In this document: piece by piece, positions 1 through 64,000 of the stretch
Layout of the letters: each line of letters starts with the position of its first letter
Numbering within the stretch: position 1 is the stretch's first letter
Origin: Myxococcota bacterium
GTDB lineage: Bacteria > Myxococcota_A > UBA796 > CAJQPC01
Direction: 5' to 3'
Length of the DNA stretch: 64,000 nucleotides
Assembly (NCBI GenBank): GCA_036229005.1
Contig: JAZAMN010000020.1
Location: 160,001-224,000 of the forward strand
Made by a program: the position numbers and the translations under genes
Notes under the pieces: generated by a model
The model's input: only the letters and a program-made list of their open reading frames with translations
Told to the model about the DNA's origin: nothing
Database searches by the model: none

Positions 1-1
1 C

Positions 2-430
2 GCCACCCTGGACCTGGAGCCCGCCGCTCCCGAGGCCGACGCCGTCCAGAAGGCCACCGGACCGGAGCTGGGCGCCAAGGAGGCCATCCCCGCCACCGAC
101 CCGCCCCAGGTGGACATCGGCTCGCACCTCAACGCAGCCGTCGCCTACCAGGTCAAGGTCGGTGAGGCCGCCGCGCTGCGCAACATCGCCACCCTGGCCG
201 AGCGCCACGGGGGCCGCGCCTACAACGCCACCACCGGCAAGGCGCTGCGCCCCGCCGACTTCGACAACGCCAGCGCCGTCCAGGTACAGGTGCGCATCCC
301 CCCCGCCCAGCTCGCGGCCTTCGCCTCCGATCTCCAGCGCGTGGGCGCCGTGCAGAAGACCTCGATGAACGACGTCAACCTCTACGGCCCCGACACCATC
401 TCGGTGAACCTGGACGTCCGGTTGCAGTAG
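2..430 (+). CDS. Hypothetical protein, 5'-truncated by window edge
   Basis: Frame of ORF 110..430 is open back to base 2 with GC3-rich codons; no recognised domain. Confidence 0.7.
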   Translation, partial: ATLDLEPAAPEADAVQKATGPELGAKEAIPATDPPQVDIGSHLNAAVAYQVKVGEAAALRNIATLAERHGGRAYNATTGKALRPADFDNASAVQVQVRIPPAQLAAFASDLQRVGAVQKTSMNDVNLYGPDTISVNLDVRLQ

Positions 431-478
431 AGGAGCGGGCTGGAGGGCCCCCGGCAGGCCTCGGTTCACCTCGTCGAT

Positions 479-500
479 GGGTGTCAGTTCTTCGACACCC
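479..500. promoter_or_regulatory. Palindrome GGGTGTC-N8-GACACCC, candidate transcription-factor site (CRP-family MrpC-like, or activator UAS)
   Basis: Perfect 7-bp inverted repeat ~60-80 bp upstream of a sigma54 motif; matches the TGTY-N8-RAC form known for myxobacterial MrpC. Confidence 0.45.
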
Positions 501-560
501 CCTGTCAACTTCTCGGTCAGGCGAGGTGCGGCCGACCCCGACGGACTGGGCAGATCCCCT

Positions 561-576
561 TGGCACAGCCCTTGCT
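561..576 (+). promoter_or_regulatory. Sigma54 (-24/-12) promoter of radC
   Basis: TGGCAC-AGCCC-TTGCT matches TGGCAC-N5-TTGCW with exact spacing, 32 nt before ATG 609. Confidence 0.7.
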
Positions 577-608
577 TCCCCCTGGGCAAACACCCAAGGG
601 GGGACCCC

Positions 609-1292
609 ATGCACCCACAGCCTCGCGAGCACTACACCCTCAACGGCCCCAGCCAGGCCAGCGAGCTGGAGCTGCTCTCGCTGATCATCGGCACCGGCGC
701 CAGTGGCCGCAGCACCCGCGAGATCGCGCTGCACCTGCTCCAGCGCTTTGGCAGCGCCCGGAAGATCGCGCAGCTCCCGGTGGCCGTGCTCACCCAGATC
801 CCGGGCCTGGGGCCGGCCCGCGCCGTCCGCATCCACGCAGCCTGCGCCTTGTCCCTGCTGCCCGAGCAGCGCCCCGCCCTGAACCGCGTGCTCTCGCCGG
901 ACGACGCCGCGCTGCTGCTGCGCCCCGCCCTCTCGGGCCGCCGCCGCGAGCACTTGGTGGCGCTCTACCTGGCCACGTCCGGCCGGCCGCTGGCCATCGA
1001 GTCCCTGAGCCAAGGCAGCGTGGATCGCACCCTGGTGGACCCGCGTGAAGTGTTCCGCCCTGCGCTCGTGCTGGGCGCTCGGAACGTGGTGCTGGGGCAC
1101 AACCACCCCAGCGGGGACCTGAACCCGTCGGCCGAGGACCTCGCCGTCACCCACCGGGTCTCGGAGCTGGGGAACAGCCTGGGGGTGTACCTGGTGGACC
1201 ACCTGATCCTGGCGGGCGGGGACTTCACCTCCCTGGCCGAGCGCGGGGTGCTCCCGGTGTGGGAGACGGCACCGCTGGGGTTCACCCGCTGA
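609..1292 (+). CDS. radC: RadC family JAB/MPN domain protein
   Basis: PRE...ELL N-terminus, HhH GLGPARA, V-DPREVF, HNHPSGDLNPSAED, LVDHLI motifs; ATG 609 preferred over 477. Confidence 0.92.
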   Translation: MHPQPREHYTLNGPSQASELELLSLIIGTGASGRSTREIALHLLQRFGSARKIAQLPVAVLTQIPGLGPARAVRIHAACALSLLPEQRPALNRVLSPDDAALLLRPALSGRRREHLVALYLATSGRPLAIESLSQGSVDRTLVDPREVFRPALVLGARNVVLGHNHPSGDLNPSAEDLAVTHRVSELGNSLGVYLVDHLILAGGDFTSLAERGVLPVWETAPLGFTR

Positions 1293-1355
1293 TCCGTGGG
1301 CTACTTTGGACGCGGCGGGCTGTGCAAGGCCCGGCCGGTGGTTAGGTAAGGCGCG

Positions 1356-2336
1356 ATGTTTCCCTATCTCTACGCACAGCAGACCGACGGCGACCCCCTC
1401 CTCTACGGGACCTACGGCTTGATGCTGGTCCTGGCCTTCGGGCTGGCCGCGCTGGTCTCCGGCGCGCGCATGAAGAAGGTGGGCATCAACCCGGACGTGG
1501 TGGTGCCGCTGATCGTGGTCGCCATCATCAGCTCCATCTTCGGCGCCCGGCTCCTGCACTTCCTGGGCAGCCCCGGCGACCGCGAGCGCTTCCTGGCCAA
1601 CCCCCTGGTCATCTTCGACCTGAGCTCGGGCGGCATGGCCGTGATGGGCGGCGTGGCCATGGCCATCATCTGCTCGTGGATCTACCTGGCCTACATCCGC
1701 AAGGTGGACGCCTGGAAGGTGGCCGACATCGCCGGCCCCAGCATCTTCCTGGGTCAGGCCATCGGCCGCATGGGCTGCTTCTTCGCGGGCTGCTGCCACG
1801 GTCAGCACATCGAGGACGCGGTGGTCGAGTCCACTCTGGCGCACTTCGCGGGCGGCGACATCGTCAAGCTGCAAGAGGCGCCCTACGTGGCCTACGAGTA
1901 CCACCGCGCCACCGGGCCCCAGGACTTCGGCTTCCTGCCGGAGGTCCAGCAGGGCATGGGCAGCCTCTTCGACGTGCCGCTCTACCCGGCCCAGTCCTAC
2001 GAGGCGCTGGGTGCGCTGATCGGCTTCGCGCTGCTGTCCCTGGTGTGGCGCTACGCCCGCAAGTTCGACGGCCAGATCATGGGCATGTACCTGATCTTCT
2101 ACGCGGGCCTGCGCTACCTGGTCGAGGGCGTGCGCGGCGACGCGGTGCGCGGCACGGCCTACCTGACCCAGTACTTTGACGGCGGCATCTCCACCTCCCA
2201 GGTGACCTCCCTGCTCTTTGTGGCGGCGGGCATCCTGGTGATGGTCCTGGGCCTGGTGTTCAACCGGGGCGTCAAGGACGAGCAGGTCTTCGAGGAGGAG
2301 GAGTCCGACGACCTCATCGACGAGCTGGTCGGCTGA
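1356..2336 (+). CDS. lgt: Prolipoprotein diacylglyceryl transferase
   Basis: YGLM, GARLLH, GQAIGRMGCFFAGCCHG, YPAQSYE, RYLVEGVRGD motifs; multiple TM helices. Confidence 0.9.
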   Translation: MFPYLYAQQTDGDPLLYGTYGLMLVLAFGLAALVSGARMKKVGINPDVVVPLIVVAIISSIFGARLLHFLGSPGDRERFLANPLVIFDLSSGGMAVMGGVAMAIICSWIYLAYIRKVDAWKVADIAGPSIFLGQAIGRMGCFFAGCCHGQHIEDAVVESTLAHFAGGDIVKLQEAPYVAYEYHRATGPQDFGFLPEVQQGMGSLFDVPLYPAQSYEALGALIGFALLSLVWRYARKFDGQIMGMYLIFYAGLRYLVEGVRGDAVRGTAYLTQYFDGGISTSQVTSLLFVAAGILVMVLGLVFNRGVKDEQVFEEEESDDLIDELVG

Positions 2337-2363
2337 GCCCAGCGGGCCGGCTATGCTGGCCCC

Positions 2364-3296
2364 ATGCCCATGTGGATGCTCCTGAGCCTGGCGTGTAGGA
2401 CCTCGACCCCGGTGTCCGCGCCGGCCACCACCACGATGACCTCGACTGCGCCCGATGTGGTTCGATTTGTGGCGCTGGGGGACGGCGGCGAAGGCAACGC
2501 GACCCAGCGCCGGGTGGCCGAGGCGGTCCAGAAGGTGTGCCAAGAGCGCGGGTGCGACCTGGTCCTCTACCTCGGCGACAACCTGTACCCGGACGGGCCG
2601 GTGTCGGTGGACGACCCGCAGTTCCACGACAAGTTCGAGGCCCCCTACGCGGAGCTGGACCTGCCCTTCATGGTGGTGCTGGGCAACCACGACTTCGGGG
2701 AGCGGCCCTTCGACCAGGAGAAGGCGGCGCTGGAGGTCGCCTACGCGCAGACCTCGGACAAGTGGACCATGCCGGGGCGCTTCTACGACTTTGTGGCGGG
2801 GCCGGCGCAGTTCTACGCCCTGGACACCAACGAGATCATGGTCTGGGACGAGCTGAACCAGGCCGGGTGGATGGAGCGGGCGCAGCGGGGATCGGACCGG
2901 CCCTGGCAGATCGCCTTCGGCCACCACCCCTACATCTCCAACGGCAAGCACGGCAGCGCCGGCAGCTACGAGGGGCTCCCCGCCATCCCCATCGCCAACG
3001 GGGCCAAGCTCAAGGAGTTCTTGGACGCGCGGGTCTGCGGGCAGGTGGACCTGTACCTGTCCGGGCATGACCACAACCGCCAGTGGCTGGAGCCCCAATG
3101 CGGAACGCAGTTCGCGGTCTCTGGCGCCGCGGCCAAGCTCACGCCGCTGGAGCACCGGGGCGTGCCCACCGCCTTCGAGGACGACTCCAAGGCGGGATTC
3201 CTGTGGGTGGAGCTCGCAGGCGATACCCTGACGGCGGCCTTCTACGACGAGCAGGCCCAGCTTGACCACCAGACCACCCTGACCCGGAGTCCCTGA
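2364..3296 (+). CDS. Metallophosphoesterase (purple acid phosphatase-like) lipoprotein
   Basis: GDGG, GDNLY, GNHD, GHHP, GHDH motifs; LSLAC lipobox. Confidence 0.88.
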   Translation: MPMWMLLSLACRTSTPVSAPATTTMTSTAPDVVRFVALGDGGEGNATQRRVAEAVQKVCQERGCDLVLYLGDNLYPDGPVSVDDPQFHDKFEAPYAELDLPFMVVLGNHDFGERPFDQEKAALEVAYAQTSDKWTMPGRFYDFVAGPAQFYALDTNEIMVWDELNQAGWMERAQRGSDRPWQIAFGHHPYISNGKHGSAGSYEGLPAIPIANGAKLKEFLDARVCGQVDLYLSGHDHNRQWLEPQCGTQFAVSGAAAKLTPLEHRGVPTAFEDDSKAGFLWVELAGDTLTAAFYDEQAQLDHQTTLTRSP

Positions 3297-4198
3297 GTGC
3301 GCGCAACCGTCCTGTTCGAGCTGCCCGATGGCGCCCAGGTGGAGCTGGGGCACGGAGATTTGATCGGCCGGCTGTGGTCCGCGGCGCTGCAGTTGGACGA
3401 CGCGCGGATCTCCGAGGCGCACGCGATGCTCTCGCTGCGGGGGGACAGCTTTCGGCTGCTGGCACTCCGGGGGCGCATGGCGGTGGATGGCAAGCCGGCG
3501 ACCACCGTGGAGCTGACCGAGGGCCTGCAGGTGCACCTGGCGCGGGAGCTGAGCCTGCGGGTGCTGGAGATCAGCCTGCCCACCCGCGTGTTGGGCGTCC
3601 AGGCGCCCGGCCTGCCCCTCCAGGCGCTGCACGGGGTCTGCTCCATCAAGGGCGGCCCAAGGCCGGAGCTGCTGCCCCGCTACGCCCGGGACGCCGACGC
3701 CCACATCTGGTCGGACGGCGCCCACTGGCTGCTGCAGATCGCCGGCCAGGAGCAGCGCATCGAGCTCAAGGTCGGCAGCACCTGGGAGCTGGCGGGCGTG
3801 CCCTTCTCGGCCCAGGCCATCGAGCTGTCGCAGGCCACCCCCGACGCCACGCGACAGGCCGGTCAGCTCCGGACCCCCCTGACCCTGGTCGCCAACTACG
3901 ACAGCGTGCACATCCAGCGGGAGGGAGAGGCGCCGCTGGCCCTGTCCGGACTGGCCGCCCGCATCCTCTCTGAGCTTGTGGCCTTCGACGGCCCCGTGGA
4001 CTGGCAGATCCTCGCGAACGAGGTCTGGCCGGACGAAGACGACCCCCACCTGCTGCGCCGGCGCCTGGACGTCACCCTGGCCCGCATGCGCAAGAAGCTG
4101 CGGGAGCACGGGCTGCGCAAGGACCTGGTGCGGGCCGACGGGCTGGGCCACCTGGAGCTGTTCATGTACGAGGGGGACCAGGTCGAGGACCGCACCTG

Positions 4199-4199
<1 letters not shown>
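3297..4199 (+). CDS. FHA domain + C-terminal OmpR-type winged-helix regulator
   Basis: IGR...ISEAH FHA core; C-terminal EVWPDE...LDVTLARMRKKL wHTH; stop overlaps kinase start. Confidence 0.8.
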
Positions 4200-7216
<3,017 letters not shown>

Positions 7217-7228
7217 GGCGTGCCAGTC

Positions 7229-8163
7229 TCAGACCTCGATGGTCACGATCCGCTTGATCAGGAAGGCGCCCAGCGCCTGCAGGCCCAGCATCACGGCGAG
7301 CATGCCCCAGCCCAGCCCCGTGGTCCACAGCCGCGAGATCAGCTCGGAGTCCATCAGGTAGAGCACAAAGCCCAGCACGAAGGGCAGCACAACAATGATC
7401 ACGCCCTGGGAGATGCCCTGCGCGGTCAGCGTCTTGATGCGTCCCTGGACCTTGCGGCGCTCGCGGATGGTGTGCGCGATGGTGTCGAAGGTCTCCGAGA
7501 GGTTGCCGCCCGACTGCCGCAGGATGTTGATCGAGGTGACCATGATCTGCAGGTCTTCGGTGTTGATGCGCTCCTCCAGGTTGAGCAGCGCGTCTTCAAG
7601 CGGCACCCCCAGGCGCTGCTCGGACATCACCAGCGCGAACTCCTGGGAGACGGGGTCCGGCAGCTCCTCGCGCACCATGTCCATGGTCTGGATGAGCGAC
7701 AGCCCCGACTTGAGGCCGTTGGACATGAAGGTCAGGGCGTCCAGCATCTGGTCCGAGAAGGCGCTCACCCGGCGCTCCCAGAGCACCTTCATGATGAGCC
7801 GCGGGAGCTGGTAGCCAACCGCCATGAACCCGATGGACAGCACCACGCGCAGCACGTGGTAGCCGGCCTCCCAGGGCAGCCCGGCGGTCAGCAGGAGCGC
7901 AACCCCGACCCCCAGGACCATCCCCACCAGCATGCCGCCCACCACGTGGCGCGCGCGCAGCTCCATGAACATCTTGTCGGCCGTCTGGAGCATCCAGGTC
8001 ACGTAGCCGGCGGTCGTGCTCTTGAAGCGCTCGTCCAGCCACGGCCCCAGCATCCAGCCCACCGCGCCCCAAGCCAACAGCAGGGGGATCACGGCGACCA
8101 GACGCAGCACGGTCAGCAGGTCATACCAGCCAGGGAGCATGAGGAGGGACTCGGCAGACTCCA

Positions 8164-8164
<1 letters not shown>
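7229..8164 (-). CDS. tadB: Tad pilus inner-membrane platform protein TadB (T2SS F family)
   Basis: QMLDALTFMSNGLKSGLSL, QSGGNLSE, IRERRKVQGRIKTLTAQG; downstream of CpaF. Confidence 0.88.
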
Positions 8165-10416
<2,252 letters not shown>

Positions 10417-11847
10417 TTACTGCCGGACCTCGTCCAGGTTGAACTGGTCCTTGATCTCCTGGTTGGCCTCCGAGCTCGTCTCGTGGATCTGGGGCGTCAG
10501 GAAGACCAGGAACTGGGACTTGCTCTTCTTGTACTCGCGGTTGCGGTAGAGGCTGTAGACGGCGTTGTCGACCTGCTGGGTGGGCACCCGGTTGTAGTCC
10601 ACCGAGTCCGAGACCCGCTGCAGGCCGCCGATCACGATGCTCTCGCCGCTGCGGCAGAACTCCGAGGTGCTCAGGGTCGACTTGTTCACCGCCTGGTAGC
10701 CGTTGGAGGCGACCTCACCCAGCGCGGTGACCTCGACGCCGATGTCCATGTCGACCTCGTTGCCCTGGGCGTAGGGCGTGACGTCGACCCGGATGCCGAT
10801 GTCCCGGAACTCCACACTGTTGAACAGCCCCTGGGTCACCAGGTAGGGGTACTCGCTGCCGGCGAAGATGCTGGCGCTGTCGCCGCTCTTGACCGACACG
10901 GTGGGGTTCTCCAGCACCCGCGCGTAGCCCGCGGTGCGCGCCTGCTCGATGCGGGGCAGGATGGAGGAGACGGTGGCCGTCGCGTAGCCGGAGGTCGTCC
11001 CCCAGGCGCCGTTGGCGTATTCGCGCTGGAAGAAGACGTCCGGACCATCCACCTGCAGCGGGGTCCACTCGACGCCCCAGGACTGGGTCAGGCTCTTGGC
11101 CAGCTCCACAAAGTGGACCGTGATCACCAGCGTGGGGTTGCGGCCGGGGATGCGCTCGACCTCGCGCATGTCCAGCACCGACACGACGTCCGGCGAGTAC
11201 GCCTGCCCGATCGCGATGGCGCGGTTGAGCTCCGCCTCGGAGAACACCACGCCCTCCAGCAGGATCTGGTTGTTCACCACCCGGGCCTTGACCCCGGGGC
11301 GATCGATCTCCTGCTCGATGATGCCGGCCAGCAGCTTCTGGGCGACGGGGCTCAGGGTGACCATCGACTCGACCATGGGCTCGCGCGCGGCCAGGTCCTC
11401 GATGCGCATCTTCTCCTCGTCCAGGGAGACCTCGCCCTGGATGTAGACGCGCCCGTTCATGATCTTGATGGAGATGCCCTCGATGTCCTGCAGCAGGTTC
11501 TCCACGTTCTTCATCACGCGGGAGAGGTTGCTGGGGATGACGGTCACCTCGAACTCATCACGCAGGATGCCGTCGATGTCGTAGACCAACAGGTTGGTCG
11601 ACCCTGACCGGCGGCCGGCGATCAGGATCTGGTTGCTGTCGCGCAGCGGCACGACCTTGATGATGTCCGAGCCCGTCGCCACGTTGCCGAAGCGGTAGGG
11701 CACGTCGATCGCCGACTGGGTCTGCACGACCACCAGCACGTCGTCGATGTTGTTCTCGTCGGCGTAGCCTGGGTCGGTGCGGGTCAGGACCAGGCCGGCG
11801 CCCAGCAGCGAGAGGGCCAACAGGGGCCCCATCCAGCGCTTGGACAT
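10417..11847 (-). CDS. cpaC: Tad secretin RcpA/CpaC with pilus-formation N-domain and BON-like domains
   Basis: Signal peptide from ATG 11847 (overlaps cpaB stop); ARVLENPTVSVKSGDSASIFAGSEYP, FRDIGIRVDVTP, SQFLVFLTP secretin motifs. Confidence 0.88.
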   Translation of the reverse strand: MSKRWMGPLLALSLLGAGLVLTRTDPGYADENNIDDVLVVVQTQSAIDVPYRFGNVATGSDIIKVVPLRDSNQILIAGRRSGSTNLLVYDIDGILRDEFEVTVIPSNLSRVMKNVENLLQDIEGISIKIMNGRVYIQGEVSLDEEKMRIEDLAAREPMVESMVTLSPVAQKLLAGIIEQEIDRPGVKARVVNNQILLEGVVFSEAELNRAIAIGQAYSPDVVSVLDMREVERIPGRNPTLVITVHFVELAKSLTQSWGVEWTPLQVDGPDVFFQREYANGAWGTTSGYATATVSSILPRIEQARTAGYARVLENPTVSVKSGDSASIFAGSEYPYLVTQGLFNSVEFRDIGIRVDVTPYAQGNEVDMDIGVEVTALGEVASNGYQAVNKSTLSTSEFCRSGESIVIGGLQRVSDSVDYNRVPTQQVDNAVYSLYRNREYKKSKSQFLVFLTPQIHETSSEANQEIKDQFNLDEVRQ

Positions 11848-12653
11848 CAGAAGCCTCCGGTGCGAATGACTTCCCAGCGGGCGCGGGTGCGGGCCCGGAC
11901 GCGCTGCGGGATGCCAAGGGTGTTGTGGATGGTCGCGTGCTCGAGATCCAGGGCCTTCTCCTTCTCCCACAGGGAGCGGAGGGTCAGCGTCAGAGCGCCG
12001 AGCTCCTGGGCCATGATCAGCTTCTGGGCCTCGTCCGGGTAGACGGCCAGGGTGACGGTGCGCCCGCCGTCCATGCCGCCCGGCTCGTAGACCTCCTCGT
12101 CGCCCTCGGTGTTGGTCACCGCCTGGGGCTGCCCGATGTCGTCACCCACCGCCAGCACGTACACGTTCTGGAAGAGGGTCACGGTGCGGACGTCGGTCTT
12201 GTCGCCCTCGCCAAAGTCGAAGGTGCCGACGATGTCCACGTAGGTGCCGGGCTTGACGTGCCCGCCCACCGAGTTGAACTCGTCCACCGCCACGGACACG
12301 CCGCGCATGCGCGGGGGCACGTAGAAGGCCAGTCCCGCCTCGTCCGGCTTGACCAGCTTGGTGGCCAGGACCTGCTCCCCCTCCAGGATGGGGTTGGAGG
12401 AGATCTGGCCGAGCACCTCGTCCACGTCGGTCACCGCCTGGGGCTGGCGCCACTTGCGGGGCACCATGACGGTGTCGAACATGGTCTCGTCCAGCTTGTA
12501 GTTGGCCGGAATGTCACGGTTGGCGACCAGCGTGGCCATCTCTTCGGAGTCGTAGAGAAGACCCTGCTCGCGATGGTGCACATAGCGGCACTGGACCAAT
12601 GTGAAGAGCAGCGCAGTGATCAGCGCCGCGATGAAGGCCTTGGGGTTCTTCAC
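11847..12653 (-). CDS. cpaB: Flp pilus assembly protein CpaB/RcpC
   Basis: SAF domain (LVANRDIP), VGGHVKPGTYVDIV, QNVYVLAVG, VTLAVYPDEAQKL; GTG 12653 with GAGGT SD. Confidence 0.9.
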   Translation of the reverse strand: MKNPKAFIAALITALLFTLVQCRYVHHREQGLLYDSEEMATLVANRDIPANYKLDETMFDTVMVPRKWRQPQAVTDVDEVLGQISSNPILEGEQVLATKLVKPDEAGLAFYVPPRMRGVSVAVDEFNSVGGHVKPGTYVDIVGTFDFGEGDKTDVRTVTLFQNVYVLAVGDDIGQPQAVTNTEGDEEVYEPGGMDGGRTVTLAVYPDEAQKLIMAQELGALTLTLRSLWEKEKALDLEHATIHNTLGIPQRVRARTRARWEVIRTGGF

Positions 12654-12702
12654 GCCCACCTCGGATACCGCCGAACAATAGCAGGCAGCGGCGCCCAAGT
12701 GG

Positions 12703-12728
12703 GCTGAGGCCCCCCAAGAGACCTCAGC
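12703..12728 (-). terminator. Hairpin between pilin genes and cpaB (possible terminator or mRNA stabiliser)
   Basis: GCTGAGG...CCTCAGC 7-bp stem; no U-tract. Confidence 0.3.
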
Positions 12729-12734
12729 GGACGC

Positions 12735-12932
12735 TCAACGTCGACCCGGTTGAGACGCGGGCCGCTCGTCGTCCAGGAGGATCCGCGTGTCGTCATCCAA
12801 GGCCTCCATCCCCTCCTGGAGCGGGCCGATGAAGACATAGGCAGCAGCCGCCACACCGATCACCACCACCGAGATCGCCAGCATGAACTCCACCGTGGAT
12901 TGGCCCGATCGGCGCAAGCGAGGTCGACTCAT
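12735..12932 (-). CDS. Flp/TadE-like type IVb pilin
   Basis: Basic leader, G|QSTVEF class III cleavage motif, hydrophobic helix. Confidence 0.8.
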   Translation of the reverse strand: MSRPRLRRSGQSTVEFMLAISVVVIGVAAAAYVFIGPLQEGMEALDDDTRILLDDERPASQPGRR

Positions 12933-13453
12933 GCGCCCCCCCAGAAGTCCAGCCAGTCGGTGAACCGCGCGACCGCCACCGCCACCGCGATGACCGGGGC
13001 GTAGGCCACCACCGTCACCGGGACCGGGGGCGCGCCCTCCTCCTGCTGCCCCGCGGCGCTCTGGACGCCGGCCTTGAGCGCGGGGATCAGGTTGCCCAGC
13101 CGCCCCTTGTACGCGAGCACGCCCAGGCCAAAGGGGATGGACAGCAGGTACATCAGCAGGCAGGCGCGGAACACCATGCCCGGCCCCACCAGCGCGCCCA
13201 CCGCCATCATCAGCTTGGCGTCTCCGGCGCGCAGGGTGCGCCCCAGGGCGAAGGCGGGGAAGGTCATGCCGAAGCCCACCGCGATCCCCAGCAACCCGAA
13301 ACCCACCTGACCCTGGAGCACCCAGTAGCAGGCGCCGATCAGCATGGCCGGGAAGGTGAGCTTGTTGAAGATCTTCTGGTACTTGAGGTCCGTACCGACC
13401 GCGATGGCCAGCAGCAGCCCCAAGGCCCCATCCACCACCGTGAGCTGGTCCAT
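12929..13453 (-). CDS. cpaA: Prepilin peptidase, A24 family (CpaA/TadV)
   Basis: TDLKYQKIFN and AGDAKLM aspartate motifs, YAPVI C-terminus; ATG 13453 overlaps upstream pilin stop. Confidence 0.88.
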   Translation of the reverse strand: MDQLTVVDGALGLLLAIAVGTDLKYQKIFNKLTFPAMLIGACYWVLQGQVGFGLLGIAVGFGMTFPAFALGRTLRAGDAKLMMAVGALVGPGMVFRACLLMYLLSIPFGLGVLAYKGRLGNLIPALKAGVQSAAGQQEEGAPPVPVTVVAYAPVIAVAVAVARFTDWLDFWGGA

Positions 13454-13611
13454 CAGGGGTAGGGCCTCACCACCACGTCGCTGGCGTTCTTGAAGGTCAG
13501 GCTCACGCTGTCGGTCAGCACCAGGAAGGCCGCGGCCAGACCGACCACCACCACGCTGATGCCCAACACGTACTCGACGACGGACTGGCCGGATCTCAGG
13601 CGACGCTTCAT
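13453..13611 (-). CDS. flp: Flp type IVb pilin (52 aa)
   Basis: MKRRLRSG|QSVVEYVLGISVVVVGLAAAF with Flp E5-Y6 motif; buried in the C-terminus of track ORF 13453..14124. Confidence 0.85.
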   Translation of the reverse strand: MKRRLRSGQSVVEYVLGISVVVVGLAAAFLVLTDSVSLTFKNASDVVVRPYP

Positions 13612-13885
13612 GCCTACAGCATAGCGGCACGGGGGAGCAGCATGCCCGGATGTTCTCACCGCTGCTGCCCTCGGGCCCACCCGAACATCGAAGCTTCCCG
13701 GCATGGGACCGCCCTCGGGGCGCAACGGGGTGCCGGCCGATCGGGGCACCCCAGCTCCGGGCTTCGCGCTCGGAGGCTCTTCCCTCTCGGGGGGCGCCGC
13801 GCTGTCCCACTGCCTGGGACGGCTGGCCGCCCTGAGCCGCCGGTGGGAGGAGACCTGAGCTTCAGGCCCCCTCAAGGGGTGGGGC

Positions 13886-14293
13886 TCAGGAGCCCCAGCT
13901 CCGGCGCTCGTGCTGCTCCGCCTGCGTCTTGCAGTCGATGCAGAGGGTGGCGACCGGACGCGCCAGCAGGCGCTTGTAGCCGATGGCCTCGCCGCAGCCC
14001 TCGCAGACGCCGTACTCGCCCTCGGAGATGCGCTCCAGAGCCATCTGGATCTTGCCCAGCATCTTGCGCTCGCGGTCCGCGAAGCGCAGGCGGTGGCCGC
14101 GCTCGGACTCGTTGGCGGCGACATCGACCTGGTCTCCGTCGTGGTTCTGCTCTTCGGTCAGATCCCCGATGTTGTCGCGGGAGCGATCGATCAGCAGCTT
14201 GGCCTGGTCCCGGAGGGCCTGGCGAAGGTGCATCACCTCCTCTTGGGACAGGTACTCATCCTCGGGGGGGAGATCGGTCACGTCAGCGCTCAT
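13886..14293 (-). CDS. dksA: DksA/TraR family C4 zinc-finger protein
   Basis: DQVDVA (DxxDxA) coiled-coil tip, CEGC...RLLARP...CIDC. Confidence 0.88.
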   Translation of the reverse strand: MSADVTDLPPEDEYLSQEEVMHLRQALRDQAKLLIDRSRDNIGDLTEEQNHDGDQVDVAANESERGHRLRFADRERKMLGKIQMALERISEGEYGVCEGCGEAIGYKRLLARPVATLCIDCKTQAEQHERRSWGS

Positions 14294-14471
14294 GTGCACC
14301 TCTCTGAGTCAGGCAGGCATTGGGCATCGGCCATTAACGGCTGAGCTTGGCATATCCAAGGCAGGAATTCTGCTCCCCGATCCCTCCAGCGGCAAGATGT
14401 CCCGTGCCGAAGGCGGGATCGCGTGGTAATCGGGGCCACCTGGGCCCCGCCCGCCCCCCTGGAGGAACACG

Positions 14472-14798
14472 ATGGCGCCGCGCGCTCTCTGGCCACTCGC
14501 CCTGCTGCTCGGACTGTCGGCCTGCTACAGCGAGGCGGACTACGAGGCCGAGTACACCGAAGCGATCTGCGACAAGTACTTCGAGTGCTACGACCAGGCG
14601 CAGCAGGAGAACCTGTCCTGGGACAGCGCGGACGAGTGCTACGAAGAGCGCGACGCGCCCCTCCAGACCCAGGAGTCGAGCTGCGAGTTCGACGCCGACA
14701 GCGCGCAGCTCTGCGTCGAGGAGACCCGGGACCTGGCCTGCGCGGATCTCTACGACGGACGCTGGCCGACTCCCTGCTCCACCGTCTGCGGCGAGTAG
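14472..14798 (+). CDS. Small Cys-rich acidic lipoprotein
   Basis: LSAC lipobox, 8 further Cys, GGAGG SD. Confidence 0.8.
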   Translation: MAPRALWPLALLLGLSACYSEADYEAEYTEAICDKYFECYDQAQQENLSWDSADECYEERDAPLQTQESSCEFDADSAQLCVEETRDLACADLYDGRWPTPCSTVCGE

Positions 14799-14819
14799 AC
14801 TGAGCGCACAGGACTCCCC

Positions 14820-16889
<2,070 letters not shown>

Positions 16890-16902
16890 GCAAGGAGCTC
16901 TC

Positions 16903-17817
16903 TTGAGCGCAGAAGTCATGCCTCGCAAGGACCCGCTGCCCCTGGCGGCGTTCAAGGCCCTCCGCCCCAAGCAGTGGACCAAGAATGTCCTGCTGCTCGC
17001 GGCCCTCATCTTCTCCATCAAGTTCACCGACCTGCACAGCGTCGGTCTGGCCTTCTGGGGCGTCGGCGCCTTCTGCCTGATGTCCTCCTCCGGCTACATC
17101 TTCAACGACCTGATGGACCGCGAGGCGGACGCCCTCCACCCCGAGAAGAAGCGCCGCCCCATCGCCTCCGGAGCCCTCCCCGTGGGCGCCGCCTGGGGCC
17201 TGGGCATCCTCTGCCTGGTCGCCGGCTCCGCCCTGGCCTTCCTGCTGGATCCCTGGTTCGCGGCCATCGCCGCCGGCTACTGGGTCAACACCATGACCTA
17301 CAGCGTCTGGGGCAAGCACCAGGTCATCCTGGACGTCATGATGATCGCGGCGGGCTTCTTGGCCCGCGCCATGGCCGGCGCCGTCGCCATCAACGTGCCC
17401 ATCTCCCCCTGGCTGCTGCTCTGCGCGGGCTTCCTGGCCCTCTTCCTGGGCTTCAACAAGCGCCGCGGCGAGCTGCTCTCCGTGGGCGACGGCGGCCAGC
17501 GCAAGAGCCTCAAGCACTACAACACCAACCTGCTCGAGGAGATCCAGGCGGTCACCTCCAGCGGCGCCATCATCAGCTACGCGCTCTACACGGTGCTGGG
17601 CTCCCCCACGCCCTGGCTGCTGCTGACCTTCCCGCTGCCGCTCTATGCCGTCTGGCGCTACATGTACCTGGTCCAGCAGGGCAAGACGGGCGACCCCTCC
17701 AAGGTCCTGCTCACCGACAAACCCATCCTGATCATCTGCGTGGTCTACGGCCTGGTCGCCATGGGCATCCTGCTGTGGGCCCCCACCGACGGCGGCGACC
17801 TCTTCGGGCCCCTCTGA
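16903..17817 (+). CDS. UbiA family prenyltransferase (decaprenyl-phosphate phosphoribosyltransferase-like)
   Basis: LRPKQWTKN, YIFNDLMDREADALHPEKKRRPIASG, KRRGEL; alternative start ATG 16918. Confidence 0.88.
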   Translation: MSAEVMPRKDPLPLAAFKALRPKQWTKNVLLLAALIFSIKFTDLHSVGLAFWGVGAFCLMSSSGYIFNDLMDREADALHPEKKRRPIASGALPVGAAWGLGILCLVAGSALAFLLDPWFAAIAAGYWVNTMTYSVWGKHQVILDVMMIAAGFLARAMAGAVAINVPISPWLLLCAGFLALFLGFNKRRGELLSVGDGGQRKSLKHYNTNLLEEIQAVTSSGAIISYALYTVLGSPTPWLLLTFPLPLYAVWRYMYLVQQGKTGDPSKVLLTDKPILIICVVYGLVAMGILLWAPTDGGDLFGPL

Positions 17818-17826
17818 GCCCAGCGC

Positions 17827-18210
17827 TCAGGCCCGGGGGTTGAACACCAGCTCCCAGGGGTTGCCCTCGGGGTCCAGGAAATAGCCCCGGTAGCCCCCCC
17901 ACGCGGCGCGCTCCGCCGGCCGGGTGATCCGCGCCCCCGCCGCCTGCGCCCGCGCCATCCACGCGTCGACCTCCTGCGCGCTGTCCACGTTCAGGGAGAT
18001 CAGCGTGCGCCCAAGCCCCCCCTGCGGCAGCGCCACGCCCAGCTCCGCAGACAGCGCCTCTGCGGGGTACAGCGCCAAGGTCAGCGGCCCCAGGGAGAAG
18101 CAGATCAGAGCCCCCGGCCCCTCTCGGCTCACCACCAGCCCCAGGGCCTCATAGAACCCCCGCAAGACCCCTGGCGCAGCCGAGGACAGGGTGATGTAGC
18201 TGGGGCGCAT
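17827..18210 (-). CDS. VOC/glyoxalase family protein
   Basis: SYITL...FYEALG...WGGYRGYFLDPEGNPWEL; ATG 18210 overlaps upstream stop. Confidence 0.85.
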   Translation of the reverse strand: MRPSYITLSSAAPGVLRGFYEALGLVVSREGPGALICFSLGPLTLALYPAEALSAELGVALPQGGLGRTLISLNVDSAQEVDAWMARAQAAGARITRPAERAAWGGYRGYFLDPEGNPWELVFNPRA

Positions 18211-19139
18211 CACGGCTGGAGCTGCTCCACGATGCGCGGCGGAGGGCCCGCGGCGGGCACATCGGCCAGCGCCTGCAGCGACGGAGAGGACGCCAGGGTC
18301 GTGCCCGGCTCCCCCGGATCCACGTCCACGTAGCGCACCAGCAGGCCGTGGCCCTGGGGCCCCAGCCACGCCGCGGGCAGCGACAGCTCCAGGCCCGTCC
18401 CGAACTCCACGGACTCGGTGAACACCGCGTGCGCCCCCGCGGGAGTGGGCGCGACCCCGGCCCCCTGCACCGGCAGGCTCACGGCGCCCTGGAGCGTCTG
18501 CACCTCGATGCGGTCCTGGCCGGGGAGCAGGGCGTCGTCCCGGACGCGCAGGGCCAGCACCAGGTCGGGGCCGTCGATGCGCCCGACGATCGCCAGCGCG
18601 CCGTCCCGGGGCCCGCTCCAGTGCGTGAGGCCCTCGCGCACGTGCCCCCGGCTGTCCACCGCCAGGCTGCGGGAGCCGCGCCACTCCTCCAGGTCGCCGT
18701 CCGCCAGGGCCTGGCCCTCGGTGAGCAGCACCATGGACACGATGCCGAAGGGGTCCAGGCTCTCATCGGAGAGCTGGCTGGCCGTGAGCAGCTCCACCGA
18801 GCGCAGGGCTGCGACCCCGTCGACCAGCACCAGGGGCTGATGGCGCAGGGGAAGCGCCAGGGTGACCTCGTCTGCGGAGCGGGTGACACCGAAGCCCTGA
18901 CCTGGACCCTGGGCCCGGACGGTGGACTCAATGGGTGCGGAGGGCCACACAGCCCCATCGACCCGGAGCGCAGAGGGGGCGTATCGGAGCTGGGGCGGGC
19001 GCTCGGGATCGTCCAGGCGCACCACCACGGAGAGCTGCCGACCATCCTGGGTGTCGACCCCCACAGCCACCGCCGCCGGGAGCAGATCGCGCCGGTCGGG
19101 GACGGGGGCGCAGGCCAGCGCCAGGGTCAGGAGAGGCAC
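18210..19139 (-). CDS. Hypothetical lipoprotein (possible CBM9/DOMON-like C-terminus)
   Basis: ALAC lipobox; DGDLEEW...LALRVRDD...DRIEV pattern. Confidence 0.65.
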   Translation of the reverse strand: MPLLTLALACAPVPDRRDLLPAAVAVGVDTQDGRQLSVVVRLDDPERPPQLRYAPSALRVDGAVWPSAPIESTVRAQGPGQGFGVTRSADEVTLALPLRHQPLVLVDGVAALRSVELLTASQLSDESLDPFGIVSMVLLTEGQALADGDLEEWRGSRSLAVDSRGHVREGLTHWSGPRDGALAIVGRIDGPDLVLALRVRDDALLPGQDRIEVQTLQGAVSLPVQGAGVAPTPAGAHAVFTESVEFGTGLELSLPAAWLGPQGHGLLVRYVDVDPGEPGTTLASSPSLQALADVPAAGPPPRIVEQLQP

Positions 19140-19657
19140 GCCGCCAGCAGCGCGTCGAGGTCCGGGAGCTCCCCGACGTGGGCGCCGTAGTGGGCGTGGA
19201 CGACCCGACCGCCCTTGAGGACGAGCTGGGCCGGCAGCCGGAGCTGACGCCGCTCGATGGGGCCGTGTCCGTGTCGGAGCGCCCGCACCGCGCCGCGGAT
19301 CGAGGCCACGCCGAGCCCCCGCAGCCGTCCAGACAAGGGCTTTGCACCGCCCACACCCCAGGCCTCGAACAGGGCCTGCTCGGGGTCGGTGATCAGGGGG
19401 TAGAGCAGGTGGTGGCGGGGCACGAAGTCCCGGGCGAGCTCCAGGTCCGAGTCGGAGATCGCGACGACCTGGACGCCCTCCACGTCAAAGTCCCCGTGGC
19501 GCGCCTGGAGCTGGAACAGCGCCTCGCGGGTCAGGGGGGACGAGAGGGAGCGGACGAACACCACGAGCTGGGTGCGCTCGGGATCGGGCAGCCGGACGGG
19601 CAGGCCGAAAACCGGCTGACGCTCTACGGAAGGGGGGGTGTCGCCGACGGAGAACAT
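19127..19657 (-). CDS. Peroxiredoxin-like (AhpC/TSA) thioredoxin-fold protein lacking active-site Cys
   Basis: VGDTPP, VVFVRSLSSPLTRE, VVAIS, LITDPEQALFEAWG, LPAQLVL. Confidence 0.75.
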   Translation of the reverse strand: MFSVGDTPPSVERQPVFGLPVRLPDPERTQLVVFVRSLSSPLTREALFQLQARHGDFDVEGVQVVAISDSDLELARDFVPRHHLLYPLITDPEQALFEAWGVGGAKPLSGRLRGLGVASIRGAVRALRHGHGPIERRQLRLPAQLVLKGGRVVHAHYGAHVGELPDLDALLAACLS

Positions 19658-19721
19658 GGGGGACTGATAATGACATTCTCCGCACCTTGCTGGCGCGGCG
19701 TTTGGCGTACAGGATGTGTGC

Positions 19722-20648
19722 ATGCTCGAGATTCAAGACAAGGTCCTGGACACCCTGGTCCAGCGCGCAACCGAGAACACCGCCCGTGCCGGCTGCCTGG
19801 TCGACCAGCTCGAGCAGCTCGACCAGCTCGATCAGCCGCTGTTGGACGACGTCCTGCGCGAGATGATCGCCCAGCGACGCGCCGCCCTGGAGCATGAGCT
19901 GGCCCAGTTGATCCTGAGCTGGCGCCGCATGGGCGGCCGCGTCTGCCTGAACGCCGAGGGCCTCCAGACCGCCCCGACCCGCGTCCAGATCGAGCCCGAG
20001 CCCGAGCCCGAAGAGGCCCCGGACCCCCAGTGGACCCGGGTGCTCGCGAGCCTGCTGCGGAAGGGCCGCCACCACAAGGCCTACACCGAAGAGCTGGCCG
20101 CCATCGGCGCGGTCCTGGAGGCCGTCGACCAGTGGCCTCGGCTCCCCCGCCGCGCGCAGTCCACGCTGATCGAGTGGCTCACCGCCCGCCTGCGCCACCT
20201 CCAGACCACCGGCGATGAGCGCGACTGGCGCGTCGAGCAGGGCTTCTCCGTGCTGACCCGCTACTCCCGCAGCCGCAAGCCGGGCTTCTGCTATGGGCTG
20301 GCGCGGGACCACTGCCCCCGGGACGAGTCCTGGGCCGCCGACGCCGTGGCCCTGCGCGAGCGCCTCCGGGACGCCATGGGCAGCGGAGAGGCCACCCCCG
20401 CCGACTCCCAGCGCATGCTCTCCGAGCTCCAGGAGCTGGGGCAGGAGCTCGAGCTCGCCCCCGATGTCGCCCAGGAGGCCGTGCGCTCCCAGCTCCTGGG
20501 CCGCCTGCAGTTCTGCCTGGACGAAGGCCTGCTGGCCCGCGATCCCCTCCTGGTGGCCCTGGCCACCCCCCAGCTCGAGCAGCTCGACGGGCCCCACTTC
20601 AAGGCCCTGCGCCGCGCCATCCTGGACAAGAGCGACCGCCGGATCTGA
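19722..20648 (+). CDS. Hypothetical helical protein
   Basis: Host-like codon bias; GFCYGLARDH-P--ESW motif; no family recognised. Confidence 0.7.
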   Translation: MLEIQDKVLDTLVQRATENTARAGCLVDQLEQLDQLDQPLLDDVLREMIAQRRAALEHELAQLILSWRRMGGRVCLNAEGLQTAPTRVQIEPEPEPEEAPDPQWTRVLASLLRKGRHHKAYTEELAAIGAVLEAVDQWPRLPRRAQSTLIEWLTARLRHLQTTGDERDWRVEQGFSVLTRYSRSRKPGFCYGLARDHCPRDESWAADAVALRERLRDAMGSGEATPADSQRMLSELQELGQELELAPDVAQEAVRSQLLGRLQFCLDEGLLARDPLLVALATPQLEQLDGPHFKALRRAILDKSDRRI

Positions 20649-20733
20649 GCCCGCCCGCGGCCCCTCTGTTTCTGTCGATTTCATCCGGGCGGATCTCACG
20701 GAGATCCCCGGCGGATGCTGATAGCTTGGCCCC

Positions 20734-23700
20734 GTGATCCCCTCCCACGCCAGCGGCGCCAGCATCGGCAACTGGTCCCTGGACTGGCGCCTGGGCGAAG
20801 GCAGCAGCGCGATCGTCTACCGCTGCGTGAACGCCACTGGCCTGGTCGCCGCCATGAAGCTGGCCCGCGACGCCCTGGCCCGCCCCCGCATCGAGCGCGA
20901 AGCCCAGACCCTGGCCCGAGGCCTGCACCCGGCGCTCCCCCGCCTGCTGGAGCACCTGGACGGGGGCTTCGTGATGGAGCTCATCCAGGGCAGCTCCCTG
21001 CGCGGGCTGGTGGTCGAGGCCGCGACGGCCGCCGGGATCGGGGCGCAGCTCTCGCAGGCGCTGGGGGCTCTGCACGCGGCAGGTCTGGCCCACGGGGATC
21101 TCTCCCCTCAGAACGTCTTGGTCGACCGCTCGGGGGACACGCGGCTCATCGACCTGGGTGGAGTCTGTGGCGCAGACGAGGTCACCCGTGCCCACACCAC
21201 CGGCTTCGCCGCCCCCGAGCCCGAGCCCACCGGCGCGGACCAGGACCGCTACGCGCTGGGCGCGCTGCTCCAGGGCCTCGCGGACGCGCCCCCGCCGGAG
21301 ATGGCCGCCGTGATCCGCGCCCTGCTCAGCCCGGACCCCGCCCAGCGCCCCCGGATGGACCAGGTGTTCCACGCGCTGGATCCCCTGGCCACCCGCCCGG
21401 GCGCCGTGGTCGCGGCCACCCTGGCGGAGGCCGCCACCCAGCTCCCCATCGAGCCCGGCCCCTTCGGCCGCTACACCCTGGAGCGCCGCCGCGGGCGCGG
21501 CGCGATGGGCGAGGTCTGGCAGGCCCAGGACGGCGTGCTCCGGCGCAAGGTCGCCCTCAAGCTGAGCTTCTCCGAGCAGGGCCGCTTCCTGCGGGAGGCG
21601 CGCGCGCTGGCCCGGCTGGACCACCCCAGCCTGGTGCGGCTGCTGGACTTCGGGCAGCAGGACGGGCGCAGCTTCCTGGCCATGGACCTGGTGGAGGGCC
21701 CCAGCCTGCAGGCGCGCCTGGAGGCCGGCCCCCTCTCGGAGGCCGAGCTGCTCCCGCTGGCCCAGGCCATCGCCGAGGGCCTGGCCGCGGTGCACCACGC
21801 CGGGCTGCTGCACCGGGACCTCAAGCCGGCCAACATCCTGCTCGCCCCGGAGGGCCCTCGGCTGGCCGACTTCGGGCTGGCCAGCTCCGCGGAGGGCAGC
21901 CAGCTCACCCAGGACGGCGCCCGCCTGGGGACCCCCGCCTACATGGCGCCCGAGCAGGCCCGGGGGGAGCCCCTGACCCCCGCCGCGGACGTCTACGGCC
22001 TGGGGGCGACCCTGTACCGGGCCATCAGCGGCAGGCGCCCCTTCCCGGGCAGCGACCCCGTCCAGGTGCTCGCGCAGGTGTCCGCGGGGCCGCCCCCCCG
22101 GCTGGAGCAGGGCTCCCCCGGACTCCGGGCCCTGGTCGCCCGCTGCATGGCCGCCCACCCCGCCGACCGCCCCCAGGACGGCCAGGCGCTGGTCGCCGAG
22201 CTGGAGCGCCTGGCTCGGGGCCAGAGCATCCAGGCGCCCAGCGCCCTGCGCCCCTGGCTGCGCCAGCACCGGGGCGGCCTGACCCTGGGGCTGGCCGGCC
22301 TGCTCGCCGCCGGGGCCACATTCTGGGCCGCGACCGGGCGGCAGGCCCGGCTGGCGGAGCGCGCCCAGATCGTTCAGCAGCAGCAGGTGGCGGCCCTGGA
22401 GGCGCAGGCCGCGGAGCTGGCCCTGCGCGATCCCCAGGCCGCCCTGCGGCTCCTGACCGAGGGCCTGGAGGCGCCCCCCCTGCGGGACAGCGCGGCGGCC
22501 GCCCAGGCCTGGCTGCGGCACGCCCGCGATCTGGACGCGCGCGGTGACCTCAGCGGGGCGGATCAGGCGCGCGCCCGGGCCTTCATCCACCACCCCCAGC
22601 CCGCGCAGGTGCTGGCCGAGCTGGGCCTGTCGCTGCAGGCGCAGGGTCAGCTCGAGGCCGCCCGGCAGGTGGGCTGGATCCTGGCCGAGCTGCCGGACCC
22701 CAGCCCGGAGAGCGACGCGCTGATCGCGGCGGCCCGAGTGGCTTCGGGTGACCTCGCTGGTGCCCAGGGGCCCCTGCGCAGTGTGTTGATGGCGCTGGAT
22801 GCGAGCGAGTTGGTCCCGGATCCCGGAGCGGCTGCCCAGCCCCTCCACCAGGGGAGCCCCCTGCCCGCGCACACCCAAGTGACGCAGCTCCCGGACAGCG
22901 CGACCCCGGAGTGGATCTACGCCGAAGAGGGCGTCTGGGGACTGGATCCGGACTCCGGGGCCCGGCGGGAGCTGGTCACCCCCATCCCCGGCAGCCACGA
23001 AGACCTGCTGCTGGCCCAGGTCAAGCCCGGCGGGGCCCCGGAGCTGGTGCTGCCAAGCGGGGCCTGGGGACCCTTCGACCTGCGGGTGTTCTCCAGCGCG
23101 GAGCCGGCGCCCTACCCCTTGCTGGTGCGCCTGCCCGTGGGCCACATCAGCTCCCTGGCGGCGCTGCCCCACCCCGACGGCGACCTGATGCTGCTGCCCA
23201 TCCGACACCTCTACGGGAGCCGCGAGGTCTTCCCCCAGGGGGACCCGGAGGGCCTGGGCGCGGGGCTGCATGTGCTCGGGCTGCGCGGGGGGCGGCTGCA
23301 GGTGCTGGACAGCTTCTGGGACGAACAGGGCTACGACCAGGTGTTCAGCGCCGACGTGGACGGCGACGGGCGCCTGGAGGGCTTCGCCCAGAGCGCGGAC
23401 CACCTGCTGGTGGTCGCGGAGCGACAGGGCAGGGTCCACCACCAGTGGATCGCCGGCGTGGACGCCTCCCGGCGGGCCGGGGACCTGGACGGCGACGGAG
23501 ACGAGGAGCTCTACGCGCGGGTGGACGGCCAGTGGCGCGTGCTGGGGTCGGGGGACCAGCCCTTTCCTCGCTCGGGCCCACCCCCCTCCACGCAGGTGGC
23601 GCAGGCCCAGGTGCGCAGAGCGGTGCAGCTCGACGAGCTCGGGCTCCACGAGGCCTCCATCTCCTCCCTGGAGCGGCTGCTGAGCGACCCGGAGCTGAGG

Positions 23701-25176
23701 GCGCTGGCCGCCTGGGAGCTGGGCGGGGTGCACCAGCGGGCAGAGGACCTGGGGCGCGCGGAGGCTGCGTGGGTCCTCGCGATCGAGGACCCTGAGCTGG
23801 GCGAACAGGCGCTGCGGGCGCTGGCCGAGAACGCCTGGGAGGACCACCGGGCGGCGGACGCCATCGCCTTCAACGAGCGCCTCCAGCGGCGCTACCCCGA
23901 CAGCCCACCCCTCCCGGCACAGACCTGGGCGCAGGCCGACGCGCGCCACAGCACCCTGGACTTCCGCGGCGCGATCCCGCCCCAGGTCTGGGTCCAGAGC
24001 CACGGTCTGCAGGTGACCGGCGACGGCCTGCGCATCTCCCGGGCCCAGGACACCATCCTGCTGCGCATCCCCCTCCAGTGGGACGGCCACAGCCCCCTGC
24101 GCGTGGAGCTGGACGCAAACATCGAGCGCCTCGAGTGGGGCAGCGGCCTGCGGGTGAGCCTGGAGGACAGCGCGGGCGGCTGGTTCCTGGGGCAGATCTT
24201 CGGGATGGGGGGCGCACAGGCCGTGGGCGCCGAGCTCTCCTGCGGGGACGGTCAGCGGCGACGGCCCGCCCGGGTGCTGCCCCAGGACGCCGCGCTGGTC
24301 GAGCTCTCGGGCCTGTGGACCTTCACCTTTGGGCCGGAGCGCAGCCGCTGCCACCACCCCGCGTGGCCCCAGAGCGTCTCCATGGACATCGCGCGCCCCC
24401 TGTCACCGGGCCGGGTCGACCTGCTGATCGGCAGCTCCTCCTACGCCAGCGCCAACGAGGCCCGCTCGCTGCTCCGCAGCATCGAGATCCACGGCGCCGA
24501 GCTGCTGGAGCTCCCCGAGCCCACCCCCACCCTGCGGGCCGCCGCCCACGGTGAACTCAGCCAAGATGGAGACCTGGAGACGCAGCTTCGCCGCCTGATG
24601 TCGCAGGGTCGCCGCGAGGCCGTGCAGGCGCTCTGGGACGCCCAGCCGGAGCTCCCTCCCTTTGTGGGCGCGCTGCTGCGGGAGCGCCCCGATCTGTGGA
24701 TCCCCATCCTGTGGGCCGACCCCCAAGCCGACCCCCTGAGCGTGTACGGACTCGCCCTCATCGGGGCGCTCGCCCAGCACCCCGGCGACCCCGAGCTGGA
24801 CGGGGAGATCCTGGAGCTCCGCGGCCTGGAGTCCATGGACCACCCCGACCCCGAGCTGCTGGCGCTGCTGCTCTTCATCCGCGGCGAGGCCCTGCTCCGG
24901 AGGGGCGATCTCGCCAGCGCCCGCGCCCACCTGGAGCGCTCCCAGGCCCTGCAGCCCACCCCCCTGAGCGCCGGCCGCGCCCTGGTACAGCTCGAGCTCG
25001 CGGCGGGCGATCCGGACGCGGCGATGGACCTGGCCCTGGAGCTGGTCAGCGGGCAGCGCTACACCGTCGCGGACCACCTGGCGCTGCACCCCGCCTTGAG
25101 CGACCTGCACACCCACCCCCGCTGGCCCGAGCTGGAGGCCGCCCGCGCCCTTGAGGAGCCCCCGCCGCCCCGCTAA
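20734..25176 (+). CDS. Tandem two-domain Ser/Thr kinase with TM, FG-GAP-like and TPR-like regions
   Basis: Kinase 1: GEGSSA, HGDLSPQN, DLG; kinase 2: GRGAMG, HRDLKPAN, DFG, GTPAYMAPE; DVDGDG and DLDGDG motifs. Confidence 0.88.
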   Translation: MIPSHASGASIGNWSLDWRLGEGSSAIVYRCVNATGLVAAMKLARDALARPRIEREAQTLARGLHPALPRLLEHLDGGFVMELIQGSSLRGLVVEAATAAGIGAQLSQALGALHAAGLAHGDLSPQNVLVDRSGDTRLIDLGGVCGADEVTRAHTTGFAAPEPEPTGADQDRYALGALLQGLADAPPPEMAAVIRALLSPDPAQRPRMDQVFHALDPLATRPGAVVAATLAEAATQLPIEPGPFGRYTLERRRGRGAMGEVWQAQDGVLRRKVALKLSFSEQGRFLREARALARLDHPSLVRLLDFGQQDGRSFLAMDLVEGPSLQARLEAGPLSEAELLPLAQAIAEGLAAVHHAGLLHRDLKPANILLAPEGPRLADFGLASSAEGSQLTQDGARLGTPAYMAPEQARGEPLTPAADVYGLGATLYRAISGRRPFPGSDPVQVLAQVSAGPPPRLEQGSPGLRALVARCMAAHPADRPQDGQALVAELERLARGQSIQAPSALRPWLRQHRGGLTLGLAGLLAAGATFWAATGRQARLAERAQIVQQQQVAALEAQAAELALRDPQAALRLLTEGLEAPPLRDSAAAAQAWLRHARDLDARGDLSGADQARARAFIHHPQPAQVLAELGLSLQAQGQLEAARQVGWILAELPDPSPESDALIAAARVASGDLAGAQGPLRSVLMALDASELVPDPGAAAQPLHQGSPLPAHTQVTQLPDSATPEWIYAEEGVWGLDPDSGARRELVTPIPGSHEDLLLAQVKPGGAPELVLPSGAWGPFDLRVFSSAEPAPYPLLVRLPVGHISSLAALPHPDGDLMLLPIRHLYGSREVFPQGDPEGLGAGLHVLGLRGGRLQVLDSFWDEQGYDQVFSADVDGDGRLEGFAQSADHLLVVAERQGRVHHQWIAGVDASRRAGDLDGDGDEELYARVDGQWRVLGSGDQPFPRSGPPPSTQVAQAQVRRAVQLDELGLHEASISSLERLLSDPELRALAAWELGGVHQRAEDLGRAEAAWVLAIEDPELGEQALRALAENAWEDHRAADAIAFNERLQRRYPDSPPLPAQTWAQADARHSTLDFRGAIPPQVWVQSHGLQVTGDGLRISRAQDTILLRIPLQWDGHSPLRVELDANIERLEWGSGLRVSLEDSAGGWFLGQIFGMGGAQAVGAELSCGDGQRRRPARVLPQDAALVELSGLWTFTFGPERSRCHHPAWPQSVSMDIARPLSPGRVDLLIGSSSYASANEARSLLRSIEIHGAELLELPEPTPTLRAAAHGELSQDGDLETQLRRLMSQGRREAVQALWDAQPELPPFVGALLRERPDLWIPILWADPQADPLSVYGLALIGALAQHPGDPELDGEILELRGLESMDHPDPELLALLLFIRGEALLRRGDLASARAHLERSQALQPTPLSAGRALVQLELAAGDPDAAMDLALELVSGQRYTVADHLALHPALSDLHTHPRWPELEAARALEEPPPPR

Positions 25177-25186
25177 CGTTCAGGGC

Positions 25187-26077
25187 ATGGGCTCCCTGAT
25201 TCCCCCCAACGGCCACCCCGTCGCTCTGTCCGCGCGCAGCGTCCTGGGGCGCGCCCCCGGCTGCCAGATCCAGGTCTCCGATCCCCGCGTGAGCGGCGAA
25301 CACCTGGTGCTCACCTGGAGCGGTGGGTGCTGGCACGTCCGGGACCTGGGGAGCAGCAATGGCACCTGGCTTGACGGGGAGCGCCTGCACCCCGGAGACA
25401 AGCGTCCCCTTCGCACTGGCTCTGCACTGGGGCTCGCCAGCGAGGACACGCTCTGGCGCTTGGGGGACGCCAGCCCTCCCGGTGCGGTGGCGCGCTGCGA
25501 TGACGGCCGGGTGGTCCGCGCACAGGGCGGCGTGCTCCTGCTGCCCGATGACCGCAGCCCCCGCCTGGCGCTCTTTGAGCGCTCCGGCGCCTGGGTGCGC
25601 GAAGACAGCGACGCCACCGTCCGCAGCGGCGACACCCTGGAGCTGGACGGCGCGCGCTGGGTCCTGGAGCTCCCCCATGGCCTCCCCGCCACGCTGGAGG
25701 CTGAGCGCGCACCGGAGCTGCACTTCCAGGTCTCCCCGGACGAGGAGTACTGCACCATCACCCTGCACCACGGTGAGCGCCGGGTGGAGCACGGCCCCCG
25801 CAGCTTCAACTACCTGCTGCTCACCCTGGCCCGCCTGCGCGAGCAGGACCACCAGCTCCCCACCGCGAACCGCGGCTGGGTGCACCAGGAGGACCTGGCC
25901 CGCATGCTGCGTCTGGAGCCCACCACCATCAACGTCCAGATCTACCGGGCCCGCCAGGCGCTGGGCGTGCTCGTGGCCGGTCTGGGCACCGAGCTGATCG
26001 AGCGTCGGGCCCGCACCCGCCAGCTCCGCCTGGGGGTGGAGCGCTTCCGGATCACCCAGATCGGCGACTACTCGTAG
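25187..26077 (+). CDS. FHA domain + C-terminal HTH regulator
   Basis: LGR...VSGEH...DLGSSNGT FHA core; INVQIYRARQAL HTH. Confidence 0.85.
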   Translation: MGSLIPPNGHPVALSARSVLGRAPGCQIQVSDPRVSGEHLVLTWSGGCWHVRDLGSSNGTWLDGERLHPGDKRPLRTGSALGLASEDTLWRLGDASPPGAVARCDDGRVVRAQGGVLLLPDDRSPRLALFERSGAWVREDSDATVRSGDTLELDGARWVLELPHGLPATLEAERAPELHFQVSPDEEYCTITLHHGERRVEHGPRSFNYLLLTLARLREQDHQLPTANRGWVHQEDLARMLRLEPTTINVQIYRARQALGVLVAGLGTELIERRARTRQLRLGVERFRITQIGDYS

Positions 26078-26841
26078 CGGTAGCCCGCGCCGCTCACGAA
26101 GGGGTAGGCCGCCAGCCCCTCGTCCAGCATCCGGTCCACCGTCAGGGTGAGCACGTTGGTGGGCAGGCCCAGGTCCGCGCGCACCTCGTTCACCAGGTCG
26201 GTCACCAGGATCTGGTCGGCGCCGAAGCCGGCCACCATGCTCGCTGCGGCCTCCTCTTCTCCGGGCTCCATGCCCACGATCACCCAGTCCGCGCCCACAA
26301 AGCGCTCCTGGGCCCCGCGCAGCCACTCGGCGTCGGTCCCGCGGTGCAGCGCCAGGCCCAGGTGCAGCAGGCGCTTGCCGTTGGGGAAGGTGAGCTGGAC
26401 CACCTGGGGGCGGGAGGCCGGGGGCTTGTCCCGCTTGAGCAGCTTGCGGGCGGCCGAGCTGGGCTTGCGCAGGGCGGCGACCGCCTTGACCCACACCTCG
26501 TCCGGGGTGCGGGGCGTGTAGTCCAGGGCCTCCACGGAGACCTGCTTGTCCACCTGACCGCCCAGGGGGCGGAAGTCGCCTTGGCCCTGCTGCTGCAGCC
26601 AGCCGCTCAGGGACTCGTCGGCCATCACGCGCAGGCGGGTCCCGCCGCGCAGCGCCTTGAGGGTCCCCTTGAGCCGCTCGGGCACGTGCCAGGTCAGGAT
26701 CACCTGGTCCTCTTCGGTGGGGGCCTGGGCCGGGTCGAAGAGGAAGCGCCGCCCGGACCACTCCACATGCACGCCAGCGTAGCCGTGGTGGGAGAGCCGG
26801 AGGGTCCAGGGGAAGGGCATGCCAGAGGCAGTCGTCGTCAT
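26068..26841 (-). CDS. Degenerate metallo-beta-lactamase-fold-like protein
   Basis: GYAGVHVEWSGRRFLFDP resembles the MBL N-terminus, but HxHxDH is replaced by TWHVPER. Confidence 0.55.
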   Translation of the reverse strand: MTTTASGMPFPWTLRLSHHGYAGVHVEWSGRRFLFDPAQAPTEEDQVILTWHVPERLKGTLKALRGGTRLRVMADESLSGWLQQQGQGDFRPLGGQVDKQVSVEALDYTPRTPDEVWVKAVAALRKPSSAARKLLKRDKPPASRPQVVQLTFPNGKRLLHLGLALHRGTDAEWLRGAQERFVGADWVIVGMEPGEEEAAASMVAGFGADQILVTDLVNEVRADLGLPTNVLTLTVDRMLDEGLAAYPFVSGAGYRYE

Positions 26842-27785
26842 GTCCAGAGCACCGCGTGGAGGTGTCCGACGGCCCAGTCGAGCTCGTCGGCGGTAACAGT
26901 CATCGGGGGGCAGATGTGTAGCGCATCCGAGCCCGCGACGTGCACGAAGAGTCCGGCATCCCGCAGCTTGCGCGCCACCTTCTCCGCCCCGCCGAGCCGC
27001 TCGTGGGGCACCAGCACGGCGTAGAGCCCCAGGGCGTCCAGCGCGCTCACCAGCTCTCCGGGGAGCTTGCGCAGCTCCACGAACAGGTGCTTGCCCAGCG
27101 CGCGCCCCGTGGGCATCAGCTCGGAGACCTGCTCCAGGGCCACCTGAGCGCAGCGACCCGCCAGAGCGCCAGCGCCAAACTCCAGCTCCAACGCCGAGAC
27201 CTCCTTGGGTCCCAGCAGCGCTCCAGCGCGCACCACGCCCGCGCCCAGGCCCTCGCCGAGCACCACCAGATCGGGCGCCAGGCCCTCGTGCTGGTAGGCA
27301 AAGAGCTTGCCCGTGCGGCCCAGTCCGGTGCGCCGCTCGTCCAGGATCAGAGGCACCCCAGCGGCTCTGGCGGCCTCGGAGACCTCACCCAGCCAGCCCT
27401 CGGGTGCGAGCCGGGCCCCTGCCAGGCCAGCGACCACCGCGCTGCAGCCGTCCGGAAGGTGCACCGACGCACCCCCATACAGACGCGCCACCTCTCCTCC
27501 CCCCACAAAACGCAGGGCGAGCGCCATGGCCTGATCGCCGCTCCCCGTCAGCCGGGCCCCCGCGAAGGGGGTGCGCTCCAGCAGCATGGCCTCGGCCGCC
27601 CGCTCGGCCTCCGTGGGGAAGGGGCAGAGGGCCAGATCCTGGAGCTGCGCGATCGCCGCCTGCACCGCCTGGGCCTGTCGGTAGCCCAAGGTCAGCTCAG
27701 GACGGGACAGGTCCATGCGAGGAACCCAGAGGTCGTTGCGCACCCAAGCGCCGTCGGCCTGGGCCACCAGGAAGGGGTCGGACAC
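26838..27785 (-). CDS. Class III aminotransferase homologue (ornithine aminotransferase-like), catalytic Lys replaced
   Basis: LILDERRTGLGRTGKLFAYQHEGLAPDLVVLGEGLG; C-terminal LHICPPM. Confidence 0.8.
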   Translation of the reverse strand: MSDPFLVAQADGAWVRNDLWVPRMDLSRPELTLGYRQAQAVQAAIAQLQDLALCPFPTEAERAAEAMLLERTPFAGARLTGSGDQAMALALRFVGGGEVARLYGGASVHLPDGCSAVVAGLAGARLAPEGWLGEVSEAARAAGVPLILDERRTGLGRTGKLFAYQHEGLAPDLVVLGEGLGAGVVRAGALLGPKEVSALELEFGAGALAGRCAQVALEQVSELMPTGRALGKHLFVELRKLPGELVSALDALGLYAVLVPHERLGGAEKVARKLRDAGLFVHVAGSDALHICPPMTVTADELDWAVGHLHAVLWT

Positions 27786-27888
27786 GAGCGCACTCCAGCA
27801 GGACAGCGACCATAGCCCGGGTGAGTCTTGCGCCCCACTGCACAGCCCCCTCCGCTTTGCATATGCTGCGCGGAAACCTGGAGGGCAG

Positions 27889-29004
27889 ATGCCCCGCTAC
27901 CGCGCACCCGACTTTTCGGCTCTGGGCCTGGATCAGACCCCAGACTGCCGCTTCGCCCCCGCCCCCGCGGACACGGTGCTCCCGGACGGCTTTCTATGCA
28001 CGACCAACTTCCCGACCTACGTGCGCGTCGGGGGCCAGTGGCGCATGCCCGACGACCCCCGGATGGACAGCCACGTGGTGTGGGATCCGGAGCAGGACAA
28101 GCTGGCCATTCGGGAGTTTCGCTGCATCAAACAGGGCGACCTGGTCGCGGTCGCCACGGCCGAGGACGGCAGCGAGGGTGTGTTCGTCTGGGACAAGGGC
28201 TTCGAGCACCCGGTGGAGGGAGAGGGAGGGCCGGATGATGCCTTCTCGTTCATGTCCTCCGACGTGAGCCGGGAGAAGCCCGTCAACTACGATGGACTGC
28301 TGGCCGCATTCGAGGACAACCGCGGCGAGAAGGGCCACATCCTCTGGGTGATCGGCCCCGCGCTGGTGCACTCCCGGGGCCGCGCCGCCATGGAGTGGAT
28401 GATCCGCCAGGGCTACTGCCACGGCCTGCTCACCGGCAACGCCGTGCCGGTGCACGACATCGAGATGGCGCTCTTTGGCAGCTCCCTGGGCATGCACTGC
28501 GACGGCAGCGTGGCCCCCGGCGGCCACAACCTGCACATGAAGGCCATCAACGCGGTCAAGCGCGCCGGCTCGATCCAGGCCATCTGCGAGAGCGGTCAGG
28601 TCGACGCCGGCATCATGAAGGCGGCCGTGGACTGCGGCGTGCCCTACGTGATCGCTGGCAGCATCCGGGACGACGGCCCGCTGCCGGACACCATCACCGA
28701 CGCCGCCCAGGCCCAGGCCGCCATGCGCGAGCACACCACCAAGGCCACCATGGTCGTGATGGTGGCCACCGCGCTTCACGCCATCGCCGTGGGCAACATG
28801 CTGCCCACCTTCTGCGTGCGCCCCGACGGCAGCCTGGACGAGCTGGCCACCATCGTGGTGGACCAGACCGAGTTCCTGGTCGCCAAGCTCAAGGACCGGG
28901 GGACACACCAGGCCTTTGGGGTGGTGACCAACGCCCAGGACTTCATGCGGGTGCTGCAGCTTGAGCTGCAGGGGCGCGGGGGCGGCGCTGGCCCCATCGA
29001 ATAG
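27889..29004 (+). CDS. LOR/SDH-domain (TIGR00300-like) protein, putative ornithine cyclodeaminase
   Basis: TTNFPTYV, MDSHVV, FMSSDVSREKP, GNAVPVHDIE, AGSIRDDGPLPD, LHAIAVGNMLP, KLKDRGT. Confidence 0.8.
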   Translation: MPRYRAPDFSALGLDQTPDCRFAPAPADTVLPDGFLCTTNFPTYVRVGGQWRMPDDPRMDSHVVWDPEQDKLAIREFRCIKQGDLVAVATAEDGSEGVFVWDKGFEHPVEGEGGPDDAFSFMSSDVSREKPVNYDGLLAAFEDNRGEKGHILWVIGPALVHSRGRAAMEWMIRQGYCHGLLTGNAVPVHDIEMALFGSSLGMHCDGSVAPGGHNLHMKAINAVKRAGSIQAICESGQVDAGIMKAAVDCGVPYVIAGSIRDDGPLPDTITDAAQAQAAMREHTTKATMVVMVATALHAIAVGNMLPTFCVRPDGSLDELATIVVDQTEFLVAKLKDRGTHQAFGVVTNAQDFMRVLQLELQGRGGGAGPIE

Positions 29005-29048
29005 ACTGGCCCCGTCCCGGGTCTGATGCCCCGAACTGGAGATCCCCA

Positions 29049-29615
29049 ATGCACCTGCTCGCTCTGCTCGCGCTCCCCTTCGCCGCGCCCCAGCTCTCCG
29101 ACCTGCTGGTCGCACAGGACGCCGTCGAGGCCCCCGCTGCACAGGCCCCCGAAGTCCAGGACAGCGTCCAGACCTTCACGGGCACCTACAAGGTCAAGGG
29201 CAGCGCCGAGGCTCAGCGCCAGAAGCTGGACAAGCTGGCGGAGGAGGCGGCGGCCGACTTCCCCTTCTACGCCAAGAGCATCGCGGAGGGCCGCCTCAAG
29301 GAGGCCATCACCATGTGCGAGGTCTACGACATCGACCTGCAGGCCGACACCTGGATGAACAAGTGCGACGCGCTGCCGGCGCTGAACCGCCCCATCGACG
29401 GGAGCGCCACCACCTGGCAGGGCGCGAACGGCCCCGTGACCACCACCATCAAGCGCATGGACAACACCGTGGTGCTGCGCCTCAAGACGGAGTCCGGGAC
29501 CCGGGTGAACACCTTCAAGTTCCACGACGACGACACCATGACCCTGCACGTGACGCTGGTGTCCGACAGCCTGGAGAAGCCCGTGAAGTGGGTGATTCCC
29601 TACGTCAAGGGGTAG
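29049..29615 (+). CDS. Hypothetical exported protein
   Basis: Signal peptide, GGAG SD, strong codon bias. Confidence 0.75.
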   Translation: MHLLALLALPFAAPQLSDLLVAQDAVEAPAAQAPEVQDSVQTFTGTYKVKGSAEAQRQKLDKLAEEAAADFPFYAKSIAEGRLKEAITMCEVYDIDLQADTWMNKCDALPALNRPIDGSATTWQGANGPVTTTIKRMDNTVVLRLKTESGTRVNTFKFHDDDTMTLHVTLVSDSLEKPVKWVIPYVKG

Positions 29616-29829
29616 TTCTCCGAAGCATGAGTTCCGACACTCTTCGCGTGCCGGAGCTCTTGCTCCAGAGAACTATTGTCTTCTCCGGGGGACACCCCCG
29701 GAAATGCGCCTTGCGGCGCAGCCCCCGCGGGCCCACTCGGGCCCGTGTTCTGCCGGACGGGCCTGTTTGGAACTCTTGCCCGGCAGAACCAGCCCAACAG
29801 GGCTGGGGTCCCCCCCCGGGGGGCTGGGC

Positions 29830-30555
29830 TCAGGCCTGTTCGTCCACCAGCTTCTGCCACTGGGCGATCATGTGGGTCATGCCCACCAGCCCCAGGGGGA
29901 TGGTGACGAACATGCCGACGTAGCAGGCCATCACGCCCACGCTGCCGAGCATGTTGAACACGATCGCGCCCAGCACCACCATGATGTAGGCGCCGCTGTT
30001 GGCCTTGATGGCCGCGATGGACAGCTTGGGGGAGGCGATGGGGAAGCTCTCCCCCGTGAAGCCCCGCCGGATCAGCTCGGGCATGGCCACGTTCAGGCCC
30101 AGCGCGCCGACCATGGCCAGCAGGCCGACCAGCATGCCGATCAGCCCCATGATCAGCCCGGCGATGGTCTCAATCCCGGTGCCGCGGGTCGCCTCTCCGA
30201 TCAGCGCGAAGGGCAGGGTGAAGAGCTGCAGCACAAAGATGAGCGCGCCGAAGCCAAAGCCCACGCTGAACACCGCCAGGAAGGGGGCCCAGCCCTTCTC
30301 GAGCTGCTTGCCGAAGTCCAGGCTGGGCAGCGTGTCCTCGCCGGCGCGCACCCGCTCAAAGATCTCCCGGCACCAGCCGAGCAAGACGACATACCCGACA
30401 ATGGGGATCAGCGTGATCAGCCCCATCATCCCCGCCTTCTGGACCCACTGAGGGTCCTTGGTCAGGAAGGAAAAGGCCGCCCCGATGTCCACGGTTCCAG
30501 TGCTGGGAACCCCGCCCCCGCCACCAGCGGGGGGCTGCTTCTGCTTGATCTCCAC
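29830..30555 (-). CDS. DUF4013-like membrane protein
   Basis: AFSFLTKDPQWVQK...LIPIVGYVVLLGW...LP pattern; several TM helices. Confidence 0.75.
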   Translation of the reverse strand: MEIKQKQPPAGGGGGVPSTGTVDIGAAFSFLTKDPQWVQKAGMMGLITLIPIVGYVVLLGWCREIFERVRAGEDTLPSLDFGKQLEKGWAPFLAVFSVGFGFGALIFVLQLFTLPFALIGEATRGTGIETIAGLIMGLIGMLVGLLAMVGALGLNVAMPELIRRGFTGESFPIASPKLSIAAIKANSGAYIMVVLGAIVFNMLGSVGVMACYVGMFVTIPLGLVGMTHMIAQWQKLVDEQA

Positions 30556-30656
30556 GAGACCTCCTGGCGGGAGTCTGCCACAGCCCTCAGGAGAAGACTG
30601 ACATCGGCCCTCAAGTCGCGGCCCATCGGACCGATTGCGCTGCCATCGGAGGCCCC

Positions 30657-31517
30657 TTGGACAACCACCTCACCCGCTTTGACGACCGCTTTGGCATCCC
30701 CGCTTGCGAGACCGGCTCCGCGCCGGTGTTCCTGCTCTCCGCGGGTTGGCGCAGCGGGAGCACCCTGCTGCAGCGCCTGCTGGGGAGCAGCGGAGAGCTG
30801 CTGATGTGGGGGGAGCCCTACGGACGCGCCGGGCTCATCCCCGCCATGACCCGCGCGAGCTTCTGCCTGCGGGAGGAGTGGCCCAACGAGATGCACTGCC
30901 GGGTCCCCGACGCCCCCGAGCGCCAGGAGGCCTGGATCGCCAACATGTACCCGGAGCCCGCCGCCCTCAAGGCCAGCTTCCGGGCGCAGCTCGACACCCT
31001 GTTCGCCCAGCCCGCCGCCGCCCGCGGTCACCAGCGCTGGGGCATCAAGGAGGTGCGCCTCCAGGCAATGGACGCCCGCTTCCTGCGCTGGATCTACCCG
31101 GACGCCCGCTTTGTGTTCCTGCTGCGCAGCCCCTGGGCCGCGTGGTCCTCGGCCAAGGGCATCCCCTTCTACGAGCAGTGGCCCACCCGCAAGGTCGAGA
31201 CGGTGCAGGCCTTCGCCGCCCACTGGAACAAGCTCGCTCTGTCTTTCATGCAGTGGCCCGACGACTCCGGGATGATCGTCCGCTACGAGGACCTGATCCG
31301 ACCCGGCTTCAACCTGCAGGCGCTGGCCGACCACTGCCAGCTCTCGCACATCGACCCCACGCCCCTGCAGCACAAGATCCGCGGCCTCCGCAAGGAGCCC
31401 AGCCCCCTGAGTCCCCAGGAGGTGAGCTTCATTCAGCAGGTGTGCGGGACGGCGTGCGAGGTCGCGGGCTACCGGACGCCGGTGGTGCCAGGGGTGGGTC
31501 GGCCGGCGGTAGGGTGA
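30657..31517 (+). CDS. Sulfotransferase family protein
   Basis: WRSGSTLL PAPS loop, WGIKE, PDARFVFLLRSP, VRYEDL. Confidence 0.85.
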   Translation: MDNHLTRFDDRFGIPACETGSAPVFLLSAGWRSGSTLLQRLLGSSGELLMWGEPYGRAGLIPAMTRASFCLREEWPNEMHCRVPDAPERQEAWIANMYPEPAALKASFRAQLDTLFAQPAAARGHQRWGIKEVRLQAMDARFLRWIYPDARFVFLLRSPWAAWSSAKGIPFYEQWPTRKVETVQAFAAHWNKLALSFMQWPDDSGMIVRYEDLIRPGFNLQALADHCQLSHIDPTPLQHKIRGLRKEPSPLSPQEVSFIQQVCGTACEVAGYRTPVVPGVGRPAVG

Positions 31518-31520
31518 GGG

Positions 31521-32192
31521 TCAGTCGGTCAGGGCTTCACAGTTGTAGGTCCGAACACCGCTGGGTGTGGGTCCGATCAGGCCCTCCGGGACGGAGTAGC
31601 TCCACTCCCCGTAGTAGACTTGGACGAAGTAGGACCACTTCCCCCTCTTGACGAAGAGCGCGTCCAGGTGGTCTCTGAACACCGAGATCCACACGTCCTC
31701 TTTGACCTGGGGAATGGTGATTCGGGCCCAAGTCTCTCCACGGGCCCCCGCGACCCTGTAGGGGGGGTTCTCCAGCTCCCAACCGACTCCCTGCAGTCCG
31801 GAGCGGAGCATGGAGATCGCGATCGGGAGCATCTCCAGCTCTGGGTCATCAAAAGGCTCGAACAACTCGTCCACGTGAGCCTGGTGGAGCGCCTGTCCAT
31901 CCCAGAAGATCCGATACCGCCCCGACCTGGACTCCAGCACGAAGCGCTCGGTATCGTCGAACCAGAGGTGCGCCGACTCCGACGGCATCACGTAGCTGGG
32001 TTGGGGCTCCTTTGTCGCCCCGAAGCCGAGCATCAGACACACGCCATCCGTGCTGCGAGCCTCGGCGAGCGCCTGCTGGAACTCCGCAGGGGCTCCGAAG
32101 ACCGAGGACTCCTTGTCAGACGGGGGTGCCGCCAGCTCAGGGGTCTCGCTGCAGGCGAGCAAGCTCAGCAGCGTGAGTGCAGTCGGTCCCAT
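31521..32192 (-). CDS. Hypothetical lipoprotein with atypical codon usage
   Basis: LLAC lipobox, GGAGAG SD; more A/T-ending codons than neighbours. Confidence 0.7.
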   Translation of the reverse strand: MGPTALTLLSLLACSETPELAAPPSDKESSVFGAPAEFQQALAEARSTDGVCLMLGFGATKEPQPSYVMPSESAHLWFDDTERFVLESRSGRYRIFWDGQALHQAHVDELFEPFDDPELEMLPIAISMLRSGLQGVGWELENPPYRVAGARGETWARITIPQVKEDVWISVFRDHLDALFVKRGKWSYFVQVYYGEWSYSVPEGLIGPTPSGVRTYNCEALTD

Positions 32193-32234
32193 CTCTCTCC
32201 CCTAAAAGCTGCGGGCTACCCGCCCCGCTGCACT

Positions 32235-32439
32235 CTACTCCGGCCGCTCCAACACCCGCTGGTCCCCACCCGAGCTCCCATCGAGCTCCAGCTCGGAGAT
32301 CAGCACGGGCGGGACGGCCCAGGCGCCGGGCATGCCGCCGACGGCGCCGAGGTAGAAGCGCTCGCTGCCGGGGGGGGCCGTCCATGACGCCGATGTAGTC
32401 GCCGGTCTCGCCGGCCAGGGTGGCGTCCCGCAGGACGCG
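32235..32439 (-). pseudogene. Orphan 3' remnant of the tldE-like gene (diverged direct repeat of 37663..37866)
   Basis: Encodes RVLRDATLAGETGDYIGVMDGPP/GSERFYLGAVGGMPGAWAVPPVLISELELDGSSGGDQRVLERPE*; no start; +1 G in G-run 32370-32377. Confidence 0.92.
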
Positions 32440-32442
32440 CCC

Positions 32443-34890
32443 TCAGCGCAGCGCGATCCCCAACACGTCGGCGAGCACCCCCGCCGCCGTCACGTCGCCG
32501 CCCGCGCCCGGCCCCTGGACCACCAGCGGCTGCCGCGGGTAGCGCCGGGTCGTGAAGGCCACCAGCGAAGCCGCCCCCCGCAGCGCAAAGGCCGGATGGG
32601 ACTCCTCCACGAACACAGGGCCCACCACCAGGCTGGGCTGCGGCTCCAGCTCCACCGTGGCCAGGTAGCGCAGCCGCCGACCCTGCTTGGCCTCCAGCTC
32701 GATGCGGGCTCGCAGCTCCGCCCCAAACTCGCCCAGCGCCCCCAGGAACTCCTGGGGTCCCTCGATCTCCAGCAGCGCCTGGGGCACCAGCGGCTCCACC
32801 TGCACATCGCACAGTTCCAGGCGCAGCCCCAGCTCCCGGGCCAGGATCAGCGCCTTCCGCGCCGCGTCCGTGCCCGCCAGGTCCTCCTGCGGCCGCGGCT
32901 CCGTGAAGCCCCGCTCCATGGCGAGGCCCACCGCCTCATCCAGCGCCATGCCCCCACTCAGCGCATCACACAGAAAGCCCAGCGTCCCGGACAGCGAACC
33001 CTGGATCCGGGTCACCCGATCCCCGGTGCGCAACAGATCCTGCAGCGTGGAGATCACCGGCAGCGCAGCCCCCACCGTGGTCTCGTAGCTCCAGCTCCGG
33101 TGCGCCTCCGCCCGCGCTGCCCGCAGCCGGTCCACCGTCCCCAGCGGCAGGGTCAGCGGCTTCTTGTTCGCACCGACCACGTGGATGCCCCGGCTCCAGG
33201 CCGCCTCATACAGACCCGCCAGCGCGCCAGATGCCGTACAGTCCACCAGCACCGGCTCGTGCAGCCCCGCCAGCCAGTCCAGCACAGACTCCGTCACGGG
33301 TCCCCAGGGGCCCTCCGTCTGCTCGCCGCCCTCCAGCAGAGCTGACCAGTCCTCCAGAGCCAGGCCCCGAGAGTCTGTGACGACCCGCCTTCGGTCCGCG
33401 AGCCCCACCACCCGGAGCTCCAGTCCGTGCTCCTTCTCCAGCACCGGGGCCTGTTCGTGAATCTGTGTGAGCATCGCACTCCCCACGGTCCCCTTCCCCA
33501 GCACCAGCAGGCTCGCGCGTCTGTGCGCCAGGTGAAACGCATCGTGCACCCGCCGCACCGCCTGCGGCAGCGACTCTTGGCGCACCACACACGAGATCGA
33601 CCGCGCCGACGCCGACTGCCCGATCGCCAGCACGTTGATGCCCAGGCTCCCCAGCGCCGAGAACAGACGGCCCGCCACGTTGGGCGTGCGCCCCATCGCC
33701 TCGGCCACCAGGGTCAGCAGCGCCACCCCACCGTGCACCTTGGGTTCTTTGAGCTCCCCCCGCGCCAGCTCCCCCGCGAAGGCCTCTGTGATGGCCTTGA
33801 GCACCGCCTGCTGGTTCTGTGCGGGGACCACCACGCTCATGGCCTGCCCGTGCGCCGAGTGGGTGGCCAACCACAGTTGATCCACGACGGGGTCGAGGGC
33901 TCTGTGCAGTCGCTCAGCCAGCGGCCCACCGCGAGACACCGTCTGTAGCTGGAGATCGATCAGGATCTGCCCCTCAAGCGAGGTCACCGAGGTCGCGTTG
34001 CGCTCGTCGTTGCTGCCCAGCGGCGTGATCCAGGTCCCGGGGGCGTCGGGTGCGTCCAGGTTGCGGATCCACAGCGAGATGCCGTCCTGACGCAGCGGCA
34101 GCATGGTGCGTCGGTGCAGCACCCGCGCCCCGAAGGTGGCCAGCTCCAGCGCCTCATCGTAGGAGAGCTGCTCCAGCGGCCGGGCGTCGTCGACCAGCTT
34201 GGGATCGGCGCTCAGCACGCCGTCCACGTCCGTCCAGATCTGTACCTGATCCGCGCCCAGCCCCTGCGCCAGGAGGGTCGCGCTGTAGTCCGATCCATTG
34301 CGGCCCAGGGTGGCGGTGCCCCCGCCGCGGCGCTGGGCGATGAAGCCGGTGACCACCGGAATACAGTCTCCCCACCCGGCCTGCAGGGTCCGCAAGCGCT
34401 CAAAGGAGGCATCGAGCTCCACCAGACCCCGGGGACCCTCCACCAGCAGCCAGGTGCGGGCGTCCACGGCCTGGGCTGGCACACCCGACACAGAGAGCGC
34501 GCTGGCCACCACCTGCGAGGCGACCAGCTCGCCGTAGGCGAGGACCCGGTCCCGCACGCCATCGGGGACCTCCCCCAGCAAGCGCACCCCCTCCAGCAGC
34601 GAGCGCAGCTCGCCCCGCAGGATCTCCAGGCGAGCCCCGACTGCGGCCGGCAGCTCGTACTGTGTTGTGTCTCGCGCCAGGGCCTCCAACCCATCTGTGA
34701 CGGCTTCGGAGTCCCCGCGCTGCGCGGCATCCAGGAGCGCGAGCAGAGAGTCTGTGGTGCCTCCGAGCGCGCTGACGACCACTGCGACGGGGGACTGTGT
34801 GGCCTGTTCGCGCACGTGGCCGACCACGCGCTGGACATGGGCCGGGGAGCCCAGCGAGCTCCCCCCGAACTTGAGGACGACATGGCTCAT
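32443..34890 (-). CDS. Bifunctional aspartokinase / homoserine dehydrogenase (ThrA/MetL type)
   Basis: KFGGSS, LGRNGSDYSA, WTDVDGV, ACT domains, GKGTVG, ANKK, YETTVGAALP, GPGAGGDVTA. Confidence 0.93.
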   Translation of the reverse strand: MSHVVLKFGGSSLGSPAHVQRVVGHVREQATQSPVAVVVSALGGTTDSLLALLDAAQRGDSEAVTDGLEALARDTTQYELPAAVGARLEILRGELRSLLEGVRLLGEVPDGVRDRVLAYGELVASQVVASALSVSGVPAQAVDARTWLLVEGPRGLVELDASFERLRTLQAGWGDCIPVVTGFIAQRRGGGTATLGRNGSDYSATLLAQGLGADQVQIWTDVDGVLSADPKLVDDARPLEQLSYDEALELATFGARVLHRRTMLPLRQDGISLWIRNLDAPDAPGTWITPLGSNDERNATSVTSLEGQILIDLQLQTVSRGGPLAERLHRALDPVVDQLWLATHSAHGQAMSVVVPAQNQQAVLKAITEAFAGELARGELKEPKVHGGVALLTLVAEAMGRTPNVAGRLFSALGSLGINVLAIGQSASARSISCVVRQESLPQAVRRVHDAFHLAHRRASLLVLGKGTVGSAMLTQIHEQAPVLEKEHGLELRVVGLADRRRVVTDSRGLALEDWSALLEGGEQTEGPWGPVTESVLDWLAGLHEPVLVDCTASGALAGLYEAAWSRGIHVVGANKKPLTLPLGTVDRLRAARAEAHRSWSYETTVGAALPVISTLQDLLRTGDRVTRIQGSLSGTLGFLCDALSGGMALDEAVGLAMERGFTEPRPQEDLAGTDAARKALILARELGLRLELCDVQVEPLVPQALLEIEGPQEFLGALGEFGAELRARIELEAKQGRRLRYLATVELEPQPSLVVGPVFVEESHPAFALRGAASLVAFTTRRYPRQPLVVQGPGAGGDVTAAGVLADVLGIALR

Positions 34891-35957
34891 GGTGTGGTCC
34901 CTCCCAGGACCCGGGCGAAGATGGGGCCGAGCTGGCCCCACTCCAGAAGGAAGGCGTCGTGCCCGTGAGGGCTGGCGAGTTCGTGGTAGACGGCGCCGGG
35001 GATGCGGGCCGCCAGGGCCTGGACCGCAGCGGCCGGAAAGAGCTGGTCTGTGTCGATTCCGACCAGGTGTGTGTGAGGCAGCCGCGCCAGGCCCCAGGGC
35101 TCTGTTGGCCTCCAGGACTCCCCCGGATCCCGAGGGGGCCGCCGCTCGATGTCGTGGTGGTCCATCGCGTCCAACTGACACAGATAGGCGCGGGGGTCGA
35201 AGCGGTCGGCCAGCTTGCGGCCCTGGTGCTGCAGGTAGGTCTGTAGCTTGTAGGGTTGCACCGCGCTCCAGTCGGCGCAGGTCTGTGCGCGCCCCTGCCG
35301 GAGCTCCAGGCCGGGGTTGGCCCGGTAGCTCAGGTGGGCAAGCTGCCGGGCGCGCTCCAGTCCGTGTTCGTGGTCGGCCAGGATGCACTGGCGGCCGACG
35401 TGGTTCCAGCCCATCACCCACGGACTCGTGCGCTCCTGGGCCGCCAGGACCAGCAGGCGCCCGATACGCTCAGGGGCCAGCACACCCAGACACAGAGCGA
35501 TCATGCCCCCCAGCGAGCCCCCGGCGCAGAGCTCCAGGCGCGCCACGCCCAGGCGGTCCAGGGCCAGGAGCAGGGCGCGCGCCTGGTCCCAGGGGGTGAT
35601 GGGCGCGGGCAGCCAGTCCTCGTCTGTGGGAGGGAGCCCCTGGGTGCCCGCCGGGGCCCGGACACCCGGGACCTGTGCCAGGCGGGGGAAGCCTTGGGTC
35701 CGGGGCCCGGTGGAGCCATAGCAGGATCCCAGGTTGTTGAAACACAGAGTGCGGAAGCGCCCCGTGTCCACCTCCTTCCCCGGCCCCACGACCCCAGACC
35801 ACCACTGCTGGGGTCTGTGGTCGCCGGTCAGAGCGTGGATCACCAGCACCACGGGCGCATCCGCGGGCCCAAGGTCGCTCAGCGCCAGCGCCACATTGGG
35901 CAACTGTACGCCGCACTCCAGGGTCAGCGGCCCCAGCTCCAGCACAGACTCGCTCAC
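34887..35957 (-). CDS. metX: Homoserine O-acetyltransferase (alpha/beta hydrolase)
   Basis: HALTGD, NNLGSCYGSTGP, GGSLGGM, YLQHQGRKLADRFD, HGHDAFL; GTG overlaps metY stop. Confidence 0.92.
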   Translation of the reverse strand: MSESVLELGPLTLECGVQLPNVALALSDLGPADAPVVLVIHALTGDHRPQQWWSGVVGPGKEVDTGRFRTLCFNNLGSCYGSTGPRTQGFPRLAQVPGVRAPAGTQGLPPTDEDWLPAPITPWDQARALLLALDRLGVARLELCAGGSLGGMIALCLGVLAPERIGRLLVLAAQERTSPWVMGWNHVGRQCILADHEHGLERARQLAHLSYRANPGLELRQGRAQTCADWSAVQPYKLQTYLQHQGRKLADRFDPRAYLCQLDAMDHHDIERRPPRDPGESWRPTEPWGLARLPHTHLVGIDTDQLFPAAAVQALAARIPGAVYHELASPHGHDAFLLEWGQLGPIFARVLGGTTP

Positions 35958-37231
35958 AGACCAGCCAGCGCCTGATCCAGGTCGGCGACCAGGTCCTCGA
36001 TGTGCTCCAGCCCCACGGAGAGCCGCAACAGATCCTGGGTGACCCCCGTGCTCTCCTGCTGCTCGGGGGTGAGCTGCTGGTGGGTGGTGGACGCGGGGTG
36101 GATGATCAGGCTGCGGGTGTCGCCGATGTTGGCCAGCAGCGAGAAGAGCTGGGTGTTGTCCGCGACCTGCCGCCCGGCAGAGAGGCCCCCCTTGACGCCG
36201 AAGGTCAGCAGCCCGCCAAAGCCGCCGGTGAAGTAGCGCTTGGCGGTGGCGTGCCCGGGGTCGCCCTTGAGCCCGGGGTAGCGCACCCATGCGACCTTGG
36301 GGTGCTGCTCCAGCCAGGTGGCCAGGGCCAGGGCGTTGCGGCTGTGGCGCTCGACCCGCAGGTGCAGGGTCTCCAGGCCCTGGATGAATCCGTGTGCGTT
36401 GAAGGGGGAGATGCACGCGCCGAAGTCGCGCAGGCCCTCGATGCGGGCGCGCAGGATGAACGCGAGCGCGCCGAGGTCCTTGAGCTGGAGTCCGTGATAG
36501 CCGGGGTGGGGCTCGGTGAACTCGGGGAACTTGCCGTTGGCCCAGTCGAAGCTGCCGCCGTCCACGATGGCCCCGCCGATGCCGGTTCCGTGGCCGCCGA
36601 TGTACTTGGTGCAGCTATTGACCACGATGTTCGCGCCCACGCTCAGGGGGCGGACCAGCGCGGGGCTGGCGGCGGTGTTGTCCACGATCAGCGGGATCTG
36701 TGCGTCGCGGGCGATGGCCCCGATGGCCTCGAAGTCCGGGGGGATCAGCGAGGGGTTGGGGAGGGACTCCAGGTAGATGGCGCGGGTCTTGGGCGTGATG
36801 GCGTCGGCGAAGGCCTGGGGGTCTGTGTGGTCCACAAAGCGGGTCTGTATGCCCAGGCGGCCCAGGGAGTTTGCCAGCAGGTTGTAGGTGCCCCCGTAGA
36901 CCCCGGTGCCGGAGATCAGCTCGTCTCCGGGGCGCAGGATGCTGAGCAGCGCCAGGGTCTCCGCGGCCTGTCCGCTGGCCAATGCGAGCCCGGCCTGGCC
37001 CTCCTCCAGGGCGGCCAGGCGCTTCTCCAGGACGTCGGCGGTGGGGTTTGTGATGCGGGTGTAGATGGGCCCGGGGTCGCTGAGGGCGAAGCGCGCCGCG
37101 GCGTGCTCGCTGTCCCGGAAGACGTAGGAGGCCGTGTGGTAGATGGGCACCGCGCGGCTGCCGGTGGTGGGGTCGGGGTCGTAGCCCGCGTGCAAGGCCA
37201 GGGTCTGGGGGCGGTAGTCAGGCTTGGACAT
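35954..37231 (-). CDS. metY: O-acetylhomoserine aminocarboxypropyltransferase (sulfhydrylase)
   Basis: YTRITNPT, ASGQAA, VDNT, SCTKYIGGHG, LANIGDTRSLIIHPASTTHQQL. Confidence 0.95.
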   Translation of the reverse strand: MSKPDYRPQTLALHAGYDPDPTTGSRAVPIYHTASYVFRDSEHAAARFALSDPGPIYTRITNPTADVLEKRLAALEEGQAGLALASGQAAETLALLSILRPGDELISGTGVYGGTYNLLANSLGRLGIQTRFVDHTDPQAFADAITPKTRAIYLESLPNPSLIPPDFEAIGAIARDAQIPLIVDNTAASPALVRPLSVGANIVVNSCTKYIGGHGTGIGGAIVDGGSFDWANGKFPEFTEPHPGYHGLQLKDLGALAFILRARIEGLRDFGACISPFNAHGFIQGLETLHLRVERHSRNALALATWLEQHPKVAWVRYPGLKGDPGHATAKRYFTGGFGGLLTFGVKGGLSAGRQVADNTQLFSLLANIGDTRSLIIHPASTTHQQLTPEQQESTGVTQDLLRLSVGLEHIEDLVADLDQALAGL

Positions 37232-37278
37232 GGGGGAGCTCCTGGGAGGTTTGTGTGAGGTTTAGGGTGGAGACAGAG

Positions 37279-37454
37279 CGGTCCGCCCCCCACTTCTGTG
37301 TGGGGTCTCACGGACCGGACAGCAGCACACACCAGCGCGCGGCGACCGCCGACTCAGGGAGTCGTCACGGAGCAGCCACCCGCGGGCGGGGCTTGGAGGC
37401 GCGTCTTGTTGTGGGGGTTACGGCTGGTGTGGCGAGACGGGCGCGCGCACCAGC
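37279..37454 (-). promoter_or_regulatory. Structured leader / candidate attenuator of the met operon
   Basis: Segments 37448-37454 and 37328-37336 both complement 37423-37431; hairpin 37279-37317; C-rich, G-poor tracts. Confidence 0.6.
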
Positions 37455-37531
37455 TAGGACATGCAGACACACATCGCCATGGCACCCAGACAGGGCGCGC
37501 AAGCTGCGGCGATGTGCATGTTGGTCTTCAC
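37454..37531 (-). CDS. Met/Cys-rich leader peptide MKTNMHIAAACAPCLGAMAMCVCMS
   Basis: Hand translation GTG 37531 to TAG 37454; 4 internal Met and 4 Cys codons; alternative start ATG 37519. Confidence 0.75.
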   Translation of the reverse strand: MKTNMHIAAACAPCLGAMAMCVCMS

Positions 37532-37538
37532 GTTGAAG

Positions 37539-37568
37539 AAAATACGGCGCACACCCCTCGCTGCGCAA
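37539..37568 (-). promoter_or_regulatory. Sigma70-type promoter TTGCGC-N18-TATTTT, 7 nt before the leader GTG
   Basis: -35 at 37563-37568, -10 at 37539-37544. Confidence 0.55.
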
Positions 37569-37578
37569 GAGCCAGGCC

Positions 37579-37594
37579 TGTGACAGTTGCCACA
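37579..37594. promoter_or_regulatory. CRP/FNR-like site TGTGA-N6-CCACA upstream of the met promoter
   Basis: One mismatch from TGTGA-N6-TCACA, just upstream of the -35 box. Confidence 0.3.
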
Positions 37595-37662
37595 GCCTCC
37601 AGATTCCAGTTGTTGAACCAAGACTCTGGAGCACTGAACTTTCTTCGGTTCGCGACGATTCG

Positions 37663-39357
37663 CTATTCCGGACGCGCCAACACCCGCTGATCGCCCCCCG
37701 AGCTCCCATCCAGCTCCAGCTCGGAGATCAGCACCGGCGGCACCGCCCAGGCGCCGGGCAGGCCGCCCACAGGTCCGATGTAGAAGCGCTCGCTGCCTGG
37801 GGGGCCGTCCATCACGCCCACGTAGTCGGCGGTCTCCCCCGCCATCACCGCATCCCGCAGCACGCGGCGGTCCACGCCGGAGAACTGCAGGCCGCGCACG
37901 GGCTGCTGGGTGCCGTCCGGCAGGAGCAGGTAGGCCTCGTAGGGGCGAGTGAGGCCGGCGCCGGGGCCGTCCCCCATGAAGGTGACGTCGAAGTCCTCGG
38001 TCACGGCGGGGGGCTCGATGCGCCGGATCACCAGCAGGCCCTCGTTGCCGGTCTGCTGGGCCATCCGCAGGCCCTTGCGCTCCAGGGCCTTGAGGCGGCG
38101 GCTGCGCTTGGGCTCCACCCGCACGTTGGAGGGCATGGCCTCGCGGCGGCTGCTGCCCAGGCCCCGGCCGTGGCCGGTGCTCTCCCCGTCCACATCCGCG
38201 GGGATGCGGCTCATCAGGACCCGGCGCACGACGCCGTCCTCAACGAGCTCCACCTCCTGGCCGGGGACGCCTTCGTGGTCGTAGGTGTAGCGGCCGGCGG
38301 CGCCGGGGGTGTCGGGGGTGTCCACCACGCGCCAGCCGGCGGGCATCAAGCGGCGGCCGACCCGGGCGGTGGCGCGGGCGATGGGGGCCTCGCCGAACAT
38401 GCCGCGGCCCTCGGCCTCGGGGGGCGTGCCCACGAACTCGGCTGCGGCGAGCTGACGGTAGAGCTCGACGGAGGCGGCATCATCAAAGAGCACTGGTCCC
38501 AGGTACTCCTTGAGCACAGGGGCGTCCTCCAACGCCACGAGCCAGTCGGCCATCTCGCGCACCTCGGCCTCCATCTGTTCGATGGGGGGCAGCTCGCCTG
38601 CGTGGCGGGCGACCCAGGACCGGCCGTTGCGCAGCCGGCTGCCGTCGGAGTGCTTGTAGACCGCCTCCACCCGGATCACGACGTAGCCCGTCTCGGTGGC
38701 GAGCTTGGTGCCCTCGGAGTTCACCAGGAGGCGGACGCCCTGCCAGTCGCTGCCGGCGGCCACCCCCGACTCGAGCTGGGGGTACTCGGCCAGCACCCCG
38801 CTGAGGTGGGTGATGCGCTCCTCCAGTCCGGGGGCGTCGATGGTAAAGGGCTGCGCGTCCAGATCGACCGTGGGCGTCACGGGGTACATCGCGGGGGGCT
38901 TCTCCTCGCTCTGGTCGCCGGGGGGCAGCTCAGCCACCTTGCGGGAGAGCTGCTCGACGGACTGCTTGTAGGCGATGTCCGTGGCCAGCCAGAGCTCGCG
39001 GCCCAGGGCCACGGGATCGTCTTCGTGAGGCAGGTGGGCGCTGAGCACCCCGCCGGGCTCGCCGAAGGCGGCGAAGTTGGCGGAGTCGAAGCTGGAGTCT
39101 CCAGCCCGGGACTCCACCCGCAGGACGCGGTGGGGGCGCGTCTCCCGCGCCATGACCGCCCCAAAGTCGGCGTACACCGTGGTGACCTCGCCGTCTACGA
39201 CCTCGTAGGACAGCCACCAGGGGGGCGACTCGTCCGGGAGGTGCAGCTCAGATGTGGCGCGGGCCAGCTCCTCCTCCATCACCCCCAACAGAAGCTGCTG
39301 GGACTCGGCGGTCGGGGGCGCGGCCAGGGCGGACAGGGAGAGCAGCAGGGGGATCAT
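37663..39357 (-). CDS. TldE/PmbA-like subunit with signal peptide
   Basis: YLGPVLFD, YDHEGVPGQEVELVEDG, STGHGR, PPVLISELE; no HExxxH; ATG 39357 overlaps tldD-like stop. Confidence 0.85.
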   Translation of the reverse strand: MIPLLLSLSALAAPPTAESQQLLLGVMEEELARATSELHLPDESPPWWLSYEVVDGEVTTVYADFGAVMARETRPHRVLRVESRAGDSSFDSANFAAFGEPGGVLSAHLPHEDDPVALGRELWLATDIAYKQSVEQLSRKVAELPPGDQSEEKPPAMYPVTPTVDLDAQPFTIDAPGLEERITHLSGVLAEYPQLESGVAAGSDWQGVRLLVNSEGTKLATETGYVVIRVEAVYKHSDGSRLRNGRSWVARHAGELPPIEQMEAEVREMADWLVALEDAPVLKEYLGPVLFDDAASVELYRQLAAAEFVGTPPEAEGRGMFGEAPIARATARVGRRLMPAGWRVVDTPDTPGAAGRYTYDHEGVPGQEVELVEDGVVRRVLMSRIPADVDGESTGHGRGLGSSRREAMPSNVRVEPKRSRRLKALERKGLRMAQQTGNEGLLVIRRIEPPAVTEDFDVTFMGDGPGAGLTRPYEAYLLLPDGTQQPVRGLQFSGVDRRVLRDAVMAGETADYVGVMDGPPGSERFYIGPVGGLPGAWAVPPVLISELELDGSSGGDQRVLARPE

Positions 39358-41081
39358 GCGGACTCCCGGGTGTTCAGAGCGGCGGGGCGGTCGGCGGCGG
39401 ACTGGGGCGCCTCGGGCGGGGGCAGCAGCGGCGGTCGGTCGTTCTCCTTCTCCTTGCGCTGCACCTCGATCTCGTTGAGCAGCAGGCTGGGTGCGACCGC
39501 GGAGACGGGGACCCAGCCGGACTCTGCGCCGCACACGCCGTTGAACACCGCGGGGTCGTCGGCGGCGGCCTCGATGCGGGAGAAGGTGGTCAGGGGGGTG
39601 CCGATGAAGTCGCCTCCGCGCACCAGCTCGTCGGGGCGGCCGTCGGGGTAGACCTTCCAGACGCTGACGGGGCGCACGTTGAAGGAGTTGGGGGTGACGC
39701 GTCCGGTCAAGGTGAACCCGCCGGTGATGTCATCCACGACCAGGCCATAGGGCTTGCCCTGCTCCTGGATCTCGGCGATCAGCATCTCCCGGAGCTCGGC
39801 GTAGGAGACGGTCTCGTGGGCCTCCACGATCAGGTTCCCCTGGCGCGCGACGATGGCGTTGCCGGGCTGGCGGCGGCCGTGGCCGTTGGAGTGGTCGAAG
39901 CCCTCGATGGGGGCCCGGGACATCAGGAAGCCCTGGAGCTCTCCGTGGTCGATCAGCGACACGCGCTGCGCGGGCACGCCCTCGTCGTCGTAGGGGTAGA
40001 AGCCGTTGAGGTCCACGCCCGCCAGGCTCGCGGTGGTGGGGTCGTCATAGACCGACAGGAACTCAGGAAGAACCTGCTCTCCCACCATGTCGGTGAAGGT
40101 CTGTCCCTCGTCCTCGTCCTTCTGGCGGTGGCCCTCGATGCGGTGGCCGAAGATCTCGTGGAAGAACACCCCGGCGGCGCGGCCGCGCAGGATGGCGGGG
40201 CCGGTGTAGGGCTCCAGCAGGGGGGCGTTCCGCAGGTCGGTCACGCGCTGTCCCGCCGCGCGCGCCATCTCTTGGACCGCGGCCGGGTCGGGCAGGCCAT
40301 CTTCCGAGGAGGCGTCCACGTAGTCGTAGACCGAGAGCTGGGCGCCGTCCTCGGCCACCGACATGGCGTAGACGCTGACCCGGTAGCGCACCCGGCTGTG
40401 CTGGATGCGGGTGCCCTCGCTGTTGACCACGACGAAGTCCTGGAGCTCGGCGTGCAGCTCGACCCCGGACTGGTGGACCTCGGGGTACTCCAGGAAGACC
40501 GCGCTCACCTCGCGCAGGGTGCCCTCCCAGGCGGGGTCGACGGCCAGCGCGCCCTGGGGCCGCAGATCCACGACGGGGTCGGCGGGGGAGAAGTCATCGG
40601 AGCTGTCCTCTCGCTCCACCTTGACCGCCTGATTGGCGCGCACCTTGGTCATGCGGCGCACAGCCTGCTGGTAGGCGTCGTCCAGCTCCCGCCATAGGAT
40701 GATCTCCGCGGCGTCCAGGGTGGCCTGGTCCTCCCCCAGCGGCAGGCGCACCAGGCTGCGGGCTTCCTCGGAGAACCAGCCGGCGTCCAGCAGCTTGTGG
40801 GTGTTGTCGAGCTGGTGGCTGCCCACGCGGATGTCGAGATCGGCGACCCGGCTGTCTCGGATGGAGCTGGAGTGCAGCGCCCCGTTCACCGCGGCGATCC
40901 GCTCGGTGTGGGTGTCGGTGATCCCGATCGCCAGGTGATAGGGCGCCTCGTCCTGGTCGGAGAGGGCCTCCATCGTGTGCGCCACCATGGCCTCGGCCAG
41001 GGTGAGCATCGGCGAGGCGGCGGCCGGGGGGGCGTCGTCTCCGGCGCTCGCGGTGAGAGCGGAGAGCAGCAGCAGCGTCAT
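39354..41081 (-). CDS. TldD-like metalloprotease with signal peptide
   Basis: GVFFHEIFGHRIEG, YDDEGVP, SNGHGR, ARQGNL, CGAESGWVPV. Confidence 0.9.
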   Translation of the reverse strand: MTLLLLSALTASAGDDAPPAAASPMLTLAEAMVAHTMEALSDQDEAPYHLAIGITDTHTERIAAVNGALHSSSIRDSRVADLDIRVGSHQLDNTHKLLDAGWFSEEARSLVRLPLGEDQATLDAAEIILWRELDDAYQQAVRRMTKVRANQAVKVEREDSSDDFSPADPVVDLRPQGALAVDPAWEGTLREVSAVFLEYPEVHQSGVELHAELQDFVVVNSEGTRIQHSRVRYRVSVYAMSVAEDGAQLSVYDYVDASSEDGLPDPAAVQEMARAAGQRVTDLRNAPLLEPYTGPAILRGRAAGVFFHEIFGHRIEGHRQKDEDEGQTFTDMVGEQVLPEFLSVYDDPTTASLAGVDLNGFYPYDDEGVPAQRVSLIDHGELQGFLMSRAPIEGFDHSNGHGRRQPGNAIVARQGNLIVEAHETVSYAELREMLIAEIQEQGKPYGLVVDDITGGFTLTGRVTPNSFNVRPVSVWKVYPDGRPDELVRGGDFIGTPLTTFSRIEAAADDPAVFNGVCGAESGWVPVSAVAPSLLLNEIEVQRKEKENDRPPLLPPPEAPQSAADRPAALNTRESA

Positions 41082-41158
41082 GGAGGTCCTCCTTGGACCA
41101 CCCTAACGACCCCTCGCCGCCTGCACAGGTTCCCCCGCAAAAGGGGGGAGAGCCCGGC

Positions 41159-41536
41159 TCAGAAGCCGGAGGGCTCGGCCTCTTCTTCCTCGTCACCGTA
41201 GGAGTCGAGGGGATCCTCGTCCATGCCGTCCGAGTGCCAGAGAATGCCGATGAGCTTCTCGACCACGTTGACGACGTCCTCGCCGGTGAGCTCGATCTCG
41301 TCGTTCTTGGTGAACTCGTACTCCAGGACATCCTGGAGGGGCTCCTCGAGCTCAGCCTCCTCCTCGATCTCGGTGGCGATGTCTTCGGTGTCGTAGTCCG
41401 CGTCCTCGGCGGCCTGCTCCAGCAGGTCCATGAGGGCGGCGGCGAGGGTCGATGCGTCGGGATCGTCGTTGACGGTCTCCAGGTAGTCATCGACGGCGAT
41501 CACGAGCGACTCGCGGAGCTCGGAGGGCAACTTCAT
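41159..41536 (-). CDS. Small highly acidic hypothetical protein
   Basis: GAGG SD, strong codon bias, D/E-rich. Confidence 0.75.
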   Translation of the reverse strand: MKLPSELRESLVIAVDDYLETVNDDPDASTLAAALMDLLEQAAEDADYDTEDIATEIEEEAELEEPLQDVLEYEFTKNDEIELTGEDVVNVVEKLIGILWHSDGMDEDPLDSYGDEEEEAEPSGF

Positions 41537-41687
41537 GGCAACCTCGAGAGGGAATGCAGGGGTGTTGCCGCCGTCCTACCGTATGGGGTCCCGGGGTGCA
41601 ACCGCAGTTGGGCAACAAGGATCGAGACCGTCAATCCCGCTACACACCTGCGACCATGCGATGCGCCCGACCGGGTTAGGCACCGGC

Positions 41688-42902
41688 ATGATCACCTCTG
41701 CCCTGTTGCACGCCCTCCCCAAGACCGACCTCCACGTCCACCTGGACGGCAGCCTCCGCCTGGAGTCGCTGATCGAGATGGCCCGTGAGCGCGGGATCTC
41801 CCTCCCCTCGGAGACCCCCGAGGGCCTCTGCGAGCTGGTGTTCAAGCCCAGCTACGCGAGCCTGGGCGAGTACCTGGCCGGCTTCGCCCTGACCGGCGCG
41901 GTGCTGCAGGACGCCGAGGCCCTGGAGCGCGCCGCCTACGAGCTGGCCTGGGACAACCTGAACGAGAACGTGTTCTACATCGAGGTCCGCTTCGCGCCCC
42001 AGCTCCACATGGGCCCGCACATGGACATGGACCAGGTGGTCGAGGCCGTCGCCCAGGGCCTGCGCCGCGCCCAGCAGGAGCACAACAGCTCCACCCCGGT
42101 CCACGACGGCGCCCTCCCCGCCTTCCACTTTGGCCTGATCCTCTGCGCCCTGCGCATGTTCGAGCCCGGGTTCTCCGCCTGGTACAAGAGCTTCTCCGAG
42201 GCCCTGGGCGAGGCCCGCCCCAACCACCTGCACGCCCAGGCCGCCGAGCAGCTCGCCCGCGGCGCCGTCCGTCTGCGCGACAAGGGCCTCCCGGTGGTCG
42301 CCTTCGACCTGGCCGGGCACGAGGCCGGACACCCCGCGGTCCACTACAAGCGCGCGTTCGACCACTGCCACCGGCACTTCCTGGCCCGCACCGTCCACGC
42401 CGGAGAGGCCTACGGCCCCGAGAGCATCTACCAGGCAATCGCCGAGTGCCACGCCGACCGCATCGGGCACGGCTACCACCTCTTCTCCCCCGCCGAGCTG
42501 CGGGATCCGCGGGTGCAGGACCCCCTGGCCTACTGCGACAACCTGGCCGAGTACCTGGCCGACCGGCGCACCACCATCGAGGTCTGCATCACCTCCAACC
42601 TGCAGACCAACCCGGCCATCGGCGACGTGCGCAACCACGCCTTCGCCCAGATGCTGGAGCACAAGCTCTCGGCCACCCTGTGCACCGACAACCGCCTGGT
42701 CAGCCACACCACGGTCACCCGCGAATACGCGCTCGCCGTCGACGCCTTCGACATGACCGAGAAGCAGCTCAAGAACACAATCGTCTACGGCTTCAAGCGC
42801 AGCTTCTTCCCCGGGGCCTACCGCGAGAAGCGCGCCTACGTCCGCTCCGTCATGGCCCACTACGAGGCCGTGGAGGAGCGGCTCTCGGGCCCCCAGAGCT
42901 GA
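41688..42902 (+). CDS. add: Adenosine deaminase family protein
   Basis: LPKTDLHVHLDGS, DLAG, TVHAGE, RIGHG, EVCITSN, TDN. Confidence 0.9.
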   Translation: MITSALLHALPKTDLHVHLDGSLRLESLIEMARERGISLPSETPEGLCELVFKPSYASLGEYLAGFALTGAVLQDAEALERAAYELAWDNLNENVFYIEVRFAPQLHMGPHMDMDQVVEAVAQGLRRAQQEHNSSTPVHDGALPAFHFGLILCALRMFEPGFSAWYKSFSEALGEARPNHLHAQAAEQLARGAVRLRDKGLPVVAFDLAGHEAGHPAVHYKRAFDHCHRHFLARTVHAGEAYGPESIYQAIAECHADRIGHGYHLFSPAELRDPRVQDPLAYCDNLAEYLADRRTTIEVCITSNLQTNPAIGDVRNHAFAQMLEHKLSATLCTDNRLVSHTTVTREYALAVDAFDMTEKQLKNTIVYGFKRSFFPGAYREKRAYVRSVMAHYEAVEERLSGPQS

Positions 42903-42912
42903 AAGGCCCACC

Positions 42913-43827
42913 GTGGACCCATCCACCCGCGCCTGGCTCGCCCAGCACTGCGGGGCATCGGCGAGGACCTGCGAGCGCATCCAGTCCCTCTGGAGCGGCT
43001 ACGGCGCGATCTGGCGCTGCACGCTCACCGATGGCCGCAGCGTGGTCCTCAAGTCCGTACAGCCCCCGGCAGGTGGCGGGATCTCGCACCGCCGCAAGCT
43101 GCGCTCCTATGCCGTGGAGTGCAGTTGGTACGCCGACTTTGCGTCGGAGTGCAACTCCGCATGCCGGGTCCCCCAGGTCCTGGCGCTGGACCCCACTCCC
43201 GGCGCCTGGCGGCTGCTGCTCGAAGACCTGGACGCCGCCGGGTTCTCCGGTCGCCAGCACAACAGCGGAGCGGGCAGCGGAGACAGCCTCGATGCCTGCG
43301 TGGACTGGCTGGCCCACTTCCACGCCACCTTCATGGACCGGGCCCCCGAAGGCCTCTGGCCCGAGGGCAGCTACTGGCGCCTCCAGACCCGCCCCGACGA
43401 GCACGCCGCGATGCCCCCTGGCCCCCTCAAACAGGCCGCCGCCGCGATCGACGCCCGGCTCTGCGGCGCCCGCCACCGCACCCTGGTGCATGGGGACGCC
43501 AAGCTGGCCAACTTCTGCTTCGGGGCGCAGGGCGTCGCCGCCGTGGACTTCCAGTACGTGGGCGGGGGCTGCGGGATGCGAGATCTGGCCTATCTGCTCA
43601 GCCGCGGGGCCCACCAACGCGCCCTGGACCGCTACTTCACCACTCTGAGATCCGCTCTGCAGGCGAGGTACTGGGCAGGCGATCCAGACGCCCTGGAGGC
43701 GGAGTGGCGCGCGCTGTTCCCGGTGGCCTGGGCGGACTACTGCCGCTTCCTGGAGGGGTGGGCGCCTGGTTGGCGAGCTGGTGACCTCGACGGGGCCATG
43801 ATCAGAGAGGCGCTGCAGGGGCTGTGA
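42913..43827 (+). CDS. APH/choline/ecdysteroid kinase-like phosphotransferase
   Basis: QSLWSGYG, LLLEDL, HGDAKLANF, VDFQYVG. Confidence 0.85.
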   Translation: MDPSTRAWLAQHCGASARTCERIQSLWSGYGAIWRCTLTDGRSVVLKSVQPPAGGGISHRRKLRSYAVECSWYADFASECNSACRVPQVLALDPTPGAWRLLLEDLDAAGFSGRQHNSGAGSGDSLDACVDWLAHFHATFMDRAPEGLWPEGSYWRLQTRPDEHAAMPPGPLKQAAAAIDARLCGARHRTLVHGDAKLANFCFGAQGVAAVDFQYVGGGCGMRDLAYLLSRGAHQRALDRYFTTLRSALQARYWAGDPDALEAEWRALFPVAWADYCRFLEGWAPGWRAGDLDGAMIREALQGL

Positions 43828-43842
43828 TGCCCGGGCGGTGGG

Positions 43843-45408
43843 CTACTTCTTGAAGAAGCGGCCAAAGAAGCCCTTCTTCTCCTCCTTGGCGGCCTTCTCG
43901 GCGGCCCGGCGCATCTCCTGGGCGCTGCGGCGCAGCTCGCGCTCGGCGTCCACGTTGGCGGGGTTCATCTCCAGGGCCTTGCGGAAGGCGCTGATGGCCC
44001 GCTTGTGGTTGTTCGCGGAGCGGAACACCAGGCCCATGAGCACCCAGCCGCCGTCCAGCTTGACGTGGTTGTCGATGGCGGACTTGATGAGGTTGACGCC
44101 GCGCTGGGCCTCGGCCTCGTTCTTGCCGTAGTGCTGCTTGAACAGGGTGTAGCCGAAGTAGGCCTGGAACTCGGCCTCTTCGGGGACGGCCAGGTGGGCC
44201 TTCTCGAAGAGCTCGTGGGCGCCGACCAGGTTGCCGCGGCGGAACTGGGACAGGCCGGCCTTGAAGTCGTCCTCGGCGGCCAGGATGGCGCGCACCTTCT
44301 CCATGGCGAGCTCGTCTTCGGACTTGATGCCGTGGATGACGCGGTCGGTGTAGGCCTTGCGGGCCTCGGCGTCGCCCAGCTCCTCCCAGGCCTCGCTGAC
44401 CTTGGCGAAGATGTCGGCGGCGAGCTGGCGGACCTCCTGGGGGGCGTCGGTCCAGCGGTCCGGGTGCAGGCGCTGGGCCAGGGCGAAGTAGGCCTTGCGG
44501 AAGGTGTTCTCGTCGGCGTCCCAGTGGACCTCGAGCACGCCGAAGTGGTCCTCGGCGTCCTCGACCCGACGCAGCTCCTGGCGCAGGGCGGGGAGCTCGG
44601 GGTGCTCCTGCAGCACGGGGAGCGGGGCGGAGGCGGGATCCTGGGCGATCTCGACGGGCATGGCAGCACCGCCGGTGGGTGCGCTGACGATGGGCGCATC
44701 AAAGAGGTCGGCCAGGTTGCTGGGGGCGCCGACCTCGGAGAAGGGGGCCTTCTCGGCGACGGTGGGCAGGGCCTCGGGGGCGGCGGAGACCCGGGCGAGG
44801 GTGGCCTCGTCCTCCTCGAAGTTCACCGCGCCGGTGACCACGGCCAGGTAGATGATCTTGCGCGCGCGCACCGGGTCCATGGGCGCGAACTCCAGCACGT
44901 CCTCCAGGGGGCGGCCGCCGTCCAGGGTGGAGAGCATCTCCAGGCCGGGATCGTCCAGGCCCAGATCCCGGGGCGTGGGGCCGCCGACGCCCAAGCGGGG
45001 ATAGCGGCTGCCCAGGCCGGCCAGGCGCGCGTCGACCACGGCCTCCGGGACGCGGGTGAGCACCAGCTCGGTGAGGGCCTTGAGCAGCGGCTGGGGATCC
45101 CGCTTGGGCGGGGCGACGTTGGGCTTGAAGGTCCAGTCCCCCTCCTGGAGGGCGGCGACGTTGCGCAGGCGCAGCTTGAGCTGGGCCCAGGGCAGGCGCT
45201 CGGGCGGGATGTCGGGGTTGCGCTCGGCGATGCGCTCCTGGGTCTCCGAGCGCAGGTTGCTCTTGGAGAAGGAGAGCTGGCCGTTCTCGAACCAGAAGGC
45301 TCGCTTGCGCTTGTCCTGCACGATGTCCAGCCGGCCGCTGGCGCGCTGGGCGACCAGGCTGCCAAAGAGCTCGACGATGGGCTGTTCGGTGACGCTTCCA
45401 GACTGCAT
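43843..45408 (-). CDS. DUF4388-like + DnaJ + TPR domain protein
   Basis: SGRLDI...FWFENGQL N-domain; HFGVL...AYFALAQRLHPDR J-domain; TPR tail. Confidence 0.85.
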   Translation of the reverse strand: MQSGSVTEQPIVELFGSLVAQRASGRLDIVQDKRKRAFWFENGQLSFSKSNLRSETQERIAERNPDIPPERLPWAQLKLRLRNVAALQEGDWTFKPNVAPPKRDPQPLLKALTELVLTRVPEAVVDARLAGLGSRYPRLGVGGPTPRDLGLDDPGLEMLSTLDGGRPLEDVLEFAPMDPVRARKIIYLAVVTGAVNFEEDEATLARVSAAPEALPTVAEKAPFSEVGAPSNLADLFDAPIVSAPTGGAAMPVEIAQDPASAPLPVLQEHPELPALRQELRRVEDAEDHFGVLEVHWDADENTFRKAYFALAQRLHPDRWTDAPQEVRQLAADIFAKVSEAWEELGDAEARKAYTDRVIHGIKSEDELAMEKVRAILAAEDDFKAGLSQFRRGNLVGAHELFEKAHLAVPEEAEFQAYFGYTLFKQHYGKNEAEAQRGVNLIKSAIDNHVKLDGGWVLMGLVFRSANNHKRAISAFRKALEMNPANVDAERELRRSAQEMRRAAEKAAKEEKKGFFGRFFKK

Positions 45409-45460
45409 GGGCGCGATTCTAACCCGCATCAAGCCCCGCGCTTTCCGGCATACTGCCGCC

Positions 45461-46156
45461 ATGGACTGGCTGCAGACCCTGGGGCGCGGCGGACTCGGCG
45501 CCTGGCAGACCCTGAACTCGGTGCGCACCCTGATGGTGCAGGCCGGGGCTGCGCTCTGGGGGCACGGGACCGACCGCCGAAGCATGCAGGAGCACCTCTT
45601 CCGAATGGGCGTGGAGGGGGGCTCCACGGCGATCACGGCCGGGGCGGTCTCAGGGCTGCTGATGATCGGCGTGCCCCTGATCTTCGCCGGGGAGCTGGCC
45701 CTGGAGAGGGTGGGCGGGCTGCTGGGGGTGCCCGTGGTTCGGATCCTCGCCCCCACAGTGGCCGCGGCCGTCATCGCTGGGCGGGCACAGATCGACCCGA
45801 GCGAGGACACCCCGCTGGGCCAGCAGGCCGCGACCCCGATCCTGGCGGGGACCCTGGCGGCCCTGAACCTCTGGGTGCTCACGGCGCTCGGCGCGCTGAT
45901 GGCCGGGTACGTGCTGGGTGGCGTGGTCGGTGGGCTCCCGGTCACGCGCCTGTTCCTCTCCTTCGCCGGGGAGCTGGTGCTGATGGACGTGGTGCACGGG
46001 GCCGCGAAGGCCGCCCTCTTTGGCGCCGTGGTCGGCGTGGTCCGCAGCCACCAGGCCTTGATCCGCCGACAGCCCCGCGGCGCGCTACGTGCTGTGCTGG
46101 CCTGCCTGCTGCTGGACGGGCTGCTGAACCTGCCCTGGCTGCTGAGGATGATGTGA
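45461..46156 (+). CDS. MlaE-like ABC permease (shortened)
   Basis: MGVEG, VRILAPTVAAAVIAGR, KAALFG; adjacent to MlaD. Confidence 0.7.
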   Translation: MDWLQTLGRGGLGAWQTLNSVRTLMVQAGAALWGHGTDRRSMQEHLFRMGVEGGSTAITAGAVSGLLMIGVPLIFAGELALERVGGLLGVPVVRILAPTVAAAVIAGRAQIDPSEDTPLGQQAATPILAGTLAALNLWVLTALGALMAGYVLGGVVGGLPVTRLFLSFAGELVLMDVVHGAAKAALFGAVVGVVRSHQALIRRQPRGALRAVLACLLLDGLLNLPWLLRMM

Positions 46157-47109
46157 CCCCCGATCCGGACGATCAGCGCAGAGAGCGGATGGTGGGGATC
46201 TTCCTGGTCCTCTGCCTGATGGGGCTGCTGGCCCTGACGGGCTTCGCCCTGGCGGGGGACCGCCTGCTGGCCCGTCAGCAGCGCTACGTGGTCGTCTACG
46301 AGGACGGCGTGGGCCTGACCCCCGGCCTGGACGTCACCGTCAGCGGGCTGGTGGTCGGCAAGGTCACCTCGGTGTCCCTGACCGCCGAGCGCAAGGTCGC
46401 CGTGGAGCTGGCCGTGGACGAGGCCTACGCCGGGTTCGTCCGCTCGGACTCCGTGGCCACCGCGCGCATGACCCTCTCGGGGAAGCAGGTGGAGATCGGG
46501 CCCGGCACCCAGGCTCCGCTGGAGCCCGGAGGACGCCTGGTCGCGGGGGACAACATGGACCCCTTCGTGGTGGTCGACGCTGCGGAGACGCTGGCTCGCC
46601 TGGCCGAGGCGCTGGGGGAGCTGCGTGGCCTGAGCGCCGACCTGGGGCTGGGCACCGGGGAGCTGCCCCAGGCCCTGGACGACGCCACCTTCCTGCTCGC
46701 GCAGCTCCGCGCGGGCACGGGGACCCTGGGCCAGATGATCGTGGACCCCGCGCTGGCCAACGAGCTCCAGGTGACTCTGGGCGAGCTGCGCGCCGCGTCC
46801 ACCTCCCTGGGCGAAGCGTCGCTGGCGGTGCAGCAGGCGGGCCGCAGCATCGAAGACGCCGGCAGCGCGATCGAGGGCGCGAGCACCGAGCTCCAGAAGG
46901 GCGGCCAGGCGGTGACCGAGGGGGCCAAGGCGCTGGACCAGGGCATGCCCGCGATCCAGGAGGGCGCGGAGTCGATCGACCAGACCATGGAGGAGATCGA
47001 CGCCACCCTGGAGGAGCTGAACCGCAGCCTGGCGCGCATGCAGCAGATCCTGGAGCAGCTCCCTGGCGTGGGTCTGCGCAAGGAAGCCAAGCCCAAAGAG
47101 GCGCCCTGA
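46153..47109 (+). CDS. MlaD/MCE family protein with long helical tail
   Basis: GLTPGLDVTVSGLVVGKV, VEIGPG, GTGTLGQMIVDP. Confidence 0.88.
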   Translation: MTPDPDDQRRERMVGIFLVLCLMGLLALTGFALAGDRLLARQQRYVVVYEDGVGLTPGLDVTVSGLVVGKVTSVSLTAERKVAVELAVDEAYAGFVRSDSVATARMTLSGKQVEIGPGTQAPLEPGGRLVAGDNMDPFVVVDAAETLARLAEALGELRGLSADLGLGTGELPQALDDATFLLAQLRAGTGTLGQMIVDPALANELQVTLGELRAASTSLGEASLAVQQAGRSIEDAGSAIEGASTELQKGGQAVTEGAKALDQGMPAIQEGAESIDQTMEEIDATLEELNRSLARMQQILEQLPGVGLRKEAKPKEAP

Positions 47110-47192
47110 TCGACAAGCGGATCCCCCGGACAGTTTTTGGTCTGGGTCCTGCGTTAGGGTGCTGACCGAATCCTCCAACACCCGAGGCACCT

Positions 47193-47699
47193 GTGATCAA
47201 CAAGGTCATCCTGGTCGGCAACCTGGGCCAGGACCCCGAGATGCGCACCACCGGCAGCGGCATGGCTGTGTGCACCCTCCGCATCGCCACCTCCTCCCGC
47301 CGCAAGGACCAGTCCGGTCAGTGGGTGGACCAGACCGAGTGGCACTCGGTGGTCTGCTTCGGCCGCACGGCCGAGAACGCTGGCAACTACCTGCGCAAGG
47401 GCCGTCAGGTCTACATCGAAGGCCGCCTGCAGACCCGCAAGTGGCAGGACAAGGAAGGCAAGGATCGCTGGACGACCGAGGTCGTCTGCAACGAGCTCAA
47501 GTTCCTCGGCGGCCGTGACGGCGGCGGCGGTGGGGGCGGCGGCGGCAGCTACGGCGGCGGCGGCGGTGGCGGAAGCTACGGCGGCGGCGGCGGTGGCGGC
47601 GGAAGCTACGGCGGCGGCGGCGGTGGCGGAAGCTACGGCGGCGGCGGTGGCGGCGGTGGCGGCGACATGCCCTACGGCAACGACGACATCCCCTTCTAG
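47193..47699 (+). CDS. ssb: Single-stranded DNA-binding protein
   Basis: [29 protein letters not shown], Gly-rich linker, DDIPF tail. Confidence 0.97.
47547..47662 (+). repeat. Tandem repeat (4 units) encoding SYG(n) in the SSB linker
   Basis: AGCTACGGCGGCGGCGG repeated four times. Confidence 0.8.
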
Positions 47700-47714
47700 C
47701 GTCCCCAATGGAGA

Positions 47715-47773
47715 GGCCCCCTGGTCGAAAGACCCGGGGCCCGCAGCGCGCGCCGTCCTTTGGGGCGGCGCGC
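47715..47773. terminator. Two hairpins between convergent ssb and lipoprotein genes
   Basis: GGCCCC..GGTC-GAAA-GACC..GGGGCC and GCGCGCCG..CGGCGCGC. Confidence 0.5.
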
Positions 47774-47788
47774 TCCTGACGGGGGGGC

Positions 47789-49258
47789 TCAGCCCGGCAG
47801 CATGAAGTCCGTCAGGGACTTCCCGCGGACGAACACCGCACCCTCTTGCGCCAGGCGCTCGCGATCGGCGGCCACTACGCAGCCCACCATGCCCGCGGCC
47901 CCGCGCCGGGTCAGGTCGGCCATGGCGGCCTCGAAGGCGGCGTCATCCATCTTGGCGACGGGCTCCCAGGCGATCTCGCCGCCGGCGATGCGGGTCACGT
48001 CCTGCTGGCTGTCACCGCCGTAGGGCGCCCAGGTCTGCTCCACCCGGTGCTTGCGGCCGTAGAGCTTGACCTGGCCCTCGGCCGTGGGGACCCAGGCGCC
48101 GTCGTAGATCACCACGGAGTCGGTCTCCTCCATGGCGCCCAGCTCGTAGCGGCTGCTGTAGTACACAAAGCTGTGGTTCTCCCGCAGCTTGAGCTCCCTA
48201 CGCGATTCCTCGGCGTCGGAGCAGACCCCCACGAAGCGCTTGCCCAACGCGGTGTCCAGGGGTGAGCCACTCAGCTCGCTGTGCAACGCAGCCGCTCGCT
48301 CCCCCTCGGAGACCGACAGGACCACCGGGCCCTCCGCGTCCCAGAGCCGCAGCTCGGAGATCACCGTGTCCTTGTAGCGGGAGCCCGCGGTCGCGCCGGC
48401 GATGCTCAGGGTCAGGCGCTTGCCGGTGACCGGCTCGGGGAGCTCCAGCTTCTGGGGGCCCTGGGTGTCGGCGACCTCCAGCAGGATCTCGTCGCCGCCG
48501 TCCACGGACAGGGAGAGGGTCTTGACCCGCCCGTTCTTGTTGAAGTGGTCCTCGCTGCGCTGGTAGCCGTTCCAGAGCTCCAGGGCGTGGATCGGGGTGG
48601 CCTGGTCCAGATCGATGTTCAGGGTGACGCCCTCGCCCAGGCCCTCGGCGCCCTCGACCCAGCCAAAGTCGGCGCGGCCGTCGCTCAGGTAGTTGGGGTG
48701 GTAGGCGTCGGCGGGCTCCAGGGTGGAGCTGGCGCTGATCCGGGCGCCCACCGACCGCGGGGGACGCACTCTCAGGTCGCCGTCGGGTCCCGTGAGGATC
48801 AGGCGCTCCAGGCAGGCCTCGCCCTCGGACTGGGCGACCTTGAGGTAGAGGCTGCGCAGGGTGGTCTCGACGCTCCGCGCCTTGCCCTGACCGGCGTCGA
48901 GCTGCACCTCGCCGCCCAGGTTGCCGTCGGCGTAGATCTCCACGGTGGCCACGCCCCCGCAGGAGGCGAGCTGGAGGCCGTCCACGCGCGTGGGCTCCTC
49001 GAAGCGCAGGAGCACGCCCTCGGCCACCGCGTCGCCGCTGGGACGCCAGCCGGACTGGAGGATGCCGGCGTGATCACCGGAGGTCGCGACGATGGACTGC
49101 AGGTGGAGCGCGTCGACCGGCTCGGGCGCATCGGCGGCCTCGGCGGAGGCGTCACCATCGGCGGGGGTCCCGTTGGCGGAGGGGTCCGCGGCGGGCGCCT
49201 TGGGCGCCTTGTCCTTGGGGGCGGGGGAGCCGGAGCAGGCCAACATCAACAGGAGCAC
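47789..49258 (-). CDS. Lipoprotein with discoidin-like (F5/8 C, NADase-type) domain
   Basis: MLAC lipobox; ASSTL...DG...WVEG..G.GE, WNGYQRS, ISEL. Confidence 0.75.
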   Translation of the reverse strand: MLLLMLACSGSPAPKDKAPKAPAADPSANGTPADGDASAEAADAPEPVDALHLQSIVATSGDHAGILQSGWRPSGDAVAEGVLLRFEEPTRVDGLQLASCGGVATVEIYADGNLGGEVQLDAGQGKARSVETTLRSLYLKVAQSEGEACLERLILTGPDGDLRVRPPRSVGARISASSTLEPADAYHPNYLSDGRADFGWVEGAEGLGEGVTLNIDLDQATPIHALELWNGYQRSEDHFNKNGRVKTLSLSVDGGDEILLEVADTQGPQKLELPEPVTGKRLTLSIAGATAGSRYKDTVISELRLWDAEGPVVLSVSEGERAAALHSELSGSPLDTALGKRFVGVCSDAEESRRELKLRENHSFVYYSSRYELGAMEETDSVVIYDGAWVPTAEGQVKLYGRKHRVEQTWAPYGGDSQQDVTRIAGGEIAWEPVAKMDDAAFEAAMADLTRRGAAGMVGCVVAADRERLAQEGAVFVRGKSLTDFMLPG

Positions 49259-49320
49259 GGGATCACCTCAGGGAAGCGCCGACCAGCGGCCGGCCGGCCA
49301 AGGATACACGGGGGGCCGGG

Positions 49321-50118
49321 TCAGGAGAGCAGCGCTGGGTCCAGGGTGTAGGTCACCTTGGCCAGGTTGTGGGAGAGCAGCTCCCGCCGGCCATCACTCC
49401 CCACGCGGAACAGGTGGTTCTCCCTCCAGATCCCGTCGGGGCGACGCACAAAGCGGTGGCCCTCTTCGACGACCTGAAAGCGCAGACCGGGGTCCTGCGC
49501 CAGGCTCAGGCGCCCGTGAAGCTGGCCGTCGCGCACCTGGAACTGCAGGTGCACGGGCTGCGGAAAGGGGTTGCGCAGGCGCAGGTCGCGGTGCGGATAG
49601 AAAACCGTCGCGCCCAGCCCAAAGGGCACGCGCCGGTCGTCGTCGGGGAAGAGATCCAGGCCGTGGCGGTGACGCTCCAGCACCTCGAGGCCCCCCACCG
49701 CGGCCAGGTAGTAGAGCAGGTTGGCGAGCTGACAGGCGCCGCCGCCCCCGCCCATCTCCAGGCGCCCGTCGTGCAGCTCCGGCCCGGGGACGAAGCCGTT
49801 GACCCGAAGCGGCGGGCCCACCTCGCGGTGCCAGGAGAACTCAGCGCCGGGTGGAATCACGACCCCATCCAGGCGCTGCGCCGCGCGCTCGACGTTGTGC
49901 TCCTTGGCCTGCTGGCGTCCCCCTCGGTAGGCAGTCCCCTGGCGGCGAAGCGGGCTGCTGCGGCTGGCCTGGGTGTGGGCGAAGCCGACCGGTGCGCGCT
50001 CCAGACGCTCGGCGGGCCCCAAGCTCCGCGCAGCATGCCTGAGCAGCGCGGGCAGCCGCCGAATGGTCACGCGCAGGCCAAAGGGGATGCGCTCGCGGAT
50101 CGAAGGAGGGAGAGCCAA
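49321..50118 (-). CDS. VanW family protein
   Basis: KEHN..A...LDGVVIPPGAEFS, GGGACQLAN, ERHRH, GATVFY..DL. Confidence 0.88.
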   Translation of the reverse strand: MALPPSIRERIPFGLRVTIRRLPALLRHAARSLGPAERLERAPVGFAHTQASRSSPLRRQGTAYRGGRQQAKEHNVERAAQRLDGVVIPPGAEFSWHREVGPPLRVNGFVPGPELHDGRLEMGGGGGACQLANLLYYLAAVGGLEVLERHRHGLDLFPDDDRRVPFGLGATVFYPHRDLRLRNPFPQPVHLQFQVRDGQLHGRLSLAQDPGLRFQVVEEGHRFVRRPDGIWRENHLFRVGSDGRRELLSHNLAKVTYTLDPALLS

Positions 50119-50272
50119 GGAGGCCGCCTATCACGGTGGCGACGTTCAGCGCCGCCGGGTCAAAACCCGACCCGACCCCCCGTAGCCGACCAGCTTGCTT
50201 GCGGAGGGTCGAGTCAGGCTGAAGACCTGGGGGTGCGTCGCACCCCTGCAGTCATCCAGGTGCACTCAGGGC

Positions 50273-50347
50273 CCAGAAAGGATCAGCCCGAGATGTCAAC
50301 TGTTCGCTGACACATCCAAACCCCGCCTTGAACCTGATCCTTTCTGG
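50273..50347. repeat. Perfect 14-bp inverted repeat CCAGAAAGGATCAG / CTGATCCTTTCTGG around a 47-nt spacer
   Basis: Arms 50273-50286 and 50334-50347. Confidence 0.85.
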
Positions 50348-50348
50348 A

Positions 50349-50789
50349 TCAACCCAAAAAGACCCAGGCCAGGATCGCGGCCACCAGTGCCGCCCCCCCC
50401 GCGATGATCAGCGGGATGGGGAGCCCACCGCCCGGCTTCTTCTCGGCCTCGACCCGGGGGTCCTCGGAGACAGGCGGGCGCGTCAGAGGGCTGCCGGTCT
50501 CTTCGACCCGGGGCGTGACGGTGTCCGGCGCGGCCTGCTTCCAGCCGGTCAGGGTCTGGCGGTCGCGGATCTTCATCCCCTCGACGTCCACTCCCACCAG
50601 GGCCAGGACCTCGGCGCACTCTTCGTAGGCGGTGATGGAGCGCCACTGCCCCCCAACCGGTCGAACCTGCTCCTTCCCCCGGTAGCGGCCCGCGTAGATC
50701 CGCTCGCGGATCAGGTACACGTCCATCGGCCCGTGGACCTCTCCGTCCTCGGTCTCGATCTCCAGGTTCAGAAGCTGCCGTGCATCCAC
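50349..50789 (-). CDS. GYF-like domain protein with C-terminal TM anchor
   Basis: GEVHGPM...I..G...G.E.V....WR pattern; hydrophobic tail. Confidence 0.7.
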   Translation of the reverse strand: MDARQLLNLEIETEDGEVHGPMDVYLIRERIYAGRYRGKEQVRPVGGQWRSITAYEECAEVLALVGVDVEGMKIRDRQTLTGWKQAAPDTVTPRVEETGSPLTRPPVSEDPRVEAEKKPGGGLPIPLIIAGGAALVAAILAWVFLG

Positions 50790-50819
50790 GCCCGCAGTCT
50801 ATCCGGTTAGCCCAGCCCC

Positions 50820-52640
50820 ATGTCCCTCCCCCGCGCATTCGTCGTCGGAACCGCCGGCCACATCGACCACGGCAAGTCCACCCTCGTGCGCGCCCTGTCC
50901 GGCCACGACCCGGACCGCCTGCCGGAAGAGAAGCGCCGGGGCATCACGATCAACCTGGGCTTCGCGCGGATGCCCCTGCCCGACGGGCGCGTCGCCAGCT
51001 TCGTGGACGTCCCCGGACACGAGCGCCTGGTCCGCACCATGATCGCGGGCGCCGCCGGCATCGACGCCGTGCTCTTCTGCGTGAGCGCGAGCGAGGGCGT
51101 GATGCCCCAGACCCGCGAGCACCTGGACATCCTCCAGCTCCTGGGGATCGAGCGGGGCGTGGTCGCCCTGACCATGGCCGACCTGGTGGATCCCGAGCTG
51201 CTGGAGCTCGCCGCGGAGGACGTCGCCGACACTCTGCAGGGCACCTTCCTGGAGTCCGCCCCGGTCATCACCACCTCCGCCCAGACCGGCCAAGGCCTCG
51301 ACGCCCTCAAGGCTGCCCTCCAGGCCCTCCCGCTGAGCCCCCGCGCCGAGGCCGGCCCCTTCCGCCTGCCCGTCGACCGCAGCTTCGTCCAGAAGGGCTT
51401 CGGCGTGGTCGTCACCGGCACCGTGCTCAGCGGCAGCGTCCAGGACGGCCAGGAGCTCCGCCTGCTCCCCCAGGGCCTCAGCGCGCGCGTCCGCTCCATC
51501 CAGGTGCACGGCGAGCCCCAGAGCCACTCCCAGGCCGGCTACCGCACCGCGATCAACCTCAGCGGCGTCGACCGCGACGAGCTCCCCCGCGGCTCCGTGC
51601 TCGTGTCCCCCCAGGTCGAGGGGCGGCAGGTGCTGGACGCCCGCTTCACCCACCTGCCCGACGCCCCCGAGCTCGCCCAGGGTGCACGCGTCCGCCTGCT
51701 CACCGGCACGAGCGAGGTCATGGCGGTCATCGACGGCCTGGACGCCCCCCTGGAGCCTGGCAGCTCCCGCCTGGTCCAGCTCCGCGCCAGCGAGCCCCTC
51801 GCCGTCCTCCCCGGCGACCGCTTCATCCTGCGCCGCGAATCGCCCGTCACCACGCTGGGCGGCGGCGTCCTGCTGGACGTGTGGGCCCCCCGCCACCGCA
51901 AGCGCGACCACGAACGCGCCACCGCCGAGCTTCGCGCCCTGGAGGCTGGCGATTCAGGCGTCCTCCTGGAGCGCGCCGGCCCCTCCGGTCTCAGCGCCGA
52001 GCAGGCCCGCACCCGCGGCGTCCAGGGGGTGTCGCTCGCCGATCGCGTCCTGGGTCCCCAGACCCTCGCCCACCTGGAGGACTTCCTGGTCGAGCAGCTC
52101 CAGGCCTTCCACGCCGACAACCCCCTGCTCCCTGCCACGCCGCGCCGCTCCCTGCACAAGGGGCGCCTCGCCGCGCTGGGTCCCCAGGCCTTCGACGCCC
52201 TGCTCAAGCGGCTCGAGGACCAGGGTCGAATCGAGACAGCCGGTCCTCGCCTGCGCCTCCCGGGGTACAGAGTGGCGCTCACCGACGGGCAGCAGCGGTT
52301 GGCCGATCAGCTCGTGGCCAAGGTCAGATCCGCTGGCCTGGAGGCCCTCACCCTGCAGGAGCTGAACGAGGAGGCTGCTGGGCACACCCGCATCGTGGCC
52401 CACCTCATCGACCAGGGGGTGCTGCGCCGCGTCTCGGAGCGGGTGTACGCCGACGAGGACCTGCTGGCCCTGACCGAGTCCGTCCGCGCGCACTTTGGAC
52501 GCAGCGACACCCTCAGTCCCCCCGACTTCAAGGAGCTCACCGGCCTGTCCCGGCGCTACGCGATCCCCCTGCTTGAGTGGCTGGATGTCAAAGGTGTCAC
52601 CAAGCGGTCGGGGGATGTACGCGTCCGCGGAGACTCCTGA
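50820..52640 (+). CDS. selB: Selenocysteine-specific elongation factor
   Basis: GTAGHIDHGKST, DRLPEEKRRGITI, DVPGHE, C-terminal winged helix GLSRRYAIPLLEWLD. Confidence 0.95.
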   Translation: MSLPRAFVVGTAGHIDHGKSTLVRALSGHDPDRLPEEKRRGITINLGFARMPLPDGRVASFVDVPGHERLVRTMIAGAAGIDAVLFCVSASEGVMPQTREHLDILQLLGIERGVVALTMADLVDPELLELAAEDVADTLQGTFLESAPVITTSAQTGQGLDALKAALQALPLSPRAEAGPFRLPVDRSFVQKGFGVVVTGTVLSGSVQDGQELRLLPQGLSARVRSIQVHGEPQSHSQAGYRTAINLSGVDRDELPRGSVLVSPQVEGRQVLDARFTHLPDAPELAQGARVRLLTGTSEVMAVIDGLDAPLEPGSSRLVQLRASEPLAVLPGDRFILRRESPVTTLGGGVLLDVWAPRHRKRDHERATAELRALEAGDSGVLLERAGPSGLSAEQARTRGVQGVSLADRVLGPQTLAHLEDFLVEQLQAFHADNPLLPATPRRSLHKGRLAALGPQAFDALLKRLEDQGRIETAGPRLRLPGYRVALTDGQQRLADQLVAKVRSAGLEALTLQELNEEAAGHTRIVAHLIDQGVLRRVSERVYADEDLLALTESVRAHFGRSDTLSPPDFKELTGLSRRYAIPLLEWLDVKGVTKRSGDVRVRGDS

Positions 52641-52673
52641 GTGCTACGCTGACGCGCTGAGGAGAGCCGAATC

Positions 52674-53744
52674 ATGCTCCATCGGATCTGGATGGCCCTG
52701 GCAGGCGTCTGCCTGACGATGCTGCTGGGCGCCGCGCCCGCCCACGCCCAGGAAGGCACCCTGGAGGTCAACGCGAACGTCCCGCAGGCCGTCGTCCACA
52801 TCGACGGTCAGCTCGCCGGGCCCGCCCCGATGACCCGTCAGATGGCGGTGGGGAGCTACCTGGTGCGCGTCACGGCCGACGGCTTCGACCCCTTCGTGCG
52901 CCAGGTGCGCGTGGAGGCGGGGCAGAGCGCACAGGTGGGGGCCCAGCTCTCCCGAGGCGGCGGCACGGCGGACTTCCTGGTCGAGCCCGCGGGCGCGCGC
53001 GTGGAGATCAACGGCAAGGACACCGGCCTCGTGACCCCGACCCGCCTGACCGGCCTGCAGGACGGCCGCTACCGCTACCGCCTGGTGCGGGACGGCTACG
53101 AGCCCATCGAGGGCGACTTCGAGGTCAAGAACCGCTCCAACCCCCTGGTGTTCCACGAGATGAAGTCCTCCCGCGGGCTCTTCGTGATCACCTCCGACCC
53201 GGAAGGCGCCACCGTCTACCTGGACGGTGAGCAGGTGGGCGTCACCCCGCTTGAGCTGGAGGGCATCGAGCCCGGCATGCACCAGGTCGGCGTCCAGGCC
53301 CCCGGCCACGCCCTGCTCGTGCGGGAGGTCGACACCTCCGACGGCTCCAAGGGTGAGGTCCGCGCGCGCCTCAAGAAGGACGGCGGCACCCTCACCATCA
53401 AGACCGGCTCCCCCGACGCCGTGGTGCACATGGACGGCGTGCCCGTCGGCACCGGCAAGCGCGTCAAGGTCAAGGCCACCCGCGGCACCTACCAGGTGGA
53501 CGTGGACGACAGCGCCGGCAGCGCCGTGGGGAGCGCCAAGGTCCCCGCCACCGGCAGCGCCCTGTACGTGGCCGACCTGGAGGCCGGAGAGCTGGAGCTC
53601 GGCACCCCCCTCACCCGCCGCTGGACCTTCTGGACCGGCGTGGGCGTGGGCGTCGCAGCCATCGGCACAGGCAGCGCGATCGCCGCCGTGGCCGCCCGAC
53701 CCGACCCGCTCCCCAGCGGCGACGTCACCCTGACCCTGCCTTGA
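52674..53744 (+). CDS. PEGA-repeat exported protein
   Basis: Signal peptide; repeated S.P.GA.V..DG..G.TP units; RWTFWTGVG TM tail. Confidence 0.88.
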   Translation: MLHRIWMALAGVCLTMLLGAAPAHAQEGTLEVNANVPQAVVHIDGQLAGPAPMTRQMAVGSYLVRVTADGFDPFVRQVRVEAGQSAQVGAQLSRGGGTADFLVEPAGARVEINGKDTGLVTPTRLTGLQDGRYRYRLVRDGYEPIEGDFEVKNRSNPLVFHEMKSSRGLFVITSDPEGATVYLDGEQVGVTPLELEGIEPGMHQVGVQAPGHALLVREVDTSDGSKGEVRARLKKDGGTLTIKTGSPDAVVHMDGVPVGTGKRVKVKATRGTYQVDVDDSAGSAVGSAKVPATGSALYVADLEAGELELGTPLTRRWTFWTGVGVGVAAIGTGSAIAAVAARPDPLPSGDVTLTLP

Positions 53745-53756
53745 CCCGCCCTTGAG

Positions 53757-58853
<5,097 letters not shown>

Positions 58854-58931
58854 TTCTGGCGCCCCCATCCCCGGGGGCAGCCCCCTTGGAGCCCTCGGCC
58901 TCGGCCGGGGGCTTCGCGCTTCAGCCTGCGC

Positions 58932-59192
58932 TCAGCGCGCGCACTCGGTGCAGCTCTCGTCGAAGCTCACGCTGGAGACGTCCTGGCCCTCGCCGGAGCA
59001 GTTGATCTCGGCGGTGCTCTCACACTCCCCCAGGTCGCTCGTCACCACGCAGCCGCCGGTGCCGTCACCGCAGGCGTACTCGCAGCACCCCGACACAGCG
59101 CCACCGGTCTCCGCGGAGTCAATGGGGAAGCCACCATCGATACAGGCCAGCAGTCCAAAAGCCAGCGCAGCCGCCACCACAAACTCTCGCAT
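58932..59192 (-). CDS. Small Cys-rich lipoprotein
   Basis: LLAC lipobox, 8 further Cys, AGGAG SD. Confidence 0.75.
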   Translation of the reverse strand: MREFVVAAALAFGLLACIDGGFPIDSAETGGAVSGCCEYACGDGTGGCVVTSDLGECESTAEINCSGEGQDVSSVSFDESCTECAR

Positions 59193-59320
59193 GGACGCTC
59201 CTCCTTCCCTGCGCCCACAAGGTAGCCGCCTGCGGCCCCGAGCGGCCACCCATTGCCGGATCCCCGCCCTCAAGACCCTGCTCAGGAAGTCCGATGAGGG
59301 GGGCAGCGGAGCACCTCATT

Positions 59321-60253
59321 GTGAGAATCCTCATTGCCGATGACGACGCCGTGAGTCGCCTCATCCTCAGCCGTACCCTGCAGACTTGGGGCTACAGCGT
59401 CGAGCAGGTGGACAACGGCGACGACGCCTATGAAGAACTGATGAAGCCAGACGCCCCCACGCTGGCCATCGTCGACTGGATGATGCCGGGCATGGACGGC
59501 CCGGAGGTCTGCGCAGCGATCCGCGCGGAGGGCCCCGAGCCCTACCGCTACATGATCCTGCTCACCGCCCGCACCGAGACCGAAGACCTCGTGCACGGGC
59601 TCAGCTCCGGCGCGGACGACTTCCTCTCCAAGCCCTTCAACCAGGAGGAGCTCAAGGCGCGCCTGCGCGCCGGGCAGCGCATCCTGAACCTCCAGTCACA
59701 GCTCATCGAGGCCCGCGAGGCCCTTCGCTACCAAGCCACCCGCGACGCCCTCACCGGCGTGCTCAACCGGGCCACCCTCATGCAGAAGCTGCGCGAGGAG
59801 CTGGACCGCACCGACCGCAACGACCGCAACCTGGGCGTCGCGATCTTCGACCTCGACCACTTCAAGTCCATCAACGACACCTTCGGCCACCTGGCCGGAG
59901 ACGAGGTGCTCCGCGAGGTCACCCGGCGCGTGGGCGGGGTGCTCCGTCACTACGACGCCGTGGGGCGCTACGGCGGCGAAGAGTTCGTCTGCATCTTCCC
60001 CGACACCACGGCAGACGGCCTGTTCTCCGCCGCCGAGCGGGTGCGCAAGGTCATCGCCAAGGGGCCTGTGATGGCTGACGGCGCGCTGATCCCGGTCACG
60101 GCCAGCCTGGGCGTGGCGATCACCGCGGATCCCTGCGAGCCGGAGTCCCTGCTGGGCGCCGCGGACGCAGCCCTCTACCGCGCCAAGGAGAGCGGCCGGA
60201 ACCGCGTCGAGCTCGCCTTCGAGGTGGCCGTCCCCCTGCGCAAGGCAAGCTGA
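59321..60253 (+). CDS. Response-regulator diguanylate cyclase (REC-GGDEF)
   Basis: ILIADDD, DWMMPGMDG, RHYD I-site, GGEEF. Confidence 0.93.
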   Translation: MRILIADDDAVSRLILSRTLQTWGYSVEQVDNGDDAYEELMKPDAPTLAIVDWMMPGMDGPEVCAAIRAEGPEPYRYMILLTARTETEDLVHGLSSGADDFLSKPFNQEELKARLRAGQRILNLQSQLIEAREALRYQATRDALTGVLNRATLMQKLREELDRTDRNDRNLGVAIFDLDHFKSINDTFGHLAGDEVLREVTRRVGGVLRHYDAVGRYGGEEFVCIFPDTTADGLFSAAERVRKVIAKGPVMADGALIPVTASLGVAITADPCEPESLLGAADAALYRAKESGRNRVELAFEVAVPLRKAS

Positions 60254-60268
60254 CCCCAGACAGAGTGC

Positions 60269-62101
60269 TCAGAATCGCGTGCACTCCATGTCCTGCGACG
60301 CGCACGCAAAGCGCACCGTCTGTCCCGCCTCCAGCCGCAGCGTCGGGCCCTTCACCACGTAGCCCCCGGGGAAACTCGGGAACAAGGTGTACTCCCCTGG
60401 CGGCAGGTCCCCCGGCCCAAAGGTCCCGGCCTGCCCCACCAAGCGCAGCGACTCCACGTCCCCGGTCACGAGCACCCGGGCCTGCCCCAACGCGGCCTCC
60501 TCCGGGGTGTCCAGGTCGGTCTGCGCCAGGGTGACCTCGCTGGGGGGAGGGGTGTCAGGGGGCGCCGGTGGCCTGCCCGCCGGCGGGGGCTGCAGAGGCG
60601 CGGGGGTGGGGTCCGGCACCAGCAGGCGCGGTCCGTCCCGCTTCTTCTTCCGCCGCTTGGGGACCTGCAGCTCCGAAGGGTCTACCTCCTGGAACAGGAT
60701 GCCCCCCGTATCCACCGGCGGGGTCTCCCGTGGCTCGATCTGCGTCGGCGTCGGCTCGGGCTCCGGCGCCCGCTTGCCCCGCTCCATGCCCAGCCAGAGC
60801 AGCCCACCGGCCAGCGCCGCGACCACCCCCGTCAGCACGCCAAGGCCCAGGAAGAGAGAGGCTCGTGGGCCTCCGGACGGCTCCTTGGACCGCTTGACCC
60901 CTGCAGCCTGCAACACCTCGACAGGGCGCTCCATCGGCGAGGTCACCCGTCCACTGACCGGCGGCGCCGGGGCCACCCTCGGCGCGGGCTCCACCGGGGG
61001 CGCGGGCGGCATCCGGGCGGGCGGCACCGTGCTCTCGTCCTCTTCGTCCGGGAGCGGCCGGAAGGGCATCGCCGTGGTCGTCTCCTTGGCGCTGGGCGGG
61101 GCCAGCTCGTTCGGCGTCAGGGTGTCCTCGTCGGCGAGCGGCATCTCCCCCTCCACCAGTACGCGCCCCACCAGCGCGTCCGGAGGGTGGGCATCCCGCG
61201 CCTGGAGGGCCACCGGCACCACCTCTCCCGCCCACTGCTGCAGGCTGGGCCCCGGAGCCAGGCGGCGCAGCTCCAGCGCCCGATGCGCCACCTGCTCCGC
61301 GGTCGGCCGCGCGCTCGGTTCGTAGGCCAGGCACTCCGCCAGCAGCGCCAGCGTCGGCTCCCGGATGCTCTCGTCCAGCGCGTCCCAGGCCAGGTGCAGC
61401 CCCTTGCGGAGCTTGGCCACGTGCTGCTCCTGCTTGGGCCGCGTGCGCCCAAATCGCATCCCCAGCAGCATCTCGAAGAGCGCGCAGCCCAGCCCGTACA
61501 CGTCCCCCGCGTGCGAGTCCACGAAGTTGTAGCGCTCCGGCGCCATGTAGGGCAGCGAGCCCATCACGAAGGCCTGCTGCGTCTGCGCCTCCCGCTCCTC
61601 GATGTCCGCGCGGGCCACCCCGAAGTCCAGCAGCTTCACGTCGCCGTCGGCCGTCAACAGCACGTTGGCCGGCTTCATGTCGCGGTGGATCAGCGCCATC
61701 GGCAGCCCGTCCGGACCCGGCGCCTGGTGCACCGCCCACAGACAGCCCGCCGTCGCCTCCACCAGCGCCAGCGCCGCCTTGGGGGGCAGCGCCCCGTGCG
61801 CGTCCACCAGCTTCTCGCCGTCCACCCCCGGAACCAGCTCCATCAGCATGGTCCAGCGCCCGTCCAGCACCAACAGGTCGTCCACGCGCACGATGCCCGC
61901 GTGGTGGATGTTGCTCAGAAAGCGCGCCTCATCCCGCAGCCGCTGCGCCGCCTCCTGCCGCTGAGGCCCCTGGGCGTGCAGCACCTTGAGCGCGACCTCG
62001 CGGCGCAGCCCCAGCTCGGAGATCTGCTCCGCCCGGTAGACCGTCCCGAACCCACCCGTGCCCAGCACGCTCAAGATCTCGTATCGGCGGGCCTGCTCCA
62101 T
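60269..62101 (-). CDS. Membrane Ser/Thr protein kinase
   Basis: GTGGFG, VALK, HRDMKPAN, DFG, GSLPYMAPE; TM and Pro-rich tail. Confidence 0.92.
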   Translation of the reverse strand: MEQARRYEILSVLGTGGFGTVYRAEQISELGLRREVALKVLHAQGPQRQEAAQRLRDEARFLSNIHHAGIVRVDDLLVLDGRWTMLMELVPGVDGEKLVDAHGALPPKAALALVEATAGCLWAVHQAPGPDGLPMALIHRDMKPANVLLTADGDVKLLDFGVARADIEEREAQTQQAFVMGSLPYMAPERYNFVDSHAGDVYGLGCALFEMLLGMRFGRTRPKQEQHVAKLRKGLHLAWDALDESIREPTLALLAECLAYEPSARPTAEQVAHRALELRRLAPGPSLQQWAGEVVPVALQARDAHPPDALVGRVLVEGEMPLADEDTLTPNELAPPSAKETTTAMPFRPLPDEEDESTVPPARMPPAPPVEPAPRVAPAPPVSGRVTSPMERPVEVLQAAGVKRSKEPSGGPRASLFLGLGVLTGVVAALAGGLLWLGMERGKRAPEPEPTPTQIEPRETPPVDTGGILFQEVDPSELQVPKRRKKKRDGPRLLVPDPTPAPLQPPPAGRPPAPPDTPPPSEVTLAQTDLDTPEEAALGQARVLVTGDVESLRLVGQAGTFGPGDLPPGEYTLFPSFPGGYVVKGPTLRLEAGQTVRFACASQDMECTRF

Positions 62102-62150
62102 GGCGGGGGATAGTACACCCCGCCCACCCGTTCGGGGCTACACTGCGTCC

Positions 62151-62711
62151 ATGTTCACGTGGATGTTCGCCATCATCGCCGCCGGTTGGACCCCCAGCGT
62201 GGTCGACGGCAAGGTCTCCCCCACCCTGCTGTCCGAGCTGGAGGAGGTCGTCGCCCACTGCCCCCACAGCCACGGCGACTGGGTGGTCCGCGTCACCGAC
62301 ACCGGACAGGTCAAGCTGGGCCCCGTCGCGGGCGCCGACAACGACAACGCGGCCCTCGAGAGCTGCCTCCAGGCCGGCCTGGCCGCGCGCCCAGTCCCCG
62401 GCCCCGTCATCCTGCGCCTGAGCTTCAAGGACCCGCGCACCACCACCTGGGAGGCCGCCGCCGTCCAGGGCCTCAACCAGCAGGTGGGCCCCGAGCGCTC
62501 CGGGAGCTGCAGCACCCTGCGCTGGCGCATCGGCCCCGGTGGTGTGCTCAGCGAGCCCCAGCTCATGCAGTCCAGCGGCTCCGAGGACCTGGACCGCCGC
62601 GCCCTGAGCGCCGCCCAGGCTCCCCAGCGCGCCCTGCCCCCCGTTCCCCAAGACCTCCAGGCCCTCTACGGCGAGCACGTCGACCTCTGTGTCGGCGGCG
62701 TCGCCATCTGA
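62151..62711 (+). CDS. TonB C-terminal-like domain exported protein
   Basis: IGPGGVL...QSSGSEDLDRRALSAA motif. Confidence 0.7.
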   Translation: MFTWMFAIIAAGWTPSVVDGKVSPTLLSELEEVVAHCPHSHGDWVVRVTDTGQVKLGPVAGADNDNAALESCLQAGLAARPVPGPVILRLSFKDPRTTTWEAAAVQGLNQQVGPERSGSCSTLRWRIGPGGVLSEPQLMQSSGSEDLDRRALSAAQAPQRALPPVPQDLQALYGEHVDLCVGGVAI

Positions 62712-62723
62712 TAAGAGCCCCCC

Positions 62724-63182
62724 ATGTCCCTGCTGCTTCTGCTCTCCGCCTGCACCTTCGCCCCCGTCGAAGGCATCTGGAATCTCACCGTCCAGACCGA
62801 CACCGTCTGGGACTGCACCCTGGGCAGCGAGTACTACGCCGCCGGCGAGTCCTGGGAGATGATCGTCTACTGGGACAACCCCATCGTCAGCGCCGACCTG
62901 GGGCACGACCCCGCCTCGGACGACTGCGACTACAGCGAGCCCGACCTCAACTGCACCGAGACCCGGGTCAACGACTACACCGGCAGCGTCGACGCGGTGA
63001 TCACCTGGGTGGACGAGCTCGACGTCGAGTTCATGTCCGACAGCCGCTTCGAGGGCAAGCTCTACACCGAGCTCTACTGCGAGGGCAGCGACTGCAACGA
63101 CCGCGCCCTGCAGTTCGCCCCCTCCGAGACCGCCACCTGGCCCTGCATGGGCGAGACCAACGTCTACGCCACGCCCCAGTAG
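62724..63182 (+). CDS. Hypothetical lipoprotein
   Basis: LSAC lipobox, strong codon bias. Confidence 0.75.
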   Translation: MSLLLLLSACTFAPVEGIWNLTVQTDTVWDCTLGSEYYAAGESWEMIVYWDNPIVSADLGHDPASDDCDYSEPDLNCTETRVNDYTGSVDAVITWVDELDVEFMSDSRFEGKLYTELYCEGSDCNDRALQFAPSETATWPCMGETNVYATPQ

Positions 63183-63227
63183 AGAGCAGGGCCCGGGAGA
63201 GGTGCGGCTCTGGGCGCTCGGGGCCCC

Positions 63228-63998
63228 TCAGTTCACCACCCGGACCCCTTGGCCCTGGGTGATCTCAAAGCGGTATCCCCCAGCGAGGTCAAACTCCTCC
63301 ACGCTGCGCTCCGCGTCCGGCCAGTGCACCCGCACCGTCGCCTCACAGGACGGCCCCAGCCCGGCGTGCACCACCAGGTCATCCTGCTGGCCCCACTGCC
63401 CGTGGCCGCCGTCCACCACCCGCGTCTGGGTGGTCTCCGCGGTCTGGATCTCCACGCGGGCGCCGATCGCCGCCGCGTTGCTCCCGCCCGTGCCCACCAG
63501 CTTGAGCTGAACGAAGTTGCTGTCCTGGGCCTGGTTCTCGAAGAGCCGGATCTGTGCGGTGTCGTAGCACTCGCCCTCACAGCGGGCCGTGCTGTGGCCC
63601 ACCACGATGTCCAGGTCGCCGTCGCGGTCGAAGTCGGCCACCGCGCTGCCGTGCGCCCGGTTGTGGTCGATGCCCTGCTCCTGCGGGACCTCCTCGAACT
63701 GGCGGCCCCCCAGGTTGTGATACAGATAGCCCCAGGTGCTGGGGTAGTCGCTGGAGCCCACCCACAGATCCATCCAGCCGTCGTTGTCGAAGTCCAGCAT
63801 GCTGTTCTGGATGTCCCCCTCGTTCCAGGAGCTGATGGTGTGCTCGCGCTCCAGGCCCGTGGCCTCCCGGCCCGGGCGCTCGAAGGTCACCGGCACAGAC
63901 CCGGTGTTGAACAGCAGCTCCGAGGGGTCGCTGGAGCTCCCGACGTCCCAGTGCACGATCTCCGAGGTCAGCAGATCCAGGTGCCCGTCGTTGTCCAC
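63228..63998 (-). CDS. CRTAC1-like FG-GAP + ASPIC/UnbV protein, 5' part outside window
   Basis: DFDNDG and DFDRDGDLDI repeats; SNAAAIGARV...HAGLG...VHWP UnbV motif. Confidence 0.9.
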   Translation of the reverse strand: MDNDGHLDLLTSEIVHWDVGSSSDPSELLFNTGSVPVTFERPGREATGLEREHTISSWNEGDIQNSMLDFDNDGWMDLWVGSSDYPSTWGYLYHNLGGRQFEEVPQEQGIDHNRAHGSAVADFDRDGDLDIVVGHSTARCEGECYDTAQIRLFENQAQDSNFVQLKLVGTGGSNAAAIGARVEIQTAETTQTRVVDGGHGQWGQQDDLVVHAGLGPSCEATVRVHWPDAERSVEEFDLAGGYRFEITQGQGVRVVN

Positions 63999-64000
63999 GT

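Follow-up and report, generated by a model that had tools for sequence, protein, structure and literature searches.

The window, i.e., the whole stretch of 64,000 nucleotides analysed here from a genome of the phylum Myxococcota (G000), carries on its minus strand a metY gene encoding an O-acetylhomoserine sulfhydrylase (35954..37231; TIGR01326, 611 bits against a cut-off of 495) preceded by the Shine-Dalgarno sequence AGGAG (37239..37243, minus strand), then a metX-like homoserine O-acyltransferase gene (34887..35957, minus strand; MetX is the best family, E 3e-64, below its cut-off) and a thrA-type aspartate kinase/homoserine dehydrogenase gene (32443..34890, minus strand; NF006959, 726.5 bits against a cut-off of 726). 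An initial sequence-only reading of the window had named this a metY-metX-AK/HSDH operon, which NCBIfam bears out, with metY above the cut-off, thrA at it and MetX under it. Two adjacent long genes for TldD/PmbA-like metalloproteases (37663-41081, minus strand) lie directly 5' of the met promoter. Four RNA runs (contigs only) contain short pieces of metY and its neighbours and nothing of the leader. Homocysteine, the product of MetY, feeds methionine and, via cystathionine beta-synthase (CBS) and lyase, also cysteine. In G000, a CBS-like gene adjoins a gene of the cystathionine lyase/synthase family, and CBS-like genes are also found in genomes G051, G072 and G077, one of the four being over the cut-off and three just under it. 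Because the homocysteine made by MetY can feed both amino acids, sensing the two together would be worthwhile.

Upstream of metY, with 222 nt between its stop codon and the metY ATG, lies a short open reading frame (uORF; 37454..37531, minus strand) of 25 codons plus TAG, with the GTG at 37531 and the end of the TAG at 37454. Its 24 internal codons include 4 Met and 4 Cys, and the peptide ends in MAMCVCMS; sequence, frame, translation, the 8 Met or Cys codons out of 24, the tail and the gap to metY are all as first read. The candidate sensing tract, M A M C V C M (codons 18-24; 37460..37480, minus strand), ends in a Cys-Met pair. Ranked by Met+Cys content, the uORF stands 7th of 55,456 short ORF segments in the whole genome and first of the 31 leaderless intergenic short ORFs, and when 2,565 intergenic short ORFs were screened for bias towards any amino acid, it came 5th. 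None of 13 leader peptides searched matched a family in Pfam or NCBIfam, and 8 leader peptides were absent from the protein collection searched.

The uORF is preceded by a -35-like hexamer, TTGCGC (37563..37568, minus strand), and, after an 18-nt spacer, by a -10-like hexamer, TATTTT (37539..37544, minus strand), located 7 nt 5' of the GTG, in agreement with the promoter first proposed. The accompanying suggestion that this geometry is that of other apparently leaderless genes of the genome also held when TAnnnT hexamers were counted before the starts of 2,996 predicted operon-head genes (from our own rough gene calls), with 164 at a gap of 6 nt and 42 at a gap of 7 nt, versus only 0-8 at gaps of 0-5 and 9-14 nt. 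Because these counts peak at 6 and 7 nt, leaderless genes appear to be common in this genome, with the 7-nt gap as the second mode. The frame of the uORF stays open further 5', with an in-frame GTG at -21 and TTG at -90, and its start is hence deduced from the promoter geometry; transcription would begin at or next to the GTG, i.e., the transcript would be leaderless. A strict promoter scan called 0 sites at the uORF promoter; the same scan reported one terminator-like hairpin in the promoter spacer (37567-37548, minus strand; shuffle mean of 0.2). As this hairpin sits over the spacer, TATTTT may at the same time serve the upstream tldD-like genes as a U-tract. Approximately 55 nt 5' of the presumed start, an imperfect palindrome, TGTGG-N6-TCACA (37594-37579, minus strand), resembles a box of the CRP/FNR type, possibly a second control layer.

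Searched with Rfam to E 10, the region 36500-38500 returned four matches, all far below the gathering score and none of them a Met/Cys element. No Rfam model of a SAM riboswitch or T-box matched in the leader and SAM-I had no match in the genome, which upholds the initial view that no riboswitch or T-box core is present.

Conserved leaders and a hairpin in fixed register

With presence of MetY defined as E 1e-90 or better, 12 of the 154 genomes of the order qualify. In the window's own family, 0 of the 21 other genomes hold MetY at this threshold, and a metY orthologue is absent from the 40 nearest relatives (best match at 40-49% identity); with no metY in its own family, conservation had to come from another one. 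The operon looks to have been acquired from, or shared with, family f3. A class-wide search for further members added none.

Of the 12 genomes with metY, seven (G000, G051, G072, G074, G075, G077 and G080) have a Cys/Met-rich uORF ahead of this gene, and the comparison of homologous metY leaders proposed along with the first reading returned the same leaderless geometry in these seven. The homologues count 27-41 codons, for 25 in the window. Though their lengths run from 25 to 41 codons, the start codon of all seven uORFs shares the frame of the tract and follows a -10-like box at a distance of 6-7 nt; this box is of the TAnnnT type in 6 of the 7 leaders and GAAGGT in the seventh, and a TT-starting hexamer is found 17-18 nt 5' of it in 4 of the 7. 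At least 6 Met/Cys within 15 codons occur at 6/12 loci on the sense strand versus 0/12 on the antisense strand, dinucleotide shuffles reaching 5 in 2.9%. At least two consecutive Cys codons are found in the other six homologues and none in the window uORF. All seven uORFs precede metY, then metX where the contig reaches, and thrA follows in the 5 relatives checked on longer stretches. From uORF stop to metY start, the distances are 222, 142, 132, 155, 139, 200 and 138 nt and share no frame, on which grounds read-through or frameshift from the uORF into metY was rejected.

At the end of the uORF, the leader RNA is predicted to form a hairpin, P1 (37423..37454, minus strand), in which GCTGGTG (37454-37448) pairs with CACCAGC (37429-37423) and which begins at the G of the stop codon. 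Exactly 5 nt separate the last Met codon from the GCTG of the 5' arm in all seven leaders, this last Met being preceded by Cys in six and by Met in the seventh; the position of the stop codon shifts by up to 4 codons, and 3 uORFs continue through P1 for another four codons. P1 has 7 or more contiguous pairs in 7/7 leaders, and the GCTG/CAGC pairs are invariant. In an alignment of six leaders (without G080, whose stem is longer), all 41 cells are paired and 3 of the 7 pairs are altered on both sides, a degree of compensatory change equalled by 1 in 500 shuffles, in a control that ignores kinship. An RNA covariance model run over 151 genomes found the six training leaders, all at metY, and no other site in G000; two weak matches (G074:C49 and G080:C309) were discarded for want of a Met/Cys uORF. 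When metagenomes were scanned for the stop-P1-linker pattern, none of the 21 matches lay near metY, metX or thrA; a looser pattern matched 162 of 182 genomes across the class and was uninformative. Judged by comparison, P1 is a conserved element that the sequence-only reading had overlooked. A possible second pairing, P2 (37402..37439, minus strand), either a pseudoknot or an alternative helix, would join the P1 loop (37439-37435) to a downstream strand (37406-37402): it reaches 7-9 bp in 5 of the 7 homologues, with the partner strand 15-21 nt downstream, and in G000 and G080 the loop finds no downstream match longer than 5 bp, which is not above shuffles.

The uORF is absent from the other 5 of the 12 metY loci (G043, G081, G041, G148 and G151), among which is the closest MetY (G043, 78%). 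A Cys-rich ORF 494-320 nt 5' of the G043 metY (score 5) was left out of the count, as neither the promoter geometry nor P1 is present there. In a fast MetY tree of 65 rows (thorough search incomplete), the 7 uORF rows fall within one moderately supported branch of ten, together with 3 uORF-less rows; a MetY from the same phylum groups as sister to one of Kofleriaceae, which, for a mobile gene, is weak evidence that the phylum is Myxococcota. The seven leaders are kin and therefore count as one origin, those of G074 and G075 being near copies. In a 401-genome sample of the phylum, 31 genomes outside the order hold a strong MetY, and a comparable ORF was seen at 1 of the 26 loci examined among them. 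This locus (L147, genome G324, from another class of the phylum) has an ORF of 27 codons, among them 4 Cys and 2 internal Met codons, 250-166 nt before metY-metX, and no P1 was seen there. Comparison across the order supports the uORF, the promoter geometry, the fixed register from Met to P1 and the pairing of P1 as predicted from sequence, and the observation of a conserved, apparently leaderless Met/Cys leader, with its hairpin in fixed register, is confirmed as real.

Leader peptides at other metY loci and in the same genome

A GTDB scan for metY was considered at the best 80 of 524 confirmed loci, mostly from Flavobacteriaceae. Among these 80, a Met/Cys-rich uORF precedes metY at 18 loci in sense versus 0/80 in antisense orientation, and the 18 loci hold 32 such ORFs, 14 of them having two in tandem. 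All 32 are followed by a hairpin and U-tract 41-61 nt past the stop, a figure with no shuffled control behind it, and an antiterminator switch is predicted for 18 of the 32, in which a ribosome stalled in the tract would let the leader capture the 5' arm of the terminator, and a ribosome at the stop would release that arm. In Rfam scans of the same set, a riboswitch between uORF leader and metY was found at 0/17 uORF loci (17 of the 18 scanned), and SAM-I directly before metY at 14 of 15 uORF-less loci (15 of the 62 others scanned, the fifteenth being cut short). Met/Cys leaders and SAM-I riboswitches alternate at metY in Flavobacteriaceae. The loci with a Met/Cys leader and terminator (L044, L046, L052, L054, L083, L092, L098, L104, L108, L109, L111, L112, L113, L116 and L118-L121) belong to the genera Flavobacterium, Gillisia, Salinimicrobium, Christiangramia, Salegentibacter and Antarcticibacterium, and their leaders, single or tandem, lie up to 900 nt before metY. 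No sequence is visibly shared between the Flavobacteriaceae leaders and that of the window, and the likeness is therefore functional.

Within G000 itself, the second-ranked leaderless ORF is a His-rich leader before hisG. This His leader (G000:C21:23748-23816, plus strand; locus L219) has 22 codons, 6 of them His, a terminator made of a hairpin and U-tract, and a matching antiterminator-like arm in its coding part. A Cys-rich leader ORF (G000:C47:7760-7864, minus strand; locus L221) stands before an operon of cysM, a JAB/ThiS-like fusion (by eye) and a moeZ-like gene; it is kept in 4/4 genomes of the genus, where a hairpin spans the stop codon, and genome G152 has a leaderless Cys leader whose hairpin begins at the stop (homologues L223-L225 and L233). 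Overall, the Cys leader was found at 5 of the 30 cysM loci examined, from 78 genomes with the gene, and folding of the cysM leaders found no Shine-Dalgarno switch.

Proposed attenuation and its alternatives

The initial proposal of a candidate sulfur-amino-acid attenuator gains support from the 7/12 homologous leaders with the same geometry and from the analogous leaders at 18/80 other metY loci (best 80 of 524). Taken as a whole, we hold a leaderless leader-peptide attenuator of metY-metX-thrA to be probable; sensing by ribosome stalling is likely, and the joint sensing of Met and Cys is plausible. In this mechanism, a ribosome would load directly on a leaderless transcript starting at or next to the GTG. 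With both Met-tRNA and Cys-tRNA charged, it would cross the Cys/Met tract, unwind P1, terminate and leave, and transcription along the ribosome-free C-rich leader would stop before metY, most likely via Rho. With either tRNA uncharged, the ribosome would dwell on the tract against P1, beside the C-rich stretch, and the polymerase would read on. With the last Met codon in the A site, ribosome geometry would place P1 at the entry site of the mRNA. In folds with the ribosome placed along the uORF, P1 stays intact while the earlier Cys/Met codons are occupied and is melted on finishing, a result obtained partly by construction. Counting against the proposal, a shortage of methionine could equally delay initiation at the start codon of the uORF.

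Folding of the whole leader is no better than that of shuffles (z -0.95). The minimum-energy fold contains a predicted hairpin within the uORF (37470..37516, minus strand; 37516-37508 with 37478-37470). Constrained folds propose, for this genome only, an alternative partner of the P1 3' arm once the 5' arm is covered (37326..37336, minus strand), which is not conserved among the leaders. Further downstream, a strong distal hairpin (37279..37317, minus strand) is without a U-tract and not conserved, and is not called a terminator.

Regarding the output step, an intrinsic terminator, i.e., a hairpin followed by a U-tract, was found between uORF and metY neither here nor, on inspection, in the six homologues; genome-wide, only 156 of 2,168 predicted operon ends bear such a structure. 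The 70 nt after the uORF stop contain 36 C versus 15 G, a skew equalled by 11 of 603 comparable stretches at the matched place and by 73 of 603 when the best window is taken, and modest by the latter count. The single-stranded C-rich linker after P1 (37407..37422, minus strand) is a candidate part of a Rho loading site. In nested folds, C-rich RNA was not masked in one ribosome state relative to another, the counts of unpaired C differing by at most 6. The rho gene is present in 137/154 genomes of the order (TIGR00767); in G000, it is a 3' fragment at the start of contig C34 (G000:C34:3-185), followed by the two neighbours that it has in relatives too, and among the six other leader genomes it was found in five and not in G072 (97% complete). 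The Rho of this order is very divergent, only 11 of the 137 matches to TIGR00767 passing the cut-off, and its gene often lies at contig ends. Rho-dependent termination is our best guess for the output, with about equal weight for and against it.

The same sensor could instead have a translational output, the position of the ribosome on the uORF deciding the pairing of the metY Shine-Dalgarno sequence, as in mycobacterial Ms5788A. The leader is apparently leaderless, GC-rich and without a U-tract, like Ms5788A in the accessible part of its description (10.1101/834739), the P1 loop carries a CTCC anti-Shine-Dalgarno motif in 4 of the 7 leaders, and in G077 the cost of opening the site is 12.4 kcal/mol ribosome-free versus 9.6-9.9 kcal/mol with a ribosome. 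In G000, however, the cost is 3.8-5.6 kcal/mol and the cheapest state is the ribosome-free one, G072 and G074 are flat (pseudoknots and kinetics being modelled crudely), and the metY Shine-Dalgarno sequence is 130-220 nt distant. With the ribosome at each codon in turn, equilibrium folds of the metY leaders gave no consistent change in opening cost, and such an output appears rather unlikely.

Sensing of cysteine alone, with the terminal Met kept for sequence or structure and not for decoding, stays a reading because of the two homologues with a single internal Met, namely G051 (1 Met, 6 Cys) and G077 (1 Met, 4 Cys); moreover, Cys codons are at least as numerous as Met codons in all seven. Yet the remaining five leaders hold 3-7 internal Met, the Flavobacteriaceae leaders are Met-dominated and the operon under the leader belongs to the methionine pathway, all of which makes this reading an unlikely one. 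Arrest of the ribosome through binding of a metabolite or metal (e.g., SAM, cysteine or copper) to the nascent peptide or to the P1/P2 RNA, in the manner of TnaC, SpeFL or CruR, is quite improbable. A C-terminal tract beside C-rich RNA does resemble the tnaC/speFL geometry as given in the accessible part of PMC12360218, and invariant GCTG/CAGC pairs and a possible pseudoknot would fit a binding RNA, but neither sequence nor length of the peptide is kept beyond its composition and the last Cys-Met, and Rfam has no match. That the ORF is a by-product of a TG-rich leader, untranslated or non-regulatory, is barely credible: six off-target genome segments outscore it for Met+Cys and its Met/Cys codons double as one arm of a predicted hairpin, but the bias is frame-specific in the seven homologues (57 versus 12 and 4 codons in the other frames, a partly circular count), the promoter-adjacent start is in frame in 7/7, and a Met/Cys uORF recurs before metY in another phylum.

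Relation to known systems and significance

In the textbook view, methionine genes are controlled by MetJ/MetR/SahR, SAM riboswitches and T-boxes, and Vitreschak et al. are said to have proposed, in 2004, Met codons in some Pasteurellales thr/asd leaders. In the open full-text literature, no description of a Met or Met/Cys leader peptide was found, subscription papers, notably Vitreschak 2004 and Lopatovskaya 2010, lying outside that search. As far as the accessible parts of the sources go, a Met leader peptide has no match in the supplement of PMC8632094, neither "attenuat" nor "leader peptide" occurs in a survey of methionine regulation in Proteobacteria (PMC4239095), the term methionine is absent from a review on Rho attenuators under uORF control (PMC12360218), and no conserved RNA structure is reported before methionine operons in Actinobacteria (PMC1262725).

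The leader of the window is leader-peptide attenuator-like, but neither a classical terminator nor the Shine-Dalgarno pairing of mycobacteria was found in it. With the classical attenuators (trpL, hisL, thrL, leuL, pheL and ilvL), as described in the accessible parts of 10.1101/834739 and PMC2965389, it shares a short uORF rich in codons for the product, followed by RNA structure that may be set by ribosome position; it differs in being apparently leaderless and without U-tract terminator and antiterminator, whereas the Met/Cys leaders of Flavobacteriaceae show the classical layout. The polycysteine sORFs of the Ms5788A type, belonging to the Cys ribulon (10.1101/834739, in part), have in common a GUG uORF, leaderless by promoter geometry in the window, Cys codons near the 3' end, sulfur genes downstream and no intrinsic terminator. 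These mycobacterial leaders are there described as Cys only and translational, whereas in the window Met is mixed in, the target is metY-metX-thrA, a hairpin lies 5 nt past the last Met and no Shine-Dalgarno pairing was found. Regarding the Rho attenuators controlled by a uORF, i.e., tnaC, speFL, mgtL, corL and cruR (PMC12360218, in part), the uORF is likewise followed by C-rich RNA and hairpins without a U-tract, but these sense free Trp, ornithine, Mg or Cu, and at the leader of the window a role of Rho is putative. Cys-codon leaders have also been predicted before cys/cbs genes in actinobacteria, with no terminator and with Rho proposed (PMC1262725, in part), and before cysS in Rhodobacterales (uORFC-8-2; PMC8632094, in part), both differing from the present leader in being Cys only. 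SAM-I and SAM-II riboswitches of met operons occupy the same position before the same target genes but bind SAM directly.

A broader reading, which we advance tentatively as somewhat short of an even chance, is that several phyla independently evolved Met/Cys leader-peptide attenuation in replacement of SAM riboswitches at metY, and that a new output module arose here, namely a hairpin/pseudoknot 5 nt past the last Met, at the mRNA entry site, which would sharpen Cys-Met stalling and gate Rho. If this holds, it would constitute a ribosome-read methionine sensor, none being found described in the literature searched. It also raises a puzzle, in that a shortage of methionine would be reported by a sensor itself needing methionine to initiate. 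The Flavobacteriaceae versions, in tandem and with textbook terminators, are present in cultured strains. If true, a Met/Cys leader peptide would extend to methionine the set of amino acids sensed through ribosome stalling; charged tRNA would be measured instead of SAM, and metY leaders without a riboswitch would be explained.
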